64,000 bases of DNA from the sequence record KT919973.1; one strand, 5' to 3'. Of the stretch, positions 1 through 64,000 are shown piece by piece. The notes below the pieces were generated by a model. The model had not been told where the DNA came from and did not search any database. It saw nothing but the letters and a program-made list of their open reading frames with translations. Both the position numbers and the translations under genes were made by a program. Numbering within the stretch: position 1 is the first letter of the stretch; each line of letters begins with the position of its first letter.

Positions 1-2313
1 GACGACCCAGAGCAAGGTCTCGATTATCAAGACGGAAATATGTTCGCGCTAGTCATAGGTGAGTGGGAGCATGACGAGAACGGTAAACGAATCGGTACAT
101 CTGACCCGAATGAGATTCGCGGTGTTTATCGACTAAATCGCACAGCGACATTGAGAGATGGTATCGTTATTGGTTACACTGGCTTGACATGGGAACGTGT
201 ATACGGAAACATTGAAGAAGAACGCGAACTTCTAAACGAACGTTCAGTTATTTCACGTGACAACACTCATTTGATTGTAGGTCACGATCTAACAAAGAAC
301 TACGGTGAAGAAGGCAACCCAGCTTACGACAATCGTCAAGAGTCTAGCGGTGCACCTGGTAATTTCCACTCAACTGCGGGTGATAACTACGGTACAATAG
401 ATGACCCGTATCTAGTTTCAGACAACGATGAAGTTGACGAAGCTGTTCGTATGTTCACTAAACCGTTCTTTACAACATACGTTAAGCCGATGACACAGAT
501 TATCGCGACGAAAGACGGCGATGATTGGTACTACAAGCCGCAAGATTATTACGGATCCGCGCATTTCAACTGGATGCAGCGTGCTGAAACACGTGATTGG
601 AAATCTTGGGCAAATGAAATCATGTACTACAAGAAAGAGTCAATTTTCAGAAGCGAATTTGAAGATCTAGACGAATATAAATGGAAAGAGACATTCGACG
701 AAGGTGAATACAAACTGGAAGCTCCTAATCTATCGATTTTCGGGTTTAATGGTTATGCAGCAGGTGCGATCATTCACAGCGCGAACGACAACAAGGTAAT
801 AGGTTACTACAAGTTTCCATACCGCGTTGATATCACAGCGCCAATTCGCTGGTCGCCTGAGCGTCGTGTAATCACGGCTAGTTTGTCTAATTATTCTCCA
901 GTAATTATCGAGCCGCCTGAAGAAGACCCAACAAGTATGCTCGACCCGACTCTGACACCATTGATTTACAAGATGATGCCAGAGAATTATCTCGATGCAG
1001 ACGGGTTTTACAAGAGTTTTGCAAAGCACTACTTAGATTTCATCAGTAAAGGTGATGGTACGGCTTATAATAACGTGTATAACTTGCTTAACAGCAAAAA
1101 CCCACTTGACGACCATTACACTGAGTATCTACACAAATTAGTATACGAGCGAAATCGTATTCTAGAGCCAGAGAAACGTGATGCAGTTGTTAAATTTTTC
1201 TTGGCACGACGTGCAGATTTTTACAGCACTAAAGGTATTTTAGACTCATACAAGTTCTTGTTCAAGTTACTGTACAACGAAGATGTTGAAGTTGAAATAG
1301 AATCGCTTAACACGTTTGAATATTCAATCGTTGTTAACTCAAATGACGTAACCGATGATGTGGTAGGTCGTAGAATTTATTCAGAGACAGGCAACGCAGA
1401 CGTGACATATGTTGACCGTCATTACATTGAAGGTAAACGTTACTGGAAATTGACTTTGAACAACTTAATCGGTGAGTTGAACATCGGCGACACGTTAGAA
1501 ATCGACGGTCTGGAATTCACTGCAACTGCGATTACTCGCGTACAAGGTGAACGAATCGACTACGATTCAAATGAATTTCTTGATCGAAGCAAATCATACT
1601 ACGTTATGAAGATTCGTTCTGAGATTCAGCTTAGTCAGTACAAAGATGATGTAATTCGATTTGTACACCCAATTGGGTTTGGGTTCTTAGGTATTACGTT
1701 GCTGACAGTATTGATCAATCACGGTATCTCAGTCAACCACCACGAAACGATTGTAGATTCATACAGATTGATTCGCTATGACAACGGTATAGGGAATAAC
1801 TTCACTGAAGAAACTTCATTGCTTGATGGTAACGACGATAGAATTTACAACTCGTTCGGTGAACTTCAATTGAAGCCACACCCGTTAGCACTAGAAGACC
1901 CGCTTGACCATGCGATTCAAGATCGATTGACTAATACACAGGGTATTACAATCATCGACTACAACAACTACTGGGCTAATGATCGTGTGATTGCTTTAGA
2001 TGAGTATTCAGCTATCGACGAGCAACGATATATAGAAACAGACACGGGTGATATCAACGATGAATGGGGCGGTAAGAAACGTGTTCTGAATCCCAATTAC
2101 AACCCAACTGCGAAAGTTCAATCAGCAGACGCAAACGGGTCGGTATATTGGGGAATGACAGCATACGAACGAACTCCTGCATTTATGTTTGACTGGTCAG
2201 CAGCATCGACGAGTATTTCAGATATGTACGAAGATTCTGATTACAGATTGAAAGACAACGTTGGCAACCCATATGACCCAGTAACGCCGACTCAAAAACA
2301 AATAGGTGAATAA
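1..2313 (+). CDS. 7: Baseplate wedge subunit gp7 (5'-truncated; frame open from base 1)
   Basis: Directly upstream of gp8; gp7-type C-terminal motifs FYSTKGILDSYKFLFKLLYNEDVEVEIE and FVHPIGFGF; no stop in frame from base 1. Confidence 0.85.
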   Translation, partial: DDPEQGLDYQDGNMFALVIGEWEHDENGKRIGTSDPNEIRGVYRLNRTATLRDGIVIGYTGLTWERVYGNIEEERELLNERSVISRDNTHLIVGHDLTKNYGEEGNPAYDNRQESSGAPGNFHSTAGDNYGTIDDPYLVSDNDEVDEAVRMFTKPFFTTYVKPMTQIIATKDGDDWYYKPQDYYGSAHFNWMQRAETRDWKSWANEIMYYKKESIFRSEFEDLDEYKWKETFDEGEYKLEAPNLSIFGFNGYAAGAIIHSANDNKVIGYYKFPYRVDITAPIRWSPERRVITASLSNYSPVIIEPPEEDPTSMLDPTLTPLIYKMMPENYLDADGFYKSFAKHYLDFISKGDGTAYNNVYNLLNSKNPLDDHYTEYLHKLVYERNRILEPEKRDAVVKFFLARRADFYSTKGILDSYKFLFKLLYNEDVEVEIESLNTFEYSIVVNSNDVTDDVVGRRIYSETGNADVTYVDRHYIEGKRYWKLTLNNLIGELNIGDTLEIDGLEFTATAITRVQGERIDYDSNEFLDRSKSYYVMKIRSEIQLSQYKDDVIRFVHPIGFGFLGITLLTVLINHGISVNHHETIVDSYRLIRYDNGIGNNFTEETSLLDGNDDRIYNSFGELQLKPHPLALEDPLDHAIQDRLTNTQGITIIDYNNYWANDRVIALDEYSAIDEQRYIETDTGDINDEWGGKKRVLNPNYNPTAKVQSADANGSVYWGMTAYERTPAFMFDWSAASTSISDMYEDSDYRLKDNVGNPYDPVTPTQKQIGE

Positions 2314-3337
2314 AGTGGCAAAAATTTACAGATCAACAATCACAACAGAGTATCGAGTTAATAACTTGATGAACTTCTACGAAAACGTAGGTGATGACGA
2401 CGACAAGAACACAATTTACCTTATGTTCGGTCGTAACGAGCCTTGGTCAGACCGCGAAGATGAAATAAACTTCGCGCCACCTTACCCAAACGATAGCCCA
2501 GATGGGAAAGCAGACGTTTGGGCGCGTGCGCTAGGTCTGATTAAGATTCCAAAATCACAGCTTCGCCCTGTTATTCCTCGTAAGGACTGGGGCGACCCTG
2601 ACCTAAACGATTCACTTCGTTTCACATTTGGCGATATCGTGACAGTTAATACGATGTCAATCAACAGTCACCCGAGCGCATTGAACGGCTATATGGTTTA
2701 TCGATGTGTCGATATTCCAGAGACTGACCCGAATAACACAAACATTCGTGGTACATGTTCAATATCAACAGTCACAAATAAAAATGATTGTGTAGCAGTT
2801 GGGGGTGAATGGAATGCACCGTCGTCACCCGGTAACCAAGAGAATATCCCTCATGGTACAGGGAATGCGATTGAAACAGGTGACGGTTACGTATGGGAAT
2901 ATCTATACACTATCCCGCCAAATGAAGTCTTAACGAACGTGACAAAAGAATACATCGTTTGTCCGTTCCCTAACGACATCATCGAAAATCGAGTTGCGTG
3001 GGGTCTTGATCAGAATATCGTATTCAACGAGAACTACGACGAAACTATTTTCAACGTAGGTGCAGTTCAGTTACGATTCCGAGCTAAATTAGCAGGCTCT
3101 GACTTTATTCACTTATTCGGTCCCGGGAATAACGGGTATCGTCAGATTTCACTTGTTCAGAACCCATTATTGATTCGTCAAGAAGGTGATACCGAAGACA
3201 CGAAAGCGACTGAAGTTAGATACGACCCGCATGAGATACAAGCAGGAACAGGTCAAATTATCTACATGGAAAACCGTCAGCCGATTCGTAAAACATTAGA
3301 CCAGGTAGAAGAATTCAATCTGATCTACAACTTCTAA
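2306..3337 (+). CDS. 8: Baseplate wedge subunit gp8
   Basis: 343 aa, GTG start overlapping gp7; T4 gp8 motifs IYLMFGRNEPW, PRKDWGD, GDGYVWEYLYTIPP, GYRQISL, IYMENRQPI. Confidence 0.9.
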   Translation: MNKVAKIYRSTITTEYRVNNLMNFYENVGDDDDKNTIYLMFGRNEPWSDREDEINFAPPYPNDSPDGKADVWARALGLIKIPKSQLRPVIPRKDWGDPDLNDSLRFTFGDIVTVNTMSINSHPSALNGYMVYRCVDIPETDPNNTNIRGTCSISTVTNKNDCVAVGGEWNAPSSPGNQENIPHGTGNAIETGDGYVWEYLYTIPPNEVLTNVTKEYIVCPFPNDIIENRVAWGLDQNIVFNENYDETIFNVGAVQLRFRAKLAGSDFIHLFGPGNNGYRQISLVQNPLLIRQEGDTEDTKATEVRYDPHEIQAGTGQIIYMENRQPIRKTLDQVEEFNLIYNF

Positions 3338-3358
3338 TAAATACAGTAAATAACTCAT

Positions 3359-3376
3359 AAGGCGCATATGCGCCTT
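3359..3376. other. Perfect 18-bp palindrome / hairpin between gp8 and gp9
   Basis: AAGGCGCATATGCGCCTT is its own reverse complement; followed by TCTT; AATAAATA (late-promoter-like) lies just upstream at 3336-3343. Confidence 0.5.
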
Positions 3377-3390
3377 TCTTGGAGAAAGAA

Positions 3391-4347
3391 ATGGGACGTA
3401 ATAGATTAGAAACTGGTACGGCGGGTTCGGTCGGTACTGGTGATACAATTCACAATGGTGGTAATAAGCTGCGTGATAACTCAGATGAGTTTTACCATAT
3501 TAATGCAGACTTTGAGCTAACCGATGCAGGTGAAAACTATATCCCTGCATATAATGACATCGCACCTAGACCTCATGCAGGTGGTTATTGGCAGAGAATT
3601 CCACCGAGTTCTACTGCGGGCGGTTCGGGTGGTCCGAACAATACAAACTTACTGACATCAATCGTAACAGGTGGTAAATATGACATCGACACGTCATCAT
3701 TAGGCGGCGGTGCATCGATGACGTTGAATTTACCGAAGATTGGCACGACAGCAGGGATGGCAAAACGCGGTGAGCGAATAGAGTTTCAGAACACAACAGC
3801 AACATTAGATACAAACCCGATTGTACTAGCACCATCATCAGGAGACGCTATTGTAGGTGCCCCAGAACTTAACGGAACTCAAATTGTTCGTACAAATCGA
3901 TGTCATATCATCTGCACTGTCATTGACGATGGTACGGGATTAGCAGGAACGCCGCAGTGGGGTGTCAAAATCAACCCGATTGCAGGTGACTTCGGTGCGC
4001 CAGTTAATGACACGATTTACTCAATTCCAGACACGGTGACAGTTACAATGCCGCTATTCGATATTCAATCGTATGCAGCATGTAAATTGATGGTTTATGC
4101 AGAGAATAGCGACCCTCTACAGGGTGGTGCTGTTACTCGACGCATGTCATCGGAATTGTTGCTGCTAAATAACATAACAGACGTTTATATTGATGAATAT
4201 TCAGTAATCAATACAGACAAAGATTTTGGTAACTTGATTCTGATTGAACCGCGAGTTGACGCTGGCAACATCGTTCTTGATATTACATCAAACGACGACA
4301 ATGTTTCAATTGCTATCAAATCTATCGAAACAATCAGACTATCGTAA
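3391..4347 (+). CDS. 9: Baseplate wedge tail-fibre connector gp9
   Basis: ATG 3391 with GGAG SD; N-terminal GxxGxxGTGDTIHNGGNKLRDN motif of gp9/gp10; synteny. Confidence 0.8.
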   Translation: MGRNRLETGTAGSVGTGDTIHNGGNKLRDNSDEFYHINADFELTDAGENYIPAYNDIAPRPHAGGYWQRIPPSSTAGGSGGPNNTNLLTSIVTGGKYDIDTSSLGGGASMTLNLPKIGTTAGMAKRGERIEFQNTTATLDTNPIVLAPSSGDAIVGAPELNGTQIVRTNRCHIICTVIDDGTGLAGTPQWGVKINPIAGDFGAPVNDTIYSIPDTVTVTMPLFDIQSYAACKLMVYAENSDPLQGGAVTRRMSSELLLLNNITDVYIDEYSVINTDKDFGNLILIEPRVDAGNIVLDITSNDDNVSIAIKSIETIRLS

Positions 4348-4356
4348 GGGACAATA

Positions 4357-6603
4357 ATGAAACAGACGATCAACGTCGGACAAATTGTTGATGACGGTAC
4401 TGGTGATTACCTAAGAGTAGGTGGCATTAAGACCCGTGACAACTTCGACGAAATATACAGTCAATTAGGCGACGGTAGCAGATTATATGCTGCCGGTGCT
4501 TGGCGCAATTGGAAATTTGCATCTACATATCTAAACGGTGATACATCGTACAACCCTGCTAACGCTGAACTGTATTTCGACGAGAACGGCGATGGTCAGG
4601 GACCTGAATTGCGCGTAAGCTTTGGTGAATCATGGACTATCGATACGTCACTGGGTCCAGTTGATGTATATCTACCTAGTGGTGTTGAAGAAGCAGACTA
4701 CGGTAAAGCGATTCGTTTACGTGACGTTAAAGGCACATGGTCTAAGCAGCTTGTAACAGTATACCCAGACCCTAAAGACTCGATAAAACGTGTCGCAGGT
4801 TCAACTCAAAACGACTTAGGTTCTGGCGCGGAATTCGGGAATGCATATCAAGATCTTGAGCTTGTATTCACCCCACCACGTCATTGGGAATATGTTGCAC
4901 AGAAATACGTAAACGGTTTGACATTCGGTGACATCCCTAGTGTTCTACGTCGAGCAATCATCGCACGACAAGATCAGCGTGACTTCAACGTATCACTTGA
5001 ATTAAATGGCGGGTTATACAATCAAGCTGCGGTAGAAGTGTATCGTCGTGGTAACTTGTTATACTTCGGTGACGAACTTAGCGACTTCAGCGACTATGGT
5101 TCAATCCCGCTTCACACTGTTGAAGCATGGGTATCAAACAACCCAGAAACATATCACGTTGGTGATTTAGTACGAGGTGACGCTGTTACAGGTCGTGATG
5201 ACCGCATCTGGCAATGTCTAGAAGAACACAACAGTATCGGCGCATGGGAAGAGTCTAAATGGGCTGAATTCGCAGATTTCCCAGAGTATGTAGACCACGC
5301 GGGTAGTACTGCATATGCAGTTGGTGATATCGTAACTCAAGACCACAATGGTTACTCTCAGACATTTGAATGTTTGATTTCACATACATCAGCATCGGGA
5401 TATACAGATCTAACGGCTGATTCTCGTTGGAGACAGTTGACAAACGATGATCTAGCTCCGCTTGACGGTAGAACGATTCGTTTGCGTTTGCCTGCAAATG
5501 ACGCTGACCCAATTGCGTTTATCACATACTTGAGTGACGTGTCGAGCTTCCGTAGTAGCTACGTTTTAAAATCAATTAAAGTAATTGACCAAAACAACTA
5601 CGCAGTAGACGAATCACCGGGACAAATCGTACGTAAAGATTTCGTACCTGACATGCAAATCACGTTGAGTGATTTCGGTCTTCCAGATTATACGCAGTTT
5701 AACACTGAAACACTAGAAGTATTAGTCAATGGTTCTCAGTTAACCAAGTCGAATACAGCAGGTAACGGTGATAGTCTAGCGGGCGGTGAGTATGATTACG
5801 ATTATATTCAAGACTCGGAAGGTCGTTGGAATACGATTGTTTTCGCTGACCCGTTAATCGATAGCGACATTGTAACAGTTCGTTGGTATGACAACGTGAT
5901 AGGTACATTGCTTACGTGGGATGACGGCGACGATAACTTGCAACAAAGAACCCGTGAGATTTTCGTTTCACGTGACGACTGGGCAGACGTACGACGCTCA
6001 AACAAGATCATGTACACCGACCCGCAAAACCCATCAGCGGCAGTAACTGAAGTTCTGCCAGACCCTGAGACGTTTGCACCGGGCGGTACGCTGACATCAC
6101 TGTTTGAAAGTATCTTCCCTATTGGTTCGGTATACACAAATGCAAACAACCCGAATAACCCAGCCGATTATATGGGCTTTGGTACATGGGTTCGATATGC
6201 AGAAGGGCGTACTGTCGTGGGTTGGAACCCAAATGACGACGGTAAGTTCCATCGAAACAATAACAATGAAAATATCGTTCAAGCAGGTGGTACGGGTGGT
6301 TCGATTGGTGTGACTCTTACTCAAGAGAATATCCCTGAGCTAATCAGTACAACAAACCCAGATTACGCGAATGATTCTTCACGTGATATTAACAACATCA
6401 CAGAACAATACAGTTTAGTTGCACGTTCAGCTACTTCAGGCGGTGACATTAACTTGAATGGTTGTTTAGGCGACCCTGAAAACACTACGCCACTAGCTTA
6501 CTACAAAGAAGAGCCAATCAAGGTCAATCATGGTCAGGTGGCTCAGGCGGTTGACGTAACTCAGCCATATATCACTGCATACACTTGGATAAGGACTGCA
6601 TAA
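4357..6603 (+). CDS. 10: Baseplate wedge subunit / tail pin gp10, with two inserted CBM5/12-like modules
   Basis: MKQTINVGQIVDDGTGDYLRVGG N-terminus, FPIGSVY..NPADYMGFGTW.RYAEGR and QPYITAYTWIRTA C-terminus; 748 aa. Confidence 0.88.
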   Translation: MKQTINVGQIVDDGTGDYLRVGGIKTRDNFDEIYSQLGDGSRLYAAGAWRNWKFASTYLNGDTSYNPANAELYFDENGDGQGPELRVSFGESWTIDTSLGPVDVYLPSGVEEADYGKAIRLRDVKGTWSKQLVTVYPDPKDSIKRVAGSTQNDLGSGAEFGNAYQDLELVFTPPRHWEYVAQKYVNGLTFGDIPSVLRRAIIARQDQRDFNVSLELNGGLYNQAAVEVYRRGNLLYFGDELSDFSDYGSIPLHTVEAWVSNNPETYHVGDLVRGDAVTGRDDRIWQCLEEHNSIGAWEESKWAEFADFPEYVDHAGSTAYAVGDIVTQDHNGYSQTFECLISHTSASGYTDLTADSRWRQLTNDDLAPLDGRTIRLRLPANDADPIAFITYLSDVSSFRSSYVLKSIKVIDQNNYAVDESPGQIVRKDFVPDMQITLSDFGLPDYTQFNTETLEVLVNGSQLTKSNTAGNGDSLAGGEYDYDYIQDSEGRWNTIVFADPLIDSDIVTVRWYDNVIGTLLTWDDGDDNLQQRTREIFVSRDDWADVRRSNKIMYTDPQNPSAAVTEVLPDPETFAPGGTLTSLFESIFPIGSVYTNANNPNNPADYMGFGTWVRYAEGRTVVGWNPNDDGKFHRNNNNENIVQAGGTGGSIGVTLTQENIPELISTTNPDYANDSSRDINNITEQYSLVARSATSGGDINLNGCLGDPENTTPLAYYKEEPIKVNHGQVAQAVDVTQPYITAYTWIRTA

Positions 6604-7289
6604 TGACGACTAAAGCAAGACATGCGTCACAAGTGTGGAGTAATGACTCACGCATGAAAGTTTTCGATCAAGATGCGATTAGCGACTCGGGATTATTCCC
6701 GGGTGATCGCTTCAATTTCCGCGGTGCGGTATTGGGCGATTCGACAATCGATGAGATTCAAGACGGTGCGTGGGACCCAAACGTGCAAGCTGCGATTATG
6801 CAGCTTGCTATGGCAGCAATTATGCCAGTAGGGACAATCATTGCTTCAACTGACGCTTCGAACCCATTCAACACAAACCAATTTAATGAAACGATTACTT
6901 ACAATGGTACATCGGGAGTTGAATACATAACGCTATACGGTGTTCCTGTTCAACTAGAAGTAGGCGATTCTGATAACGATATTGCAGAGAAAGTGTTCAC
7001 TGCGTTACTAGAATCAGATCTGTTTGACATGGTTCCGACAGATCATGTACCACCATCAAATACGTTTCTTTTGAAGCACCGAAGCTCAAGACCGCACAAT
7101 ACAGCGTACACAGCGACGTTTGCAGACATTCTAGACCCTTTAGGGGCACCAACAGGGATTCAAGCGAAAAGCGTTGTCACGGGTACATCAGACGGTCAGA
7201 CGAGTCTTGGTTACGGCGAGTGGGAATTGTATCACACTGATTTAACCACATTCACAGACCCTGTGTATTATTACAGAAGGATTGCATAA
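6603..7289 (+). CDS. 11: Baseplate wedge subunit / tail pin gp11
   Basis: ATG overlaps the gp10 stop (TAATG); MPVGTIIAS motif; sits between gp10 and gp12. Confidence 0.7.
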   Translation: MTTKARHASQVWSNDSRMKVFDQDAISDSGLFPGDRFNFRGAVLGDSTIDEIQDGAWDPNVQAAIMQLAMAAIMPVGTIIASTDASNPFNTNQFNETITYNGTSGVEYITLYGVPVQLEVGDSDNDIAEKVFTALLESDLFDMVPTDHVPPSNTFLLKHRSSRPHNTAYTATFADILDPLGAPTGIQAKSVVTGTSDGQTSLGYGEWELYHTDLTTFTDPVYYYRRIA

Positions 7290-8827
7290 TGTCAGGAACA
7301 AACATATTCACGCACGCTAGTGATGCAGCGCAATATGTTTACCTACAGCCCTTCACATCGCCTGGTTCAGCGTTTGAGTCAGGCGGTGATGTGCAGAGTA
7401 TAATGGAGCTATTTGACGATAGCGCATTAGCACCACTTCCGTCACTTCCGTATGCGACAACGACTGAGGTTGGTATTGTTGAGTACGCAACTCAAGCAGA
7501 AGCTAATGCACTTGACGACTTATTAACTGTAATCACCCCAGCGTCACTAGACGGGGTTGATCAGTTCGTGTCGCCAGCAACCAGTACTCAGTTAGGTAAT
7601 CTACAAGAATTGCGTAATACTGATTTGACAAGAACATATTCGTCATCAGATGCAAGTCGTTTGCTGTCATATCGCCGTCTAAATGAAATGATGACGACTC
7701 GTAATGCACTAGCAGATGACACAACAAACGAATCACAAGGTTTTGCTGAGTTTGCAAATCTAAGCGAAACTTTAGCATATAACCCTGATCGATTCATTTC
7801 TCCACTTAGAACGTGGAACTTAATTAAAGCAGAGATACCAAACCCTTGGGCTCAAGCGACAGAAACATACACGGGTGTGCTTCGTACTGTAGCAGAACGA
7901 GACGGGTATAAATCAGACGGTTCGATTGCAATTACAGTTAAAGGTCTTAATTACGTTAAAGCGACGACATCTAAGCGTGGTGCATTCAAATTAACACAGA
8001 ACAACTATGACCGCAATGCAAGCGATTCAGATGAATATGCTATAACTCCCGGTACAATCGACAATCTAATAGCGACACCGACTAAACACGGGTTCTTTGA
8101 ACTACCAAGCTCGTATGTAAACGACTCAACAAAAGCAACAAGTGCTGCACTTGGCGTTGATTTGAATACACTATTAGGCCCAGACGGTGGGACAATTACG
8201 GGTGTTTTGAAATGTGACAACATTTACACAAACATCATTTCTCGTCAAAAGCAGAGCAGTTATGGCGGAACATATTACACAACTGTTCAAGAGCAGAGGG
8301 AAATGTTCCCGAACAATCAATTAGACGCGAAGATCGGTCTTGAAGGGCGCCCTGTTGGTAGTATTTTTCACTGTACTTCATCAGTTGACCCGAATGAGAT
8401 TTTCGGTGGCGTATGGTATAAGATGAGAGCAGGTCGAACTATGATGGGGCAGGGTATCGGTGATGATGGGTTCACTCGCAGATATTACGCAGCGGGTTCG
8501 TTCAGTGACATCGACCGTGTTCAGTTATACGAGAGTAATTTACCACAACACCAACATGCAGGTTGGGGTGAAGCATATACAGGCTCACGCGAGGGGTGTA
8601 TTCGCTACGAAACGCATCGAAGTCCGTATGGTGTAACGTATACTTGTGATGAATATAATACTGTCAGTTACTGGAGATTCGGTATAACAGGTTCGCGTAA
8701 TAATCCCGGTTCGAAATCTACTGATCGTGATAATTACATGTATTACAACGAAGCAGTTGGTGGTAATGAGCCGCATGAGAATATGATGCCATACTACCCA
8801 GTTTACATTTGGAGACGAGTTAAATGA
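7289..8827 (+). CDS. 12: Short tail fibre gp12-like, paralogue A
   Basis: ATTTEVGIVEYATQAE-type shaft repeats; PVGSIF collar motif; QHQH metal motif; PHENMMPYYPVYIWRR end. Confidence 0.7.
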   Translation: MSGTNIFTHASDAAQYVYLQPFTSPGSAFESGGDVQSIMELFDDSALAPLPSLPYATTTEVGIVEYATQAEANALDDLLTVITPASLDGVDQFVSPATSTQLGNLQELRNTDLTRTYSSSDASRLLSYRRLNEMMTTRNALADDTTNESQGFAEFANLSETLAYNPDRFISPLRTWNLIKAEIPNPWAQATETYTGVLRTVAERDGYKSDGSIAITVKGLNYVKATTSKRGAFKLTQNNYDRNASDSDEYAITPGTIDNLIATPTKHGFFELPSSYVNDSTKATSAALGVDLNTLLGPDGGTITGVLKCDNIYTNIISRQKQSSYGGTYYTTVQEQREMFPNNQLDAKIGLEGRPVGSIFHCTSSVDPNEIFGGVWYKMRAGRTMMGQGIGDDGFTRRYYAAGSFSDIDRVQLYESNLPQHQHAGWGEAYTGSREGCIRYETHRSPYGVTYTCDEYNTVSYWRFGITGSRNNPGSKSTDRDNYMYYNEAVGGNEPHENMMPYYPVYIWRRVK

Positions 8828-10251
8828 GTAAAGGAACTCAAATTTTCAATCACGTGATTGACGATGCGGGTACGGTTACAGTTGAAGTCGAAGGTACTTC
8901 CTTTGATGGTCTTACTGGGGGTAATAACGATCTCCAAACGTGTCTTGAGCTTGTACAAGCTCATGCACTTCAACCATTACCCGATTACCCTATAGCATCA
9001 ACATCTGTCGCGGGTATTACATTGTTAAGTGATAATGCAGCAGTCGCAGATGAGCTTAATAACACAAGCGCGGTGACACCATCTGCATTGAATTATTGGA
9101 TGGAAAATCACGCGACTGCAACAGAACTTCAATACGGCTTCGTGAAGCTAATCACAAACAGCACGATTGATAATATTGACCCGACAGCCGCAGTAGAAGA
9201 AGCTCAGAAGCACGCATTCACGCTTAAAACATTGAACTATGCGTTGAATACTCGTTTCTATGCAACCGAATCTGCACCTGGTGCAGTGCGTCTAGCGACA
9301 TATGCACAAGCAACGACGACTGGTACATTATCTGATAGTGTAGCGATGACTCCTCAGAGAGTTAAAGAAATGCTTGACGTGTGGGCGAATACTACAGCAT
9401 CAGATGCCACAGAAACGACGAAAGGGTTGATTCGATTAGCAAACGGAACTGAAGTAAACAGCACATCAGTATCAGAAAACAATTTAGCGATTTCACCGTA
9501 TCGATTCAATGAACGTACAGCAACAACTACTAGAAAGGCAGGGTTCTATCTACCGAACTCAACAGTTGCAAATGCGCGTACATCTAACGATCATGCAGTT
9601 ACAGTCGGTACATTAGATTTATTCACTGCGACTAGCTCACGTGTCGGTGTTGCGAAACTTGCAAACAATCTAACAACAAACGACGCGACTCAAGCACTAA
9701 GTGCTGCAATGGGTTATAAGTTGAATAATGAAAAGATTGGGGTTTCAGGCGGGACAGTAACTGGTACATTGAAAATTGACGATGTTCAATCTGTAAGTGG
9801 TACTCAGTTAATGACGAATGGTCTGATTGAATCATCAGCCATGTTGAATATGTACCCTGTTGGTGCTATTTACATGTCACTTGAATCTACATCACCAGCT
9901 ACGCTATTCGGCGGGACATGGTCTAGAATTGCAGAAGGTCGTGTGCTTGTATCTGAAGGTACACATGGTGGTAGAACATTCAACGTCGGTCAAACAGGCG
10001 GCGAATACGAAGTTATCTTAACTGAAGAAACAATGCCAACTCACAAACACGCAGGTTGGGGTGATCGTTGGACTTACGGTGGGAACGGACTAGGGTTCGG
10101 AATTGCATACGAATATGGTAGAAGCAACCCGGGTTCAGGTCGCACTGATAACGACAACTACTTGTATTACTCATCACCAGAAGGTGGTGGTCAACCACAT
10201 AATAACGTACAGCCGTACTATACTGTTTACATGTGGGAAAGAACTGCATAA
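8824..10251 (+). CDS. 12: Short tail fibre gp12-like, paralogue B
   Basis: gp12-like N-terminus (HVIDDAGTV), A(T/S)ExxxG repeats, YPVGAIY collar, THKH motif, PHNNVQPYYTVYMWERTA end. Confidence 0.72.
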   Translation: MSKGTQIFNHVIDDAGTVTVEVEGTSFDGLTGGNNDLQTCLELVQAHALQPLPDYPIASTSVAGITLLSDNAAVADELNNTSAVTPSALNYWMENHATATELQYGFVKLITNSTIDNIDPTAAVEEAQKHAFTLKTLNYALNTRFYATESAPGAVRLATYAQATTTGTLSDSVAMTPQRVKEMLDVWANTTASDATETTKGLIRLANGTEVNSTSVSENNLAISPYRFNERTATTTRKAGFYLPNSTVANARTSNDHAVTVGTLDLFTATSSRVGVAKLANNLTTNDATQALSAAMGYKLNNEKIGVSGGTVTGTLKIDDVQSVSGTQLMTNGLIESSAMLNMYPVGAIYMSLESTSPATLFGGTWSRIAEGRVLVSEGTHGGRTFNVGQTGGEYEVILTEETMPTHKHAGWGDRWTYGGNGLGFGIAYEYGRSNPGSGRTDNDNYLYYSSPEGGGQPHNNVQPYYTVYMWERTA

Positions 10252-10291
10252 AGACAAGCATATTATAGCTTGAAAGTCAATACTAATAAAC

Positions 10292-10320
10292 GGGTGAGAT
10301 TGATTTCTCACCCTTTTTTT
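10292..10320 (+). terminator. Rho-independent terminator after the gp12 paralogues
   Basis: GGGTGAGA-6nt-TCTCACCC stem followed by T7. Confidence 0.8.
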
Positions 10321-10345
10321 ACATTAGCGCAGCGAAGAAAATGGC

Positions 10346-10396
10346 AAGAGGCGGAAAAATTCCGTCTCATCTTAGTAGTATTAGTGGTTTTAGTGA
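10346..10396 (+). repeat. Dispersed intergenic repeat, copy 1 (51 bp identical to reverse complement of 36920-36970)
   Basis: AAGAGGCGGAAAAATTCCGTCTCATCTTAGTAGTATTAGTGGTTTTAGTGA; base-by-base match; weaker similarity continues on both flanks. Confidence 0.95.
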
Positions 10397-10432
10397 AGTT
10401 AGGGATATTAGTATGATTAGTATTAAATACGT

Positions 10433-10462
10433 GTTTAAAACCATGAATATGCTTGCTATTAT
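10433..10462 (+). promoter_or_regulatory. Putative sigma70-type promoter, GTTTAA-N18-TATTAT class
   Basis: GTTTAA 10433-38, TATTAT 10457-62 with TGn extension; same arrangement ends repeat copy 2. Confidence 0.5.
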
Positions 10463-10503
10463 TAAACACATAAAGACATTCCCTCTCTGTTTCTTTGTAT
10501 TGC

Positions 10504-10511
10504 TATAAATA
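10504..10511 (+). promoter_or_regulatory. T4-type late promoter for wac
   Basis: TATAAATA, 40 nt upstream of the wac ATG. Confidence 0.85.
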
Positions 10512-10550
10512 GTAGTAAGCTATGTTCATTTACAATACAAGGGAACAAAA

Positions 10551-12233
10551 ATGACAATTCAAAAGCCTATCATTGAAGAGCTTAGATATGTAAATGGTCA
10601 ACCAGATCCTTCTCAACGTCCCGATCAGACTCGAATCAATTGGGCTAAGAACGGTGAAAGCATTAACGGTGCTTCTGGTGACACGACTTCAGACGGTGTA
10701 TTAAACCGCGCAGGAGTACAGATTCAAGAAAACGTTCTAAACTCTCATTACAACACAAAAGCACAGCAAAGCGCAATTGAAGAACTTGTTGATACTGTTA
10801 ACGAACTGACAGGTGGCGGTGACGCTAACTTAGGTTCTCGTGTGTCACAAAACGAGTTTGATATTGATGTACTTGAAGGTCAAATGACTAACGTCATTGA
10901 TGACATCGGTGTACCGAGTAGCGTTGACGTACTTGCAACAGGTCTGCATAAAGGCATCGAAGATGTTGAAGCAGATATTGGTGTTCGTAACAGCCTAGAT
11001 ATTCCAAACGAAGTTGAAAACAACGATACAGTTCGTAAAGATCTATATTTCATCAAGCGTCGTATTGGTAATGACCGTAACTACGATGTCAACGGCAACC
11101 CATCGCCTAGTACAAACCCGACTGGTATGAAATATCAGATCGAAGACCTGTACAACAAAACAGCTACGATCAACGCTGAAATTGGCGAGAACGCAATCCC
11201 GCTTTCAATCAACGGTCGTTTATACGAACTAGAACAAAACTCGCAAGTTGGTTCTGTTGATCAGATTCGTGATGAACTAGGTGAAACGGCAGATGCTGAC
11301 CCTGCTCGTCCCGTGTATCTTCGTCTTGATGATGCTGAAAGTTCTATTTCAGACAATGCATCAGATATTGCATTATTACAACAGGAAGTTGAAACGCCGA
11401 CTACAGGTCTACTTGATCGCGTTAGCGCGAATGAAGTTACAATTGCAGATAATCAGTCACAAATTGGCTCCGTTACTAATTTATTTATTGAAATGTCAAC
11501 TGATATCGGTTCATACGCAGTAGATGACGTGTACTCGGGTAGCATGAAAGCTCGTCTATCGACGTTTAACGACGATATCAATAGATTGTGGGGTCGTTTA
11601 GGGGCTACTGACGCAGAAACTGGCACAGTGTCTTACAGAGTGTCACAGCTTGAGTCTAGTCTAGGTGAGCGTACAAACCCTGTTGAATTTACTGCATGGT
11701 ACACGATTCAAGAAAACCGTGGCTTAGTTGAATCTGCTCAGGCAGACGTTGACGGTCTATTGACTGTAGTTGGTCAGAGTGATAGTGAAGTGGGTACCTT
11801 GCGTGCTCGTGTTCTGGAACTTGAAGCACAGTTGGATCATGCATTATTGTCTTCTGATACTCCGAGTACAGTTGATTTGACAACTACACCTACAGATGTA
11901 TTCAGTTTATTCAATCTTGAGACAGATGTGAGTGGTTACACGTATGCAGGTGGTGTATTGACACGTAACGGTCTATCATTGAGCAAAACGATGTCTATTC
12001 ATTGGGTTGTTGTATCACCAGTAAACACTACAATCACGATTCGAATTGATTTCGATCATGATAACGGCACAAGCTCATCAATCGAGAAAACACGTACGCT
12101 TCGTGCAAACCAAGTTACTCCAGTTACAATCACTAACGTTGCGAATCTAGATGACTTGAGTGAGATTCGAGTATTGGCTAGCACAGCGGCTAACGTTACT
12201 ATCGACCATGAATCATTTGTACTAAAAGTATAA
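10551..12233 (+). CDS. wac: Fibritin / neck whiskers Wac
   Basis: N-terminal PDQTRINWAKNGESINGAS...GVLNRAGVQIQEN motif, long heptad coiled coil; upstream of gp13. Confidence 0.82.
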   Translation: MTIQKPIIEELRYVNGQPDPSQRPDQTRINWAKNGESINGASGDTTSDGVLNRAGVQIQENVLNSHYNTKAQQSAIEELVDTVNELTGGGDANLGSRVSQNEFDIDVLEGQMTNVIDDIGVPSSVDVLATGLHKGIEDVEADIGVRNSLDIPNEVENNDTVRKDLYFIKRRIGNDRNYDVNGNPSPSTNPTGMKYQIEDLYNKTATINAEIGENAIPLSINGRLYELEQNSQVGSVDQIRDELGETADADPARPVYLRLDDAESSISDNASDIALLQQEVETPTTGLLDRVSANEVTIADNQSQIGSVTNLFIEMSTDIGSYAVDDVYSGSMKARLSTFNDDINRLWGRLGATDAETGTVSYRVSQLESSLGERTNPVEFTAWYTIQENRGLVESAQADVDGLLTVVGQSDSEVGTLRARVLELEAQLDHALLSSDTPSTVDLTTTPTDVFSLFNLETDVSGYTYAGGVLTRNGLSLSKTMSIHWVVVSPVNTTITIRIDFDHDNGTSSSIEKTRTLRANQVTPVTITNVANLDDLSEIRVLASTAANVTIDHESFVLKV

Positions 12234-12243
12234 GGGGTAAGTT

Positions 12244-13173
12244 ATGCAAGCGTATAACGCTACATCGCCTCGTGAAATGAAAGATTTGATTTTAAGGCGC
12301 CTTGGTGCGCCTATTGTCAATGTCGAAGTGTCTGAAGATCAGATATACGACTGCATTTCACGTGCGCTAGAACTTTACATTGAATATCACCCAGATGGGG
12401 TGAACAAAACATATTCTATCATTTCATTGTCTGAAGAACAAGCTCAAACAGGTATCATAGATCTTGATATCCCCGCGACTGCGATCACGAAAATTTTGCG
12501 CGGTGAAAGTAGCTTCTTCACTATGGACGGAACTGCGACATACTCATGGTTCAGCGACTTTTTACAAGGTCTAGCGGGTGGTGCAGGACAAGGTTCATGC
12601 AATTCGTATCATCAAGGTATGTTAGGTGGTAGTGGTGGTGGTTTAAGTGATTATTGGAACTTGATGTCATACAAAAGTTTGATGATGGACTTAATGTCAC
12701 CAGAACACGATTACTGGTATAATGGTGTTAACAAACAATTGCGCATCAATGCCAATTTGCAACCGAATGAAGTTGTTGTAGTCGAAGCATATGTTCCTAG
12801 TGCATTGTTAGTTTCTGAATCTGCGACTGGTATCATCGGTAACAAAGCAGCAACAATTGGTTCATATGAAGACACTACAGCGCAAGAGCGTTGGGATGAC
12901 CCGTATGCGATTCTAAGACAGAATAACACAATCGGTAACCCTAACCAGTTCGCTGAACAGAACGCATATTCGGTGCGTTGGGTTAAAGACATGGCTACTG
13001 CTATGGTTAAACAGCTTAACGGTACGATCCTGAAGAAGCACCAAGGGCTTCAATTACCAGGTGGTATTACAGTAGACGGTAAAGAGATTTACGCAGAGGC
13101 AGAAGAAGAAATGAATCGCTTGCGTGAAGAACTTATGTCACTGACCGTTCCGCTTGGCGTATTCATGGGGTGA
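12244..13173 (+). CDS. 13: Neck protein gp13
   Basis: ILRRLGAPIVNVEV, QIYDCISRALELY, LPGGITVDG motifs. Confidence 0.92.
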   Translation: MQAYNATSPREMKDLILRRLGAPIVNVEVSEDQIYDCISRALELYIEYHPDGVNKTYSIISLSEEQAQTGIIDLDIPATAITKILRGESSFFTMDGTATYSWFSDFLQGLAGGAGQGSCNSYHQGMLGGSGGGLSDYWNLMSYKSLMMDLMSPEHDYWYNGVNKQLRINANLQPNEVVVVEAYVPSALLVSESATGIIGNKAATIGSYEDTTAQERWDDPYAILRQNNTIGNPNQFAEQNAYSVRWVKDMATAMVKQLNGTILKKHQGLQLPGGITVDGKEIYAEAEEEMNRLREELMSLTVPLGVFMG

Positions 13174-13176
13174 TTT

Positions 13177-14016
13177 ATGGGAGCATACGACGACAATACA
13201 GGTGGTATGTTCGCTAAGTTGGAAAGTCAAAAAGGGTTTGACAAGATCTACAATGATCATTTAGTCAACCCTTATTTCAACTGGGTAAATCATACCAACG
13301 AACAGAATTTAACAGACATGCTTGTTGCAGAGTCTATCATCAACCGTGGCGTTGAATGTGTTTACATTCGACGTGAAATGCAAAACGTCGATCTTGTATT
13401 CGGCGAAGACCCGTTGAGTAAATTTACAAAGAACTTCAGAATGGCGTTGTATGTTGAATCATTTGACGGGTGGGATGGCGACGGTGATTGGTATAGTAAG
13501 TTCGGTTTTCAAGTTAACGATGAAATGAATGTCTGTATCAACCCAAAACTGTTCGCTCAACAAGGAGATGGCAATCAACCGCTAATGGGTGACTTGATAT
13601 ATTTCCCTCTTGCTAACAGTCTATTTGAGATTAGTTGGGTTGAGAGAGAAGACCCGTGGTATATGAATGGTGTTTTGCCTATGCGTAAGATGAAAATGAC
13701 GAAATTCGTATACTCTGGTGAGGAAATCAATCTTGAGAAGCCAGACGCAGTTGTTGACTCGATTGACGACATTTTAAACTTTGGTCAAGATACTGACGAA
13801 ATGATTGATATTGACAAGATCAATTCACTTGATGGTCGCTGGGACATCGGCATCGAGCAAGGTGATGAAATTACTCAAATTGAAGATGAAGTTGAAAAAT
13901 ACTACGAATCTGAGCAAGTTGTGCCTCAGGGTAGTGATGTTAAACCAACAGACCCACGTCAAGAAGCACCAGTTGGGTTTAGTGTAAATAACAGTAATCC
14001 ATTTGACAGTTTTTAA
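13177..14016 (+). CDS. 14: Neck protein gp14
   Basis: VNPYFNW, LVAESI, FGEDPLSKF, SKFGFQVNDE, GDLIYFP, LFEISWVEREDPWY motifs. Confidence 0.92.
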   Translation: MGAYDDNTGGMFAKLESQKGFDKIYNDHLVNPYFNWVNHTNEQNLTDMLVAESIINRGVECVYIRREMQNVDLVFGEDPLSKFTKNFRMALYVESFDGWDGDGDWYSKFGFQVNDEMNVCINPKLFAQQGDGNQPLMGDLIYFPLANSLFEISWVEREDPWYMNGVLPMRKMKMTKFVYSGEEINLEKPDAVVDSIDDILNFGQDTDEMIDIDKINSLDGRWDIGIEQGDEITQIEDEVEKYYESEQVVPQGSDVKPTDPRQEAPVGFSVNNSNPFDSF

Positions 14017-14025
14017 GGGGGCATC

Positions 14026-15087
14026 GTGAAAGGGTATTTCTATCACAGATCGATACGCAAATACGTTCTCTTGATGGGAAACTTGTTCTCTAACATATAC
14101 GTATCTCGCGGAGATACGTATAGAAAGGTGCCAATTACAGTTTCTTCAAAGGAGCAATTCGTTGCATCTTTGAATAGTCAAGAGCTTAACGGCGACGGTA
14201 GCGTAGCGAATGTAGCTACGCTGCTACCAAGAATTGGCTTGGACATGGTGTCGTGTACTTATGACGCGACGAGAAAAACTAACGTTTCAAACCGTAAGCT
14301 GACACGTGATTATACGGGTGATCGACCTAAATCGAATAAGCTCTTTAACTCAGTCCCTTACGACTTTGAATTTGAAGTCAGTGTTTATACACGTCATCAA
14401 GATGATGCATTTCAAATTATAGAACAAATACTTCCTTATTTTCAACCGCAATTTAACACTATGATTAAAGAGCTTGATGAAAATGAGGTTGTAGTAGATG
14501 AGCGTGATATTCCTATTATATTAGAATCAGCCGTACCCGAAGCGACATTTGAAGGCGCGGCTGGCGATATGCGACATATCGAATGGACATTGAACTTGCG
14601 TCTTAAAGGTTGGTTATACCCACCTACAAATGCTCAGTTCGGTGAGATTAGAACGATTTACTTGAACTTCCAAGACGAAGAGCAATCAATCATTCATGCA
14701 GAACGTGAAGCTGTTTCTAGTTCATGTGACATTGATTGGAGCGTTCGTTCTCAAGTCGATTCTGCTAGTTCAATTAGCTGGCGATATAGAATCGAATCAT
14801 CATACGATGTTGATTGGAATATACGTAGTGATATAAGTAGCGACCTTGATGTTGATTGGTCGAGACGATTTAGCACGAGCGGTAATATTGATGTTGAGTA
14901 TTCGACATATAGTTCAGTGAGCGCATCGAGTGAATTTGATTGGTCTACTCGCTCTACAATTGATAGCGATTATAATATCTACTGGTATAACAGAGATGAA
15001 GTGGGCGCCTCGTACGGTGTAGTTTGGGATCATTCTCGTGAAGCTGTCATTAGCTCTACTGACGTGACGTACAACATTGAAAACTAA
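14026..15087 (+). CDS. 15: Tail sheath stabiliser / tail terminator gp15 with C-terminal repeat extension
   Basis: YFYHRSIRKYVLLMGNLFSNI, LLPRI, IEQILPYFQPQFN, GWLYPP motifs, then about 125 aa of repeats. Confidence 0.88.
   Translation: MKGYFYHRSIRKYVLLMGNLFSNIYVSRGDTYRKVPITVSSKEQFVASLNSQELNGDGSVANVATLLPRIGLDMVSCTYDATRKTNVSNRKLTRDYTGDRPKSNKLFNSVPYDFEFEVSVYTRHQDDAFQIIEQILPYFQPQFNTMIKELDENEVVVDERDIPIILESAVPEATFEGAAGDMRHIEWTLNLRLKGWLYPPTNAQFGEIRTIYLNFQDEEQSIIHAEREAVSSSCDIDWSVRSQVDSASSISWRYRIESSYDVDWNIRSDISSDLDVDWSRRFSTSGNIDVEYSTYSSVSASSEFDWSTRSTIDSDYNIYWYNRDEVGASYGVVWDHSREAVISSTDVTYNIEN
14710..15087 (+). repeat. Nine 13-15 aa Ser/Asp/Trp repeats in the gp15 tail
   Basis: AVSSSCDIDWSVRS / QVDSASSISWRYR / IESSYDVDWNIRS / DISSDLDVDWSRRF / STSGNIDVEYSTYS / SVSASSEFDWSTRS / TIDSDYNIYWYNRD / EVGASYGVVWDHSRE / AVISSTDVTYNIEN. 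Confidence 0.85.
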
Positions 15088-15093
15088 TATGGT

Positions 15094-15114
15094 GGTCTTC
15101 TAAATATGAAGACC
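15094..15114 (+). promoter_or_regulatory. Late promoter variant TCTAAATA inside a 7-bp inverted repeat
   Basis: GGTCTTC-TAAATAT-GAAGACC; TCTAAATA at 15099-15106, 33 nt before the next ATG. Confidence 0.55.
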
Positions 15115-15139
15115 GTCCTTATCTTTTTGGAGAGAAATC

Positions 15140-15688
15140 ATGCCTATCGTAACAGGTGATTTAAGATTTAATAAAAGTCTGCACGTAGTTGCGGCTTCGC
15201 CGGGAAACGGCAACACAAACGATCAAGAAGTTGATTCACTGGGTGGTGGTATCAGTGCTACCGAGCTAGTTTCAGGTCAAGTTCATGATCTTTTCGATGC
15301 GGTACCTTCATCTGAAGCTTCTTCAGGTCGTGTTGAGTATCGCTTAATTTACGTCAAAAATAACCACCCATCGCTAACTTTGTATGATGCAATGGTGTAT
15401 ATGTCTGCCAATACAGCATCGGCAGATTCTACTATCGAGCTAGGTCTAGACCCAGTGGCGCTTAACGGCGTTGATTCGCTTATCACTCTAGATGACGAAG
15501 TTGATTCGGGTACTGAATTGTCAACAGTTATATTCGGTGAACATTCGACATTCGAATCTGGGCTTGATATCGGTAATTTAGCAGCAGGAGAATATCGAGC
15601 AATTTGGGTTAGACGTACTATCAATGCAGGTGCAGCGGCAGCATTAGAAACTGCAACTATTACTGTTCGTGGAGACACTGACGCTTAA
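15140..15688 (+). CDS. Hypothetical beta-rich virion-type protein (182 aa)
   Basis: GGAG SD, late-promoter variant upstream; SLGG..LFD..EA..G..EYR.IYVKN and AIWVRRTI pattern that I recall from phage tail-region proteins. Confidence 0.6.
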   Translation: MPIVTGDLRFNKSLHVVAASPGNGNTNDQEVDSLGGGISATELVSGQVHDLFDAVPSSEASSGRVEYRLIYVKNNHPSLTLYDAMVYMSANTASADSTIELGLDPVALNGVDSLITLDDEVDSGTELSTVIFGEHSTFESGLDIGNLAAGEYRAIWVRRTINAGAAAALETATITVRGDTDA

Positions 15689-15798
15689 TACCTGTTTATA
15701 TCGCTGTGTGCTTAACGTACGCAGCGTTTGTCTATTGTATTGAGTGTTTGTACTCATATTATTGAAAAACGCTCACAGAGCGTTTTAGAGAGGAACGT

Positions 15799-18109
<2,311 letters not shown>

Positions 18110-18110
18110 T

Positions 18111-18118
18111 TATAAATA
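18111..18118 (+). promoter_or_regulatory. Late promoter for gp18
   Basis: TATAAATA. Confidence 0.85.
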
Positions 18119-18155
18119 TTAAATGAACAAACAACTTAATGGTAAGGAAAAATAA

Positions 18156-20171
18156 ATGACTCTTTTATCTCCGGGTGTCGAAAATAAAGAGATTAACCTT
18201 GCAAGTGCTATCGGTCGTGCGTCTACAGGGCGTGCTGCTATGGTGGGGAAATTTGAGTGGGGTCCAGCATACAGCATCACTCAAGTAACTTCAGAGTCCG
18301 ACTTGGTTACTATTTTCGGTCGTCCAAACGACTATACCGCAGCATCATTCATGACTGCGAACAACTTCTTGAAGTATGGTAACGATCTACGTCTAGTGCG
18401 TATCTGTGATGAGTCAAGTGCTCAGAACGCGACTGCATTATACAACGCTGTTGAATACACGCTAGGTGCATCAAACGGCTGTGTTGTTGGTGATGAAATC
18501 ACAATTACTTACTCAGGTGTTGGTCCGCTTACTGAAAAAGGTAAAGTACTTGAAGTAGATGCGGGTAACAACAACGCAGCAACTAAGATTTTCTTGCCTT
18601 CGGCAGAGATCGTTGCGGCTGCTAAAGCTGACGGGAACTACCCGGGCGTGGGTACAGTTACACTACAACCAACTCAAGGTGATATTGCACTTTCTGCGAT
18701 TGAAATTATCGATACTGGTTCAGTATACTTCCCTAATATCGAATTGTCAACAGGCGCGTTAACAGAGATTGAAACTGAAGGCGGTGCACTGAAATATGCT
18801 GATCTAATCGAGAAGCAAGGTTTCTCTCGTATTGCTGCACGTTATGTTGGTAGCTACGGTGACAACATTTCTGTTGAAGTGATTAACTACGCTGACTATC
18901 AGACTGCATTTGCATTCGCGGCTGGTCATACACTAGGTGACATCGATCTACCAATCTACCCAGATGGTGGTACTCGTTCAATCAACCTAGCTAGTTACTT
19001 CACTTTCGGCCCTGCAAACAGCAACCAATACGCTGTAATTGTTCGCGTATCTGGTGAAGTTGAAGAAGCGTTCATCGTTTCTACGAACCCAGGTGACAAA
19101 GACGTGAACGGTCAATCTATTTTCATCGACGAGTACTTTGAAAATAGCGGTTCTGCGTACATCACTGCGATAGCAGAGGGTTGGAATACTGGCTCAGGTG
19201 CATACAATCTTGGTGGTGGTTACGACGCTAACGCTGGCGCAGACGACTGGATGCTTGGTCTAGATATGCTATCTGACCCAGAAGTGCTTTACACAAACTT
19301 GATCATTGCGGGTAATGCTGCGGCAGAAGAGCTATCAATTGCATCGACTGTTCAGAAATACGCGATTGACTCAGTTGGTAATGTACGTCAAGACTGTGTT
19401 GTTTTCGTATCGCCACCGGGTGTTCACGTAATCAACAAACAAGCGCATGTTGCAGTAGCGAATATTCAAGGCTGGCGCACGGGTATCGACCCGACTAACG
19501 GTCAACCTGTAACTGACAATCTAAACGTAAGCACGACTTATGCAGTGGTTGACGGTAACTATAAGTATCAGTACGACAAGTACTCAGATCGCAATCGTTG
19601 GGTTCCTCTAGCGGGTGATATTGCAGGTCTATGTGCTTACACTGACCAAGTTTCTCAACCTTGGATGTCACCAGCGGGCTTCAATCGTGGTCAAATCAAG
19701 GGCGTAAACCGTCTAGCAGTTGATCTACGTCGTGCTCACCGTGATGCGCTATATCAAATCGGTATTAACCCTGTAGTGGGCTTTGCAGGTCAAGGCTTCG
19801 TACTATACGGTGATAAGACTGCTACACAGCAAGCAAGTGCATTTGACCGCATTAACGTGCGTCGTCTGTTCAACTTGCTGAAGAAAGCGATCTCAGATGC
19901 TGCTAAGTATCGTCTATTCGAATTGAACGATGAGTTCACACGCTCAAGCTTCAAATCAGAAATCGACGCTTACTTGACTAACATTCAAGATCTAGGCGGT
20001 ATTTACGATTTCCGTGTTGTATGTGATGAGACAAACAACCCAGGGTCTGTCATCGACAGAAACGAGTTTGTAGCAAGTATCTACGTGAAACCTGCTAAGT
20101 CAATCAACTACATTACGCTGAACTTCGTAGCAACGTCAACTGACGCTGACTTTGCAGAAATCATCGGCTAA
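18156..20171 (+). CDS. 18: Tail sheath protein gp18
   Basis: LLSPGVENKEI, FEWGP, PWMSPAGFNRG, FDRINVRRLF, KPAKSINYITLNFVAT. Confidence 0.97.
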   Translation: MTLLSPGVENKEINLASAIGRASTGRAAMVGKFEWGPAYSITQVTSESDLVTIFGRPNDYTAASFMTANNFLKYGNDLRLVRICDESSAQNATALYNAVEYTLGASNGCVVGDEITITYSGVGPLTEKGKVLEVDAGNNNAATKIFLPSAEIVAAAKADGNYPGVGTVTLQPTQGDIALSAIEIIDTGSVYFPNIELSTGALTEIETEGGALKYADLIEKQGFSRIAARYVGSYGDNISVEVINYADYQTAFAFAAGHTLGDIDLPIYPDGGTRSINLASYFTFGPANSNQYAVIVRVSGEVEEAFIVSTNPGDKDVNGQSIFIDEYFENSGSAYITAIAEGWNTGSGAYNLGGGYDANAGADDWMLGLDMLSDPEVLYTNLIIAGNAAAEELSIASTVQKYAIDSVGNVRQDCVVFVSPPGVHVINKQAHVAVANIQGWRTGIDPTNGQPVTDNLNVSTTYAVVDGNYKYQYDKYSDRNRWVPLAGDIAGLCAYTDQVSQPWMSPAGFNRGQIKGVNRLAVDLRRAHRDALYQIGINPVVGFAGQGFVLYGDKTATQQASAFDRINVRRLFNLLKKAISDAAKYRLFELNDEFTRSSFKSEIDAYLTNIQDLGGIYDFRVVCDETNNPGSVIDRNEFVASIYVKPAKSINYITLNFVATSTDADFAEIIG

Positions 20172-20199
20172 GAGCAATCACGAGGGGCTTTTTAGCCCC

Positions 20200-20207
20200 T
20201 CTAAATA
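20200..20207 (+). promoter_or_regulatory. Late promoter variant for gp19
   Basis: TCTAAATA overlapping the 3' end of the GAGGGGCT/AGCCCCTC hairpin at 20182-20201. Confidence 0.65.
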
Positions 20208-20222
20208 ATAAGGTAAGAGAAA

Positions 20223-20723
20223 ATGGCACTTAATGTAGACAACATTAAAAGAGCTTTCAGTAACGGTGATTTCGCTCGTCCAAACTTGTTCGAAGTTGAG
20301 ATTCCGTATCTGGGACAAAATTTTAAATTCCAATGTCGAGCTTCTTCTATGCCACCGGGCAGCGTTGAAAAGCTTGAGGTCTCATATCAGAACCGTAAAT
20401 ACAACATCGCAGGTGATCGTACTTTCGATGATTGGAACGTTACGGTTTACAATGATGAGAATCACGACATTCGTAAAGCTATCTTGGCATGGCAAGCTCG
20501 TGCAGTAGGCTTAGGTAAAGACATTTCAGGTGAGACGCCAGATCAGTACAAGCGTACTGGTACAATCACGCAATTAGACCGTAATGGCGACCCGACTACT
20601 TCAGCAACTGTATTCGGTATCTTCCCAACAATGGTCGGTGAAGTTGCGCTTGATTGGGACTCAAACAACGAAATCGAAACGTTTGAAGTAACATTCAGCC
20701 TAGACTACTTCACAATGGACTAA
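20223..20723 (+). CDS. 19: Tail tube protein gp19
   Basis: GDFARPNLFEVEI, AGDRTFDDW.VTVYND, LDWDSNNEIETFEVTF. Confidence 0.96.
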   Translation: MALNVDNIKRAFSNGDFARPNLFEVEIPYLGQNFKFQCRASSMPPGSVEKLEVSYQNRKYNIAGDRTFDDWNVTVYNDENHDIRKAILAWQARAVGLGKDISGETPDQYKRTGTITQLDRNGDPTTSATVFGIFPTMVGEVALDWDSNNEIETFEVTFSLDYFTMD

Positions 20724-20728
20724 AGACT

Positions 20729-20749
20729 AGGGGCTTAATTGCCCCTTTA
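20729..20749 (+). terminator. Terminator-like hairpin after gp19
   Basis: AGGGGC-TTAATT-GCCCCT then TT. Confidence 0.6.
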
Positions 20750-20762
20750 TTGAGGTAAAAAT

Positions 20763-22313
20763 ATGTTAGAGTTTATGAAATTCTGGGCGAAAGAAGAAGA
20801 ACAGGAAATACAACAAATCGATAAAAACCCTGTCCGTTCGTTTTCTGCGCCAGATAACGTAGATGGTGCTAAAGAGATTCATACTAACTTATTAGCACCT
20901 CAAATGGGAACTAACTTTATCCCGACTGACGGTCAATCTGCTCAAGGGACTGTACCCGTAAAAGAGTTGATAAAGGGATATCGAGCACTAGCAGAATATC
21001 ACGAAGTCGATGATGCTATTCAAGAAATCGTCGATGAAGCTATCGTTTATGAAAACGATAAAGAAGTTGTGTGGTTGAACTTAGACAACACTGACTTCTC
21101 AGAAAATATCAAGACTAAAATTAACGAAGAATTTGATCGAGTGGTTGGCTTACTACAGATGCGTAAGCACGGCTACAAGTGGTTTCGAAAATGGTACGTT
21201 GATTCTCGAATCTACTTTCACAAAATTCTAGACAAAGAAGATAATATCATTGAGTTGCGCCCGCTAGACCCGACAAAAATGGAACTAGTTCGCGAAATTC
21301 AAAAAGAGACTATTGATGGTGTTGAAGTTGTAAAGGGCACGCTTGAGTATTACGTTTACAAGCAATCTGATTACAAAATGCCGTCATGGATGAGTGGTTC
21401 TTCTCGCTCACAATCATCATTCAGAATTCCGAAAGATGCTATCGTATTTGCTCACAGCGGGTTAATGAAGGGATGTGCTGACGAGCCGTATATTATCGGC
21501 TACTTAGATCGCGCAATTAAACCTGCGAACCAGTTGAAGATGCTAGAAGACGCATTGGTAATATACCGTCTAGCACGTGCACCTGAACGTCGAGTGTTTT
21601 ATGTTGACGTAGGTAACTTGCCAACTCAGAAAGCACAGCAATACGTAAACGGCATCATGCAAAACGTTAAAAACCGCATTGTGTATGATACATCAACAGG
21701 TAAAGTCAAGAATACGACTAACGCAATGTCAATGCTTGAAGATTACTATCTTCCTCGCCGAGAAGGTTCGAAGGGTACAGAAGTAAGCACACTACCTGGC
21801 GGTCAGTCACTTGGTGACATCGAAGACGTTCTGTACTTCAATCGTAAGTTGTACAAAGCGATGCGTATTCCTACATCACGCGCAGCGACAGAAGATCAAA
21901 ATGGTGGTATCAACTTCGGTCAAGGCACTGAAATTTCGCGTGATGAGCTGAAATTCACGAAATTCGTTAAGCGTTTGCAGACGAAATTCGAAACTGTAAT
22001 CACTGACCCGTTAAAACATCAGTTGATTGTAAATAACATCATAACAGAAGAAGAGTGGGATGCAAACCACGAAAAACTGTATGTTGTTTTCAACCAAGAC
22101 TCGTATTTTGAAGAAGCTAAGGAATTAGAGATTCTAAATAGTCGTATGAACGCAATGCGCGACGTGCAAGAGTACGCGGGCAAATATTACAGTCATAAAT
22201 ACATTCAGAAGAACATTTTACGTTTGTCTGACGATCAAATCACTGCTATGCAGAGTGAAATTGACGAAGAAGAGACAAACCCAAGGTTCCAACAAGACGA
22301 TCACGGATTTTAA
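20763..22313 (+). CDS. 20: Portal vertex protein gp20
   Basis: FRKWYVDSRIYFHK, YLDRAIKPANQLKMLEDALVIYRLARAPERRVFYVDVGNLP, EDYYLPRREG. Confidence 0.97.
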   Translation: MLEFMKFWAKEEEQEIQQIDKNPVRSFSAPDNVDGAKEIHTNLLAPQMGTNFIPTDGQSAQGTVPVKELIKGYRALAEYHEVDDAIQEIVDEAIVYENDKEVVWLNLDNTDFSENIKTKINEEFDRVVGLLQMRKHGYKWFRKWYVDSRIYFHKILDKEDNIIELRPLDPTKMELVREIQKETIDGVEVVKGTLEYYVYKQSDYKMPSWMSGSSRSQSSFRIPKDAIVFAHSGLMKGCADEPYIIGYLDRAIKPANQLKMLEDALVIYRLARAPERRVFYVDVGNLPTQKAQQYVNGIMQNVKNRIVYDTSTGKVKNTTNAMSMLEDYYLPRREGSKGTEVSTLPGGQSLGDIEDVLYFNRKLYKAMRIPTSRAATEDQNGGINFGQGTEISRDELKFTKFVKRLQTKFETVITDPLKHQLIVNNIITEEEWDANHEKLYVVFNQDSYFEEAKELEILNSRMNAMRDVQEYAGKYYSHKYIQKNILRLSDDQITAMQSEIDEEETNPRFQQDDHGF

Positions 22314-22326
22314 GAGGTAGCACATA

Positions 22327-22494
22327 ATGAGCTTAGAAACAATGGTAGCAGCGGCACGAGACGGTAAATTGGCAGATTTTGAATCTCAATTTCGCCAAGA
22401 AATCGGTCAGCGTGTAGCGGCGCGTATTGACGACATGAAGCAAGAACTTGGTCGTTCAATTACAGTAGACGGTGAAATCAATCAGGAGGACTAA
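22327..22494 (+). CDS. 67: Prohead core protein gp67 (55 aa, below ORF-track cutoff)
   Basis: Hand translation MSLETMVAAARDGKLADFESQFRQEIGQRVAARIDDMKQELGRSITVDGEINQED; GAGG SD; sits between genes 20 and 68. Confidence 0.75.
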   Translation: MSLETMVAAARDGKLADFESQFRQEIGQRVAARIDDMKQELGRSITVDGEINQED

Positions 22495-22986
22495 ATGAAG
22501 TTCATTTCCGAAGCCGTTCAAGAGAAAATCGTCGAAGATTTGGTAGAAGCAGTTCTTGGTGGTCAGTTAGATCGCCAAGATATCAGCGACACTATCAAAG
22601 CGTTTGCTGAAGCTGAAGATATCGGCGTTCACAGCAATAAAGACATCACGAACGAAGTTGAAGTTGTACTTGACGTGCTAAGTTCTCTTGAAGACGGGTT
22701 ATCAATCGATGAAGCGTGTGAAAAATTCGAACTTTCCGAAAAGCTAGTTAAGCAAGTTTCTATTGCTAACAAAAAAGCTGGCGGTAGTTTAATTACGAAG
22801 CGCAAAGACCGAAAAACCAGAGCGCGAAAAGCGACTCAAACAACTGGTCTAAGTAAATCGAAGAGACAAAAAACAGCGCGAAAAGCGGCTAAAACACGCA
22901 AGCGTATGAAAGGCACTAGTGCAGATCGTAAAGCAAAAAAATTGCGTAAGAAGTCGATGAAGAAGCGTCAACAAATGGGGCTTTAA
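22495..22986 (+). CDS. 68: Prohead core protein gp68
   Basis: Acidic N-half, very basic C-half (RARKATQTTGLSKSKRQ); synteny. Confidence 0.85.
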   Translation: MKFISEAVQEKIVEDLVEAVLGGQLDRQDISDTIKAFAEAEDIGVHSNKDITNEVEVVLDVLSSLEDGLSIDEACEKFELSEKLVKQVSIANKKAGGSLITKRKDRKTRARKATQTTGLSKSKRQKTARKAAKTRKRMKGTSADRKAKKLRKKSMKKRQQMGL

Positions 22987-22988
22987 TT

Positions 22989-23630
22989 ATGGAATTACAA
23001 CTCTTAATTGAAGACTGGGGTTTATCTAGCGGTTGCGCTGATAGCTTCGGTGAAAAGCCTCTTGTTGAAGCGAAAATGCCCACGGAAAAGGGCGGTGACT
23101 TGTACATCGAAGGTATTTTCATGCAATCGAATGTCGTAAACCGTAATGGTCGTCGATACCCGAAAAAAGTCATGGAAAATGCTGTATCTAAATACATGAA
23201 AGAACAAGTCAACACGAATCAAGCGTTGGGCGAGCTTAATCACCCAAGTCGTTCAAACGTTGACCCCGCTGAAGCTGCGATTCGAATTACTGAGTTGTGG
23301 TGGGACGGCGATAACGTAATGGGTAAAGCTATCGTACTAAATACACCGAAGGGACAAATAGTTCGAGGTCTGATCGAAGGTGGTTGGGTACCGGGCGTGA
23401 GTTCAAGAGGTCTTGGTTCAGTTAAGCAAGTTGACGGCATCAACGAAGTGCAAGATTTCCGTCTTACAGTAGGCGTTGATGTAGTGTGGGGTCCTAGTGC
23501 ACCTGCTGCTTACGTTAAACCAGTAACTGAGTCAAATGAAGCTGCTAAGTCAGTAAAAACAGAAGAAATTACAGAAAGTAATGACGCTGAATTTGCGAAA
23601 CTAGCGGAAACGTTAAAAACTCTCTTATAA
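22989..23630 (+). CDS. 21: Prohead protease gp21
   Basis: LYIEGIFMQ..VVNRNGRRYP, ALGELNHP, GVSSRGLGS, DVVWGPSAP. Confidence 0.95.
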   Translation: MELQLLIEDWGLSSGCADSFGEKPLVEAKMPTEKGGDLYIEGIFMQSNVVNRNGRRYPKKVMENAVSKYMKEQVNTNQALGELNHPSRSNVDPAEAAIRITELWWDGDNVMGKAIVLNTPKGQIVRGLIEGGWVPGVSSRGLGSVKQVDGINEVQDFRLTVGVDVVWGPSAPAAYVKPVTESNEAAKSVKTEEITESNDAEFAKLAETLKTLL

Positions 23631-23633
23631 ATA
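23626..23633 (+). promoter_or_regulatory. Late promoter for gp22
   Basis: TATAAATA overlapping the gp21 stop. Confidence 0.8.
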
Positions 23634-23662
23634 TATAAAACATATTTAAGGAATTGAAGAAG

Positions 23663-24511
23663 ATGCAAATCAAAGAGCAACTACTTGAAGCTGTATCGCA
23701 AGACGATGCAAAAATCACTACTGCTTTGGATGGCATTTTTGAATCAGTTGAACTTTCCGAAGATGTTCGTAATAAGTTCAGCACTGTTTTCGAAAGTGTA
23801 ATCAAAACTAAAGCCGTTGAGCTTGCTGAAGCACATATCGCTGAAGCTGCTGAAAAGGCAGAAGCAGTAATCAACGAACACAAAGCAGAGCTTGATGAAG
23901 CCGCTGAAAAATACGGTGAACATCTAGCAGAGCAAATGTCGAATAAACTAGATTCATATCTAGACCACGTTGTTGAAACATGGATGACTGAAAACAAACT
24001 AGCTGTTGAAAACGGTCTAAAAGTTTCAATGTTCGACGGGTTGATGGAAGGCATGAAGAATGTATTCATTGAGAACAACGTTCACTGCCCAGACGAGAAG
24101 ATCGACATGATCGAAGCTCTTGAAGAAAACATTCAAGATCTTGAAGGTCGTCTAGATACAGTTGTTATCGAGAACCGTCAACACAAAGAATACGCTAACT
24201 ACGTAGAAAAAAATATCATCATCGAGCGCGTGACTGCTGGTATGGCTGACTCTCAAAAAGAGAAAGTTTCTGACCTAGCTGAATCAATTCGCTTCGACGA
24301 GAACTTTGAAGACAATCTAAATAGTGTTATCAAGTTCGCATCAGGCATCAAACTTGCTGAAAAAGAAGATATGCCAAGTGATGACGACAAAAAACCGGCT
24401 GATAAAAAAGACGGTGAAGACGACGCTGACAAGAAAGACGACAAAGATATGAAAGAATCCGCAGTACCATCTATGGCTGCATACTTGAAAGCTGCTCGTA
24501 CTAATCGATAA
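23663..24511 (+). CDS. 22: Prohead scaffold protein gp22
   Basis: Acidic helical protein, YLDHVVETWMTENKLAVENG motif; ATG 23663 fits the AAGGA SD better than TTG 23654. Confidence 0.92.
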   Translation: MQIKEQLLEAVSQDDAKITTALDGIFESVELSEDVRNKFSTVFESVIKTKAVELAEAHIAEAAEKAEAVINEHKAELDEAAEKYGEHLAEQMSNKLDSYLDHVVETWMTENKLAVENGLKVSMFDGLMEGMKNVFIENNVHCPDEKIDMIEALEENIQDLEGRLDTVVIENRQHKEYANYVEKNIIIERVTAGMADSQKEKVSDLAESIRFDENFEDNLNSVIKFASGIKLAEKEDMPSDDDKKPADKKDGEDDADKKDDKDMKESAVPSMAAYLKAARTNR

Positions 24512-24535
24512 GCAATAAAACGTCAAAAAGCGTTA

Positions 24536-24543
24536 TATAAATA
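24536..24543 (+). promoter_or_regulatory. Late promoter for gp23
   Basis: TATAAATA. Confidence 0.85.
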
Positions 24544-24581
24544 CATCTATAAATTTTAGAACAAATTAAGGAATCATTCAA

Positions 24582-26126
24582 ATGAACCTAACTGAAAAAT
24601 GGAAAGAATTGCTTGAAGCAGACGGTGCGGAAATGCCAGAGATTGCGACTGCAACTAAGCAAAAAATCATGTCGAAAATCTTTGAAAACCAAGATCGCGA
24701 CATCAACAACGATCCAATGTACCGTGACCCACAGCTAATCGAAGCATTCAATGCTGGTCTAAACGAAGCTGTAGTTAACGGTGACCATGGTTACGATCCG
24801 TCTAACATCGCTCAAGGTGTTACTACTGGTGCAGTAACAAACATCGGTCCAACTGTAATGGGTATGGTTCGTCGTGCTATTCCTCAGCTTATCGCATTCG
24901 ATATCGCTGGTGTTCAGCCAATGACTGGCCCAACTAGCCAAGTATTCACACTTCGCTCAGTATACGGTAAAGACCCGCTAACTGGTAAAGAAGCTTTCCA
25001 CCCGACTCGTCAAGCTGACGCTTCGTTCTCTGGTCAAGCTGCTGCATCAACAATTGCAGATTTCCCAACTACTGGTGCTGCAACTGACGGTACTCCGTAC
25101 AAAGCTGAAGTAACTACTTCTGGTGGCGACGTTGACACTCGTTACTTCCTAGCACTTGGCGCTGTTACTCTAGCAGTTGCAGGTGAAATGACTGCTACAG
25201 AATACACTGACGCAGTTGCAGGTGGTCTTCTAGTTGAGATCGACGCTGGTATGGCAACATCTCAGGCTGAACTACAAGAGAACTTCAACGGTTCAAGCAA
25301 CAACGAGTGGAACGAGATGTCATTCCGCATCGACAAACAAGTTGTTGAGGCGAAATCACGTCAATTGAAAGCTCAATACTCAATCGAGCTTGCACAAGAT
25401 CTACGTGCTGTACACGGTCTAGACGCTGACGCTGAACTTAGCGGTATTCTTGCTAACGAAGTTATGGTTGAGCTTAACCGCGAAATCGTTAACCTAGTTA
25501 ACTCTCAAGCGCAAATCGGTAAGTCTGGTTGGACTCAAGGTCAAGGCGCAGCGGGTGTATTCGACTTCGCAGACGCTGTAGACGTTAAAGGTGCTCGTTG
25601 GGCTGGTGAAGCTTACAAAGCTCTACTAATTCAAATTGAGAAAGAAGCGAACGAAATCGGTCGTCAAACTGGTCGTGGTAACGGTAACTTCATCATTGCA
25701 TCACGCAACGTAGTTTCTGCACTATCAATGACTGATACTCTTGTTGGCCCTGCTGCACAAGGTATGCAAGACGGTTCAATGAACACTGACACAAATCAAA
25801 CTGTGTTCGCGGGTGTTCTAGGTGGTCGCTTCAAAGTGTTCATCGACCAATACGCAGTGAACGATTACTTCACAGTTGGTTTCAAAGGTTCTACTGAAAT
25901 GGACGCAGGTGTGTTCTACTCACCATACGTACCGCTGACTCCACTACGTGGTTCAGACAGCAAGAACTTCCAACCTGTAATTGGTTTCAAAACTCGTTAC
26001 GGTATTCAAGTTAACCCATTCGCAGATCCTACTAAGTCTGCTGAAAAAGTTGGTAACGGCGCGCCTGTTGCAGCTTCAATGGGTAAAAACGCTTACTTCC
26101 GTCGTGTATTCGTTAAGGGTCTATAA
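24582..26126 (+). CDS. 23: Major capsid protein gp23
   Basis: MVRRAIPQLIAFDIAGVQPMTGPTSQVF, KSRQLKAQYSIELAQDLRAVHG, PVIGFKTRYG; LNE/A propeptide cleavage site; KVP40-like by recall. Confidence 0.98.
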   Translation: MNLTEKWKELLEADGAEMPEIATATKQKIMSKIFENQDRDINNDPMYRDPQLIEAFNAGLNEAVVNGDHGYDPSNIAQGVTTGAVTNIGPTVMGMVRRAIPQLIAFDIAGVQPMTGPTSQVFTLRSVYGKDPLTGKEAFHPTRQADASFSGQAAASTIADFPTTGAATDGTPYKAEVTTSGGDVDTRYFLALGAVTLAVAGEMTATEYTDAVAGGLLVEIDAGMATSQAELQENFNGSSNNEWNEMSFRIDKQVVEAKSRQLKAQYSIELAQDLRAVHGLDADAELSGILANEVMVELNREIVNLVNSQAQIGKSGWTQGQGAAGVFDFADAVDVKGARWAGEAYKALLIQIEKEANEIGRQTGRGNGNFIIASRNVVSALSMTDTLVGPAAQGMQDGSMNTDTNQTVFAGVLGGRFKVFIDQYAVNDYFTVGFKGSTEMDAGVFYSPYVPLTPLRGSDSKNFQPVIGFKTRYGIQVNPFADPTKSAEKVGNGAPVAASMGKNAYFRRVFVKGL

Positions 26127-26152
26127 TAGACTCTTAAATTGAAACAGACAAC

Positions 26153-26179
26153 AAAAGGGACTCTTCGGAGTCCCTTTTT
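26153..26179. terminator. Bidirectional terminator between gp23 and cca
   Basis: AAAAGGGACTC-TTCG-GAGTCCCTTTT. Confidence 0.9.
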
Positions 26180-26183
26180 GCGT

Positions 26184-27281
26184 TTATAGACTATGCAAAT
26201 ATTTGTAGGCTATATTAACACGTTCATCTGTTAGAGCTTCGCCGTATGCTGGACCCGGTTCAACGTCAACTTTGACATTTCGAGTCAAGTCGATTATTTC
26301 AGTGATTACATTTCGTTTAACTTCATCTGTTATCTGGGAAAGTGCAACTTGAAATGGTAGATGTCCTTTGTATGCGCCTATTTTCTCAAGAATTAAAATG
26401 ATTGTTTCATCGAATACACTTGCATATTCCAGCTCCATTAGCATCTGAGATGCCTTTCTGAATTGCTTAGTTTCACCGAAGTATGAGCCGAAACGTTGGC
26501 GGCGGTTTAACGCAGCCCATTTTGCCATCAACTGAACATCTTCACAGTGAAACGCCATTCGTCTGAAGTGTCGAAGCGATTGAAGCTCATGTACAGTTGG
26601 TCTCGGTGAGAACCCAACCTGACTTAGAAACACAAAGTACATGTGCGCGTCTTTCTCTGATAGTGCTTTTTGAGTCTCTAACCAAACACGTTCTTTCGGT
26701 AGATTGTCAAGCATACCGTTATTGATCATTTTCTTGCATAGCTCAATCGTTTCTTCTGCGACTGTAAATCCCATGCTGTAGTATCGAGCATAGAAACGAG
26801 CGACGCGCAGAACACGTAACGGGTCTTCGGCAAACGCTTCAGTTGTATGACGAAGAATCTTGTTCTTCAAGTCATCTAGACCGCCGTACGGGTCAATGAC
26901 ATCATCAGTCGAACCAAACATAAACAGACTATTTGGCGTCATGTCAGGTATAGCCATTGAGTTGATAGTCAGATCTCGTCGTGATAAGTCATCTTCTAAC
27001 GTGACACCTTCAGTTGTGAAAGTGAAGTCAGTGGTTTTACCGCCAGTGCTACGCTCTACACGAGCAAGCGCGACTTCATTGTTGTCTTTATCGAGCCAAA
27101 CAGGGAAATCAACGCCGATTGGTTCACCGTACATAGACATCATTTGTTCGTGTGTACAACCCGTGACGACGTAATCAATATCTTTCGGGAAGCTAGACCA
27201 ACCATCTACGTGCTTCAGTATGGAGTCGCGTACTGCACCCCCGACAATGTATTTTTGCATCAAGTTCATTTTCGCTTTCAT
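26184..27281 (-). CDS. cca: tRNA nucleotidyltransferase (CCA-adding enzyme, class II)
   Basis: YIVGGAVRDSIL, DIDYVV, DLSRRDLTINSMA, FAEDPLRVLRVARF, LPKERVWLE; ATG 27281 has GGAG SD. Confidence 0.92.
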   Translation of the reverse strand: MKAKMNLMQKYIVGGAVRDSILKHVDGWSSFPKDIDYVVTGCTHEQMMSMYGEPIGVDFPVWLDKDNNEVALARVERSTGGKTTDFTFTTEGVTLEDDLSRRDLTINSMAIPDMTPNSLFMFGSTDDVIDPYGGLDDLKNKILRHTTEAFAEDPLRVLRVARFYARYYSMGFTVAEETIELCKKMINNGMLDNLPKERVWLETQKALSEKDAHMYFVFLSQVGFSPRPTVHELQSLRHFRRMAFHCEDVQLMAKWAALNRRQRFGSYFGETKQFRKASQMLMELEYASVFDETIILILEKIGAYKGHLPFQVALSQITDEVKRNVITEIIDLTRNVKVDVEPGPAYGEALTDERVNIAYKYLHSL

Positions 27282-27305
27282 TTTTATTCTCCAATGTGAA
27301 CCTAT

Positions 27306-27351
27306 ACTGTACAAGACTAAATAATATAAGTCAACCTGTCTAAATATAAAC
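27306..27351. promoter_or_regulatory. Back-to-back promoters: sigma70-type leftward for cca, late-type rightward for inh
   Basis: Minus strand TTGACT-N17-TACAGT (27334..27306) and GTTTAT-N17-TATATT (27351..27323); plus strand ACTAAATA 27316-23 and TCTAAATA 27339-46. Confidence 0.55.
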
Positions 27352-27376
27352 GAATGATTAAATTTGGAGATTCACA

Positions 27377-27874
27377 ATGAGTCAATTGAAAAAACACGCA
27401 GAGTCGTTAACTAAAGAAAAACTAGACGAGTTTGCAAAAGAATATTACGGCATCGAACTTGACCGTCGTAAATCAAAAGGCGCAATGGCTAAGAAGCTTG
27501 TAGAAGAAGCTGAAGGTAAAACGCCATTGAAACAACTACCATGGGAAGAACTTCTTGTAGAGACGAAAGATGAAACCAAAGAAATTAAAGAAATTTCTGA
27601 AGTGAAAACTGAAGTCGTTGATAAAGTAGAACTACCAATCGATGAATCATTTGAACCAATGCCATTGCCATTCCGTCGTGGTCGTGAATTTTTCATGACT
27701 GCTTCTGATAGCGCGGTTACATCTGCGGAAGCTATTATCGCAGGGGATGGTTCGCTTGATGATGTACTTGCATCAGATCTTCGCGTAGTTAAATCAATCT
27801 TGCATTATGTCGAGAAAGACGGCAAGGTGCTAGTGCGTGAAACTCGCAATAGTCAATTCATCACAATTAAATAG
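27377..27874 (+). CDS. inh: Inhibitor of prohead protease Inh
   Basis: C-terminus ILHYVEKDGKVLVRETRNSQFITIK matches T4 Inh C-terminus by recall; LDEFAKEYYGIEL N-terminus. Confidence 0.85.
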   Translation: MSQLKKHAESLTKEKLDEFAKEYYGIELDRRKSKGAMAKKLVEEAEGKTPLKQLPWEELLVETKDETKEIKEISEVKTEVVDKVELPIDESFEPMPLPFRRGREFFMTASDSAVTSAEAIIAGDGSLDDVLASDLRVVKSILHYVEKDGKVLVRETRNSQFITIK

Positions 27875-27882
27875 GAACTGAA

Positions 27883-28221
27883 ATGACAACACCAATCTAT
27901 ACTGATATGAACCTTGCAGTCGAACTTGATGATGCGACTGTAGCAGCGGCAGACGCTGCGAAAAGTGGGTATGATGATGTAACAACGTCTGTGCTTAATC
28001 ACTCAGGCGAATCTTACATTATCGTAGACAAGCAAACTTATGAAGAGCTTAAAGCTGCGATTGAAACTGCTAGTCCGTTGAGTTCAATTACTGGTCTGTC
28101 TCAAGAATGCGTTGACATTCTTGCAGGCGCGGTTGATTCAACAACTACACTTTGCAGAGAACATACCAATAGCCGATTCTTCCGAATCGCGTGGACTGTT
28201 ACTACACCTGCTCCCGAATAA
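27883..28221 (+). CDS. Hypothetical protein co-transcribed with inh
   Basis: 112 aa ORF, AGGA SD, followed by a terminator. Confidence 0.6.
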   Translation: MTTPIYTDMNLAVELDDATVAAADAAKSGYDDVTTSVLNHSGESYIIVDKQTYEELKAAIETASPLSSITGLSQECVDILAGAVDSTTTLCREHTNSRFFRIAWTVTTPAPE

Positions 28222-28249
28222 AAAAAGCCCGCACTTAGCGGGCTTTTTT
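28221..28249. terminator. Bidirectional terminator
   Basis: AAAAAAGCCCGC-ACTTA-GCGGGCTTTTTT between convergent genes. Confidence 0.88.
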
Positions 28250-28277
28250 GTGTCTCTAAATCGAGCTGTATGCGTTT

Positions 28278-29450
28278 CTAAGCGACGAACGCTACACGCT
28301 GTACGATTGTCTGTTTTTCGTCGCGAAACTCTTCGTGCGCTTTTACAGTCGCTTTTACAGTTACTGAAACGCCTTTCTCAATCGCTTCGCCGTCGTTATC
28401 ACGTAGACGCTTTGAACCAAACCACACGATTAGATTGTTTTGTTCATCGCGAAACTTGTGAATGAACGTGTCACCGTAGTAGCCTTCAGAAACGATAACC
28501 GCTTCAAGAGTGACATTAAAGTTCTCGCGTTTTTTGATAGTACCGACGTACTCAGATTCTGGCAAATCTGCTTCGCGTTTAGCTAGAATCACGCGCTCTT
28601 TTGCTTTGTTGAAAGCTAAGATAGCCGCTGCAATGTAACCAGTTTGTTTGTACTCGATGAATGGTGCAGAACAAGACGCGATGACGTTATGCATGAAATC
28701 GTTAGTCGCTTCTTGAGTTGCAACCCATTCTAAAATCTCTTTTGCTTGCTCTTCACAATTGTCGTAATCATATTCATCTAACATTGCATCGCGTTCGGTA
28801 CGAAGTGCAGGTGTACCTGCATTAATCATGTCAAGAACCCATTGACGAGTCACACCGCCACCGTGATAACAACCTTTGTGTTCAACATACATAGCAGCCC
28901 AAGCAAGAATCTGAAGCGCGTTATATGAAATTTTACGAGAACCACCACCCCAAGACTCTTCATCACCGAAATCAGCGATTGCAGTGTAGAACGTCGCTAG
29001 TGAGTCGATAGATTTAGTCGGCAAGTAGTATTTCAAGCATGAACCACCGACGCGCATTTCTTCTTTAGTCTCTTCATTCTGAATGACGTAAGTTACATTG
29101 CGTTGACGATTAGAGTTACAGTGATCGCATGTTGTGTCGCCTAGAAGATGACGGTGATTTGTTTCGTTGTTTGAACGAATAAGATTTGTCGCGTGGTCAA
29201 GTTGAGTCAAGAAAGACCAACCTTTAGTTGACGGGTATTCACCGAGAATAGTAACATCAACGTAGTATTCACGATGCTTTTGGTGATTGATAATAATGAC
29301 TTTTGAGTACACTTCACCGAACTCAAATGTAATTTCAGCAACACCGAGACGTTTTGCAATCTTGTTAGTAGATGCAATACGCGCTTCAAACTCGCTCATG
29401 TAGATTGATTTGATTGTGTAAGTGTTTTCGAATTTGTTTAGTGAAGTCAT
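28278..29450 (-). CDS. Hypothetical protein with Cys cluster (CDHC...C) and C-terminal OB-fold-like region
   Basis: 390 aa; own early-type promoter; C-terminal YVG..K.R...WFGS...ATVKAHEEF..EKQT pattern. Confidence 0.6.
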   Translation of the reverse strand: MTSLNKFENTYTIKSIYMSEFEARIASTNKIAKRLGVAEITFEFGEVYSKVIIINHQKHREYYVDVTILGEYPSTKGWSFLTQLDHATNLIRSNNETNHRHLLGDTTCDHCNSNRQRNVTYVIQNEETKEEMRVGGSCLKYYLPTKSIDSLATFYTAIADFGDEESWGGGSRKISYNALQILAWAAMYVEHKGCYHGGGVTRQWVLDMINAGTPALRTERDAMLDEYDYDNCEEQAKEILEWVATQEATNDFMHNVIASCSAPFIEYKQTGYIAAAILAFNKAKERVILAKREADLPESEYVGTIKKRENFNVTLEAVIVSEGYYGDTFIHKFRDEQNNLIVWFGSKRLRDNDGEAIEKGVSVTVKATVKAHEEFRDEKQTIVQRVAFVA

Positions 29451-29492
29451 AATGTTCTCTCTTGTAATGGACGATTCGTTTCGTTGATAGAG

Positions 29493-29521
29493 ATATTACG
29501 GCTTTTTGGTGTTGTCGTCAA
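29493..29521 (-). promoter_or_regulatory. Early sigma70-type promoter
   Basis: ggTTGACG-N17-TAATAT; leader ends GAGAGAACATT-ATG. Confidence 0.75.
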
Positions 29522-29615
29522 CCAATAGATACAAAAAAAGCGCAAAAATGCGCTTTTTAATTATCAAGCAGGTACGAAATCTGCTGAATTCATGAAAATC
29601 TTGAAATGTTTTCAT
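29496..29615 (-). pseudogene. Stub ORF: capsid-targeting-like leader with no evident payload
   Basis: GAGAG SD then MKTFQDFHE (T4 IP leader MKTYQEFIAE-like); the remaining 30 codons run through a terminator and the next promoter. Confidence 0.55.
29533..29558 (-). terminator. Terminator ending the 31139-29623 late operon
   Basis: AAAAAGCGCA-TTTT-TGCGCTTTTTTT on the minus strand. Confidence 0.75.
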
Positions 29616-29622
29616 TGCTCTC

Positions 29623-30543
29623 TTATTTTCTAATGAAATATGTTTTAGTCGAGACTTTCCCTTCGACCGTTTTATATGTGTAATTCGGTAATGTATCAGC
29701 ATATCGTTTTACTAAACGATTGTATAGTTTTATTCTCGAATCACTGTCGTTTTTTATATCTCGCTCTGCACTGAAATAAATTGTTTCTGGCTCTCGCTCG
29801 TCTATAAATTCACGCATACCGCTCATTACTGTCGCAAACACACCATACATATTGCCTCGACCTGTTGCGCTGTAAGTATAATCACCCGAACTGTTCATAC
29901 CTAAGAACACAAGTTCCCATGCATCGTTTTGTTCTTGATACTGTATTGCAATCGCGTATTCGTCCCCGTTTACCGTGAACGTACCACCCCAACTGTGAAT
30001 TCTCTTCTCAACCCAGTGTATTTTAGATGGTCGGTCAAATGCCTCAGTCAAGTTAACTGAAGATAACCATTCACGCCATGTCTTCTTATTACCGATCTTG
30101 GCAAATGGGATATCGTCATGATCTAGCCACTGAGCCGAGCGGTCATATGACTGAGAAGTATCAAACCCTCTATAATCATCACCAACCCACAACCATTTGT
30201 GATGCCATATTTGGTTTACTTGACGTGGTTTGGAAACAACACCGTCTCTATAAGTAATCATCATACCCGCGGCTGGTTCTTGTACAGTATCAAATTCAAC
30301 TGAATCGTAGAAGGCAACTCCACCTTTCTTGTAGTCAATTCGTACTACATTCGGAGTAAATTGTGGGTTTGCAATTGATACTTGAGTACGAGCATCAGCA
30401 ACCATTTGCTTGAACTCATCTGGTATATAGTCAATGTGAACATATAATGAACCGCCAATGTCTTTACCCACGCCCCACTTGCTGCGTTTTACTGCACTAC
30501 CTTTTCGAGTTTTCAATGTAGCGCGTTCAAAAATTATGCTCAT
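29623..30543 (-). CDS. Two-domain putative internal head protein; N-domain resembles the accessory domain of phosphorothioation-associated methyltransferases
   Basis: Late operon; MSIIFE leader and internal NLTE/A site; motif order VGK...LYVH / NVVRI / F...P / IWHHK / IG.K..W..L. Confidence 0.5.
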   Translation of the reverse strand: MSIIFERATLKTRKGSAVKRSKWGVGKDIGGSLYVHIDYIPDEFKQMVADARTQVSIANPQFTPNVVRIDYKKGGVAFYDSVEFDTVQEPAAGMMITYRDGVVSKPRQVNQIWHHKWLWVGDDYRGFDTSQSYDRSAQWLDHDDIPFAKIGNKKTWREWLSSVNLTEAFDRPSKIHWVEKRIHSWGGTFTVNGDEYAIAIQYQEQNDAWELVFLGMNSSGDYTYSATGRGNMYGVFATVMSGMREFIDEREPETIYFSAERDIKNDSDSRIKLYNRLVKRYADTLPNYTYKTVEGKVSTKTYFIRK

Positions 30544-30545
30544 TA

Positions 30546-31139
30546 TTACCTCGTTGCTGCGTTTGTAATATTGCGAATCATACGAATTGCGTATTCAGTA
30601 TCGCCAGTCATAGCCGATGACGCTGCTTTATCGACGTAAAATGTGCTATCTTCAATCATGTTCAAGTGATGGTAAATCTCACGAAAATCATGACGGTCGT
30701 ATTCTTTCACATTAAAACGAAACGCACCTGCCTTCTTATCTTCGTCATGAACACGCTTGTATTCATCTACGACACGAATCATTTCGGTTGCGTATTTCTT
30801 CATTTCCATGTTATCAAGCTTTAAACGCTTTGCAGCTTTCATTACTTCGTCACGAGGACGTTCAAGCTCGATTACGTCTTTAAGAACATTCAGACTGTGA
30901 ATTGTGTTCACTGCTGCACGCTCCATTCTTAGCTTATGGTCTTCTAGTGACTTATTGTGCTTTCTAAGTTCACCCGATGCTGTCGCACTCGCGATCAAAC
31001 CTGCAAACACACCCCAGAAGCCACCTTTGCGCTGCATACGCTTTTTAACTTCACCTTTCGAACCCGATGTTGCTGCTTTAAATTGAGCCCATCTACCGGT
31101 TTGTTTAGCTTTGTCCATTTCTGTTAAAAATTCTATCAT
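30546..31139 (-). CDS. Putative internal head protein (helical, one hydrophobic segment)
   Basis: First gene after late promoter; N-terminus MIEFLTE resembles the EFIAE capsid-targeting signal; GGFWGVFAGLIA segment. Confidence 0.55.
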   Translation of the reverse strand: MIEFLTEMDKAKQTGRWAQFKAATSGSKGEVKKRMQRKGGFWGVFAGLIASATASGELRKHNKSLEDHKLRMERAAVNTIHSLNVLKDVIELERPRDEVMKAAKRLKLDNMEMKKYATEMIRVVDEYKRVHDEDKKAGAFRFNVKEYDRHDFREIYHHLNMIEDSTFYVDKAASSAMTGDTEYAIRMIRNITNAATR

Positions 31140-31161
31140 TGTTAACCCCTTTGTTTACTAT

Positions 31162-31169
31162 TATTTAGA
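31162..31169 (-). promoter_or_regulatory. Late promoter variant
   Basis: TCTAAATA on the minus strand, 22 nt before the ATG at 31139, right after a terminator. Confidence 0.7.
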
Positions 31170-31177
31170 CGCAAACG

Positions 31178-31205
31178 AAAAAAGGGCGACCGAAGTCACC
31201 CTTTT
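31178..31205 (-). terminator. Rho-independent terminator
   Basis: AAAAGGGTGAC-TTCG-GTCGCCCTTTTTT on the minus strand. Confidence 0.88.
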
Positions 31206-31217
31206 AAATTGGTTAAT

Positions 31218-31844
31218 TTAACCGTATACTGATTTGATATTGTCGAAAAACGCAGTTGAACCGTGTAGTTTCGCTACAACATACGATGCATTCTGACGAA
31301 CAAGTTGTTTAACGTTCAGTTCTTTCAACTGCTCTTTTGACAAGTTCGCGCTATGTACAAGCGTAAGAATAGAACGTGCGTGATCTGACAATGCAAGCGT
31401 TGAAATATAACGAGCTTGCTGTTTCGGTTCAAGCTTTTTAAATGCATCAACCGCTTGTGGACCCGCAACAGCTACTGCACGCCCCAGACCAAGATTGAGA
31501 ACACGTGTCAATAGAGATTCCATCCCTAATACAGGCTTACGTGGCGACTCGCGTTTTGGCATGAGTACTTCTAATTTACCGTCACCTTTCAACGTGTATA
31601 CAGGAATCTCGGTGTGACCGAACGTTTCGAATCGAGTGACCATGATTTCAGGTGCATTCTGAACGTTAGCTTGAACACGACGACGAAGACGCTCATCATA
31701 TTCACCGCCATTAAGTGAATATACAATCTCTGCAACTGTCAAGTCACGCTTTTCAAGCAATTGAATTACTGCTTTGCGGAAGTTACGACGCTTAGGTGAC
31801 TCGTTAGTTGCAAGTGCTTTACGTACGATGTCTAAATCTTTCAT
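31218..31844 (-). CDS. Hypothetical protein with N-terminal winged-HTH-like segment
   Basis: RKAVIQLLEKRDLTVAEIVYSL pattern; early operon; GAGAG SD. Confidence 0.5.
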   Translation of the reverse strand: MKDLDIVRKALATNESPKRRNFRKAVIQLLEKRDLTVAEIVYSLNGGEYDERLRRRVQANVQNAPEIMVTRFETFGHTEIPVYTLKGDGKLEVLMPKRESPRKPVLGMESLLTRVLNLGLGRAVAVAGPQAVDAFKKLEPKQQARYISTLALSDHARSILTLVHSANLSKEQLKELNVKQLVRQNASYVVAKLHGSTAFFDNIKSVYG

Positions 31845-31859
31845 AATATATTTCTCTCA

Positions 31860-32126
31860 TTAAATTACGATTGGCTCTTGAATAGCCATGAATGTCTTGC
31901 CAGTGAATTCTTGATATGCTTCATGAAAGCTGTCAAGTTCATCGTCAACAATTATTTTTTCACCAGTACCAAATGAATATAAAATACTGTCATATTTACC
32001 TGTTGCAGTATTAAACATCGGTTCAGTTGTGAATTTAACGCCACACGGTGTATAAAACTCCCTAGGTTTTTCAACAGGAACTTGTACAGCGTTATGTTCA
32101 GCAAAAGCTGTTTCGAGTTTGTTCAT
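31860..32126 (-). CDS. Hypothetical protein (88 aa)
   Basis: First gene after the early promoter; GAGAG SD. Confidence 0.65.
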   Translation of the reverse strand: MNKLETAFAEHNAVQVPVEKPREFYTPCGVKFTTEPMFNTATGKYDSILYSFGTGEKIIVDDELDSFHEAYQEFTGKTFMAIQEPIVI

Positions 32127-32163
32127 ATTCTGCTCTCTTAGTTATGTTGTGTTAACGATGACT

Positions 32164-32192
32164 ATAATAAGCAAAAACATTTGAGTTGTCAA
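32164..32192 (-). promoter_or_regulatory. Early sigma70-type promoter
   Basis: TTGACA-N17-TATTAT on the minus strand. Confidence 0.8.
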
Positions 32193-32681
32193 CTACTTTC
32201 TTCGCCATCTCTCAAGTTTTTCATCATATTCGCTATGCTTCCATAAGTCGAATACGATTGTACCTCTCTGAAACCACCAGACCAATGAAATAGTATCATT
32301 TAACTTAGGGTCTTTTGGGTTTTTTCCTGAATAAAATTCACTACTAGGGTGTGAGTGATAAATCGACTTTTTAACTGCGAACTTATACCCACCTTCAGGT
32401 TTACCGACTTCTTCTGGCGGGTATAAGTTACCTAGATACGCAACTTGATATACAGTGTTCTTGAATACGATTCGACTTGAATCAATATTGAAGAGCAAGT
32501 TCTGGTATTGAGCAGCATTCGCAGCAATCTTCCACGGGTGCTTCGGTTTCGTTTCTAGTAACTCATCGATTTTCGGCTCAGGGATTAGTTTGGCTAGGTT
32601 ATGATTACCCCACCCCTCTTCAAGTGATAAACTCAGTTCGATACCGTAAAGCGTGTTTTCATATTCATTAAATCGTAACAT
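32193..32681 (-). CDS. HigB/RelE-superfamily-like protein with N-terminal capsid-targeting-like propeptide
   Basis: KLIPEPKIDELLETKPKH, LGNLYP and WWFQRGTIVFDLWKHSEYDEK segments parallel HigB-family N-terminal, LxxxFP and THxEYD motifs; preceded by MLRFNEY...LEE. Confidence 0.55.
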   Translation of the reverse strand: MLRFNEYENTLYGIELSLSLEEGWGNHNLAKLIPEPKIDELLETKPKHPWKIAANAAQYQNLLFNIDSSRIVFKNTVYQVAYLGNLYPPEEVGKPEGGYKFAVKKSIYHSHPSSEFYSGKNPKDPKLNDTISLVWWFQRGTIVFDLWKHSEYDEKLERWRRK

Positions 32682-32684
32682 AAA

Positions 32685-33197
32685 TTACCTCAGATAAATG
32701 AAGCTGTTCGAAAGACGGTCGTGAACTAAAAGATGACCATTTCGCTTAACCCAATATTCAATCGTCTTCAATTCGTGAGAGTCGCGTCGACCTATATTCC
32801 AATCATGAATCACATCATGCGCAACTGGCTGATATAGCTCATCACCACGGCGATAAGTAGGCATCCATTTAGGCTTGAATTCGTCCTTGATTACTAATGT
32901 TACGTTTTCATCACCTAAAGGGGCATTAGCAGAAACACCTTCTAATTCTTTCTTAACGTCGTCTGAAAGCTCTTTGACTACAATCGCGTCCGATTCATCG
33001 ACTGATTCACAGCGCGTCTCAGACTCGATTACAGAGCATTCTAGTGGTAGTTCTTTAACCTCGCGTAGCTCGTGTGTGAATAACTCGTCGATCATCTTGC
33101 TTTTAGTCAGCGATTTATCAAGTTCGATGTCGTAGTACTCTTTTGCAAATTCTGCAACTACGCGCTTGGTTTGTTTCTTTAGATATTCTTTAATCAT
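32685..33197 (-). CDS. Inh paralogue
   Basis: EFAKEYYDIELDK shared with inh (EFAKEYYGIELDR); C-terminus IEYWVKRNGHLLVHDRLSNSFIYLR aligns with inh C-terminus. Confidence 0.75.
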   Translation of the reverse strand: MIKEYLKKQTKRVVAEFAKEYYDIELDKSLTKSKMIDELFTHELREVKELPLECSVIESETRCESVDESDAIVVKELSDDVKKELEGVSANAPLGDENVTLVIKDEFKPKWMPTYRRGDELYQPVAHDVIHDWNIGRRDSHELKTIEYWVKRNGHLLVHDRLSNSFIYLR

Positions 33198-33206
33198 AGT
33201 TTTACC

Positions 33207-33416
33207 TTAGCATTCAATTGTTACCCACACATTTCGATTTAAATCGAAAAATGTAAGTTCATTATCTGCACCGTTTTCATTTTTACGTTGTTCTTCTCGA
33301 TTGCAATCAAGATGTGGTAGATAATGCTTGCATAAAGTCGCGTGATATTTCTTGCCTTTATGCTCAAACTTAAAGCAACCATCTTTCATCTTGTAAAACA
33401 TTTCGTCTCTTGTCAT
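33207..33416 (-). CDS. Small hypothetical protein, possibly SH3/WYL_2 (DUF2693)-like
   Basis: MTRDEM..K..G, ATL...LP, FFDLNRNVW pattern; first gene after a late promoter. Confidence 0.45.
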   Translation of the reverse strand: MTRDEMFYKMKDGCFKFEHKGKKYHATLCKHYLPHLDCNREEQRKNENGADNELTFFDLNRNVWVTIEC

Positions 33417-33429
33417 GAATTTAGACCTC

Positions 33430-33455
33430 TATAAATACAGTTATACATATTTAGA
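33430..33455. promoter_or_regulatory. Divergent late promoters
   Basis: TATAAATA (+) 33430-37 and TCTAAATA (-) 33455-48. Confidence 0.75.
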
Positions 33456-33478
33456 CAAAACTCGCATAGAGGGTACTC

Positions 33479-34015
33479 ATGAGACATTTTGTGTATGAAA
33501 TACGACATACAAAAACAAATCGAATATACGTCGGTATACACTCATGTGATTGTGAATTCTTAGATACAAATTATTTCGGTTCTGGGATACATATCAAAAA
33601 TGCAATACGCAAGCATGGGAAGAGTGAATTCACTAGACGTGTGATAGCAGAATTTGACAACCGAGAAGACGCAGCAAATTTAGAGGCTGAGATCGTCACG
33701 CGAGAGTTTTGTGAACGTGATGATAGTTACAACATCAGAACTGGTGGCGATACGTGTTTTGAACATAGCAGCAAAACACGTGAGGTGATGTCCAAATCAC
33801 AATCAGGTGATAAGAATCACTTCTACGGGAAGACACACACTGCCGAAGCAAAGAATAAAATAGGCAAAAAGAATTCGATTAAATTAAAAGGGCGCGAGTT
33901 AGAAGCAAATAAATTGACCGCAACATGCCCACATTGTAATAAAACCGCACAACTCGCCAATATGAAGCGTTGGCATTTTGATAACTGCAAACACAGAGAA
34001 ATTAATGATGAGTGA
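33479..34015 (+). mobile_element. Free-standing Seg-type GIY-YIG homing endonuclease
   Basis: FVYEI...IYVGIH, YFGSG, E and YNI.TGG catalytic motifs; NUMOD3-like repeats; CPHC...RWHFDNC tail; same position as T4 segE, before uvsW. Confidence 0.88.
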
Positions 34016-35537
34016 TATTAAAATTGAATACCATGACGAAAGTTATGCACGAGTAGTTGCCGAGCCAAGCATCACTCATGAAATGATTGATTATTTTTCA
34101 TTCTTGACGGACGGGTACAAATTCAACCCGAAGTTCAAGGCAGGCATTTGGGATGGCAAAATTCGACTAATGACGTATCAAGGTCTATTACCATACGGTC
34201 TAGTCGGACAAGCTAAAGCGTTTGCATCAAATATGATGTATACGATTGAAACCGATCCAATGCTAGATCCGATTGAGAAAATTTCTCGTGAAGATTTCGA
34301 AGCATGGGTTGAGTCTATTGACATCTACTCAGGGTCGAATAAGATTTCACCGTATTGGTATCAGATGGACTCTGTGTTTCACGGAATTAACAACCAACAC
34401 AGTCTATTGAATCTACCAACATCTGCGGGTAAATCATTAATTCAGTCGCTGATTACTAAATGGTTCTTAGCACAAGAAGAGCACGAACTTCAGAAAGTAT
34501 TAGTGATTGTACCTACAACTGCACTTGTCCAGCAAATGCGCGATGACTTCTTAGATTATCGTTTATTCGAACACAACGACATTTATCAGATTCGTGGTGG
34601 GGTTGATCGAGACGCAATCGGTGACTGCCGTATCGTTGTATCTACATGGCAATCTGCTGTAAAACAACCGAAAGAATGGTTTGACCAATTCGGTATGCTT
34701 TTAGTCGATGAGTGTCACTTGGCAACAGGTAAGTCATTAGACGGTATAATCAAGAAAATGACAAACTGTGAATACAAAATCGGTCTTACTGGCTCACTTC
34801 GAGACGGTAAAGCGAATATTCTACAGTACGTTGGTTCATTCGGTGATATTTTCCGACCTGTTTCAACTGCACAGCTAATGGAAGAAGGGCAAGTAACAGA
34901 TCTGAAGATAAACTGTTTAATGCTTGAATACCCACAGCCGCTACGTGACGAAATGAAAGGTAGTTCATATCAAGAAGAGATGAAATTCATTCTTGAGAAC
35001 AAGCAGCGAAATCGTTACTTGATTAAGCTTGCGCATCATTTAAGCGCGAAGAAAGGTGAGAATACGTTATTGTTGTTCAAGAACATCAAACACGGTAAAT
35101 TACTTTACGAAGCGTTGAAGAGCGTATATGACCCAGAGAAAGTGTTCTACGTATCTGGTGAAACTAAAACTGACGACCGTACGCATGTTAAGAAGATTGC
35201 AGAAGATATTGACGGGGCTATTATCGTAGCATCGTATGGTGTATTCTCGACTGGTATCAGTATCAAGAAACTACACAATGTAATTTTCGCGCACCCAACG
35301 AAGAGTAAGATCATCAACTTGCAGTCGATTGGTCGTATTCTACGTAAACACGGTTCGAAAGTTACGGCGAAGCTGTTTGACATTATCGACAACTTGGCAA
35401 TCAAGCCGAAACGTAAGAACGCTAAGAAGCCGTACACTCACGTAAATTATACTATGAAGCATGGTATGCAACGTATTGAGCTTTACAACCAAGAAGAGTT
35501 CAAATACGCAGTCAAGAAAGTAGATCTTGCCGCATAG
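34005..35537 (+). CDS. uvsW: DNA helicase UvsW
   Basis: WDGKIRL, LNLPTSAGKSLI, IVPTTALV, VDECH, GLTGS, LQSIGRILR; start at ATG 34005 or 34008. Confidence 0.96.
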   Translation: MMSDIKIEYHDESYARVVAEPSITHEMIDYFSFLTDGYKFNPKFKAGIWDGKIRLMTYQGLLPYGLVGQAKAFASNMMYTIETDPMLDPIEKISREDFEAWVESIDIYSGSNKISPYWYQMDSVFHGINNQHSLLNLPTSAGKSLIQSLITKWFLAQEEHELQKVLVIVPTTALVQQMRDDFLDYRLFEHNDIYQIRGGVDRDAIGDCRIVVSTWQSAVKQPKEWFDQFGMLLVDECHLATGKSLDGIIKKMTNCEYKIGLTGSLRDGKANILQYVGSFGDIFRPVSTAQLMEEGQVTDLKINCLMLEYPQPLRDEMKGSSYQEEMKFILENKQRNRYLIKLAHHLSAKKGENTLLLFKNIKHGKLLYEALKSVYDPEKVFYVSGETKTDDRTHVKKIAEDIDGAIIVASYGVFSTGISIKKLHNVIFAHPTKSKIINLQSIGRILRKHGSKVTAKLFDIIDNLAIKPKRKNAKKPYTHVNYTMKHGMQRIELYNQEEFKYAVKKVDLAA

Positions 35538-35542
35538 ATACG

Positions 35543-35570
35543 AAAAAGGGAGCAATTTGCTCCCTTTTTT
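35543..35570. terminator. Bidirectional terminator
   Basis: AAAAAGGGAGCAA-T-TTGCTCCCTTTTTT between convergent genes. Confidence 0.85.
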
Positions 35571-35571
35571 A

Positions 35572-35682
35572 TTAGTCTGAAAAGATTGCTGAGAGAATCG
35601 CACCGATTAACTCAAAAAATAATTCAAATGGCGCCCATAGCCAGTCGAAGAACCCGCGATCTCGTTTACGATTCTTACTCAT
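35572..35682 (-). CDS. 36-aa basic/amphipathic membrane peptide (not in ORF track)
   Basis: Hand translation MSKNRKRDRGFFDWLWAPFELFFELIGAILSAIFSD; fills the gap between uvsY.-2 and the terminator. Confidence 0.55.
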   Translation of the reverse strand: MSKNRKRDRGFFDWLWAPFELFFELIGAILSAIFSD

Positions 35683-35686
35683 ATCT

Positions 35687-35857
35687 TTACCCGTTTAGTA
35701 GTTGTGTTTCTACAAGTTGCGTTTCGCCACCAGACTCAGAAATAGACATTTCTGATAAATGTTGCTGACATTGACCTGCGTGAACTGTGCCTTGTGGCGT
35801 ATCAATAGTGACATCGCCTTCTTTAATAGGTTGTTTACATACAACACAATGTGCCAT
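35687..35857 (-). CDS. UvsY.-2-like small protein (DUF2685)
   Basis: MAHCVVCKQPI...VHAGQC...ETQLL matches T4 uvsY.-2 by recall; start revised to ATG 35857. Confidence 0.8.
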   Translation of the reverse strand: MAHCVVCKQPIKEGDVTIDTPQGTVHAGQCQQHLSEMSISESGGETQLVETQLLNG

Positions 35858-36021
35858 TAGTCTAACCCCTTTTTTATAAGTGATTGGTAGAGATAAAACC
35901 CATCGACTTGTAAAGAGCCATGAAGTTCCCATCCCTCGTTAAGTAGTTTCTGCACTTCCTCTTCAAAAGTTCTTGAATTATTGCCATGCACTACTTTGTA
36001 TTTAATGTAATCGGTCTGCAT
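35857..36021 (-). CDS. 54-aa protein, DUF1737-like (not in ORF track)
   Basis: Hand translation MQTDYIKYKVVHGNNSRTFEEEVQKLLNEGWELHGSLQVDGFYLYQSLIKKGLD; TAATG coupling to the next gene. Confidence 0.65.
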   Translation of the reverse strand: MQTDYIKYKVVHGNNSRTFEEEVQKLLNEGWELHGSLQVDGFYLYQSLIKKGLD

Positions 36022-36022
36022 A

Positions 36023-36436
36023 TTACAGACCGATTGCTAGTTTGAACAACTGAGACGCTTTACCACCATCGAAAACTTTACCTGTAGCTTTTAGAGCGCC
36101 CATTAGTTTACCCATGTCACGCATAGAATCAGCACCAGTTTCTAGAACAAAGTTAGAAACGAACGTGTCTAGATCTGATTCAGAGATTTTTGCAGGTAGT
36201 AGAGACTCAAGAACTGCGTTTTCTGCGTTCAGAATGTCTACATGATCGCCTTGTGCGTGTCCAAGAGCAAGTTTGTTGTTGTCAATCGCGCTTGAGATTA
36301 CTTTGATGCAAGACTCGTCATCGTGTTTTTGACGACGGTCAAGTTCACCCATAATGACACCGAGTACAGACGCAACTGCGTTGTTACGGTCTTTACGAGC
36401 TTGTAGGCGTGTTGCTTTAATTTGTTCGATGATCAT
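36023..36436 (-). CDS. GatB/YqeY-domain protein
   Basis: QARKDRN..ASVL, E..VLESLLP..ISE..L, MRDMGKLMG.LK, DGGKASQL. Confidence 0.85.
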   Translation of the reverse strand: MIIEQIKATRLQARKDRNNAVASVLGVIMGELDRRQKHDDESCIKVISSAIDNNKLALGHAQGDHVDILNAENAVLESLLPAKISESDLDTFVSNFVLETGADSMRDMGKLMGALKATGKVFDGGKASQLFKLAIGL

Positions 36437-36846
36437 ACTATACCACTCTCAATTTTTCTGTTGTCAATAATGTGTTTGATTGTGAAGCCCATTTGACTAA
36501 TGCCTTTCAAAGCTTCTTCGATGAATGATAACACATCTTTCATGTGTTGAAAAGTAGCAATTGCACGTTGAAGATATTCATCACCCGCAAGAGCATATTT
36601 CATTTCACTCTTTTCTACGATGAAATCACAAACTTCATCGTCATGTTTGCCGCTATAAAAGAGCCAGCGGTCTTTTCTCACAGCTTCCATTTTCATTTCA
36701 GCTTTGATAAGTAGTTGTCTTGCATCGGCTCGATATGCAAGCCACTTCGCATGAAGAACGGGAATTCGAATAGCTGCTGTTTCTAAAGCAGTTGTGTCAA
36801 TTTTCACGTCTTCGTGATATTCAATTTTTAAATCTTGTAGCTTCAT
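36433..36846 (-). CDS. uvsY: Recombination mediator UvsY
   Basis: 137 aa; DVKIDTTALE, IPVLHAKW, YSGK, FTIKHIIDNRKIESG. Confidence 0.92.
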   Translation of the reverse strand: MKLQDLKIEYHEDVKIDTTALETAAIRIPVLHAKWLAYRADARQLLIKAEMKMEAVRKDRWLFYSGKHDDEVCDFIVEKSEMKYALAGDEYLQRAIATFQHMKDVLSFIEEALKGISQMGFTIKHIIDNRKIESGIV

Positions 36847-36864
36847 AATAACCTCGCGTCATCA

Positions 36865-36894
36865 AGTATACATTTCATCATTGGTTGCTTAAAC
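36865..36894 (-). promoter_or_regulatory. Putative uvsY promoter, GTTTAA-N18-TATACT
   Basis: Minus strand; 18 nt upstream of the ATG; GAGG SD follows. Confidence 0.6.
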
Positions 36895-36919
36895 ACTAAT
36901 CCCTCTAATACTTCTAATA

Positions 36920-36970
36920 TCACTAAAACCACTAATACTACTAAGATGAGACGGAATTTTTCCGCCTCTT
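36920..36970 (-). repeat. Dispersed intergenic repeat, copy 2
   Basis: Reverse complement is identical to 10346-10396. Confidence 0.95.
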
Positions 36971-36991
36971 ACCGTTTTTCGCTTCGCGTAT

Positions 36992-37014
36992 AAAAAAAGC
37001 CCCGAAGGGCTCTT
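36992..37014 (-). terminator. Terminator after gp35
   Basis: AAGAGCCC-TTCG-GGGCTTTTTTT on the minus strand. Confidence 0.85.
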
Positions 37015-39708
37015 TTATTTCATTGCAAAGTCGATTGCAGTGAAGTTGTCTTCAAACGAACTAGCAACATTGACTTCAGTAACAATTGGGAAAGCCCACA
37101 TTACTTGATTTTCAACGGCTGTTTCATCTTTGTATCGAAGTATCAACTTATCATCATCACTATTCCATCTAAATGACTTGTCTGCATCTGTTGTATAGTA
37201 ACCAACACCCTTTGACGTTTGGTAACTTGGATCATCTTCAGGGTTTATAACACCGAAATAGTTGTTAAACTTATCAGCAAACGCTTGATGTTGTGCATCA
37301 GTCCAATCGTGTGGTAAAATATACCCTTGTAGCAATATCCACTGATTATTTGATGCAGGGAACCCATACACTCTATCAATATTGATATATGTAGATGTTC
37401 TGCTACCGTCTGACAATCTCAGAGTTCTATAATCACCTGTTGAATTTTTGACTCGTACACTGAAGTATAAGAAGCTATTTTGTTTGTCGATAGCATTAAC
37501 CCACAATGATAGGAAATACGGTCGAGATGGATCGATTGATACTTCTTGCATTTCAATTGGAGATGATGAGCCTGCTGTACGTGTGAAACACTTTTCACCG
37601 CCTGAAAGTACATAATTACCCCATTGAACGTTGTCAATTTCTTGTACTGGCATATTAATACCTGCATACAAGTTTGAATCTGCGTTATATGCTCGCCACC
37701 AGCTATCGTCATCAACTACGTTACCTGTAATCGGTGAATTGACAATCTCTTGAGCAGCGATACCGTTTATGTTCGAAATCATATGAGGTATACCACTCGG
37801 GGTTGACATTCCGCCTTTAGTCAATATGACGTAATCAAAGTACTCTGGTTGTAAGTCAGACCAAACTCCAAATTTAACGGCACCTGTTGGTACTTGTACG
37901 AAAAATTCTTGAGTTTCTTTTTTCTCTGCACTGTAAAAATGAATATTCTGTCTGCCTACTTCATCGCCAACTACGTTGTAGAATCGAAGATTCGCCATTT
38001 TGTCTTCATTTGCGATTGCTGAATTTCGATCAATACATGCACGAGCTTTGTAAATCAAGTACTGTCCGTCTATCACGCCATAATCTGAAAGAAGATAACG
38101 TTTATCAGTAGGAACAGTCATTGTTTCGAGTAAAGGAATTCCGTACCCGTTTGAACCAATCCCTGCTTTATCTTCGAATGCAGTATCAACAACACTGTCA
38201 CCGTCAGATTCATGGTCGAACATACAACGATCATATACAATACCTAATTGACCTGTACCGAATGCACAGTAACTATAACTGTATTGACTGAAGTAAGAGC
38301 TACCGCGATACTCAATCGGGTGATACTGTTGAATTGCAGCATCTACCGCAGAATCTGCGTACATTGACCCATTTGATAGAATAACAAACGGCTCTGTTGT
38401 TAACCCGTTCAGACCGTTGATGAAGTTGCTACGTTCTGTAGAACTACTCAGAAGATATTTTCTATTAGTTTTGACTGTCATATCGTCGTTGAATATAATC
38501 AAACGAACTTGATATTGTTGTTTAGCTTCGGGAGTGAATACGCTAACATCGTTTATATAACATGATGCTAGGTTTGAACTTCCGTTCGCGACACCTGTTG
38601 CTAACAGTCTGATATTATTGTTTGAAAAATCTCTGATATGCCTAGCTGACACTTCATATTCACCGATTCTAGAACCAACAGGAGCATATACCCACAATTC
38701 AGCTTGATTTACGTTAATACCCGGTCCTGGGAATGTCGTAGTCGCGTCTGGCCAAGAACGTTTAGCACCGATAGCCCAATACCAATTTGATATATCGACT
38801 GAACCATCAGCGAACGTACTGGCTGAAACACTATATTCTATTCCACCCCAATCATTTGCAGTGCTTTCGATGTAAATCGGTTCATAGCCTCTAACGCCGC
38901 GAGTTGTAGCGTCGTAATCGCCAGTATAGTTTTTGACGATTTGCGAGTCTGTGATCATGAAGTTTGTAAGCCAACGCTTACCTGTTGGTAATTTACCTGT
39001 ATCAGTTGTATAACAACAATACCAGTACATGCTACTTGATGAAAGAGTACTAGGCGTTGTGAAACGAGCATAATGACGCTTCCAAAGAATCCCGTCAACT
39101 ATCAACTCGTTTCCTGCCGATTCAAACACATCACCCGCAGTATGTTCGCCTAATGTATAATCATTATTGGAACCGTCATACCAACGAGCGTGAAATATAG
39201 CTGCTGTGTCGTGATCAGCGTCTACTTCATACCCAACCCAACATGACAATGTGTATGTTTTGTTTGGTTTTAAACGCGATTGTGGCACTTGAAATCGCAA
39301 TTGATCTTCGAGTGCCGCAGTTGGTTGTTCTACAACGTATTTTGACGACCCTGGGTTTTCTTTTTCAACAATAACCCAAGAGCCGATTTTTGCATTTTGT
39401 TCAGTGACGTATTCCCCACCCGCTAAGTTACCGTTTGTAAGATATTGACCTACATCAATAGCTGCAAAGTTACTACTTTGCTTCCAGATGTTTGTTACAT
39501 CTAATTCAGGGTAATGAAGCTTGAATTGGAATTTGCCGTCTTCACGGCGAAATTCCTCAAGTGAGTTCAACGCACTGAATTTTTGTTCAACGTCGGGATC
39601 TGTCCCGACGCTGCGTGCTTCAGCATCGGAGGTGAAAAACACACCTCCTGTTGAATCATGGCGAAAGATTAATAGCCAATCGCCGTCACGTTTAAGTCTT
39701 TCGTACAT
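37015..39708 (-). CDS. 35: Long tail fibre hinge connector gp35-like, enlarged with lectin-like domains
   Basis: Directly follows gp34; central ILEI/PANDER-like region; 897 aa, far longer than T4 gp35. Confidence 0.55.
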   Translation of the reverse strand: MYERLKRDGDWLLIFRHDSTGGVFFTSDAEARSVGTDPDVEQKFSALNSLEEFRREDGKFQFKLHYPELDVTNIWKQSSNFAAIDVGQYLTNGNLAGGEYVTEQNAKIGSWVIVEKENPGSSKYVVEQPTAALEDQLRFQVPQSRLKPNKTYTLSCWVGYEVDADHDTAAIFHARWYDGSNNDYTLGEHTAGDVFESAGNELIVDGILWKRHYARFTTPSTLSSSSMYWYCCYTTDTGKLPTGKRWLTNFMITDSQIVKNYTGDYDATTRGVRGYEPIYIESTANDWGGIEYSVSASTFADGSVDISNWYWAIGAKRSWPDATTTFPGPGINVNQAELWVYAPVGSRIGEYEVSARHIRDFSNNNIRLLATGVANGSSNLASCYINDVSVFTPEAKQQYQVRLIIFNDDMTVKTNRKYLLSSSTERSNFINGLNGLTTEPFVILSNGSMYADSAVDAAIQQYHPIEYRGSSYFSQYSYSYCAFGTGQLGIVYDRCMFDHESDGDSVVDTAFEDKAGIGSNGYGIPLLETMTVPTDKRYLLSDYGVIDGQYLIYKARACIDRNSAIANEDKMANLRFYNVVGDEVGRQNIHFYSAEKKETQEFFVQVPTGAVKFGVWSDLQPEYFDYVILTKGGMSTPSGIPHMISNINGIAAQEIVNSPITGNVVDDDSWWRAYNADSNLYAGINMPVQEIDNVQWGNYVLSGGEKCFTRTAGSSSPIEMQEVSIDPSRPYFLSLWVNAIDKQNSFLYFSVRVKNSTGDYRTLRLSDGSRTSTYINIDRVYGFPASNNQWILLQGYILPHDWTDAQHQAFADKFNNYFGVINPEDDPSYQTSKGVGYYTTDADKSFRWNSDDDKLILRYKDETAVENQVMWAFPIVTEVNVASSFEDNFTAIDFAMK

Positions 39709-39716
39709 AAATCACC

Positions 39717-42700
39717 TTATATAGCGTGTCCGTACGTAAACTCCAACACGCCTTGATTATTAGTTGACATTCTTACAGAACCAACTTGAATGTAGTCTCT
39801 GTATTTAACGCTCTCACCTGTACCACCGTCTGGCGTGAACAAGTCGATACGCTCAGATAGAGTCTTACCAGCACCAGCCGATAGGGCTTGGTGTGGGTCT
39901 GAAGCATTCACTGGGTCTGCTGTACGCACGTCACTTGTTACTTGTACAATACCTTGATTCGTGCGGCTTGATTTGCGCAGACGATCATTGTTAATTGTAC
40001 CCGTTGTGATGTTCTCACCTGAGTGAGCGTGACTGTAATCATTAACTTGAATGTTTGTAGTAACGTTTCCGCTACCATCTAACGTAAAGTTACCAGACAA
40101 GTCGCCGGTGAACGTTACTGTACGCGCTGTAACCCACTTCTCAGACGCTTTAGCTACGTTGTTAATACCCAAGTACTTCTGACGAAGTGAACCGCTTGAC
40201 GGGCTCGAATAAGACCCGTATGTTGTATCAACGTTAGCAGTCGCTTCATTTTCATATATTGTATCACCGAACGATGCCCCACCTGGTTGAGTCGTATAAC
40301 CAGTTGAGTTTACTTGCCATCGAGTTGTGTCACCTGTCCCTGCGATTGAGAATGGTGAAGAAGACCCGTTACCACTACCGCCCACACGAATGCGAGGTTC
40401 GTCATTAAACCAGTCGAGTTTTACACTCGCTGCGTCGTTCGTTGGGTTTGCAACTAAGAAATAACCGCCACCTTTCGTTTGCACGAATTCGCCACTAAAC
40501 GTATACGTGCCATTGATTGTTTGGTCGATGTCACGACGTGCAAATTGTGTACTGTTCAAGCCATCTAGTAATTCTGAGTCATCAGCTTTAGCGTTTAGCG
40601 GTAAGTAGTTGCGCAATGCATAATGCAGACCGTAAGGTGAAACTGCATATGGAACACGCAAGTACGACGTATACGCTTGTGTTGAACCGTCTGTACTGTT
40701 ACCAACAAATGTTTCTGCTGGTGTTGCGATTTGTACGTTACCATAACGACTTTCATTTGCACGTGAGCTGTCAGAGTAACGAGTCCAGTGTAGCAAATCA
40801 CTCGGAGTAACAACAATTTCATTACTAGCTGTCGCTGCTTCGACTTCAGCTTGAGTCGCAAGACGCACGATACCGGTTTGCGTTTCAGTAGCACGACGCG
40901 CATTTAACTTCTGTGGTGTGATGATTACATCATCAAGCGCACCAGCTTGGGCATTCGCTTCTAATTGAGTCGCAACTTGTAGTGTACCACGTTGTGTTTC
41001 AGTCGCTGACGCGATGCTGAATGTAACGTCGCCCCATACTGTACCAGTATGCGATAGACCATCTGTTCCTGCTGTCACGAAATGATCACGGTCAAGCCAT
41101 GTCTTCAGTTTAAGTGGTGAAACAATACGAGTATCGTCTGTCCCTGAGTCAACTTCAGTTTGAGTTGCGATTTCCGCAACACCACGACGTGATTCAGTTG
41201 CTGTTCTGCTATTCAACGTTTCTGGTGTGATGAAGACTGTTGTCCACGATTCACCAGTTCCTGTTGTTGCATTTGCTTCAGACTGTGTAGCAGAACGAGC
41301 AATACCACGAACCGTTGAGCTTGCTTTCCACGCTGCTAATTTCTTAGGCGTGATGATCGCGTTATCAACTGTTGAGTCGTTGATGCGAAGTTCACTGCTC
41401 TTAGCAACCCATAATGTACCAGGTTGATTCTCTGTAGCACGATACTCATCAAGCATTTTTGGCGTTACGATACGCAGATGATCAGTTTTATCATATACTG
41501 TATTGTCAAGACCATTTACTGAACGGTCTGAACGCATATTCGCTGTTGATGTAACAATACCACCAGCATTGATGTTGTTCGACGCTTCGACTAGTTTTGC
41601 AACACCTGTTAGATCTTCTTCAGCTTGTGCAGCGTGGAATTTCATCGGTGTTAGAACTTGAACATCGTTAGTTGTGCTTCGCGTCTCGTTTTGAGTTGCG
41701 ATTTCAACTACACCGCGACGTGTTTCAGTTGCTGTACGCGCATTCAAACTACGTGGTGTTATGAACAGATCATGTCTGAAGTTTGTATCTGGGTAACGAA
41801 CAAACGTACCAGAACGCGATTCTTCAAGAGCTTCATCAGTTCCAAGAGTAGCAACACGAGCCATACCAACTTGCTGTTCACCTGCACGACGAGCGTCAAG
41901 CGTCTCTACCGTGATTACGTGGTCTTTCAGTGGGTTTTGATCAGCCCAAGGGTCTGCTGCATCTTCAGGGTGCGCATATTCAATCCCGTGTGCTAGAGCT
42001 TCCGTTGGGTCAGCTAATGGCACGATACCCGGGCGTTTACGGTATAGTTCATCAGCGATATCGATACGAGTCGCGATGTTACCGAACGACCATACTTTAC
42101 GACTCGCGTCGTAGTATAGAACTAGTGAATAACCGCTGTCATAATCACTAATTTCGAATGATTCAACGAAGAATGGAACGAAATCAACGTAATGACGGTA
42201 TTTTTGATAACGATATGTTTCAAAGTCCAAGAATACTTTGTATTCATCGGGGCCGTGACCTGGGTCATCATCACCGAAATTCGGGTGAACTTGAATCGTT
42301 ACTTTCTTATGAGCTGTTTTGTTGTGTGAGATCTCAATCCAGTCACCATCGGCTGGTTTTTCTGGTAGTGTGATCGTCATTGCAGGAACAGCATCTGCGA
42401 TTTCGATAGCGTAACGAGAACGAGGCTTCAATTCAACCGCGCTTGAATCCCCGACATAGTTCCATAAATGCGGGTTGTTCGCGATTGTGATTACCCATAC
42501 GCCAGTACCGTTATCATCGATGAATGTGATATCAGCGCCGCCGATAGTATCAAGACTGATAACAGAACTACGTTCGCCTGAAATAGGGTCTTGAATAACC
42601 TGACCCGTAGCAGTCGGGTTCACACCGATTTGAATCGACGTTTGATTCTCAAGATACGCAACATCTTTAAGATGAATTGTATCGCCCACGTTCGGGTTCA

Positions 42701-43502
42701 GTGGTACAGAAATTGCAATTTTCTTAACTGAACCGTCATATGTGACTGTCTCGCCAACGTTAGTGAAATAACCACCAGTTGATAAGTACCCACCCTGTTG
42801 AGTTGGGTGACTGTCGTCGATATACGTATTGTATAACTCTTGATTGATCTGATATGTCCATGCAATACCGTTGTACACTAAGAATATAGTGCTGTTAGGG
42901 GTATTGAATGAAATACTCGGTTTAGACTCAATTGAACCGTCAATGCCGTAATGTTGAATCGTCAAGCCGCCCGCTGCTGCAATCGTACAAGGGTAAGTTG
43001 TAAGAACGCCTTTACCGTCTTTGATTGTAACTGTGTCACCTGTTAATGGTGTTTCAGGCAGTGTAATAGTGATTGCCGAGCTTGCTGTTAACAACAAGAA
43101 GTCACCGACGTTTGCGCCTACCGATGAATCAGTATCTTCCCATTCAGGGTCGGTACGCATTTTCTGCCACTTCTGCGAGTCAAAAGGTTCAGGTGCATTG
43201 ATTTCGGTAATGTTTTTGTATAGACGTTGATTGAACTCAACGATAAAGTCTACTTTATAGTGATCTCGTGTTGGGTCATACTCTTGAACAGTGTTCTCTT
43301 CAATAAAGTAGCCTTGGTTAATACCGTCGAACAATTCATTTGCTCGTGGGTCTGCTACGTTAATGACATTCTGACCACTTGCATCAAGACCTGACGCACG
43401 AAATGCTCTGCGGAATTCTGACATTTCATTGCTCCTTTGTTTAGATATGCAATTCGCTATGATATATTTAGACACACGATATAAACATATAGGAAACGAC
43501 AC
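39717..43502 (-). CDS. 34: Long tail fibre proximal subunit gp34
   Basis: FRASGLDASGQNVINVAD, ENTVQEYDPTR N-terminus; many ATETRRGVxEIATQxE repeats; start probably at a later Met (MSEFRR). Confidence 0.9.
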   Translation of the reverse strand: MSFPICLYRVSKYIIANCISKQRSNEMSEFRRAFRASGLDASGQNVINVADPRANELFDGINQGYFIEENTVQEYDPTRDHYKVDFIVEFNQRLYKNITEINAPEPFDSQKWQKMRTDPEWEDTDSSVGANVGDFLLLTASSAITITLPETPLTGDTVTIKDGKGVLTTYPCTIAAAGGLTIQHYGIDGSIESKPSISFNTPNSTIFLVYNGIAWTYQINQELYNTYIDDSHPTQQGGYLSTGGYFTNVGETVTYDGSVKKIAISVPLNPNVGDTIHLKDVAYLENQTSIQIGVNPTATGQVIQDPISGERSSVISLDTIGGADITFIDDNGTGVWVITIANNPHLWNYVGDSSAVELKPRSRYAIEIADAVPAMTITLPEKPADGDWIEISHNKTAHKKVTIQVHPNFGDDDPGHGPDEYKVFLDFETYRYQKYRHYVDFVPFFVESFEISDYDSGYSLVLYYDASRKVWSFGNIATRIDIADELYRKRPGIVPLADPTEALAHGIEYAHPEDAADPWADQNPLKDHVITVETLDARRAGEQQVGMARVATLGTDEALEESRSGTFVRYPDTNFRHDLFITPRSLNARTATETRRGVVEIATQNETRSTTNDVQVLTPMKFHAAQAEEDLTGVAKLVEASNNINAGGIVTSTANMRSDRSVNGLDNTVYDKTDHLRIVTPKMLDEYRATENQPGTLWVAKSSELRINDSTVDNAIITPKKLAAWKASSTVRGIARSATQSEANATTGTGESWTTVFITPETLNSRTATESRRGVAEIATQTEVDSGTDDTRIVSPLKLKTWLDRDHFVTAGTDGLSHTGTVWGDVTFSIASATETQRGTLQVATQLEANAQAGALDDVIITPQKLNARRATETQTGIVRLATQAEVEAATASNEIVVTPSDLLHWTRYSDSSRANESRYGNVQIATPAETFVGNSTDGSTQAYTSYLRVPYAVSPYGLHYALRNYLPLNAKADDSELLDGLNSTQFARRDIDQTINGTYTFSGEFVQTKGGGYFLVANPTNDAASVKLDWFNDEPRIRVGGSGNGSSSPFSIAGTGDTTRWQVNSTGYTTQPGGASFGDTIYENEATANVDTTYGSYSSPSSGSLRQKYLGINNVAKASEKWVTARTVTFTGDLSGNFTLDGSGNVTTNIQVNDYSHAHSGENITTGTINNDRLRKSSRTNQGIVQVTSDVRTADPVNASDPHQALSAGAGKTLSERIDLFTPDGGTGESVKYRDYIQVGSVRMSTNNQGVLEFTYGHAI
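43439..43472. promoter_or_regulatory. Overlapping divergent promoters for rnh (+) and gene 34 (late, -)
   Basis: GTTTAG-N18-TATATT (+, 43439-68); TCTAAATA (-, 43472-65). Confidence 0.55.
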
Positions 43503-44435
43503 ATGAGTTTAGAGGGGTTCTTCAAGCGAAAGACAAAATCGTTTGATGGTATGCCAGCGGGTGTTAATCTCGTTGACTTCAGTCAGATTGTCTTGAGTAC
43601 AATCATGGCAACATACAAACCGACTGATCTACTAACAGTTGATTTGATTCGTCATATCGTTCTTAACACGCTACGTAGTAACGTGCTAAAGAACAAACTC
43701 AAATACCCGCGTATTATCTTGTGTATTGATAACGGTAAAGGCGGTTATTGGCGCAAGAAAGAAGCGTGGTACTACAAATACAAACGTAGTGAGCAGCGTG
43801 ATGACTCTGGCTGGGATTTCGAAACGATTTTCAATGCAATGGCGCAGATTAAAGAAGAAATCAAAGAAAACATGCCGTATTACGTAATGGACATTGAAGG
43901 CGTTGAAGCCGATGACCATATTGGTGTTTTGACTGATTATTACGTGAGTAAAAACGTTCCAGTTTTGATTACTTCTTCAGATGGTGACTTTACTCAGTTA
44001 CACACAAGCAAGCTTGTACGTCAATGGTCTCCGATTCAGAAGAAATGGGTCAAGCCGAAGCATGGTTCACCAGAAATGGACATCATGTTTAAATGCATCA
44101 AAGGCGATAAAAAAGACGGTATTGCACCGTTGAAAGCGCCGAATGATCACTACACACATGGCGATGGTCGTCGTGCACCATCTGTTCGCAAAGAAGAGTT
44201 GCGCACGCTAATGACATCAACGCCAGATGAGCTTAAAAAGCTCTTAACTGAAGAGCAATTTGCTCGTTATGAAGAAAACAGAAAATTGTTAGATTTTGCG
44301 TTTATTCCTAAGAATATCAGTGATAGCATAATCGAACAGTTTGAAGCGCAGAAGCCAGCGCCTAGAAGTAAAATCATGATGTATTTTGCTTCTAAGAAGT
44401 TAGATAAGCTTATTGAAAGCATGAGCGAATTCTAA
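43503..44435 (+). CDS. rnh: RNase H / 5'-3' flap nuclease
   Basis: LVDFSQI, YWRK, YKYKR, EADDHIGVL, SSDGDFTQLH, KGDKKDGI. Confidence 0.95.
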   Translation: MSLEGFFKRKTKSFDGMPAGVNLVDFSQIVLSTIMATYKPTDLLTVDLIRHIVLNTLRSNVLKNKLKYPRIILCIDNGKGGYWRKKEAWYYKYKRSEQRDDSGWDFETIFNAMAQIKEEIKENMPYYVMDIEGVEADDHIGVLTDYYVSKNVPVLITSSDGDFTQLHTSKLVRQWSPIQKKWVKPKHGSPEMDIMFKCIKGDKKDGIAPLKAPNDHYTHGDGRRAPSVRKEELRTLMTSTPDELKKLLTEEQFARYEENRKLLDFAFIPKNISDSIIEQFEAQKPAPRSKIMMYFASKKLDKLIESMSEF

Positions 44436-44442
44436 AAAAATT

Positions 44443-44480
44443 GTTTAGAACAACATGTGCTGCTGTATAATGAGCAGCAC
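44443..44480 (+). promoter_or_regulatory. Promoter for dsbA/33/59 with an inverted repeat around -10
   Basis: GTTTAG-N17-TATAAT; GTGCTGCT/AGCAGCAC arms flank GTATAATG. Confidence 0.7.
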
Positions 44481-44517
44481 GAAACAACGACATTGAACAA
44501 AACATATTGAGGTAACG

Positions 44518-44799
44518 ATGGACATTCTTGAATACGAAACAATCTCTACTCCGCAAGATAAGCAAGAAGTAGTTAACATGGTTAAAGAAGCGTCTGCTTC
44601 CATGTTGCGCATTGATTCTGAACGCGATCTAATGAAAGACATTGCGAATCGCGCAAAAGAAGAGTTCGAAATCAAACCTGCCGATTTCAACAAAGTTGTG
44701 AAGATGTATCACAAACAAAACCGCCAAGAAGAACAGGCGAAGTATGAAAAGGTAGACAATCTATACGAGAAGCTTTTTGACGATGCAGATGATGAATAA
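44518..44799 (+). CDS. dsbA: Double-stranded DNA-binding protein DsbA
   Basis: KEAS, KDIANRAKEEF, FNKVVKMYHKQNR; synteny rnh-dsbA-33. Confidence 0.88.
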   Translation: MDILEYETISTPQDKQEVVNMVKEASASMLRIDSERDLMKDIANRAKEEFEIKPADFNKVVKMYHKQNRQEEQAKYEKVDNLYEKLFDDADDE

Positions 44800-45085
44800 A
44801 GACAACTACGTTTTAAAAGAAGAGCTTGGTGATTTAGTTCCGCCTATTAAAGGCAGTCTTAGACAGCAAATCTCTCTAGAAATTGAAGAGATTTATAATA
44901 GCTGTCCCGCCATGACCTATCTTGAAGCGTGTCTGTTCTTCATTGAGCAATACGATTACGACATTAGTCGCTTCCCGTATCTGATTAATCAGACGTTGAA
45001 AGACAAAATTGAGACTGAGGCGATAAATGAAAAGACTATTAGAAGTCGATTTGGTTCTGCCTCGGACTTGGGTCAATGGGTATAG
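44777..45085 (+). CDS. 33: Late transcription co-activator gp33
   Basis: MTYLEACLFFIE, LKDKIETEAINE pattern; synteny. Confidence 0.85.
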   Translation: MTMQMMNKDNYVLKEELGDLVPPIKGSLRQQISLEIEEIYNSCPAMTYLEACLFFIEQYDYDISRFPYLINQTLKDKIETEAINEKTIRSRFGSASDLGQWV

Positions 45086-45680
45086 CGTATTTCGTGTTTA
45101 TTGTGCTGTAAAGGCGCATATGGGCGGAAAGTACGACATCTCCAAGTATAAACTCGGAATGAAAACACCTAGATCTGCGTTCGAGAAGCGTTCAGATAAG
45201 GTGTTTTTTGAACGGCTAGCCAAACGGCTAACATTGAATGATTGCTATCAGTTGCTTGTTAGTAACTTAGCAGCGAACCCCAATGCGATTTCTTATGAGA
45301 TTGCAGGTGCTGACGCTCATGAATTCTGGTTGAAACATACGGGATTTATGGAAATTTACAGTCAACACTACAAAAATGAACTACTTTCGATTTTTACTCT
45401 TATAAATAGAGAGAATAAAAAATTCAAAGATTTGTTTAGAGGCGAAGGGCATCCCGTTATAATGCAACTCGTGTTACGAAATACTATCTCAATTGAGACG
45501 TTCGTAATTCTGAATAGATTATTGAACTTCGTACCTGTAATCGACAAAGATTACGGAGACGATATCTTCTGGCACGAGTTCAAGACACGAGCTTTAGCAT
45601 ACGATAAGTTGCTGAAAATCGACGAAGTTCTTGCTAAAGAAATGTTTATTCAAATAAAAAATCAAAGTAAAATACAATAA
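45027..45680 (+). CDS. 59: Helicase loader gp59
   Basis: 217 aa; HMGGKYDISKY, FEKRSDKVFFERLA, ISIETFVILN. Confidence 0.9.
   Translation: MKRLLEVDLVLPRTWVNGYSVFRVYCAVKAHMGGKYDISKYKLGMKTPRSAFEKRSDKVFFERLAKRLTLNDCYQLLVSNLAANPNAISYEIAGADAHEFWLKHTGFMEIYSQHYKNELLSIFTLINRENKKFKDLFRGEGHPVIMQLVLRNTISIETFVILNRLLNFVPVIDKDYGDDIFWHEFKTRALAYDKLLKIDEVLAKEMFIQIKNQSKIQ
45434..45463 (+). promoter_or_regulatory. Putative gene 32 promoter inside gene 59
   Basis: GTTTAG-N18-TATAAT. Confidence 0.55.
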
Positions 45681-45730
45681 CACACTATACGATACTATAT
45701 CATACTATAAAATACAAGGTAAAATACAAT
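45661..45730 (+). promoter_or_regulatory. A-rich repetitive leader of gene 32 (candidate autogenous translational operator)
   Basis: TAAAATACAA three times; ACTATA three times at 10-nt spacing; very few G. Confidence 0.55.
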
Positions 45731-46657
45731 ATGTCTATGTTCAAACGCAAATCTCCAGCAAAACTTCAAGAAAAACTAGAGCAAATGTCAAGCAAAAAGT
45801 CATTCGACAATGCTGACGAGTGGAAACTTTCTACTGACAAGCTTGGTAATGGTTCTGCGGTGATTCGCTTCCTGCCTGCTAAAGGCGAAGACGACCTACC
45901 ATTTGTAAAAATCTTCACACACGGTTTCAAAGAAAACGGTAACTGGTACATCGAAAACTGTCCTTCGACTATCGATCTTCCATGTCCATGCTGCCAAGCT
46001 AACGGCGAGCTTTGGAAAACTGAAAACGAAGATAACCAAAACATTGCACGTAAACGCAAGCGTACTCTTTCTTACTGGGCTAACATCGTTGTAATCAAAG
46101 ATGAAGCTGCACCAGAAAATGAAGGCAAAGTTTTCAAATACCGTTTCGGTAAGAAAATTCTTGACAAGATCACTCAAGCTGCTCAAGCAGATGAAGATCT
46201 AGGTGTACCGGGCATGGACGTGACTTGTGTATTCGATGGTGCTAACTTCAGCTTGAAAGCTAAGAAAGTATCTGGTTTCCCTAACTACGACGACTCTAAA
46301 TTCGGCCCAAGCACTGAGCTATACGGCGGTGACGAAGCTAAACTGAAAGAAGTCTGGGACCAAATGCACGACCTAAACGCAATCATTGCACCGTCTGCGT
46401 TTAAATCTGAAGCTGACCTTCAGAAGCGTTTTCTTCAAGTGACTGGCGCTGCTCAGTCTAAAGCATCTACGGCTGCTCAAAATCTTGAAGCTCAACTGAA
46501 CACTGGTGCTCCTGCTCAAGCAAATGCACCTCGTACAGTTGCTAAACCAAGCGCAACTATCGACACTGACGACACTCCTGCTTCACAAGAGCCAGTGACT
46601 GATTCTGTCGATGACGAGCTAGACGCACTACTAGCTGACCTAGAGCTAGACGAGTAA
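45731..46657 (+). CDS. 32: Single-stranded DNA-binding protein gp32
   Basis: MFKRKS, GNGSAVIRFLP, HGFKENGNWYIENC, CPCC, RKRTLSYWANI, GANFSLK, acidic tail. Confidence 0.97.
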   Translation: MSMFKRKSPAKLQEKLEQMSSKKSFDNADEWKLSTDKLGNGSAVIRFLPAKGEDDLPFVKIFTHGFKENGNWYIENCPSTIDLPCPCCQANGELWKTENEDNQNIARKRKRTLSYWANIVVIKDEAAPENEGKVFKYRFGKKILDKITQAAQADEDLGVPGMDVTCVFDGANFSLKAKKVSGFPNYDDSKFGPSTELYGGDEAKLKEVWDQMHDLNAIIAPSAFKSEADLQKRFLQVTGAAQSKASTAAQNLEAQLNTGAPAQANAPRTVAKPSATIDTDDTPASQEPVTDSVDDELDALLADLELDE

Positions 46658-46663
46658 TGATTT

Positions 46664-46685
46664 AAAGGGGCTTAATTGCCCCTTT
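46664..46685 (+). terminator. Terminator after gene 32
   Basis: AAAGGGGC-TTAATT-GCCCCTTT. Confidence 0.75.
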
Positions 46686-46706
46686 GTTCTCTTTATAGGA
46701 GATTAA

Positions 46707-47252
46707 ATGAAAGTTCAAATCGTTTTCGCTCACGGTATGAGTAAATCCCCGCACGCGCCCTTCGGCAATCAAAACAAACTCCCTTGGAAACATAACAAAG
46801 AAGACTTGGCTCGATTTAAAGCAGTTACTATGAATAGCGTGCTTGTAATGGGCTCTAAGACATTCGAATCACTTCCCGGTAAACTAGCAGACCGCCCGCA
46901 CGTTGTGCTCAGTAGCAGCGATACAGCAACTGCAAAAAACGGTCAAAAAGCCGATGTTTACTGCAAGTGTGACTCCTTTCAAGACCTGATTAAGAACATC
47001 GAAAATGTTTATCTGATAGAAGGTTTTGATAAAATAAGTGTTATCGGTGGCCCTAGTGTTATCGAGTCTGCATTACCTTTTGCAGACCACATATATAAAA
47101 CTACAATCGTTGATGAAATCGAAGCGTACGACGTTACGATTGATTTAACTAAAATTTTCTGGTATTTCCCACACAACGGGGAATCAGAGATCGTCGAATG
47201 CCAGAACGGCTCTACGATTTTCATCGAAAAGTTAACAAAGGGTGACTTATGA
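46707..47252 (+). CDS. frd: Dihydrofolate reductase
   Basis: FGNQNKLPW, EDLARFK..T, VMGSKTFESLP..L..R, VIGG. Confidence 0.92.
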   Translation: MKVQIVFAHGMSKSPHAPFGNQNKLPWKHNKEDLARFKAVTMNSVLVMGSKTFESLPGKLADRPHVVLSSSDTATAKNGQKADVYCKCDSFQDLIKNIENVYLIEGFDKISVIGGPSVIESALPFADHIYKTTIVDEIEAYDVTIDLTKIFWYFPHNGESEIVECQNGSTIFIEKLTKGDL

Positions 47253-47965
47253 TTTTTAAAAATAACATTGGATGGTACGCAGGGGCTGGTTCTGTACGTC
47301 ATGATTTCTACATCAACGGTGCGATTGAAGAGCCGAATGATTATGAAGAAATGCTTCAAATTCTGCATACGGCGTCCGAAACAGACGTGATTTACTTGCA
47401 CTTGAATACGCCTGGTGGCAACTTCTATGCTGCATGTCAAATCTGTGATGCAATTATGCAATCTAAAGCAGGTGCAGTCATCGCGTGCGCAGAGGGTGAA
47501 GTGTGCAGCGCAGGTACAATGATTTTCTTAGCTTGTAATGGTTGGCACGTATCCCCATTTGCAACGTTCATGTTCCATACATCGAGCGGCGGTCAAATCG
47601 GTAAAATGCCAGACACGTTGAAACAAGCTAAATCTCACGAAGAGCATTTAAACCGCGTATGTGGTCTTCTTTATGAACCGTTCTTTGATGCTGACGAGAT
47701 CGACGAAATCATCAACCATAACCAAGACTTGTGGCTGACGCCAGAAGAGGTTACAGAACGTCTTCAAGAAATGTCGAAGAAGTTCGAAGATGAAATGAAA
47801 GAAGCTGAAGCTCAACTTGCAGGTGATATCGAATCTCAACTTGAAGAGCAGATTCAAGAGCGCGTAGCTGAAGAGCTTCGCAAACTAAAGGTCGACCCTG
47901 AAGATGAAGAAGTTGAAGATGAGCCCGCAAAGCCAAAACGCAAGCGTGCTGCAAAGAAAGCTTAA
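47249..47965 (+). CDS. ClpP-like serine protease subunit
   Basis: LHLNTPGG, CSAGTMIF (Ser), FMFH (His), DLWLTPEE; acidic coiled-coil and basic tail. Confidence 0.82.
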   Translation: MIFKNNIGWYAGAGSVRHDFYINGAIEEPNDYEEMLQILHTASETDVIYLHLNTPGGNFYAACQICDAIMQSKAGAVIACAEGEVCSAGTMIFLACNGWHVSPFATFMFHTSSGGQIGKMPDTLKQAKSHEEHLNRVCGLLYEPFFDADEIDEIINHNQDLWLTPEEVTERLQEMSKKFEDEMKEAEAQLAGDIESQLEEQIQERVAEELRKLKVDPEDEEVEDEPAKPKRKRAAKKA

Positions 47966-47985
47966 TTTAATCTCAGTTGTAATTT

Positions 47986-48011
47986 AAGGGGTAGCATTTT
48001 GCTGCTCCTTT
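47986..48011 (+). terminator. Terminator-like hairpin before uvsX
   Basis: AAGGGGTAGCA-TTT-TGCTGCTCCTT with G-U pairs. Confidence 0.55.
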
Positions 48012-48031
48012 CTTAGTTAGAAGGTAAAATA

Positions 48032-49132
48032 ATGTCAGATTTAATGAAATCGTTGAAAAAATCAAGCACATCTGGTTACGCACAAGTGTTATCAGAAAGT
48101 CAGTTTATGTTCGAAAAAGATCATACACGTACTTACGTGCCTGCGATTAACATTGCTTTTAGTGGTGAAGTAGATGGTGGTTTAACTTCTGGGTTGACAG
48201 TACTAGCGGGACCGTCAAAGCACTTTAAATCGAACTTGGGTCTAGTTGGCGTAGCTGCTTACTTGAAGAAATACCCTGAGGCAATTTGTGTATTCATTGA
48301 TACAGAATTCGGTATCACACCGTCTTATTTGCGCTCACAAGGTGTTGACCCAGACCGTGTTCTTCATATACAATGTGAGAGCGTTGAGCGTATGAAATTC
48401 GAAATGGCGAATCAGCTTAAAGACCTTGCAGAACGTAAGCGAGCTAAGAAAGCAGGTGACGAACCAGACCGCGTAATTTTCTTTATTGACTCGGTAGGTA
48501 ACGTTGCTTCTGCAAAAGAAATCGATGACGCGCAAAACGAAAAGTCAGTTGCTGATATGTCTCGTGCGAAACAATTGAAATCATTGTTCCGTATCATCAC
48601 ACCATATTTCACAATGCTCGATATTCCTTGTATCGCGATCAACCACACGTATCAAACTCAAGAAATGTACTCTAAAACTGTCATGTCTGGTGGTACGGGT
48701 ATCATGTACTCTGCTGATACGGTAATCATTCTCGGTAAACAGCAAGAAAAAGACGGCAAAGAGATTGTCGGCTATCACTTCATTATGAATATCGAGAAAT
48801 CACGTTTCGTGAAAGAGAAGATGAAAGTTCCGTTGACAGTTACATACGAAAACGGTATCGATATGTTCTCTGGTCTACTTGATATTGCACTTCAAACCGG
48901 TCATGTTGTTAAACCATCTAATGGTTGGTATCAACGTGCAACTGTTGATGAAGAAACTGGCGAAATGATCGTCGAAGAAAAGAAATATCGAGCGAAAGAA
49001 ACACAAACGCTTTCTTTCTGGAAAGACATCATCAATTCACCGACTTTCAAAGAAGGCGTAAAACGACTTTACTGCTTAGGTCAGTTAGACGAGTCTGAAT
49101 TGAATGATGAAATCGATAGCTTATTCGATTAA
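48032..49132 (+). CDS. uvsX: RecA-like recombinase UvsX
   Basis: LAGPSKHFKS, FIDTEFG, FIDSVGNVAS, DMSRAKQLKSLFR, NHTYQTQEMYSK, MSGGTG. Confidence 0.97.
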   Translation: MSDLMKSLKKSSTSGYAQVLSESQFMFEKDHTRTYVPAINIAFSGEVDGGLTSGLTVLAGPSKHFKSNLGLVGVAAYLKKYPEAICVFIDTEFGITPSYLRSQGVDPDRVLHIQCESVERMKFEMANQLKDLAERKRAKKAGDEPDRVIFFIDSVGNVASAKEIDDAQNEKSVADMSRAKQLKSLFRIITPYFTMLDIPCIAINHTYQTQEMYSKTVMSGGTGIMYSADTVIILGKQQEKDGKEIVGYHFIMNIEKSRFVKEKMKVPLTVTYENGIDMFSGLLDIALQTGHVVKPSNGWYQRATVDEETGEMIVEEKKYRAKETQTLSFWKDIINSPTFKEGVKRLYCLGQLDESELNDEIDSLFD

Positions 49133-49139
49133 CGATACT

Positions 49140-49164
49140 GGCCCGCTTAATTGCGGGTCTTTTT
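49140..49164 (+). terminator. Terminator after uvsX
   Basis: GGCCCGC-TTAATT-GCGGGTC then TTTTT. Confidence 0.75.
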
Positions 49165-49186
49165 CACCTTAGACGGGACGAATCGT

Positions 49187-49489
49187 ATGACTCCGAACCA
49201 AGTAACAGAAATGCTAACCGAGCTTCAAGAGCGCGTGAAATTTAGTATAATGATTGACGATATTGAAGTTTATATTACTGACATTCTAGTAGATAATAGC
49301 GGCAGACTCAAAATTGAATTTGTAACTCAACATCCAGACAAAGAAGAACAAATTCGTCCGCATGTTGAGGCGTGTATTATGAAACTTATTCGTGAAGAAC
49401 AGAACAAGAATGGGGTAAAAGAACAATGCAAATCGAGAAGTCGATTTTCTCAAATCTTATCGAAAATCAAGAGTACTTTGCTACCGTAA
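49187..49489 (+). CDS. 40: Head vertex assembly chaperone gp40
   Basis: IEVYITDI...IEF...RPHVEACI motif; sits between uvsX and 41; ATG 49187 lies past the terminator. Confidence 0.8.
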   Translation: MTPNQVTEMLTELQERVKFSIMIDDIEVYITDILVDNSGRLKIEFVTQHPDKEEQIRPHVEACIMKLIREEQNKNGVKEQCKSRSRFSQILSKIKSTLLP

Positions 49490-50826
49490 TCCCTCACTTG
49501 AAAAAAGAATACTTTCAGTCAACTGCTCATCAGCATATCTTTATGATGATTAAGAACCACGCAGACGAGTACAAACGTCGTGCGACACCTGAAGTTTTGA
49601 AAGTATGTCTTGAGTCATTGACAGGGATTAGTGAATACGACTATGCAGAGATACAACAAACAATAAATGAACTAGAACCTCACCCGAGTCACGACCTGAG
49701 ATGGTTGATTGACACGACTGAACAGTTCTGTATCGAACAGAGCGTTTTTAACGCGCTTAGTGAATCACTTGCTATTCAAGAGAATGCAGCTAAACCACTT
49801 GATCAACAAAACAAACGAATGAAAACGCTTGGTGCGATTCCCGATTTGATGCGTGATGCATTGAACGTTTGTTTTGACACATCAGTTGGTCATGATTATT
49901 TTGCAGATTGGGAACCTCGATACAAATCGTATATCGAGAAAGCAGCAAAAATCCCATTCAAAATGAACATTTTAAACAAGATCACTCAAGGTGGTGTTGA
50001 AAGAAGTACTCTGAACCTACTTCTAGCGGGTTCTAACGTGGGTAAATCACTTGCGTTGTGTCATTTAGCAACTGAGTATCTTCTACAAGGCTACAACGTT
50101 CTATACATCAGTATGGAAATGAGTGAAGCGGCAGTGTCGAAGCGTATTGATGCCAACTTAATGGACATCAGTATGGACGATTTCGATACTATTACTGAAA
50201 AAACATACGGCACTAAGATTCAGAATCTTGAGAAGAAAACTCAAGGTAAATTATTCATTAAACAGTTCCCGACTGCGGGCGCGAATGTAACTCACTTCAA
50301 TACGTTGATGAATGAGCTTCGCACCAAGAAAGACGTAATCCCAGACATTGTGATTGTCGATTATCTTGGTATCTGTGCAAGTTCACGTGTTGCAAGTTCA
50401 GAAAATACATACGTTCACGTTAAAGCTATTGCTGAAGAAATTCGTGGTTTTGCTGTTGAACATAACGTTGCTGTTTGGTCTGCTGCTCAGACTACACGTA
50501 ACGCATGGGATGCAAGTGACATGGGAATGGGTGATATTGCTGAATCGGCTGGTCTTGCTCATACTGCTGACTTGATTCTCGGTATTATGGAAACTGAAGA
50601 AACTGTCGCGCTCGGGCAACAACGAGTGAAACAGATTAAGTCTCGTTATGCTGACCGTAACCAAGACCAGACATTTATGATTGCTGTTAACAAAGGTAAA
50701 CAACGTTGGGGTGATGTAGATGGTACTGCGAGTTATACGGCGCCTGCTCAATCTCAAACGCAATCGGCGACTCCTTTCGCGCAGAAGAAAGAACAGACGC
50801 AGAAAGCAGAGGCGGTAAATTGGTAG
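49426..50826 (+). CDS. 41: Replicative DNA helicase gp41
   Basis: LAGSNVGKSL, LYISMEM, IVDYLGI, WSAAQT, DIAESAGLAHTAD, QIKSRYAD. Confidence 0.97.
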   Translation: MQIEKSIFSNLIENQEYFATVIPHLKKEYFQSTAHQHIFMMIKNHADEYKRRATPEVLKVCLESLTGISEYDYAEIQQTINELEPHPSHDLRWLIDTTEQFCIEQSVFNALSESLAIQENAAKPLDQQNKRMKTLGAIPDLMRDALNVCFDTSVGHDYFADWEPRYKSYIEKAAKIPFKMNILNKITQGGVERSTLNLLLAGSNVGKSLALCHLATEYLLQGYNVLYISMEMSEAAVSKRIDANLMDISMDDFDTITEKTYGTKIQNLEKKTQGKLFIKQFPTAGANVTHFNTLMNELRTKKDVIPDIVIVDYLGICASSRVASSENTYVHVKAIAEEIRGFAVEHNVAVWSAAQTTRNAWDASDMGMGDIAESAGLAHTADLILGIMETEETVALGQQRVKQIKSRYADRNQDQTFMIAVNKGKQRWGDVDGTASYTAPAQSQTQSATPFAQKKEQTQKAEAVNW

Positions 50827-51065
50827 AGATTATCGGGTCAAAATATTGTTTAGCTTGTCGCAAGTTGTGCGACTCGCTAAATGATAGAAACATTAAACAT
50901 ATTTTTTATGACGCATTTGTTCCTAGTGAACGCTATAAAGAGCTTCAGAAAATCGCTGAAGATGATGGTTATATTGCCCACCCAATAGCGTTTTACAATG
51001 GCGAATGTCTAGGCGAGGGTGTGAGCGTCTTATCTCGCATCGACAAATTGTTAGAAGAGGAATGA
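50820..51065 (+). CDS. Glutaredoxin / NrdH-like redoxin
   Basis: CLAC (CxxC) near the N-terminus, P.AF.NGE.LG; immediately upstream of nrdD. Confidence 0.65.
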   Translation: MVEIIGSKYCLACRKLCDSLNDRNIKHIFYDAFVPSERYKELQKIAEDDGYIAHPIAFYNGECLGEGVSVLSRIDKLLEEE

Positions 51066-52901
51066 ATGAAACACGACATTTTAGACATTGTTAGCGGTTC
51101 GGGTAACAACAAAGAGAATGCAAATAAAGATTCGAAAGTAATCCCTACAATGCGTGACTTAGTAGCTGGCACAGTGTCGAAACATTACGCACTTGAAGAC
51201 TATCTACCGAAGCATATTGCAGATGCACATATCGACGGCGATATTCATTTTCATGACCTTGACTACAGCCCATTATTCCCGCAATTCAACTGTATGCTTA
51301 TTGATATCAAAGGCATGTTTGAAGGCGGTTTCAAAATGGGTAATGCTGAAATCGAAGAACCAAACAGTATTAGCACTGCTGCCACTGTTGTAACTCAGAT
51401 TATTCAGCAAGTAAGTAGCCATATCTACGGCGGTAACACGATCAATAGAATCGACGAAGTCCTAGCACCTTATGTTCGTAAGTCATATTATAAATGGCTC
51501 GAAGTAGGTCGCGAAGAACATCCCGACTCTGATTCTAAAGCTGCTATCTTTGCACGAAAGCGTGTTGAAAAGGAAACGTTCGATGCATTCCAGACGTTTG
51601 AATATCAAGTCAATACGATGCAGACTTCAAACGGTCAGACACCATTCACGACAATCAACTTCGGGTTAGGTACGTCGTGGGAAGAAAAACTTATTCAAAA
51701 AAGTATTCTTCAGAATCGTATTGCAGGTCTAGGTAAGACTAAGAAAACTGCTATTTTCCCTAAGCTTGTTTTCACATTGAGAGACGGCGTGAACCTAAAA
51801 GAAGGCGACCCGTGCTACGGCATCAAAAAGTTAGCTCTTGAATGTGCAAGTAAGCGTATGTACCCAGACATTTTGAACTATGACAAACTAGTTGAAACGA
51901 CTGGTGGGTTTAAGTCTCCAATGGGCTGTCGCTCATTCTTGGGTGACTGGAAGAACGAAGATGGTGAAACGGTATTCGATGGTCGTAATAACTTAGGCGT
52001 CGTCTCAATCAATATCCCGCGTATTGCTATTGAAGCATCGGGTGATACTGAACGCTTCTTCGAGATCTTACACGAGCGTTGTACACTAGCTTACGAAGCA
52101 TTGATGTTGCGTATTAAGCGTTTTGATGATGTAACTGCATCAGTTGCTCCGATTCTATACTGTGAAGGTGCAATGGGCGTGCGCTTGAAGCCAACTGATA
52201 AAGTCAGTGAAGTTTTCAAACACGGTCGTTCAAGTATCTCGCTTGGTTATATCGGGTTACACGAAGCAGTAACGTTGCTTTCGCCAGATAAAGACATGCA
52301 TACGTTTGAGTCACAGCACAAACAATTCCTCGCTGAAAAGATTGTGGAAACTCTTAGAGCGTACACCGATGCATGGAAAGAACTGACGGGCTACGGTTTC
52401 AGTCTGTACAGTACACCAAGTGAATCGCTGTGTGATCGTTTCTGTCGTCTCGACCAAGAGAAATACGGTGTCATTACAGGTATCAATGACAAAGACTATT
52501 ACACAAACTCGTTTCACTTAGACGTGTTCAAGAAAGTTAACCCATTTGAGAAAATTGATTTTGAAGCTGCATACCCAATTCATGCAAACGGTGGTTTCAT
52601 CTGTTATGCTGAGTTCCCGAATATGCGAGATAACATCAAAGGTCTAGAGCGCGTATGGGATTATGCTTACACTAAAGTAGCTTACTTCGGTACGAATACC
52701 CCGATTGATCAGTGTACGTGTGGTTGGTCTGGTGAAGCTCATGGTGATTCGCTGGGTTATTCTTGTCCTGTTTGTGGTGAACGCGACCCTGAAAAGCTCA
52801 ATGTAACGAGACGTGTCTGCGGTTATCTCGGTAACCCGGGTGCTCGTGGTTGGAATCACGGCAAGACTGTCGAAATGCAAAATCGAGTTAAACACTGTTA
52901 A
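51066..52901 (+). CDS. nrdD: Anaerobic ribonucleotide reductase large subunit
   Basis: ENANKDS, HFHDLDY, NCMLID, SNGQTPF, MGCRSFL, YSTPSESLC, YTNSFH, RRVCGYL glycyl-radical motif; no intron. Confidence 0.97.
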   Translation: MKHDILDIVSGSGNNKENANKDSKVIPTMRDLVAGTVSKHYALEDYLPKHIADAHIDGDIHFHDLDYSPLFPQFNCMLIDIKGMFEGGFKMGNAEIEEPNSISTAATVVTQIIQQVSSHIYGGNTINRIDEVLAPYVRKSYYKWLEVGREEHPDSDSKAAIFARKRVEKETFDAFQTFEYQVNTMQTSNGQTPFTTINFGLGTSWEEKLIQKSILQNRIAGLGKTKKTAIFPKLVFTLRDGVNLKEGDPCYGIKKLALECASKRMYPDILNYDKLVETTGGFKSPMGCRSFLGDWKNEDGETVFDGRNNLGVVSINIPRIAIEASGDTERFFEILHERCTLAYEALMLRIKRFDDVTASVAPILYCEGAMGVRLKPTDKVSEVFKHGRSSISLGYIGLHEAVTLLSPDKDMHTFESQHKQFLAEKIVETLRAYTDAWKELTGYGFSLYSTPSESLCDRFCRLDQEKYGVITGINDKDYYTNSFHLDVFKKVNPFEKIDFEAAYPIHANGGFICYAEFPNMRDNIKGLERVWDYAYTKVAYFGTNTPIDQCTCGWSGEAHGDSLGYSCPVCGERDPEKLNVTRRVCGYLGNPGARGWNHGKTVEMQNRVKHC

Positions 52902-52902
52902 G

Positions 52903-52926
52903 AAAGCGCCTTCGGGCGCTTTTTTT
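52903..52926 (+). terminator. Terminator after nrdD
   Basis: AAAGCGCC-TTCG-GGCGCTTTTTTT. Confidence 0.9.
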
Positions 52927-52948
52927 GTTTTTTTGACGAAGAAAAAGG

Positions 52949-52977
52949 TTGCAACACGAATCATAAGTGCGTAATAT
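52949..52977 (+). promoter_or_regulatory. Early sigma70-type promoter
   Basis: ggTTGCAA-N17-TAATAT; leader ends GAGAGAAACATT-ATG. Confidence 0.7.
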
Positions 52978-53020
52978 TAACTTCATCGAGACGACATCGA
53001 CTAACAGAGAGAGAAACATT

Positions 53021-53437
53021 ATGCTATACATCAACTTGACAACTTGCAGCGTTATCGACGAACACTCAGTAGCTGAACAGTGGCGCCAAGAGGGTCACAC
53101 TGTTGAATCTCGTAGAGATTGGAAAACATTAGAGCGAGTTACTGAAGTCTGCAACATGCTCGACCAAGATCTATACATGGTTGTGGACGCAGGTTCAGGT
53201 TGCTTGCCGCGCTTTGACATTATCAAAAAGCCACGTGTAGGTGATTCAGTTAGCTATTGTTTCAATGGTGACAGTCATCCCGACGGTGTAATCACGAAGA
53301 TTTCAAAAACAATGAAGATGATCACGACATCAACGGGTGGCAAATACTATCGCCGTAAGTTGTCTGGTCAATGGGTTCGGGGCGGCTGTTGGACGTTAGT
53401 ACATGGTCACACGTCTAAAATAAATTGGGAGTTTTAA
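53021..53437 (+). CDS. Hypothetical protein
   Basis: ATG 53021 with GAGAG SD, downstream of the promoter. Confidence 0.65.
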   Translation: MLYINLTTCSVIDEHSVAEQWRQEGHTVESRRDWKTLERVTEVCNMLDQDLYMVVDAGSGCLPRFDIIKKPRVGDSVSYCFNGDSHPDGVITKISKTMKMITTSTGGKYYRRKLSGQWVRGGCWTLVHGHTSKINWEF

Positions 53438-53438
53438 A

Positions 53439-54041
53439 ATGTTTACGCAAAAAGAACGAAGAATACCTACATACACGCCGACAGCTTTAGAAATTGGTAA
53501 AGATGTTAGAGTATACGTCGAACCTATGAGTAGTAGCAGCTTGAGTTTAAGTGCGAGTGATACTATAGATGCTCGATTTATATATCAAGACGAAACTGGC
53601 GACTGTGTTTTGTATGATTATATGAGTTCTTTGACGTTTATTGTTCAAGGCAGTCGAGTCAGCGATAATTCTAGCTTTGGTATCATTTCACGTTTTGAAG
53701 AACGAGAAACGTTTCAAGAATTGTTTAATCACGACGGTGTGCTGTCATACAATAAAGAAACGATTGAAACGAAGATGGAATATGTTCGTATCAACGAAGG
53801 TGACACGATTGACGTATACTTGAACTGTCAATTCGAGCCGAGACAAGAAGAAGCAACAGTTGTGTTTTGTAATGATGATTTCATCACAGTTGTTGCAGAT
53901 GATGTACCGTTTACATTTTCTCGACGCGAAGCTATGAACAAAAATATTGTTCATGTATCGAATGATGGTATCAAAAAATCTTGTCGCCTCAATATTGATG
54001 TTTTTGCGGGATGGCAGGTAAGTGAAGTATCAGAAGATTAA
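53439..54041 (+). CDS. Hypothetical protein (200 aa)
   Basis: Tightly packed ORF with GGGAG SD. Confidence 0.6.
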   Translation: MFTQKERRIPTYTPTALEIGKDVRVYVEPMSSSSLSLSASDTIDARFIYQDETGDCVLYDYMSSLTFIVQGSRVSDNSSFGIISRFEERETFQELFNHDGVLSYNKETIETKMEYVRINEGDTIDVYLNCQFEPRQEEATVVFCNDDFITVVADDVPFTFSRREAMNKNIVHVSNDGIKKSCRLNIDVFAGWQVSEVSED

Positions 54042-54498
54042 CGAATTTGATTTTGCAAACGGCGAAGGTGTTCGATTGAGCATCTTCGTTTCTGGTTGTG
54101 AGCATCGCTGTAAGGGCTGCTACAACGAATCTACGTGGGACTCGAACGATGGTATCGATTTCACTGAAGAAACGCTTAGAGACGTTTTGACGAGCTTAGA
54201 GCAGCACGATGGGCTGAGTCTTTCAGGAGGTGACCCGTTGCACCCGAGCAATCGCGACGAAATATTGCGTATTTGTAAATCAGTGAAAGAGCGATATCCC
54301 GATAAAGACATTTGGTTGTGGAGCGGTTACAAATTATCTCATGTTTATCATTTAGAGATAATGAATTATATTGATGTTTTCATTGACGGACGATACAAGA
54401 GACATCAACCAACGCAGAAAGCGTGGCGCGGCTCTGATAATCAAATCTTGTACGTTCGGGTAAATGATGAAATGGTTATTGATAAAGAGAGAAATTAA
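54022..54498 (+). CDS. nrdG: Anaerobic RNR activase (radical SAM)
   Basis: ANGEGVR..IFVSGCEHRCKGCYN (CxxxCxxC), LSGGDPL, DVFIDGRY, RGSDNQ. Confidence 0.96.
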   Translation: MKYQKINEFDFANGEGVRLSIFVSGCEHRCKGCYNESTWDSNDGIDFTEETLRDVLTSLEQHDGLSLSGGDPLHPSNRDEILRICKSVKERYPDKDIWLWSGYKLSHVYHLEIMNYIDVFIDGRYKRHQPTQKAWRGSDNQILYVRVNDEMVIDKERN

Positions 54499-55022
54499 TG
54501 AGTTGTGTTTGGATTACAAGTGATCTGCATTTAGGTCACAAAAATATTGGTAAGTTTCGGGATGACATTGAAGACACTCAAGCGAATACCGACTGGATTG
54601 TTGACTTCTGGTTGAAGAACGTTCGCAAGCGTGACACTGTGATTATGCTTGGTGATACTGCATTTACTGAAGAAGCTGTTGGAATTCTTGCTGGTTTACC
54701 GGGTCGTAAAGTACAATATGGCGGGAATCATGACGATCTTCCTGTTTCAAGCTACATGCGTGCGTTTGACGTGATTCGCGGTTGTGAAAAGTACAAAAAG
54801 TTGGGTTGGTTGAGTCATTTTCCATTACACCCCGATGAACTGCGTGGTCATTTCAGCATTCACGGGCACGTGCATTACGCAACGATTGATGACTATCGTT
54901 ACGTGAACGTTTGTTGTGATAACTTGCAGCGTAACATCGGTCAGCCGATGATTCGTTTAACTGATCTGCGACAACTTCTTGACAAACGTCGTGAGTCCAA
55001 AGAGGTAAGTTACGACTTCTAA
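54498..55022 (+). CDS. Calcineurin-like metallophosphoesterase
   Basis: SDLHLGH, LGD, GNHD, HGHVH motifs. Confidence 0.85.
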   Translation: MSCVWITSDLHLGHKNIGKFRDDIEDTQANTDWIVDFWLKNVRKRDTVIMLGDTAFTEEAVGILAGLPGRKVQYGGNHDDLPVSSYMRAFDVIRGCEKYKKLGWLSHFPLHPDELRGHFSIHGHVHYATIDDYRYVNVCCDNLQRNIGQPMIRLTDLRQLLDKRRESKEVSYDF

Positions 55023-55045
55023 GTGGTAGTCTATCTGCATGAACA

Positions 55046-55053
55046 TCTAAATA
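55046..55053 (+). promoter_or_regulatory. Late promoter variant
   Basis: TCTAAATA in the intergenic gap before 55087. Confidence 0.6.
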
Positions 55054-55086
55054 CTGGTATGGTATTAAAGATGGTGTTCATGCACT

Positions 55087-55932
55087 ATGATAGATGTTTT
55101 GTTAAGATATGACGCGAGAATTATCAATAGCCGAAAGATCGTTATCTACACAGATGAAAATCGACTTGGTCTAATTGTTAAACTTGCGAAAGAGCTTGAC
55201 GGGACGTACAAGAAGTGCGACCCAGGCAGTTCAATTGGTTGTATACAGATGGAAAAATGCAGAGTATACGTCAAACCAACATCTAATCCGGGCATCGAGA
55301 ATGAACGCAATTTCTATAATATTGTAAAGCAACACATTGATTCTGGCTGTACTCGGATTAAAATTGGTCGACGAGTAATAAAAGGTGTTCAGTCGATTGA
55401 AATGACTGGTCACGACACAAAAAACAACAAAAAAGCCGATATGGTATTGAAGACCGTAAGCGGCGATTTTCCGATTTCGATTAAAAAATCAAATGCCGAG
55501 CGTTGGGCTAGTACTGACGTTATTCACGGCACTGAAGCTCGTAAGCTTTTATCACAAATGATAGTCAAGAAAATGGTTACATTATCGGACTATTCTGACG
55601 ATGGTAAAGTGAAGAGACTTAGCCAGCCAATCGCACGCAGACTACGAGACGACGAAATAAATCATGTTGTATTTGGTTCAGACATTCTCAATAACGGTCT
55701 TGTTGTAGTCAATAGCTTTACACTAGATGATTTTGTATTCAAACGCGGTACCTTGCATATTAACGGTGATGTTTTGTTGAACGCGAAAGATATTAAAGAT
55801 ACTGTATATCACCCGTATATGTTGATTAGAAATGATGCATGTCGCCGTTCTAAGGCATTGCCTTATGGTGTACGTGTTGAAGTTGTATTCGAATCAAGAA
55901 TTACTAAAAATACGATTGTTTACGAGGAGTAG
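55087..55932 (+). CDS. Putative PD-(D/E)XK nuclease-fold protein
   Basis: G.ENE ... KADMVL ... ISIKK motif order. Confidence 0.5.
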   Translation: MIDVLLRYDARIINSRKIVIYTDENRLGLIVKLAKELDGTYKKCDPGSSIGCIQMEKCRVYVKPTSNPGIENERNFYNIVKQHIDSGCTRIKIGRRVIKGVQSIEMTGHDTKNNKKADMVLKTVSGDFPISIKKSNAERWASTDVIHGTEARKLLSQMIVKKMVTLSDYSDDGKVKRLSQPIARRLRDDEINHVVFGSDILNNGLVVVNSFTLDDFVFKRGTLHINGDVLLNAKDIKDTVYHPYMLIRNDACRRSKALPYGVRVEVVFESRITKNTIVYEE

Positions 55933-55935
55933 CTA

Positions 55936-56760
55936 ATGGCTATCAAAGATAAATTGGAAGAACTTATTGCGTCGGTTCACCAATGTACTACCAAAGACGG
56001 TGTAGTTGAAATCGAGAAACTATATACGCAAAAGAAAAAAGAACTCGGGGCGAACATCACACCGATGATGGACATTCGTGTTCGAGACGCAATTCGCGGC
56101 AAAATCACCATGTTTGACAAAGAATCTGCTGCTGAAAAAGAAGAAGCAACGATGAAGAAACAACAACAAGAAGCTGAAGCAATTGCAGCTAAACTTGATG
56201 AGGGTCTATTTGTCGTTTCGGAAAAAGATTTCTTCGAACATGAAACCGTTGTGAATGAGTGTGCGATTGACGCTGCGTGTATCATGGACGTGGATTCAAG
56301 CATTCCTTCAGTTGGTCATAAAGAATTGACTAAAACATTATCTGAAGCGTGTGAACACGTTGGTGCTGTTGGTAAAGTGTTTGTACCTGAAGCTCAGAAC
56401 AAGGTTTTATCACTTCAAGAGCGCGTTGAATTATTTGAATCGTTCTCTGATGTCGATGTTGCACCGAAAGGCGTGATGTTTGCTGAAGTAGAGACTATGA
56501 TTCAAAAAGGTATCACTCGCGTGTTTGCATTTGTAGAAGCGAACAAAGTAGCTGAGTATCGCCGTCTAGGTCGTCACTTCCTACGTGTAGGTGGAACACG
56601 ATTCGAGATCGTTGAAGTCAAGAACAAAGTACCATCTAGTACTATTGAAAATCTGATTCGCGAAGATAATCTGCACGAATTCATGCGCAGCGTACCATTA
56701 CCACTTGATGAAGCAGAGAAGATCTTTGATCGTCAACTTGAGCAAATCTTGGGGGCATAA
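55936..56760 (+). CDS. Degenerate cytidylyltransferase-like (HIGH-superfamily) protein
   Basis: PSVGHKEL, LSLQERV, SST.IENLIREDN..EF...VP echo the T4-like-phage cytidylyltransferase pattern; catalytic motifs eroded. Confidence 0.4.
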   Translation: MAIKDKLEELIASVHQCTTKDGVVEIEKLYTQKKKELGANITPMMDIRVRDAIRGKITMFDKESAAEKEEATMKKQQQEAEAIAAKLDEGLFVVSEKDFFEHETVVNECAIDAACIMDVDSSIPSVGHKELTKTLSEACEHVGAVGKVFVPEAQNKVLSLQERVELFESFSDVDVAPKGVMFAEVETMIQKGITRVFAFVEANKVAEYRRLGRHFLRVGGTRFEIVEVKNKVPSSTIENLIREDNLHEFMRSVPLPLDEAEKIFDRQLEQILGA

Positions 56761-57239
56761 TGAGTGTAGCTAAACGTGGTGCAGATGGTTTTTATGCTCT
56801 TCGTCTGTCTCGTTTGCTTCATCTTCGTTTTGAACGTTGGGAAGCATATCGAATGGGTATCATCGACGCAGATGGTAAGAAGTTGCGTGACCCTGTAACT
56901 GCACAAGAGAAAAGTAACTGGACGATGTTTCATGTTACTGTGAGAAATATCAAGCGCATGGTTGGTGCATTACCAGGTGGTAAAACAGCACTTGATTATG
57001 GCGCGTCTTATTTGTTGCTGATTGAGCTTGCAAAAGAATACGGGTTATCTGAAGATTTCGCGAAAGAGTGTATTCGAGTCGAAGAAGCTGTTGTTGCAGG
57101 TGATGCGGGTGACGGTAGTAGCTCACCAGAGTCGATTGCTTCTGGTGAAACGACTGGTGCTGTAACTAATGCAGGTCCTGAAACTATCGGTAAGAAAAAG
57201 AAAAAGAAAAAGCTGAAGAAGTTCAGACATTTCGAATAA
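56760..57239 (+). CDS. 61.1: T4 gp61.1-like conserved protein
   Basis: YALRLSRLL, AYRMGIIDADGKKL..P.T..EK..WT.FH motif; upstream of primase; low-complexity Lys tail. Confidence 0.7.
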   Translation: MSVAKRGADGFYALRLSRLLHLRFERWEAYRMGIIDADGKKLRDPVTAQEKSNWTMFHVTVRNIKRMVGALPGGKTALDYGASYLLLIELAKEYGLSEDFAKECIRVEEAVVAGDAGDGSSSPESIASGETTGAVTNAGPETIGKKKKKKKLKKFRHFE

Positions 57240-57245
57240 TAAAAC

Positions 57246-57267
57246 GCCTCGGAAACGGGGCTTTTTT
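57246..57267 (+). terminator. Terminator after 61.1
   Basis: GCCTCG-GAAA-CGGGGC then T6. Confidence 0.75.
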
Positions 57268-57269
57268 AT

Positions 57270-57308
57270 GTTTATCGTATCGTGATGCCGTGTATAATCA
57301 CTACACGG
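57270..57308 (+). promoter_or_regulatory. Primase promoter with a hairpin overlapping -10 and the SD
   Basis: GTTTAT-N17-TATAAT; CCGTGTA/TACACGG arms; SD GGAGG starts in the right arm. Confidence 0.7.
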
Positions 57309-57318
57309 AGGTTGAATT

Positions 57319-58377
57319 ATGCAAATATTGATTGATATACAATACGCCAAGATGCTTCAGCATCGATTACTACTCCCTACGGTGCATAGTCATCGTCCAT
57401 TCAAAATCAATGCAAGATGCCCGATTTGTGGTGACTCGAAAAAGAACAAGTACAAGACACGTTTCTGGATTAATGAAGTTAAGACACGTTCTGGTGAGAT
57501 TCATTTACGTTGTAGTTGCTGGAACTGTGACTATAACGAATCGCTGTATACTTTTTTGAAAGATCACGAACCATCGTTGTTTTCTCAGTATCGCGTCGAG
57601 TTATTCAAAGAGCGCAATTCTCGTGAGCGTAAAGAACGCGAACCTGAACCAGTCGTTGAAAAGAAAGAAGCGACTGTCGTTGAGAAAGAACAAGAAGAGC
57701 AACTTTTCTATAATATCACTGCCCTTAAAGATGGTCATGTGATGCACAAATACCTCGAATCTAGAAAAATCCCTAAAGACAAGTGGCATTTGCTTGGGTT
57801 TACTCGTGGCTGGTCTCAAATGGCTAAGACGCTTCGCCCAGATTTGTACGAAGGTGAGATTAGAAATGACCACCCTCGATTGGTAATACCTATCTATAAC
57901 AAAGAAGGTTTGATTGCTGTTCAAGGTCGTGCGTTGACAAACAAACATGCTCAACGATACATGACCATTAAAATTGACGACGATTTCAACAAGATATACG
58001 GCACAGAGCGTATCAATGAAGATGACCCTGTTATTTTCGTTGAGGGCCCGATTGATAGTTTATTCCTCTACAATTGCTGTGCTATAGTAGGTGGACAAGT
58101 CAGTCCACAAAATGCACCCTATGCGGGGAATCGCATTTGGGCGCTTGATAATGAGCCTCGCCACCCAGACGTTGTAAAGCGTCTTCAAGTTCTAATCAGA
58201 GCGGGTGAGCGTGTTGTTATTTGGGATAAGCTCCCACCTCAAATTATTGATAAGAAAGACATCAATGATTTTGTCAAAGCTGGTGTATCTGCTGAGTTCA
58301 TTCAGCAATACATTTATGAAAATGCCGTTAGCGGTCTAATGGCTACAAATCGACTTAACAGATGGAAGAAAATTTAA
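57319..58377 (+). CDS. 61: DNA primase gp61
   Basis: NARCPICGDS Zn finger, CWNC, RLVIPI, QGRAL, VEGPIDSLF, DNEPR, KDIND TOPRIM motifs. Confidence 0.97.
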   Translation: MQILIDIQYAKMLQHRLLLPTVHSHRPFKINARCPICGDSKKNKYKTRFWINEVKTRSGEIHLRCSCWNCDYNESLYTFLKDHEPSLFSQYRVELFKERNSRERKEREPEPVVEKKEATVVEKEQEEQLFYNITALKDGHVMHKYLESRKIPKDKWHLLGFTRGWSQMAKTLRPDLYEGEIRNDHPRLVIPIYNKEGLIAVQGRALTNKHAQRYMTIKIDDDFNKIYGTERINEDDPVIFVEGPIDSLFLYNCCAIVGGQVSPQNAPYAGNRIWALDNEPRHPDVVKRLQVLIRAGERVVIWDKLPPQIIDKKDINDFVKAGVSAEFIQQYIYENAVSGLMATNRLNRWKKI

Positions 58378-58874
58378 TGAAGATTATTTACCTGCCTCAC
58401 TACAAAGAAAACAAAGAACTTGGTCTAAAAGCAATTGAGCCAATTGGTGTGAAAGACCCAGATGACGCGGGTATTGATCTGCGTGCTGCAATTGAAGAGT
58501 CAATCGAGCTACAACCGGGTGATTCAGTCGTTATCCCGTCTGGTGTCAAGATTCATATTGGTTCGCACCCACTACATCGAGTATTCACTGATTTAGGTGT
58601 ATACGGCGCGATTGCACCGCGAAGCGGTCTTGGGTTCAAGCACTTCTTACGCCTTGCAAACACAATCGGGATTATCGACGCGAACTATCAAGGCGAAATC
58701 ATGATCAAGATTCGCAACGAAGGCGACGACGTGCTGCATATTGAGCGCGGTGATCGTATCTGTCAGTTGATTTTCCACACTTACGTGAAAAACGTGCAGT
58801 TTGAAGTAGTTGATGATTTCGACGAAGAAACTGACCGCGGTGCTAGTGGGTTCGGTGAGAGCGGGGTGAAATAA
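58377..58874 (+). CDS. dut: Trimeric dUTPase
   Basis: AGIDL, PRSGLG, GIIDANYQGEI, GDRICQL, RGASGFGESG; TAATG coupling to primase. Confidence 0.95.
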   Translation: MKIIYLPHYKENKELGLKAIEPIGVKDPDDAGIDLRAAIEESIELQPGDSVVIPSGVKIHIGSHPLHRVFTDLGVYGAIAPRSGLGFKHFLRLANTIGIIDANYQGEIMIKIRNEGDDVLHIERGDRICQLIFHTYVKNVQFEVVDDFDEETDRGASGFGESGVK

Positions 58875-59110
58875 TGCACACGCCTATTTCTAAAACTGGT
58901 GAGATTCTAGGTTCAATGCGTTCAGTGCTCATGGACGAGCGCATTGAAGCTTCTCTTCGAATGGATATTGCACGTGACCAAGAGCAAAAAGAAAAGATGT
59001 TGATTTCGAATCGAACTAAGATTTGCGACATTGACAAACAACAAAGCAGAATCGAATCTAAGCTCGATTTGCTACATACATTACTTGACGTGAAGAAGGA
59101 AATATCATGA
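58874..59110 (+). CDS. Hypothetical coiled-coil protein
   Basis: 78 aa, coupled to dut and dexA. Confidence 0.6.
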   Translation: MHTPISKTGEILGSMRSVLMDERIEASLRMDIARDQEQKEKMLISNRTKICDIDKQQSRIESKLDLLHTLLDVKKEIS

Positions 59111-59799
59111 GTGATAAACCCGTCTATGACATTCTAATCGACTATGAGGGATTCGACGTGACTCCCGACGCAGCGGTTATTGAACTGGGTGCAGTTGAAT
59201 TCGAGCACGATTTTACGAAAGTCCCTGACTACCAAGAGCTTGTGAAAAACTCTTTTCGTTGCAAGTTTGAGATCAAAACTCAGAAAGGTAAGCGAAGCAT
59301 TAACAAAGCTACTGTGCAATGGTGGTCTGAGCAATCAAAAGAAGCGAAAGAAATTCTAATACCTAGCGCAGAAGACGTGTCGGTTGAAGAAGGTCACAAG
59401 TTGTTCATTGAGTGGATCGAAGAAAACACTCGCTACGACGGTCGTTCACACTTGTACTGTCGCGGTAATAACTACGATATCCCGTTAATGGCAGATTGCT
59501 TCAAGTACAGCGGCTTGCGTCATGCAGTCATCGAACGATTCTGGAAATTCCGTGATGTTCGTACTCGTATTGAAGCATTGATGTTACAACGTGACATGTG
59601 TAAAGTGCCAATTCGTCGTGACGCAATGCCAGGTTTCATTCACCACAACGGCGTACACGACTGTGCGAAAGATGCAATGATGCTTATCATGGCAGCGCGT
59701 TACGCACTTGATTTAGAAGAACTACCCGAGAAAATGGAATGTCATGAAGTATCGGTTGATTTCACTGACGAAGAGAAAGAGGAACTTGGGCTACTATGA
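59107..59799 (+). CDS. dexA: 3'-5' exonuclease DexA
   Basis: ILIDYEG, TVQWWSEQSKEA, RGNNYDIP, FWKFRDVRT, HNGVHDCAKD. Confidence 0.9.
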   Translation: MSDKPVYDILIDYEGFDVTPDAAVIELGAVEFEHDFTKVPDYQELVKNSFRCKFEIKTQKGKRSINKATVQWWSEQSKEAKEILIPSAEDVSVEEGHKLFIEWIEENTRYDGRSHLYCRGNNYDIPLMADCFKYSGLRHAVIERFWKFRDVRTRIEALMLQRDMCKVPIRRDAMPGFIHHNGVHDCAKDAMMLIMAARYALDLEELPEKMECHEVSVDFTDEEKEELGLL

Positions 59800-59957
59800 T
59801 GATTGCTGTACATTTACTATCACAAGCCAAGCCAGTTGTTCATGATAATGTAAAGAACGCTTACACCAAAGACGGTCTTTACTGCTTGATGATGAAAGAC
59901 GGTATGGTTTACAAATACCCACTGATTAATATTTTCAGAATTACAGAAAATATGTAA
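59796..59957 (+). CDS. Hypothetical 53-aa protein (not in ORF track)
   Basis: Hand translation MMIAVHLLSQAKPVVHDNVKNAYTKDGLYCLMMKDGMVYKYPLINIFRITENM; ATGA overlap with dexA. Confidence 0.6.
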   Translation: MMIAVHLLSQAKPVVHDNVKNAYTKDGLYCLMMKDGMVYKYPLINIFRITENM

Positions 59958-59964
59958 AAAGTGG

Positions 59965-60009
59965 TTGCGTTGTCGATGTGACTTGTGTAATATACTCACA
60001 TCGACAACG
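59965..60009 (+). promoter_or_regulatory. Early promoter enclosed by a perfect 14-bp inverted repeat
   Basis: ggTTGCGT-N17-TAATAT; arms CGTTGTCGATGTGA (59968-81) and TCACATCGACAACG (59996-60009). Confidence 0.75.
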
Positions 60010-60025
60010 AAAAGAGAACAATATT

Positions 60026-60163
60026 ATGACAACGAATCGCTTAGATTGGACAATCGAAAAGAAAGCTCAGTTCATCGCGACATACAAAGACGGTACGGTT
60101 TTAGTTGCTCGTACTCGCGAAGAGCTTAATTCGCAAATCAATGAGTTTGAAAAAACGTTATGA
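60026..60163 (+). CDS. Hypothetical 45-aa protein
   Basis: ATG 60026 after AGAG SD, downstream of the promoter. Confidence 0.6.
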   Translation: MTTNRLDWTIEKKAQFIATYKDGTVLVARTREELNSQINEFEKTL

Positions 60164-60558
60164 ATTTGCATTCGTTCATGTACAAATGGAAAAGATTTTC
60201 ATTTGAATTCAACAATTACGCGATTGAGAAGCAGCGTGGCTTAGTCGGGACTGTTGACTTTGTGATGAAGAAACACTTCACACATCGAGTATATGACCGA
60301 TTCTGTGCTGCTGAACATTCAACATTGCGTAGAATGCTGTATCATACAGTAAACAAGCACTTAGGTGAAGTTCTGTATTGGTATTACAGTGCTGAAAAGC
60401 GTGAGCTTGCTATCAAGCGTGAAGATATTTACATAATATTTGAGAAGGGAATTAAAGGTTGTATTTTGATTACGACGATATATCGTAATGAAAATAAGCA
60501 AAACCATGATAAATTCTTTTTGATTGATATAAGCAGAAAGCAAAATGAAGCAAATTAG
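60160..60558 (+). CDS. Hypothetical protein, possible BECR-type RNase fold
   Basis: HFTHRVYDR and terminal ILITTIY strand. Confidence 0.35.
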   Translation: MNLHSFMYKWKRFSFEFNNYAIEKQRGLVGTVDFVMKKHFTHRVYDRFCAAEHSTLRRMLYHTVNKHLGEVLYWYYSAEKRELAIKREDIYIIFEKGIKGCILITTIYRNENKQNHDKFFLIDISRKQNEAN

Positions 60559-60790
60559 ACTTGGTGACTATATCGAGGTCACTGAAAGACTAGACCAAGA
60601 GAGCTTTTTTGGTCAGTTGGTTGATATTGCACCGTGTCTATGGGCACGTGGTGATTTTCTACGACTTGTTGATGACGCAGGTAATGAAGTTCAATTGAAC
60701 ACTGTGAACATCGACATGATTAATGGCACAGTTGTGAGTGAATTAACTAGAAACGCTCATGGCTTTATGTATTGTGAGGAAAAGATTTGA
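60545..60790 (+). CDS. Hypothetical protein
   Basis: 81 aa ORF in a packed operon. Confidence 0.55.
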   Translation: MKQIRLGDYIEVTERLDQESFFGQLVDIAPCLWARGDFLRLVDDAGNEVQLNTVNIDMINGTVVSELTRNAHGFMYCEEKI

Positions 60791-61230
60791 AAGGTTACGT
60801 ATTTGTAAATCGCTATTGTAAAGGTATTCAAGCTGGTATTCAAGGTGCACATGCGCTTCTACGTCTTGCGCGTAAAGCAGATAACCCAGTTTTCAATAAG
60901 TGGCTGAATGATCACGAGACGATTTGTGTTCTGTCAGCGGCTAGTCATGACCATCTTGAAGAAATCGAAGAGACAATTCGTGAAATGGGTGTTGTTGAAG
61001 ACATTACATTTTTTCAAGAAGAAGGTTTACATCACTCACTAACAGGTGTAGCATTCATTGGCGACGACACGCTAATGCAAGTTCAAGCCGAAATGAAAGA
61101 ATGGCGTGAACTGCGTAAGATCGGCGAAGGTCTAAAGCGTCGCGACTTTGATTCAGATATGTTCTACAAATACGGTCGAACATATGAACTTGCAAAATAC
61201 TTAGAGGGGTTTCATTCTCATCATGGATAA
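60787..61230 (+). CDS. Peptidyl-tRNA hydrolase 2 (Pth2)-like protein
   Basis: GIQAGIQGAHA, W...HETICVL, FFQEEGL..SLTGVAF parallel the Pth2 GK.AAQ.AHA / W....KIVL / D.G..T motifs. Confidence 0.55.
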   Translation: MKGYVFVNRYCKGIQAGIQGAHALLRLARKADNPVFNKWLNDHETICVLSAASHDHLEEIEETIREMGVVEDITFFQEEGLHHSLTGVAFIGDDTLMQVQAEMKEWRELRKIGEGLKRRDFDSDMFYKYGRTYELAKYLEGFHSHHG

Positions 61231-61453
61231 CTTAAATCTTAAATTGACTACTGCGACTCGCTTTGAAGAGCTAATGACAAAACCAGGTGTTGATGTTAAA
61301 AATAGCTCTTTTGGTCCTGAATTCATTACGACTGTTTACGAGAACGGTGAATTACTTGCAGAGCGCGTATTGTACGTTTCACAAGCAGAGCACTTTGAAG
61401 TGAAACTACCTGAAACGGCAAAGCAAGCACGCAAAACGAGCAAACTGCCGTAA
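61223..61453 (+). CDS. Hypothetical protein
   Basis: 76 aa ORF overlapping the upstream gene. Confidence 0.55.
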   Translation: MDNLNLKLTTATRFEELMTKPGVDVKNSSFGPEFITTVYENGELLAERVLYVSQAEHFEVKLPETAKQARKTSKLP

Positions 61454-61458
61454 AAACT

Positions 61459-61488
61459 GTTTATTAACTAACTTTGTGAGTGTAATAT
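61459..61488 (+). promoter_or_regulatory. Putative GTTTA-class promoter, probably serving td
   Basis: GTTTAT-N18-TAATAT; the predicted +1 falls just inside the prepilin-like ORF. Confidence 0.45.
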
Positions 61489-61489
61489 T

Positions 61490-61693
61490 ATGAAATCTAA
61501 AGGTTTTACTCTGATCGAATTGATTGTTTTGATTGCGATTCTAGGGATTCTAGCGTCGGTAGCTGCTGGTACGTTGTTTGGGGCTGAACAACCTACATCT
61601 TACAGTACTCAACCGCAATCAGAGACTTATGAAATTGACGGTCAGTTGATGCAATGTACTCCCGTGCAAGCAGTATGGGACGATGATTTTTAA
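61490..61693 (+). CDS. Type IV prepilin-like small protein
   Basis: MKSKG/FTLIELIVLIAILGILASVA: basic leader, G(-1)/F(+1), E(+5), hydrophobic helix. Confidence 0.85.
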   Translation: MKSKGFTLIELIVLIAILGILASVAAGTLFGAEQPTSYSTQPQSETYEIDGQLMQCTPVQAVWDDDF

Positions 61694-61702
61694 AGGTAAT
61701 TG

Positions 61703-62602
61703 ATGAAAAACTACTTGGAACTTTGTAAAGATATTCTAGAAAATGGTGATTTTCTTGAGAATAGAACAGGCACGAATACTGTTAGTGTTGTTTCGCGTGA
61801 GCTTCGATGGGACTTAGAAAAAGGTTTCCCGTTGCTAACGACTAAGAAAATGGCGACAAGAGCTATTTTCGGTGAGTTGCTATGGTTCTTGAGCGGTTCA
61901 GGTTCGATTTCTGAACTGAGAAAATACACTGAATTATCAGACGAAGATTTCTGTATCTGGCAACAAAATCTCGACGAGCTGAACGAGCGTGCGAAAGAAG
62001 CAGGTATTGTTCGCAATGAAGACGACCTTGGTTATGTCTATGGCAAAGTGTGGCGTAAACGTCTATCTGTAAATGCAGAGCGAGAAATTGTTGAGTTTGA
62101 CCAGATTCATCAATTGCTGTGCGATATTGCAGCGGTTAATGAAGACCCGACGCAAAGTGCGCAACGTCGTATGCTTGTTGAAGCATGGGACCCGTACTTC
62201 CATACTGAAAGTAACTCAGTTGACGTAGCTCTACCGCCATGTCATTACGGCTTTCAAGTGTTCGTGCGTAATGGTAAGATCAGCTTGAAATGGAATCAGC
62301 GTTCAGTTGACACATTCTTAGGTCTACCGTTCAATATCGCATCGTATGCTTTGCTAGTGCATATACTAGCTAAATTGACTGGCTTAGGTGTCGGTGAATT
62401 GATTTTCTCTGGTGGTGATGTTCACATTTATGAAGATCATCTAATACAAGTAATGAAGCAAATGAGACGTACGCCGCGTGCGCTACCTCAGATTGAACTT
62501 CCTGAATTTGAAACGTTGTCACAGTTGTTAACTAAACGCGCAAGTGATTTTCGCGTATATGACTATGACCCATACCCAACCCTAAAAGGTAAAATGTCGT
62601 GA
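61703..62602 (+). CDS. td: Thymidylate synthase (ThyA type), intron-less
   Basis: NRTGTNT, FPLLTTKK, ELLWFLSG, LGYVYG, ALPPCH, QRSVDTFLGLPFNIASY, GDVHIYEDH. Confidence 0.97.
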   Translation: MKNYLELCKDILENGDFLENRTGTNTVSVVSRELRWDLEKGFPLLTTKKMATRAIFGELLWFLSGSGSISELRKYTELSDEDFCIWQQNLDELNERAKEAGIVRNEDDLGYVYGKVWRKRLSVNAEREIVEFDQIHQLLCDIAAVNEDPTQSAQRRMLVEAWDPYFHTESNSVDVALPPCHYGFQVFVRNGKISLKWNQRSVDTFLGLPFNIASYALLVHILAKLTGLGVGELIFSGGDVHIYEDHLIQVMKQMRRTPRALPQIELPEFETLSQLLTKRASDFRVYDYDPYPTLKGKMS

Positions 62603-62793
62603 TTAGTAAAACAGATTATTTTGAACTGAAAACAGGTACGCCGATCATTGTAATTGAGCGAATTGACACAATCGACGGTGAGCTTATCAAACTTCCGTAC
62701 AGCAAAGTTGTTGCAGCTAACGACCCGCTCATCGGCGATTCGCTAACTGACGGCAAGATTCACTATCTTTTTGACTTTGAAATTGGTGAGTAA
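62599..62793 (+). CDS. Hypothetical protein
   Basis: 64 aa, GTGA overlap with td. Confidence 0.5.
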   Translation: MISKTDYFELKTGTPIIVIERIDTIDGELIKLPYSKVVAANDPLIGDSLTDGKIHYLFDFEIGE

Positions 62794-62794
62794 C

Positions 62795-63001
62795 ATGAAC
62801 TTAGGTGAGTTCGTAACGGGGTTGTTGACATTGATTGCGTTCGGTATCGTCGCAATGTTGGTTATTCTCGGATTGTCAGTTGGCGGGCTTATCTTCGGTG
62901 CATGGCTCATCATTTCGGGTCATACAGTCGCTGGGTGGGTTGTATTGTTCATCTCGGCGATTGTTTTCGCTTTAATAGGCACAATAATGAGGAATTTGTA
63001 A
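62795..63001 (+). CDS. Small membrane protein (two TM segments)
   Basis: Almost entirely hydrophobic; ATG 62795. Confidence 0.65.
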   Translation: MNLGEFVTGLLTLIAFGIVAMLVILGLSVGGLIFGAWLIISGHTVAGWVVLFISAIVFALIGTIMRNL

Positions 63002-63291
63002 TGGCGTTACATATTTACGTAGAAGTTGACACCAATGATGGTGATTACGTTGGCGATTTGAAACCGGCATCGAGTGAAGAAGTTGAGCGATTTGAAACGC
63101 TCGTACATCTTTCTGGTGATTCTCTGGCGAGTTGGACAGAAGGCGAATGTCAAGAGCGTCCGAACTCAGAAGTATACCCTGAGTTCAGTGAAGATGATAT
63201 TCAGTTCATTTCTGAACAAATGCCTTACTGTGAATACGGATTTCACACTGTTGAAAAAATTCAAATTGTTGATGTGTTGAATACTCTATGA
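63001..63291 (+). CDS. Hypothetical acidic protein
   Basis: ATG 63001 with GAGG SD, coupled to the upstream stop. Confidence 0.6.
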   Translation: MALHIYVEVDTNDGDYVGDLKPASSEEVERFETLVHLSGDSLASWTEGECQERPNSEVYPEFSEDDIQFISEQMPYCEYGFHTVEKIQIVDVLNTL

Positions 63292-63605
63292 TCAATGAAA
63301 TTCTAGCTTCAAGTAAGCGAATCGACAACGGTCGAACAGTAAAAGACGTTCACATGAGCGTTGTTGAAGAAGTAGGCGAACTAGCAACTGAAGTTCGCGT
63401 CAAGTACGGTACGTCGTACAAAAACGCTGACGTTGACGGGATTCTAGGTGAATCGGTTGATGGTATTCTGTGTCTAATTGACCTAATTTACGTCGATAAC
63501 CCGAACATCACTGAAGCTGAAATCATGAACGTTGTTCGTAACAAGCTCGCTAAATGGGAGCGAAAGGAAAACGAACACAAAGCAAAAACTGAAAAAAAAT
63601 GGTGA
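63288..63605 (+). CDS. MazG-like nucleotide pyrophosphohydrolase
   Basis: VEEVGELATE ... GESVD (EExxE..E / ExxD) all-alpha motif. Confidence 0.75.
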   Translation: MINEILASSKRIDNGRTVKDVHMSVVEEVGELATEVRVKYGTSYKNADVDGILGESVDGILCLIDLIYVDNPNITEAEIMNVVRNKLAKWERKENEHKAKTEKKW

Positions 63606-63611
63606 AAATAA

Positions 63612-63908
63612 ATGACAAATCGTTATACATTTGAAGAAATTCTTGGTGAAGACTACGACGACAAAGACTATCTTGACTTTCTACTAGATGGTTATGGTGA
63701 CTTCCCTGGTGTGAAGTTCATCGACCAAGACGGCGGTGGTGAAGGTGGTTCTGAGTACTGCTACACGATTCTTGAAAAAGACGGTCGTTACTTCAAGACT
63801 GAATACAGCTACTACAGCTACCACGGTTACGACAACTACGGGGACCACTTCGTTGAAGTTTACCCAAAGCAAGTTACAATCACCCAATACGTGAGCACTC
63901 CTCAGTAA
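63612..63908 (+). CDS. Hypothetical Tyr/Asp/Gly-rich phage protein
   Basis: 98 aa ORF; GGGEGG, YYSYHGYD, EVYPK pattern. Confidence 0.6.
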   Translation: MTNRYTFEEILGEDYDDKDYLDFLLDGYGDFPGVKFIDQDGGGEGGSEYCYTILEKDGRYFKTEYSYYSYHGYDNYGDHFVEVYPKQVTITQYVSTPQ

Positions 63909-64000
63909 TGCGTATTGTTGTCGGGTCAACTGCGTTACATCATAATGGTATTCGACTGCGTAAGACCATTAAAGATCTAGATGTATTCGTAGACTCGCCC
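63908..64000 (+). CDS. 5' part of a hypothetical protein (3'-truncated), nucleotidyltransferase-like GS..DxD motif
   Basis: MRIVVGSTALHHNGIRLRKTIKDLDVFVDS; TAATG coupling. Confidence 0.45.
   Translation, partial: MRIVVGSTALHHNGIRLRKTIKDLDVFVDSP

Follow-up and report, generated by a model that had tools for sequence, protein, structure and literature searches.

A predicted RelE/ParE-fold protein with a T4-like capsid-targeting leader in Vibrio phage phi-ST2

To our knowledge, no more than four kinds of cargo have been characterised for the T4 capsid-targeting (CTS) route: IPI-III, three small inhibitors of GmrSD restriction enzymes that are unrelated to the RelE/ParE toxins, and the ADP-ribosyltransferase Alt. 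All of them are head proteins that are directed by a CTS, processed by gp21 and injected, and they combine a CTS start with an [LI]-x-E site. In the T4 record, ipII and ipIII start with MKTYQEFIAE/A and ipI with MKTFKEF...ITE/A, where the slash marks the cut. The targeting of T4 proteins to the capsid depends on residues 4 and 7 (PMC9026906).

RelE-related RNase folds that are predicted to be packed into virions and injected with the DNA are found among the PBECR proteins. These phage Barnase/EndoU/ColicinE5-D/RelE-like RNases occur in MuF-fusion and polyvalent proteins; they are carried as MuF, portal or giant polyvalent fusions and not via the T4 CTS. Another phage protein with a RelE-like fold, T4 RegB, is early and cytoplasmic, lacks a CTS and occurs in coliphage-type T4 relatives. 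RegB is basic, 153 aa long and folded like RelE/YoeB, with one additional helix at the N-terminus and two histidines that act in catalysis (PMC3014915).

The protein encoded by phiST2_0238 shares features with each of these systems. Similarly to the T4 internal proteins, it has a CTS-like start and an [LI]-x-E site, with the putative cut site about 20 residues in, as in IPI, and not at residue 10; the predicted mature protein is small and basic, and the gene is non-core and lineage-specific. The cargo, in contrast, has a predicted RelE/ParE fold, and the leader carries Leu2 and Tyr7 instead of the Lys2 and Phe7 of the T4 leaders, its packaging being a prediction. Like RegB, the protein is phage-encoded, about 150 aa long and basic, has two candidate key His residues and would need no antitoxin. 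The PBECR active site differs, with a His within the N-terminal helix plus Thr/Ser at the C-terminus, and the structural match to phiST2_0238 is only weak. The joint presence of a RelE/YafQ/HigB-like body and a T4-like capsid-loading signal indicates in silico that the product of phiST2_0238 is probably an effector of the toxin type which enters the host along with the phage DNA. KVP40-like vibriophages, to which this gene family is confined, are widespread and used in aquaculture phage therapy.

Gene organization and transcription of the locus

The window, i.e. the whole analysed stretch of 64,000 nucleotides from record KT919973.1, originates from the Vibrio phage phi-ST2 (Schizotequatrovirus); its features are collected in Table 1. 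The ortholog of phiST2_0238 in KVP40 is KVP40.0375. The encoded protein is composed successively of a leader ending in L20-E21-E22, G23, KLIPEPKIDELLETKPKH, YLGNLYP and SLVWWFQRGTIVFDLWKHSEYDEK, and the sequence quoted in an earlier sequence-only reading agrees with the re-read ORF.

Table 1. Features of phiST2_0238 and its surroundings in the window
Feature	Position	Strand	Remarks
gp21-type prohead protease	22989..23630	+	Peptidase_S77, E 2e-98; expected leader-removing enzyme
Sigma-70-type promoter TTGACA-17-TATTAT	32164..32192	-	11/12 matches; serves the next gene, 31860-32126
phiST2_0238	32193..32681	-	162 aa + TAG; ATG 32679-32681, TAG 32193-32195; PHROG 16269
RelE/ParE-superfamily domain, residues 45-162	32196..32549	-	predicted; topology beta-alpha-alpha-beta4-alpha in the model
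H149-S-E151-Y152-D153	32223..32237	-	junction of sheet and C-terminal helix
D129 codon	32295..32297	-	invariant; head of long strand; aligned to HigB R68 and YafQ D67
H109-S110-H111	32349..32357	-	on or just past strand 2; candidate general-base position
N-terminal extension, residues 23-44	32550..32615	-	two short helices; outside the RelE-like domain
Leader, residues 1-22	32616..32681	-	acidic, pI 4.2; propeptide-like; disordered in the AlphaFold model
Inh paralog, 170 aa	32685..33197	-	phrog_8608; 28% identity to the phage's Inh, E 1e-13
GAGG Shine-Dalgarno	32688..32691	-	within the end of the upstream ORF
69-aa gene	33207..33416	-	first of a probable three-gene transcription unit
TCTAAATA late-promoter-type motif	33448..33455	-	31 nt 5' of the ATG at 33416

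Inh is the prohead protease inhibitor. Its paralog lies directly upstream of the target family in all phages examined, with a gap of 2-4 nt, and represents the positional counterpart of T4 inh; phiST2_0238 is situated between the head genes and uvsW, a slot which in T4 is taken by inh and hoc. The stop of the upstream ORF and the ATG of phiST2_0238 are just 3 nt apart, so that translational coupling of the two genes is likely. The TCTAAATA motif is identical in KVP40 and found there at the same place. Other T[AC]TAAATA sites of the window are located 5' of the genes for the tail tube, sheath, fibritin, scaffold, major capsid protein, Inh and tail fibre. Sigma-70-like sites are also present upstream of the phiST2_0238 operon, so its transcription need not be purely late. 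Apart from the gp21-type protease, phi-ST2 encodes a T4-type scaffold (T4_CASP match, E 5e-71).

Two statements about the surroundings, that the gene is an orphan with no HigA behind it and that a promoter begins right after its stop, proved correct. Neither neighbour is an XRE/HTH or RHH protein, the upstream one being the Inh paralog and the downstream one an 88-aa protein with no Pfam match, and a near-consensus sigma-70-type site starts one base past the stop of phiST2_0238.

In the exhaustive profile search against 1.84 billion representatives, the genuine matches amounted to three clusters, each of KVP40-like phages; the remaining matches were repetitive false ones, e.g. P0011 and P0012. 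This distribution bears on a reading in which the protein assists head assembly and leaves the host untouched, working with the Inh paralog in the prohead, e.g. by modulating gp21 or scaffold removal. Such a role would suit the strict linkage to the Inh paralog at 2-4 nt in all phages examined, as well as the T4 inh-hoc slot. It is nevertheless quite improbable: a toxin fold with conserved His/Asp/His/Tyr lacks an obvious function in assembly, and the family is restricted to KVP40-like phages, whereas head-assembly genes belong to the T4-like core.

The putative capsid-targeting leader

The start of phiST2_0238 fits the T4 pattern M-x-x-[FY]-x-E-[FY] through F4, E6 and Y7. F4, E6 and an aromatic residue 7 are kept across the family, and the ortholog of phage D479 begins with MKTFSEF, compared with MKTFKEF in T4 ipI. 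The putative cleavage site, [LI]-x-E at residue 22 followed by x-W/Y, is present in 11 of 11 members, P0009 with a corrected start included; further [LI]-x-E strings, which occur at residues 35, 40 and 43, either lack conservation or have Pro as the next residue. In gp23, the major capsid protein, the L-x-E cut site is conserved with T4 (GLNE/A vs FLTE/A). Removal of the leader would give a protein with a pI of 9.3, and the T4 internal proteins have values of 8.9-9.5.

At the genome level, a DNA pattern for M-x-x-[FY]-x-E-[FY] gave 6 matches in the 250-kb sequence versus 0 in the reversed control, with about 0.18 expected. All of them are located at gene starts, i.e. those of phiST2_0238 and five others, and in three of the six an [LI]-x-E at residues 8-10 follows. 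No CTS-like start was detected in the neighbouring genes at 30546-32126. These approximately six CTS-bearing genes of phi-ST2 provide a list of probable injected proteins.

Two features of phiST2_0238 differ from the common scheme. Its leader departs from the canonical MK[TQS][FY]xEF of this phage (L2, Y7, no [LI]-x-E at 8-10), and the residue after E22 is Glu in most orthologs but Ala at the T4 sites compared; both features count against packaging. The capsid-targeting propeptide proposed in the sequence-only reading is upheld in silico as to the T4-like CTS start and the invariant gp21-type [LI]-x-E site, but the start is not a canonical one. Judged from these sequence features, packaging through a CTS is probable.

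If the protein were unpackaged and the CTS likeness coincidental or vestigial, it might act as a RegB-like mRNA endonuclease which reprograms the producing cell. The similar size and charge and the extra N-terminal helices are consistent with such a RegB analogue, as are the sigma-70-like promoters upstream of the operon, the lack of a regB homolog among the findings from the phi-ST2 record, and the leader of phiST2_0238, which departs furthest from the canonical form among the six CTS-like starts. The reading is considered improbable, since there is no sequence similarity to RegB (hhalign E 0.13), F4/E6/aromatic-7 and [LI]-x-E-x-W are family-wide, and it is the most distant ortholog that starts with MKTFSEF. 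Moreover, the Inh paralog, the head genes nearby and the late-type motif are what one would expect of a head protein, not of an early regulator.

Predicted fold and comparison with HigB

The AlphaFold model of residues 45-162 reached a pLDDT of 91.9 and a pTM of 0.84. In a wide VIA search of the PDB, which is independent of Foldseek, the top 26 rows obtained with this domain model were all RelE/ParE-superfamily toxins. The Z-scores were 8.7 for SaYoeB (84 of 88 residues aligned), 8.4 for HP0894, 8.0 for both YafQ and YoeB, 7.5-7.6 for RelE, 6.4-6.6 for the ParE toxins and 5.6 for E. coli HigB, while unrelated rows did not exceed 4.3; the whole-protein model left the ranking unchanged. The best Foldseek match of the domain model was V. 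cholerae YafQ (probability 1.00, TM 0.54/0.67), with the ribosome-bound Cami1 RelE domain and HP0894 among the further top matches, and RelE2 and RelE1 ranked highest among the Swiss-Prot models. Foldseek required the domain-only model, as the whole-protein model gave weak E-values only. The expected RelE-like fold was thus recovered by structure prediction and Foldseek, with only RelE/ParE-superfamily toxins matched, and the body of the protein very probably adopts this fold, as far as models can tell.

With YafQ, YoeB and RelE the fold is common to nearly the whole toxin chain (Z 7.5-8.7), and there is no significant sequence similarity. Differences from these toxins include the missing antitoxin gene, a longer C-terminal helix, the propeptide and the occurrence in a lytic phage. 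Helix 2 and strand 2 of the predicted domain are also separated by a conserved insert of about 24 residues, and in the extension preceding the domain (residues 23-44) W24, E35-P36, I38-D39 and L41 are conserved. At the sequence level, Pfam, NCBIfam and PADLOC (E up to 10) gave no toxin-family match for phiST2_0238, nor did the curated toxin models PF05016, PF05015, PF09907 and PF15738; PF09907 run over the whole phi-ST2 record found nothing. Two profiles searched against PDB sequences produced chance matches only, e.g. YciE and a urokinase kringle, and the ESM Atlas feature search yielded no usable lead.

The nt-1 ortholog (P0001) bears the UniRef name “JAB domain-containing protein”, and the H-S-H-P-S string followed by Asp residues could be taken for the H-x-H of a JAB/MPN metalloprotease, with H109-S-H111 binding zinc. 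This assignment is extremely improbable: a Pfam JAB match was absent from all 10 family members even at E 10, no JAB/MPN structure was matched in four fold searches, the D479 ortholog has Lys in place of the second His, and the order of secondary-structure elements is RelE-type. The label itself is ruled out by the absent Pfam and MPN fold matches and the non-conserved H-x-H, and a misleading public annotation is hereby corrected.

The sequence-only reading had compared the protein with HigB, and the E. coli HigB segments it gave are right when checked against higB b3083 from MG1655. The last hairpin, the H-x-E-Y-D motif and the C-terminal helix of E. coli-type HigB align with phiST2_0238, H88-x-E-Y91-D of HigB/SehA (H88-K-E-Y-D in HigB) falling on H149-S-E151-Y152-D153. 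In hhalign, the C-terminal block of the family scored 26.3 against E. coli-type HigB (E 6e-4 to 9e-4), above each of 200 column shuffles (mean 12.1, sd 2.3, maximum 21.4). The above-chance similarity to HigB is limited to this H-x-E-Y-D block, and pairwise BLASTP against HigB was not significant (E 0.75). The N-terminal register suggested earlier, with K31 onwards on HigB L3 onwards, is about 17 residues off, given that the structural alignments begin at residues 45-50.

HigB D49 and N65 have no clear counterparts in phiST2_0238, and the YoeB, YafQ and RelE structures outscore all HigBs against its model. E. coli-type HigB is followed by its partner HigA (XRE-HTH), which phiST2_0238 lacks. “HigB-like” holds for the superfamily fold and the H-x-E-Y-D motif; membership in HigB specifically is doubtful (no PF09907 match, R68 not conserved, no HigA). 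The Arg reported as missing is indeed replaced, as the invariant R68 of HigB falls on the invariant D129 of the target family in the profile-profile alignment. In Salmonella SehA, which blocks RNase III and is not an RNase, H88/Y91 of the helix motif are essential for toxicity (PMC12817084).

Proposed mode of action and candidate active site

From the fold, the motif conservation, the CTS-like pattern with its genome-wide enrichment and the synteny, all obtained in silico, we infer the steps of packaging, cleavage, injection and RNase activity. The explanation tentatively favoured, at slightly less than an even chance, is a packaged, gp21-processed and injected internal protein of the T4 type carrying a RelE/ParE-fold endoribonuclease with a YafQ-like site. 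phiST2_0238 would be transcribed late, together with the Inh paralog. The 22-residue acidic leader (M-x-x-F-x-E-Y ... L-E-E) would attach the protein to the prohead's scaffolding core, and a gp21-type protease would cut after E22, leaving a basic protein of about 16 kDa and pI 9.3. The processed protein would remain in the head and enter the next host with the DNA, where it would most likely act on host mRNA as a metal-independent endoribonuclease, either on the ribosome (like RelE, YafQ and YoeB) or with a ribosomal partner (like T4 RegB). In the predicted site, H109/H111 would serve as base and H149 as acid tuned by D129, with Y152 positioning the nucleotide. An antitoxin would be unnecessary, as synthesis would take place late, in a cell that is already doomed, and the proheads would sequester the product.

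It is possible, though doubtful, that a lytic phage took a ribosome-dependent RNase of the toxin-antitoxin type, dropped the antitoxin and added a T4 CTS propeptide, so that host mRNA is cut within seconds of DNA entry, before phage gene expression. The antitoxin role would then be played by prohead sequestration and possibly also by the co-transcribed Inh paralog. If true, a RelE-fold cargo would be a new class for the T4 capsid-targeting route and would tie phage internal proteins to toxin-antitoxin biology; T4-type internal proteins would thereby gain their first enzymatic RNase, and a toxin of the defence type would have been turned directly into an injected phage weapon. phiST2_0238 would then be a concrete candidate for a factor by which KVP40-like vibriophages shut off the host, or counter its defence, immediately and independently of transcription.

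The candidate active site was assessed through residue conservation and alignment. H109, D129, H149, E151 and Y152 do not vary among 11 sequences with identities as low as 34%, and H111 is Lys in one distant ortholog (phage D479). The arrangement resembles that of YafQ in (i) a His on strand 2; (ii) an Asp 20 residues before the His at the sheet/helix junction; (iii) an aromatic residue just after. The catalytic residues of YafQ are H50, D67 and H87, together with F91 (PMC4652777). The distance between D129 and H149 is 20 residues, the same as between D67 and the general acid H87. A greedy hhalign alignment to YafQ places H111 on H50, D129 on D67 and H149 on H87 at a non-significant E of 0.16-0.2, and therefore the residue mapping to YafQ rests on topology and spacing. 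In the structural alignments, YoeB residues 1-84 cover model positions 4-106 and YafQ residues 3-92 cover positions 3-110; anchored at their ends, they put YoeB H83 and YafQ H87 at about H149. The missing Arg need not mean inactivity, since YafQ has the invariant D67 at the same strand head.

Several observations count against the RNase reading. The Arg of RelE, YoeB and HigB is replaced by Asp in phiST2_0238, no Arg or Lys is invariant in its sheet, and the 24-residue insert together with the 22-residue N-terminal extension makes the protein about 50% larger than the ribosomal A-site toxins. SehA, with the H88/Y91 motif and no RNase activity, is a precedent in the same direction, and so are the negative sequence searches against toxin families and the non-significant YafQ profile alignment. 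On the model, the case for a catalytic RNase is evenly balanced.

The lost catalytic Arg and the missing invariant basic residue of the sheet would also suit a packaged and injected RelE-fold protein that binds its target and does not catalyse: a blocker of a host RNase or defence protein that acts through the C-terminal H-x-E-Y helix, in the way SehA acts on RNase III, a ParE-like gyrase poison, or a decoy of the ribosome or antitoxin site acting against RelE/HigB-type abortive infection. The only signal at the sequence level is the HigB/SehA helix motif, essential in the non-RNase SehA; ParE toxins match as well (Z 6.4-6.6), and the T4 internal proteins characterised, three in number, all inhibit defence nucleases stoichiometrically and are not enzymes (PMC12373910). 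This alternative is unlikely, though far from negligible. A decoy that sequesters antitoxins would free the host toxins, to the harm of the phage. Two invariant His, one Asp and one Tyr are found at the catalytic positions of YafQ/YoeB, and the RNase members of the superfamily outscore ParE, both of which argue for the endoribonuclease.

Locus, leader and candidate capsid targeting

The window matches Vibrio phage phi-ST2 (KT919973.1), a KVP40-like Schizotequatrovirus, at 100% identity, with window base 1 corresponding to record base 124001. The protein under study, phiST2_0238, is orthologous to KVP40.0375 and is a member of PHROG 16269, in which no function is assigned. The family is narrow: tblastn found it in 51 Vibrio phage records, word-indexed searching of 5.8 billion proteins gave 8 clusters, and an HMM search run exhaustively over 1.84 billion representatives gave three real clusters. 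Its remotest members are 34-47% identical and occupy the same genomic position.

The N-terminus resembles the capsid-targeting sequence (CTS) of the T4 internal proteins, of which ipII and ipIII start with MKTYQEFIAE|A and ipI with MKTFKEF...ITE|A in the T4 record (| denotes the cut). Mutants of the T4 CTS assign targeting to residues 4 and 7 and processing to residues 8 and 10, and the propeptides of T4 span 10-19 residues (PMC9026906). The phi-ST2 protein begins M-L-R-F-N-E-Y, followed by L20-E21-E22|G23 as the predicted cleavage site of gp21, the prohead protease cutting after [LI]-x-E. The distant D479 ortholog starts with MKTFSEF and continues to L-D-E|A, and P0009, a family member cut short by the gene caller, has the true start M-I-V-F-N-E-M followed by I-C-E|D-W; [LI]-x-E, then x-W/Y, is present in 11/11 members. 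The leader is acidic (pI 4.2) and disordered in the model, and the predicted mature part is basic (pI 9.3) like that of the T4 internal proteins. The genome encodes a protease of the gp21 type as well as a T4-type scaffold, and its major capsid protein retains the T4 L-x-E cut site. Packaging through the CTS is considered probable.

Searching the 250-kb genome with a DNA pattern for M-x-x-[FY]-x-E-[FY] gave six hits, and the reversed control gave none; all six hits are gene starts, against a chance expectation of about 0.18 among approximately 412 genes (Poisson p = 4e-8). The five additional genes encode candidate injected proteins (see table). The starts of phiST2_0312, phiST2_0328 and phiST2_0182 follow MK[TQ][FY]xEF[LI]xE, while phiST2_0344 starts with MKQFNEFYQE, having Tyr at position 8 and L-D-E at residues 13-15. 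The last is strongly acidic (112 D+E in 483 aa), phiST2_0328 has a PHROG match named ParB C-terminal domain, and phiST2_0070, phiST2_0312 and phiST2_0182 carry no function assignment. phiST2_0182, located within the tRNA cluster like ipI in T4, is annotated from an internal start; its ORF reaches 34 codons further upstream to MKTFDEFITE, a textbook CTS.

Location of the phiST2_0238 ORF, the CTS-bearing genes and neighbouring features (window coordinates unless a record or locus is named; L004-L006 are parts of KT919973.1, L013 is a metagenomic relative)
Feature	Location	Strand	Remarks
phiST2_0238	32193..32681	-	162 aa, annotated as hypothetical protein
88-, 208- and 197-aa genes downstream of phiST2_0238	30546-32126	-	no Pfam hit, no CTS-like start
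SegE-like GIY-YIG/NUMOD3 homing endonuclease ORF	33479-34015	+	178 aa, unannotated in KT919973
phiST2_0070	KT919973.1 32744 (L004:745)	+	CTS-like start
phiST2_0182	KT919973.1 101694-101936 (L005:1695-1937)	-	CTS-like start, [LI]-x-E at residues 8-10
phiST2_0312	KT919973.1 206898 (L006:899)	+	CTS-like start, [LI]-x-E at residues 8-10
phiST2_0328	KT919973.1 217176 (L006:11177)	+	CTS-like start, [LI]-x-E at residues 8-10
phiST2_0344	KT919973.1 226953 (L006:20954)	+	CTS-like start
uvsW of metagenomic relative	L013:1-2189	-	product 852 aa, LAGLIDADG/Hom_end matches

Predicted fold and candidate active site

The whole-protein AlphaFold model (pLDDT 75) is disordered at residues 1-20 and already displays a RelE-like order of secondary structures; residues 45-162 modelled alone gave a confident domain (pLDDT 91.9, pTM 0.84). 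In a Foldseek-independent structural search of this domain against 48,161 PDB representatives, rows 1-26 were all RelE/ParE-superfamily toxins: S. aureus YoeB (Z 8.7, 84/88 residues aligned), H. pylori HP0894 (8.4), E. coli YafQ and YoeB (8.0 each), archaeal and E. coli RelE (7.4-7.6), S. pneumoniae HigB (7.1), ParE proteins (6.2-6.6), V. cholerae HigB2 (6.1), Cami1 (5.8), P. vulgaris HigB (5.7), E. coli HigB (5.6) and MqsR (4.5), with unrelated rows at Z <= 4.3. The whole-protein model gave the same ranking order. Foldseek, which the sequence-only reading had proposed together with structure prediction as a check, also placed RelE-superfamily toxins at the top: the best PDB match was V. cholerae YafQ (probability 1.00, TM 0.54/0.67), followed by the ribosome-bound Cami1 RelE domain and HP0894, and RelE2 and RelE1 led among the Swiss-Prot models. 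The models therefore assign the protein to the RelE/ParE toxin fold with high confidence. A JAB protease is ruled out for practical purposes, given that JAB/MPN structures were absent from all fold searches of the protein, Pfam gave no JAB hit in the family, and H-x-H is unconserved. The UniRef name of P0001 (VPFG_00038 of Vibrio phage nt-1), "JAB domain-containing protein", is likely an annotation error that could spread.

The sequence-only reading had described a HigB-like toxin domain; the superfamily fold stands, while membership of the HigB subfamily in particular is not solid. The strings it quoted for the phage protein are all found in the ORF, and the E. coli HigB strings it gave are accurate with respect to higB from MG1655. 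Pairwise BLASTP of the protein against HigB was not significant (E 0.75), and profile-profile comparison matched HigB residues 69-101 to the last 33 residues, a block that holds the final hairpin, the H149-S-E-Y-D motif and the C-terminal helix (hhalign E 6e-4 to 9e-4, score 26.3; 200 column-shuffled control runs: mean 12.1, sd 2.3, maximum 21.4). The Arg that had appeared to be missing is indeed replaced, the invariant R68 of HigB aligning in profile comparisons with D129, invariant in the phage family.

All 11 sequences, down to 34% identity, retain W50, N75, H109, S110, N121, P122, D129, W135, H149, E151 and Y152. In the domain model H109 lies on strand 2, D129 heads the long strand, and H149 is located at the junction of the sheet and the last helix. 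YoeB 1-84 aligns with model positions 4-106 and YafQ 3-92 with positions 3-110; because these alignments extend to the toxin chain ends, YoeB H83 and YafQ H87 would correspond approximately to model position 105, that is, H149. The YafQ family alignment built here has invariant H50, H63, D67, H87 and F91, of which H87 is the general acid, D67 tunes H87, H50 and H63 are bases, and F91 stacks on the nucleotide (PMC4652777). The D129-H149 spacing of 20 residues is identical to that of D67-H87. In a greedy profile alignment H111 falls on H50, D129 on D67 and H149 on H87, and since this alignment is not significant (E 0.16-0.2), we infer the mapping from topology and spacing. A YafQ-like His/Asp/His site would accommodate the lack of the Arg, which on its own does not indicate inactivity.

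The tentatively preferred reading is of a capsid-targeted, gp21-processed internal protein with a RelE/ParE-fold cargo, most likely a YafQ-like endoribonuclease: the CTS leader would target the protein to the capsid, gp21 would process the leader of the packaged protein, and the cargo would cut host mRNA straight after injection. Its packaging, processing and RNase elements are all predicted, from sequence, modelled structure and synteny. Catalysis is considered about as likely as not. Arguments against it are (i) a sheet without any invariant basic residue; (ii) a conserved insertion of 24 residues separating helix 2 from strand 2; (iii) a 22-residue extension ahead of the domain; (iv) the precedent of Salmonella SehA, for which H88 and Y91 in the shared helix motif are essential, although it inhibits RNase III and leaves RNA uncut (PMC12817084). 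A packaged non-catalytic binder, similar to SehA, ParE or a decoy, is a serious rival, though judged less likely than the preferred reading.

No HigA-type gene lies beside phiST2_0238, as had been noted, neither neighbour being an HTH protein. T4 RegB is a precedent for a RelE-fold RNase that has no antitoxin; a regulator acting like RegB on phage and host mRNA, and not packaged, seems improbable here, although RegB shares the RelE-type fold and no RegB homolog was found in phi-ST2. Regarding the preferred injected endoribonuclease, characterised T4-type CTS cargo comprises GmrSD inhibitors and Alt (PMC12373910), and the RelE-related PBECR RNase domains, predicted to be injected, occur in MuF-fusion and polyvalent proteins (PMC5512222). 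A stand-alone RelE/YafQ/HigB-like body behind a T4-type leader, together with a partner paralogous to Inh, the inhibitor of prohead protease, is a combination for which no description was found in the literature.

Probable transcription unit and neighbourhood

The gene lies 3 nt downstream of a 170-aa gene, a paralog of phi-ST2 Inh (28% identity, E 1e-13; phrog_8608), and its ribosome-binding site GAGG sits within the end of that gene. The pair is conserved in all genomes examined, the remotest included. In the T4 counterpart, inh and hoc face segE and uvsW, and phiST2_0238 takes the hoc position; a head-assembly accessory role is regarded as very improbable. The targeting pattern, searched for in phiST2_0238 and the three downstream genes, is present in phiST2_0238 only.

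Together with a 69-aa ORF, the pair forms a unit of three genes (successively: 69-aa ORF, Inh paralog, phiST2_0238) with TCTAAATA 31 nt ahead of the first ATG, identical in sequence and place in KVP40. In the window, T[AC]TAAATA is located 15-41 nt upstream of the fibritin, tail sheath, tail tube, scaffold, major capsid, Inh and proximal tail fibre genes, and therefore appears to behave as a phi-ST2 late promoter. Sigma-70-like sites are also present farther upstream of the operon, so that early transcription is possible. The promoter reported right after the phiST2_0238 stop was recovered as a TTGACA-17-TATTAT site beginning one base past TAG.

TCTAAATA occurs ten times in the window on both strands (e.g. 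+ 15099, 20200, 27339, 55046; - 43472, 33455, 31169), a count comparable to the six copies of canonical TATAAATA. Seven of the ten lie 15-40 nt ahead of an ORF start, e.g. tail tube, Inh and proximal tail fibre, and the 197-aa downstream gene has its own copy 22 nt upstream. TCTAAATA looks like a second late-promoter form of KVP40-like phages.

The SegE-like ORF, with TATAAATA ahead of it at 33430, lies between the operon and uvsW and overlaps the uvsW start as listed. KVP40 is without this ORF, and its uvsW-operon gap is only 64 nt; going by megablast coverage, phi-ST2 and XZ1 seem to be the only carriers of the ORF. The domain matches within uvsW of the metagenomic relative suggest an intein or homing-endonuclease insertion.

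What the first reader, a model, noticed from the sequence alone, without database searches (positions are those of the whole stretch)
61490..61693. Phage-encoded miniature type IV prepilin (pilin mimic)
The 67-aa ORF has a canonical class III signal (MKSKG/FTLIEL, Glu+5, 20-residue hydrophobic helix) followed by only about 40 polar residues and a single Cys, with no pilin head. No other pilus genes are in the window. Established: PilD processes such proteins, and vibrios use MSHA, ChiRP and TCP pili and the T2SS pseudopilus, which serve as receptors for other phages and for DNA uptake. Inference: a dominant-negative subunit that blocks pilus assembly, for superinfection exclusion of pilus-specific competitors or to alter adhesion or secretion.
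Basis: partly seen in the sequence, partly recalled or inferred. Interest (0 to 1): 0.7.

Follow-up and report, generated by a model that had tools for sequence, protein, structure and literature searches.

The report
Phage mini-prepilin without a head domain
A T4-like Vibrio phage carries a conserved 67-residue gene that has a pilin's export and cleavage signal and membrane helix but no head domain; it probably tampers with the host's pilus or secretion machinery early in infection, but this kind of gene has been noted before and its function is untested.

Summary
The ORF at 61490..61693 (+) is real. The window is a KVP40-like T4-type vibriophage, 100% identical to VH7D and phi-ST2 over the 2.5 kb region compared. 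The 67-aa product passes the curated thresholds of both prepilin N-terminal models. AlphaFold predicts one helix and one beta-hairpin, and there is a single Cys and no pilin head. It is the only such ORF in the window and in the VH7D genome.

It is a core gene of Vibrio T4-like phages. It always lies just upstream of thymidylate synthase, in the replication and nucleotide-metabolism cluster, and is under purifying selection. The cleavage motif and a C-terminal motif ending in Cys-Thr are invariant. No bacterial full-length homologue was found. The N-terminus is closest to MSHA-type major pilins and to GspG/GspH.

It is not new as an observation. KVP40.0030 carried a pilin Pfam note in the KVP40 record, and a 2026 paper described truncated PilA-like proteins in virulent phages with the same untested idea.

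Best reading (0.4): a host-peptidase-processed minimal pilin that perturbs type IVa pilus or T2SS assembly. The dominant-negative and exclusion function is plausible but unproven.

The parts
61490..61693 (+). Mini-prepilin gene (67 codons plus stop). Ortholog of KVP40.0030, VH7D CF80_gp250, nt-1 ORF295, QD01_029 and F86 VPHF86_0060. PHROG 13280.
61490..61504 (+). Leader peptide MKSKG: short, basic, ending in Gly(-1). This is the type IVa/T2SS-class prepilin leader. K4 and G5 are invariant in all relatives aligned.
   Evidence: Pfam and TIGR02532 matches start here
61505..61579 (+). Mature N-terminal hydrophobic helix (residues 6-30), starting F-T-L-I-E. F6, T7, L8, E10 (mature Glu5) and G19 (mature Gly14) are invariant. 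It is predicted as one continuous helix and is the membrane anchor and subunit-packing segment of pilins.
   Evidence: helix 8-29/30; invariant columns; aligns to alpha1-N of Geobacter PilA-N, Vibrio MshA, PilA and GspG
61580..61621 (+). Variable polar Ser/Thr/Gln/Pro-rich linker (residues 31-44), low model confidence, predicted periplasmic.
61622..61663 (+). Conserved beta-hairpin module (residues 45-58) with the family-specific motif E-x-[DN]-G-x3-Q-C-T-P. Within the Vibrio-phage set, E48, G51, Q55, C56, T57 and P58 are invariant. Across the wider set with two metagenomic relatives, G51, C56 and T57 are invariant. It holds the single Cys.
   Evidence: conservation; strands 45-49 and 52-56; module found only in this family
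61664..61690 (+). C-terminal tail (residues 59-67) ending in an acidic D-D-D-F. It is present in the VH7D/KVP40 group, the 6E35 group and metagenomic P0010, and absent in nt-1, CZ01, VS2, QD01 and F86.
61223..61453 (+). Conserved upstream neighbour (76 aa, KVP40.0029-like, PHROG 14360, no family or structure match). It keeps its place directly before the mini-prepilin in every Vibrio-phage locus with an annotation table or ORF list, and a relative does so in a distant uncultured T4-like phage, where the two ORFs overlap. It may be co-expressed; whether it functions with the mini-prepilin is unknown.

Best explanation
The gene encodes a minimal type IV prepilin-class protein that the phage makes before or during DNA replication.

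Proposed mechanism, all steps inferred:
1. The protein inserts into the host inner membrane, N-terminus in and C-terminus out.
2. The host prepilin peptidase (PilD/VcpD) removes the 5-residue leader and methylates Phe1.
3. The 62-residue product joins the membrane pool of pilin subunits that feeds type IVa pilus machines (MSHA-type, or ChiRP/competence) and/or the T2SS pseudopilus.
4. It has the packing helix with Glu5 and Gly14 but only a beta-hairpin in place of the head. It would therefore dock like a subunit and disturb filament growth, by poisoning, capping or diluting normal subunits.
5. The likely result is that the infected cell's pili or secretion are altered or shut down. The most plausible benefit is exclusion of pilus-dependent competitor phages or DNA.

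Shown here: the sequence class, the architecture, conservation, selection, synteny and restriction to phages. Not shown: processing, target and phenotype.
For: Class III signal:
- It scores above the curated thresholds of two independent models.
- The invariant residues are the ones that matter for cleavage and pilin packing. K4, G5, F6, T7, L8, E10 and G19 are unchanged in relatives down to 44-52% identity, while the rest of the helix varies conservatively. A charged Glu kept inside a membrane helix is hard to explain for a plain anchor or a Sec signal.

Selection and distribution:
- Purifying selection. Most informative pairwise comparisons give dN/dS of 0.06-0.49 for the whole gene, 0.03-0.40 for the N-terminal half and 0.09-0.86 for the C-terminal half. 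Some pairs were saturated at synonymous sites.
- The gene is present in all 28 KVP40/nt-1-type genomes that hold the region, and in the more distant F86 and 6E35 groups. It is always directly upstream of td.
- It sits in a one-strand replication and nucleotide-metabolism cluster: rnh, gp32, gp41, gp61, dut, dexA, td, MazG, topoisomerase.
- No T4-type late-promoter consensus occurs within 16 kb. All six in the window lie at 10.5-45.4 kb.

Origin:
- No bacterial full-length homologue was found. The 20 best bacterial hits inspected are full-size pilins of 114-188 aa that share only the N-terminus.
- The C-terminal module was found only in this family.

Which host system:
- The N-terminus is closest to MshA (PDB 9lab, 36.7 bits), then PilA 9laa (33.0), then GspG 5wda (29.7).
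- The first 25 residues are 72-88% identical to MshA homologues of Photobacterium and Colwellia.
- The best NCBIfam named-family (equivalog) partial hits are GspG and GspH.

Precedent:
- Prophage FimU proteins enter the P. aeruginosa pilus and block tip-binding phages. The same paper reports truncated, roughly 60-residue PilA-like proteins in virulent phages (PMC12952977).
- Pilin stoichiometry tunes pilus dynamics in V. cholerae (PMC13249403).
- Similar mini-prepilins with an x-[IL]-[DN]-G-x4-C hairpin occur on an uncultured T4-like phage contig, on a contig carrying a T7-type RNA polymerase, and on contigs beside NAD-salvage genes that are probably phage.
Against: - There are no expression, processing or phenotype data for this gene or any ortholog. 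No KVP40-type transcriptome or functional study was found.
- The structure models have modest confidence (pLDDT about 66, pTM about 0.3). Fold searches found nothing.
- My own knowledge, not tested here: KVP40-type phages use OmpK rather than pili, so self-exclusion is not explained.
- In a lytic cycle of tens of minutes, blocking new pilus assembly may matter little unless pili turn over quickly.
- Small pilins can assemble, so 'no head' does not prove 'poison'. Geobacter PilA-N is the top solved match. Flp/Tad pilins are another example, from my own knowledge.
- The MSHA-over-T2SS ranking rests on a few bits. The retrieval pattern forced the leader sequence, and no complete host pilin set could be compared.
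Confidence: 0.4

Rival explanations
1. Inner-membrane-anchored periplasmic effector unrelated to pili. The class III signal serves only to place a roughly 40-residue hairpin-plus-Cys peptide on the periplasmic face. There it would bind something else, for example an incoming phage's tail tip or DNA-entry route (as T4 Imm and Sp do) or a lysis-timing component.
For: The C-terminal hairpin motif with its invariant Cys is as conserved as the signal and is unique to the family, so it probably has a binding role of its own. The gene lies in the early hyperplastic region near gp61 and dexA. From my own knowledge, that is where T4 keeps sp. Another small membrane ORF sits two genes downstream.
Against: It does not explain the strict invariance of G-F-T-L-I-E and Gly14, which a generic anchor does not need. 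There is no similarity to any Imm, Sp or defence family. Other phage mini-prepilins share the signal but have unrelated tails, which suggests the signal itself is the common functional element.
Confidence: 0.2
2. Functional minimal pilin. The host machinery polymerises it, alone or mixed with host pilins, into a filament or pseudopilus that replaces or re-coats the host structure. The result would be a changed surface (receptor masking, altered adhesion) rather than loss of pili.
For: Prophage FimU is incorporated without loss of pilus function (PMC12952977). An archaeal virus's pilins become the dominant host filaments (PMC12426801). The best solved matches are the 61-residue Geobacter PilA-N, which does assemble. 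Glu5 and Gly14 are conserved.
Against: PilA-N assembles with a partner, PilA-C (my own knowledge, not tested here). No such partner is adjacent here: the upstream ORF has no family or structure match and no class III signal, and the downstream gene is td. Time is short in a lytic cycle. The single Cys cannot form the usual intramolecular disulphide.
Confidence: 0.15
3. Peptidase decoy. Made in quantity early, it saturates or occupies the host prepilin peptidase, so that all host pilins and pseudopilins stay unprocessed.
For: The cleavage motif is the most conserved part of the protein. A very small substrate is cheap to overproduce.
Against: It does not explain the conserved Gly14 or the conserved C-terminal hairpin and Cys. 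There are no abundance data. Prepilin peptidases are efficient enzymes (my own knowledge), so titration seems costly.
Confidence: 0.1
4. Ordinary Sec signal peptide. The N-terminal 26 or so residues are cleaved by signal peptidase I after a small-x-small site (V-A-A in this phage), releasing a soluble periplasmic peptide of about 40 residues.
For: The basic n-region, hydrophobic core and small residues near position 24-27 fit a generic signal peptide (sequence).
Against: A Glu in the hydrophobic core is unusual for Sec signals. Signal peptides drift freely, yet KGFTLIE is invariant. Both curated prepilin models are passed. The putative small-x-small site is not conserved; F86 and 6E35 differ there.
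Confidence: 0.07
5. Decaying remnant of a captured host pilin gene with no present function.
For: It looks like the 5' end of an MshA-type pilin gene.
Against: Most informative pairwise dN/dS values are well below 1, while synonymous sites are close to saturated. Length, frame and synteny are conserved across distant phages. The C-terminal motif is conserved and non-pilin. Third-position identity to host genes is only 36-56%.
Confidence: 0.03

Closest known systems
[quoted passage not shown]
   Same: They are encoded by non-temperate phages and consist of about 60 residues: the pilin N-terminal helix only, with no head.
   Different: Different hosts and phage groups. Sequence relationship could not be tested, because their table is not held and BLAST did not retrieve them. 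The Vibrio family has its own conserved hairpin and Cys module. Neither has been tested functionally.
Prophage-encoded FimU (P-FimU) of P. aeruginosa F10-like phages (PMC12952977)
   Same: A phage-encoded member of the type IV pilin class that uses host machinery and acts in phage-versus-phage competition.
   Different: P-FimU is a full-length minor pilin with a folded head. It is expressed from a prophage, is incorporated at the pilus tip and leaves pilus function intact. The protein here is headless, belongs to a lytic phage, and scores only 27 bits against the GspH/FimU-type model, whose cut-off is 80.
Geobacter PilA-N ('Geopilin domain 1', PDB 7tgg, 9egp, 2m7g, 6vk9)
   Same: It is the best solved-structure match (40 and 39.5 bits). 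It is a naturally truncated pilin of about 61 residues that is essentially the alpha1 helix.
   Different: The alignment covers only the helix (profile positions 3-41). PilA-N is a cellular protein that works with a separately encoded PilA-C partner (my own knowledge). No such partner is next to the phage gene.
MSHA major pilin MshA of Vibrionaceae (PDB 9lab) and T2SS pseudopilins GspG/GspH
   Same: The leader and the first 25 or so residues are 72-88% identical to MshA homologues of Photobacterium and Colwellia. Among the solved Vibrio-type pilins and the pseudopilin GspG in the list, MshA scores highest. GspG and GspH are the best NCBIfam named-family (equivalog) partial hits.
   Different: Those proteins are 130-190 aa with a globular domain. 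The phage protein matches only their N-terminal segment, far below the family cut-offs (27.8 against 88.85 for GspG). The leader identity was partly forced by the search pattern.
Pilins of the archaeal pleolipovirus SNJ2 (PMC12426801)
   Same: Virus-encoded type IV pilins that hijack the host assembly system.
   Different: They belong to an archaeal temperate virus. They are full pilins that form the dominant surface filaments and serve as receptor for another virus, which is a mutualistic rather than an inhibitory role.
Non-pilin phage inhibitors of type IV pili (Tip, Zip, PfsE) and T4 Imm/Sp superinfection-exclusion proteins
   Same: Small phage proteins that change the cell envelope to exclude other phages.
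   Different: None of them is pilin-like. According to the papers read, Tip acts on PilB, Zip through PilZ and PfsE on PilC. No sequence similarity to any of them came back from the Pfam, PHROG or PADLOC searches.

Membership tests
Prepilin-type N-terminal cleavage/methylation domain proteins (type IV pilin-like superfamily; Pfam PF07963, NCBIfam TIGR02532) | Profile match above the curated threshold | tested here: met
   PF07963 30.3 bits against 21.2. TIGR02532 26.6 bits against 16.3; orthologs score 23.5-37.4.
Prepilin-type N-terminal cleavage/methylation domain proteins | Short basic leader ending in Gly(-1), Phe/Met at +1, Glu at +5 | tested here: met
   MKSKG followed by FTLIE. K4, G5, F6, T7, L8 and E10 are invariant in 9 relatives.
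Prepilin-type N-terminal cleavage/methylation domain proteins | Hydrophobic alpha1-N helix of about 20 residues following the cleavage site | tested here: met
   AlphaFold helix 8-29/30 in two runs. The highest confidence in the model is in residues 11-20 (85-89).
Prepilin-type N-terminal cleavage/methylation domain proteins | Actual cleavage and N-methylation by a prepilin peptidase | not testable with these tools
   No proteomic data found. No product named as a peptidase of this kind appears in the VH7D annotation tables read, but hypothetical ORFs were not searched for domains.
Canonical type IV pilins (major or minor) and T2SS pseudopilins | Globular alpha/beta head domain (multi-stranded antiparallel sheet packed on alpha1-C) | tested here: not met
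   Only about 37 residues follow the helix. One beta-hairpin is predicted. GspG scores 27.8 against 88.85, GspH 27.1 against 80, PilA 24.8 against 400 and PpdD 22.3 against 138, all through the N-terminus only.
Canonical type IV pilins | C-terminal disulphide-bonded loop (two Cys) | tested here: not met
   A single Cys (C56), invariant. The metagenomic mini-prepilins P0082, P0135 and P0031 do have two Cys.
Type IVb pilins (TCP/BFP class) and type IVc Flp/Tad pilins | Long leader (IVb), or a Flp-type motif after the Gly (IVc) | tested here: not met
   The leader is 5 residues and the motif is G|FTLIE. The class definitions come from my own knowledge.
Geobacter-type split pilin (PilA-N plus PilA-C) | Adjacent gene for the separate C-terminal head-like partner | tested here: not met
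   The upstream neighbour is a 76-aa protein with no family or structure match and no class III signal. The downstream gene is thymidylate synthase.
Phage 'truncated PilA' proteins of virulent phages (PMC12952977) | Encoded by a non-temperate phage; about 60 residues comprising only the pilin N-terminal helix region | tested here: met
   The phage is a T4-type Schizotequatrovirus; that this type is lytic is my own knowledge. The protein has 67 aa, helix plus hairpin. This is membership by description only. Homology to the published Pseudomonas-phage families could not be tested.
Known anti-phage defence or superinfection-exclusion protein families | Profile match in PADLOC, PHROG or Pfam to such a family | tested here: not met
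   PADLOC gave no hit. PHROG 13280 has 'unknown function', and the only named PHROG hit is 'pilin' (phrog_3433, N-terminus only).

The most novel reading that the evidence does not exclude
The mini-prepilin could be one example of a phage-specific class of 'minimal pilins'. On this reading, T4-like and other phage lineages each evolved or captured such a protein. The class would share a class III signal, one helix and one Cys-bearing hairpin, and would be made early together with a small cytoplasmic partner (KVP40.0029-like). The host type IVa/T2SS machines would take it up to build or cap a phage-specified pseudopilus. That would be a general, previously uncharacterised way for lytic phages to seize the cell's filament and secretion nanomachines, for example by plugging secretins or shutting envelope traffic, rather than a simple receptor-masking trick.
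Probability: 0.12. Interest if true: 0.75.

Novelty: new member of a known kind. Interest (0 to 1): 0.4.

Why it matters
KVP40-like phages are widely isolated and are studied as aquaculture phage-therapy agents. This gene is one of their universally conserved early genes of unknown function.

If it does disable or re-coat MSHA-type pili or the T2SS, it would show that lytic T4-type phages remodel host surface nanomachines with a subunit mimic. That would add a lytic-phage, headless variant to the recently shown prophage FimU mechanism. It would also explain why short class III-signal ORFs recur in unrelated phage genomes.

As it stands, this is a well-defined but untested candidate, and the idea itself is already in the literature.

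Tried and rejected
Searches that led nowhere:
- Foldseek of the model against the PDB and the viral BFVD library: no match with E below 0.07. The model is too small and too uncertain.
- C-terminal-only protein search (residues 28-67): only the family's own members.
- tblastn of a Pseudomonas pilin N-terminus and of metagenomic mini-prepilin P0031 against phage genomes, to recover the published 'truncated PilA' phage families: no match, probably because the hydrophobic N-terminus is masked.
- Supplementary table of PMC12952977: not held.
- Literature searches for KVP40-type transcriptomes, for functional work on this gene, or for dominant-negative truncated pilins in phages: nothing relevant.
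- PADLOC on the gene and six neighbours: nothing, apart from a negligible 2TM hit on ORF 60160..60558.
- PDB search with the upstream partner ORF: nothing.

Ideas considered and rejected:
- A terminator-like hairpin inside the 3' end of the gene is not more stable than shuffled sequence (z about -0.6) and is not kept in distant orthologs. I do not treat it as a feature.
- A promoter-like match at 61464-61491 overlaps the start codon, so it cannot serve this gene.
- Pseudogene or remnant: rejected on selection and conservation.
- Flp/Tad or TCP-type pilin: rejected on leader length and motif.

This happened in no tool call, note or report section. I made the comparison only with tool-derived sequences and profiles.

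Full report
**1. The observation**

The ORF is present exactly as described. It runs from 61490 to 61693 on the + strand, starts with ATG and encodes 67 codons.
- The product starts MKSKG, followed by FTLIE and a hydrophobic stretch.
- It ends with about 40 polar residues that hold a single Cys, C56.
- It passes the curated thresholds of two independent prepilin N-terminal models. Pfam PF07963 scores 30.3 bits against 21.2, E 2.7e-7. NCBIfam TIGR02532 scores 26.6 against 16.3.
- A six-frame motif scan finds no second class III signal ORF in the window, or in the fetched VH7D pieces plus the window. The only other strict regular-expression hit lacks a hydrophobic helix.

**2. What the window is**

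The 2.5 kb region around the gene is 100% identical to Vibrio phages VH7D and phi-ST2. It is about 86% identical to KVP40 and 77% to nt-1. These are T4-type myoviruses of the Straboviridae (Schizotequatrovirus, Mylasvirus).

The gene is the ortholog of KVP40.0030. Other existing labels:
- UniRef names it a prepilin-type N-terminal cleavage/methylation protein.
- The QD01 and 6E35.1a records mention PilE.
- A ValKK3 paper mentions an ORF231 with low homology to pilin PilE, probably this gene (PMC13142089).

So the resemblance to pilins has been on record for a long time. I found no functional work.

**3. Conservation and context**

tblastn finds the protein in 39 phage records, all from Vibrio phages.
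- It is in all 28 records of the KVP40/nt-1 type.
- It is also in the more distant V. crassostreae 6E35 group.
- F86 carries an ortholog as well.

In every locus with an annotation table or ORF list, the gene sits between a conserved 76-aa ORF (KVP40.0029-like) and thymidylate synthase.

The surrounding genes all lie on one strand and form the T4-type replication and nucleotide-metabolism cluster. They include rnh, gp59, gp32, frd, uvsX, gp41, nrdDG, gp61, dut, dexA, a PTH2-like hydrolase, td, MazG, Sir2 and topoisomerase.

All six copies of the T4 late-promoter consensus in the window lie at 10.5-45.4 kb. None lies near the gene. Pre-replicative expression is therefore a reasonable inference, but it has not been measured.

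Alignments give two conserved blocks.
- The first is the cleavage and packing motif. K4, G5, F6, T7, L8, E10 and G19 are invariant down to 44-52% identity.
- The second is a C-terminal motif, E-x-[DN]-G-x3-Q-C-T-P. Across all nine sequences, G51, C56 and T57 are invariant.

Most informative pairwise Nei-Gojobori dN/dS values are 0.06-0.49 for the whole gene, and synonymous sites are often near saturation. The gene is under purifying selection and is not a remnant.

**4. Architecture**

Two AlphaFold runs, with 4 and 9 sequences, agree on helix 8-29/30, a disordered Ser/Thr/Gln-rich linker, and a beta-hairpin at 45-49 and 52-56. Mean pLDDT is about 66.

There is no head domain. Matches to GspG, GspH, PilA, PpdD and ComG models cover only the N-terminus and fall far below the family cut-offs. 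Fold searches were uninformative.

**5. Relatives elsewhere**

An exhaustive profile search of 1.84 billion representative proteins gave 15,801 hits with E up to 0.001. Those I inspected outside the family share only the N-terminus. Full-length relatives are KVP40, 6E35, F86 and one metagenomic T4-like contig.

Looser relatives with a similar x-[IL]-[DN]-G-x4-C hairpin are:
- P0032, in an uncultured T4-like phage. It is again preceded by a KVP40.0029-like ORF (45% identity) and followed by td.
- P0031, on a contig carrying a T7-type RNA polymerase.
- P0082 and P0135, beside NadA, NAD kinase, NMNAT-NUDIX and NAMPT genes. Their NAMPT gene resembles those of T4-like phages, so these contigs are probably phage.

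IMG/VR holds further short class III ORFs with unrelated tails, and PHROG has several such families.

In one-genome-per-species bacterial contigs, 345 relatives were confirmed. The 20 best that I inspected are full-size pilins of 114-188 aa sharing only the N-terminus. A C-terminus-only search found nothing outside the family. The full-length protein was therefore found only in phages.

**6. Which host system does the helix resemble?**

- Against solved structures, the order is Geobacter PilA-N (40.1 and 39.5 bits), MshA 9lab (36.7), PilA 9laa (33.0), GspG 5wda (29.7).
- The Vibrionaceae and Alteromonadales proteins with the most similar N-terminus are full-length MshA homologues, with E about 1e-20 to 9lab. 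The Colwellia protein lies in a cluster of a GspF-like gene plus five pilin genes.
- Identity over the first 25 residues is 72-88%. Third-codon-position identity is only 36-56%, so there is no sign of recent capture.
- NCBIfam ranks GspG and GspH first among named-family (equivalog) partial hits.

This points weakly to MSHA-type pili or the T2SS. The differences are only a few bits, and the retrieval pattern forced the leader sequence.

**7. How it most likely works**

Steps shown:
- The protein belongs to the prepilin class.
- It is headless.
- It is found only in phages.
- It is conserved and under purifying selection.
- It lies in the replication and nucleotide-metabolism cluster.

Steps inferred:
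- The protein is inserted into the inner membrane.
- The host prepilin peptidase cleaves it.
- It enters the pilin pool of type IVa or T2SS machines.
- It disturbs filament assembly.

The invariance of Gly(-1), Phe1, Glu5 and Gly14 argues that cleavage and pilin-type helix packing are both selected. The conserved hairpin and Cys argue for a further specific contact.

I put 0.4 on this reading. About 0.8 of my belief is that it is a genuine peptidase substrate. Within the 0.4, 'poison or cap' is somewhat favoured over harmless dilution.

Rivals:
- Periplasmic effector merely anchored by the signal: 0.2.
- Assembled substitute pilin: 0.15.
- Peptidase decoy: 0.1.
- Sec signal peptide: 0.07.
- Remnant: 0.03.

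**8. Comparison with what is known**

The closest published kind is the group of truncated, roughly 60-residue PilA-like proteins in virulent Pseudomonas phages described by Sztanko et al. They proposed the same two mechanisms and the same rationale of early superinfection exclusion, without testing them (PMC12952977). Their main result shows that phage-encoded pilin-class proteins can work through host machinery: prophage FimU is incorporated at the pilus tip and blocks tip-binding phages. So do the SNJ2 pilins in archaea. Work in V. cholerae shows that pilin stoichiometry tunes pilus dynamics.

The protein here is a member of the prepilin-domain superfamily, since the defining features that could be tested were met. 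It is not a member of any full pilin or pseudopilin family, because the head domain and disulphide tests were not met. By description it belongs with the phage 'truncated pilin' kind. Homology to those families could not be tested.

**9. Novelty and score**

I rate it a new member of a known kind.

New points from this analysis:
- It is a core, syntenic gene of Vibrio T4-like phages.
- It has its own conserved hairpin and Cys module.
- It has a conserved upstream partner ORF.
- It has no bacterial full-length counterpart.
- Its helix is closest to MSHA and T2SS types.

Points already known: the pilin-like annotation and the functional idea.

Interest is 0.4.

**10. Limits and a slip**

There are no expression or processing data. 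The structure models have modest confidence. No complete host pilin set was available.

Noticed in passing
window 61223..61453 (+); L012 5789..6016; L010 1909..2139: The 76-aa ORF upstream (KVP40.0029-like, PHROG 14360, no Pfam or PDB match) keeps its place before the mini-prepilin in every Vibrio-phage locus with an annotation table or ORF list. A 45%-identical relative does so in a distant uncultured T4-like phage. In L012 and L010 the upstream ORF overlaps the mini-prepilin start, which suggests translational coupling. This may be a two-gene module.
   Followed up: partly
window 61664..61690 (residues 59-67): The acidic C-terminal tail ending D-D-D-F is patchy. It is present in the VH7D/KVP40 group, the distant 6E35 group and metagenomic P0010, and absent in nt-1, CZ01, VS2, QD01 and F86. 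Either it was lost repeatedly or it is an optional add-on. No explanation.
   Followed up: no
L012 6222..8099; ValKK3 record (hit H10): In the uncultured T4-like phage the td gene next to the mini-prepilin is split by an insert that encodes a GIY-YIG I-TevI-like endonuclease, like the T4 td intron. ValKK3 has a homing endonuclease inserted in the same 2.5 kb region. This window's td is uninterrupted.
   Followed up: no
window 62771..63001 (+): A small ORF (76 aa), very hydrophobic with apparently two or three membrane-spanning stretches, lies two genes downstream of td. It overlaps the end of the 64-aa ORF 62599..62793, and VH7D annotates a shorter version. It is another small envelope protein in the same early block.
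   Followed up: no
window 60787..61230 (+): The 147-aa 'hydrolase' two genes upstream matches peptidyl-tRNA hydrolase PTH2 (PF01981, 26.1 bits against 23) and PHROG 3668. QD01 annotates it as aminoacyl-tRNA hydrolase.
   Followed up: no
window 10504, 18111, 23626, 24536, 33430, 45401 (+): All six exact copies of the T4 late-promoter consensus TATAAATA are on the + strand and lie within 10.5-45.4 kb. None occurs in the last 18 kb. The count of 6 compares with 2.8 expected from shuffles.
   Followed up: partly
window 1..40; VH7D NC_023568.1 about 92-107 kb and 110-123 kb: The first 40 bases of the window were not found at the expected place in VH7D, although the last 40 bases and the gene map exactly. 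The window may come from a near-identical relative, or the genomes may differ at that end. The VH7D RefSeq record has long stretches with almost no annotated CDS.
   Followed up: no
window 61660..61680 (+): A terminator-like hairpin followed by a T-run lies inside the 3' end of the gene. It is kept in KVP40 and partly in nt-1, but is no more stable than shuffled sequence (z about -0.6).
   Followed up: yes
L014-L019 (metagenomic contigs): Mini-prepilins of 67-68 aa with two Cys sit directly after NadA and NAD kinase and before NMNAT-NUDIX and NAMPT genes. This NAD-salvage block resembles those of T4-like phages, and the NAMPT gene matches Aeromonas and Serratia T4-like phages at 67-69% DNA identity.
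   Followed up: partly
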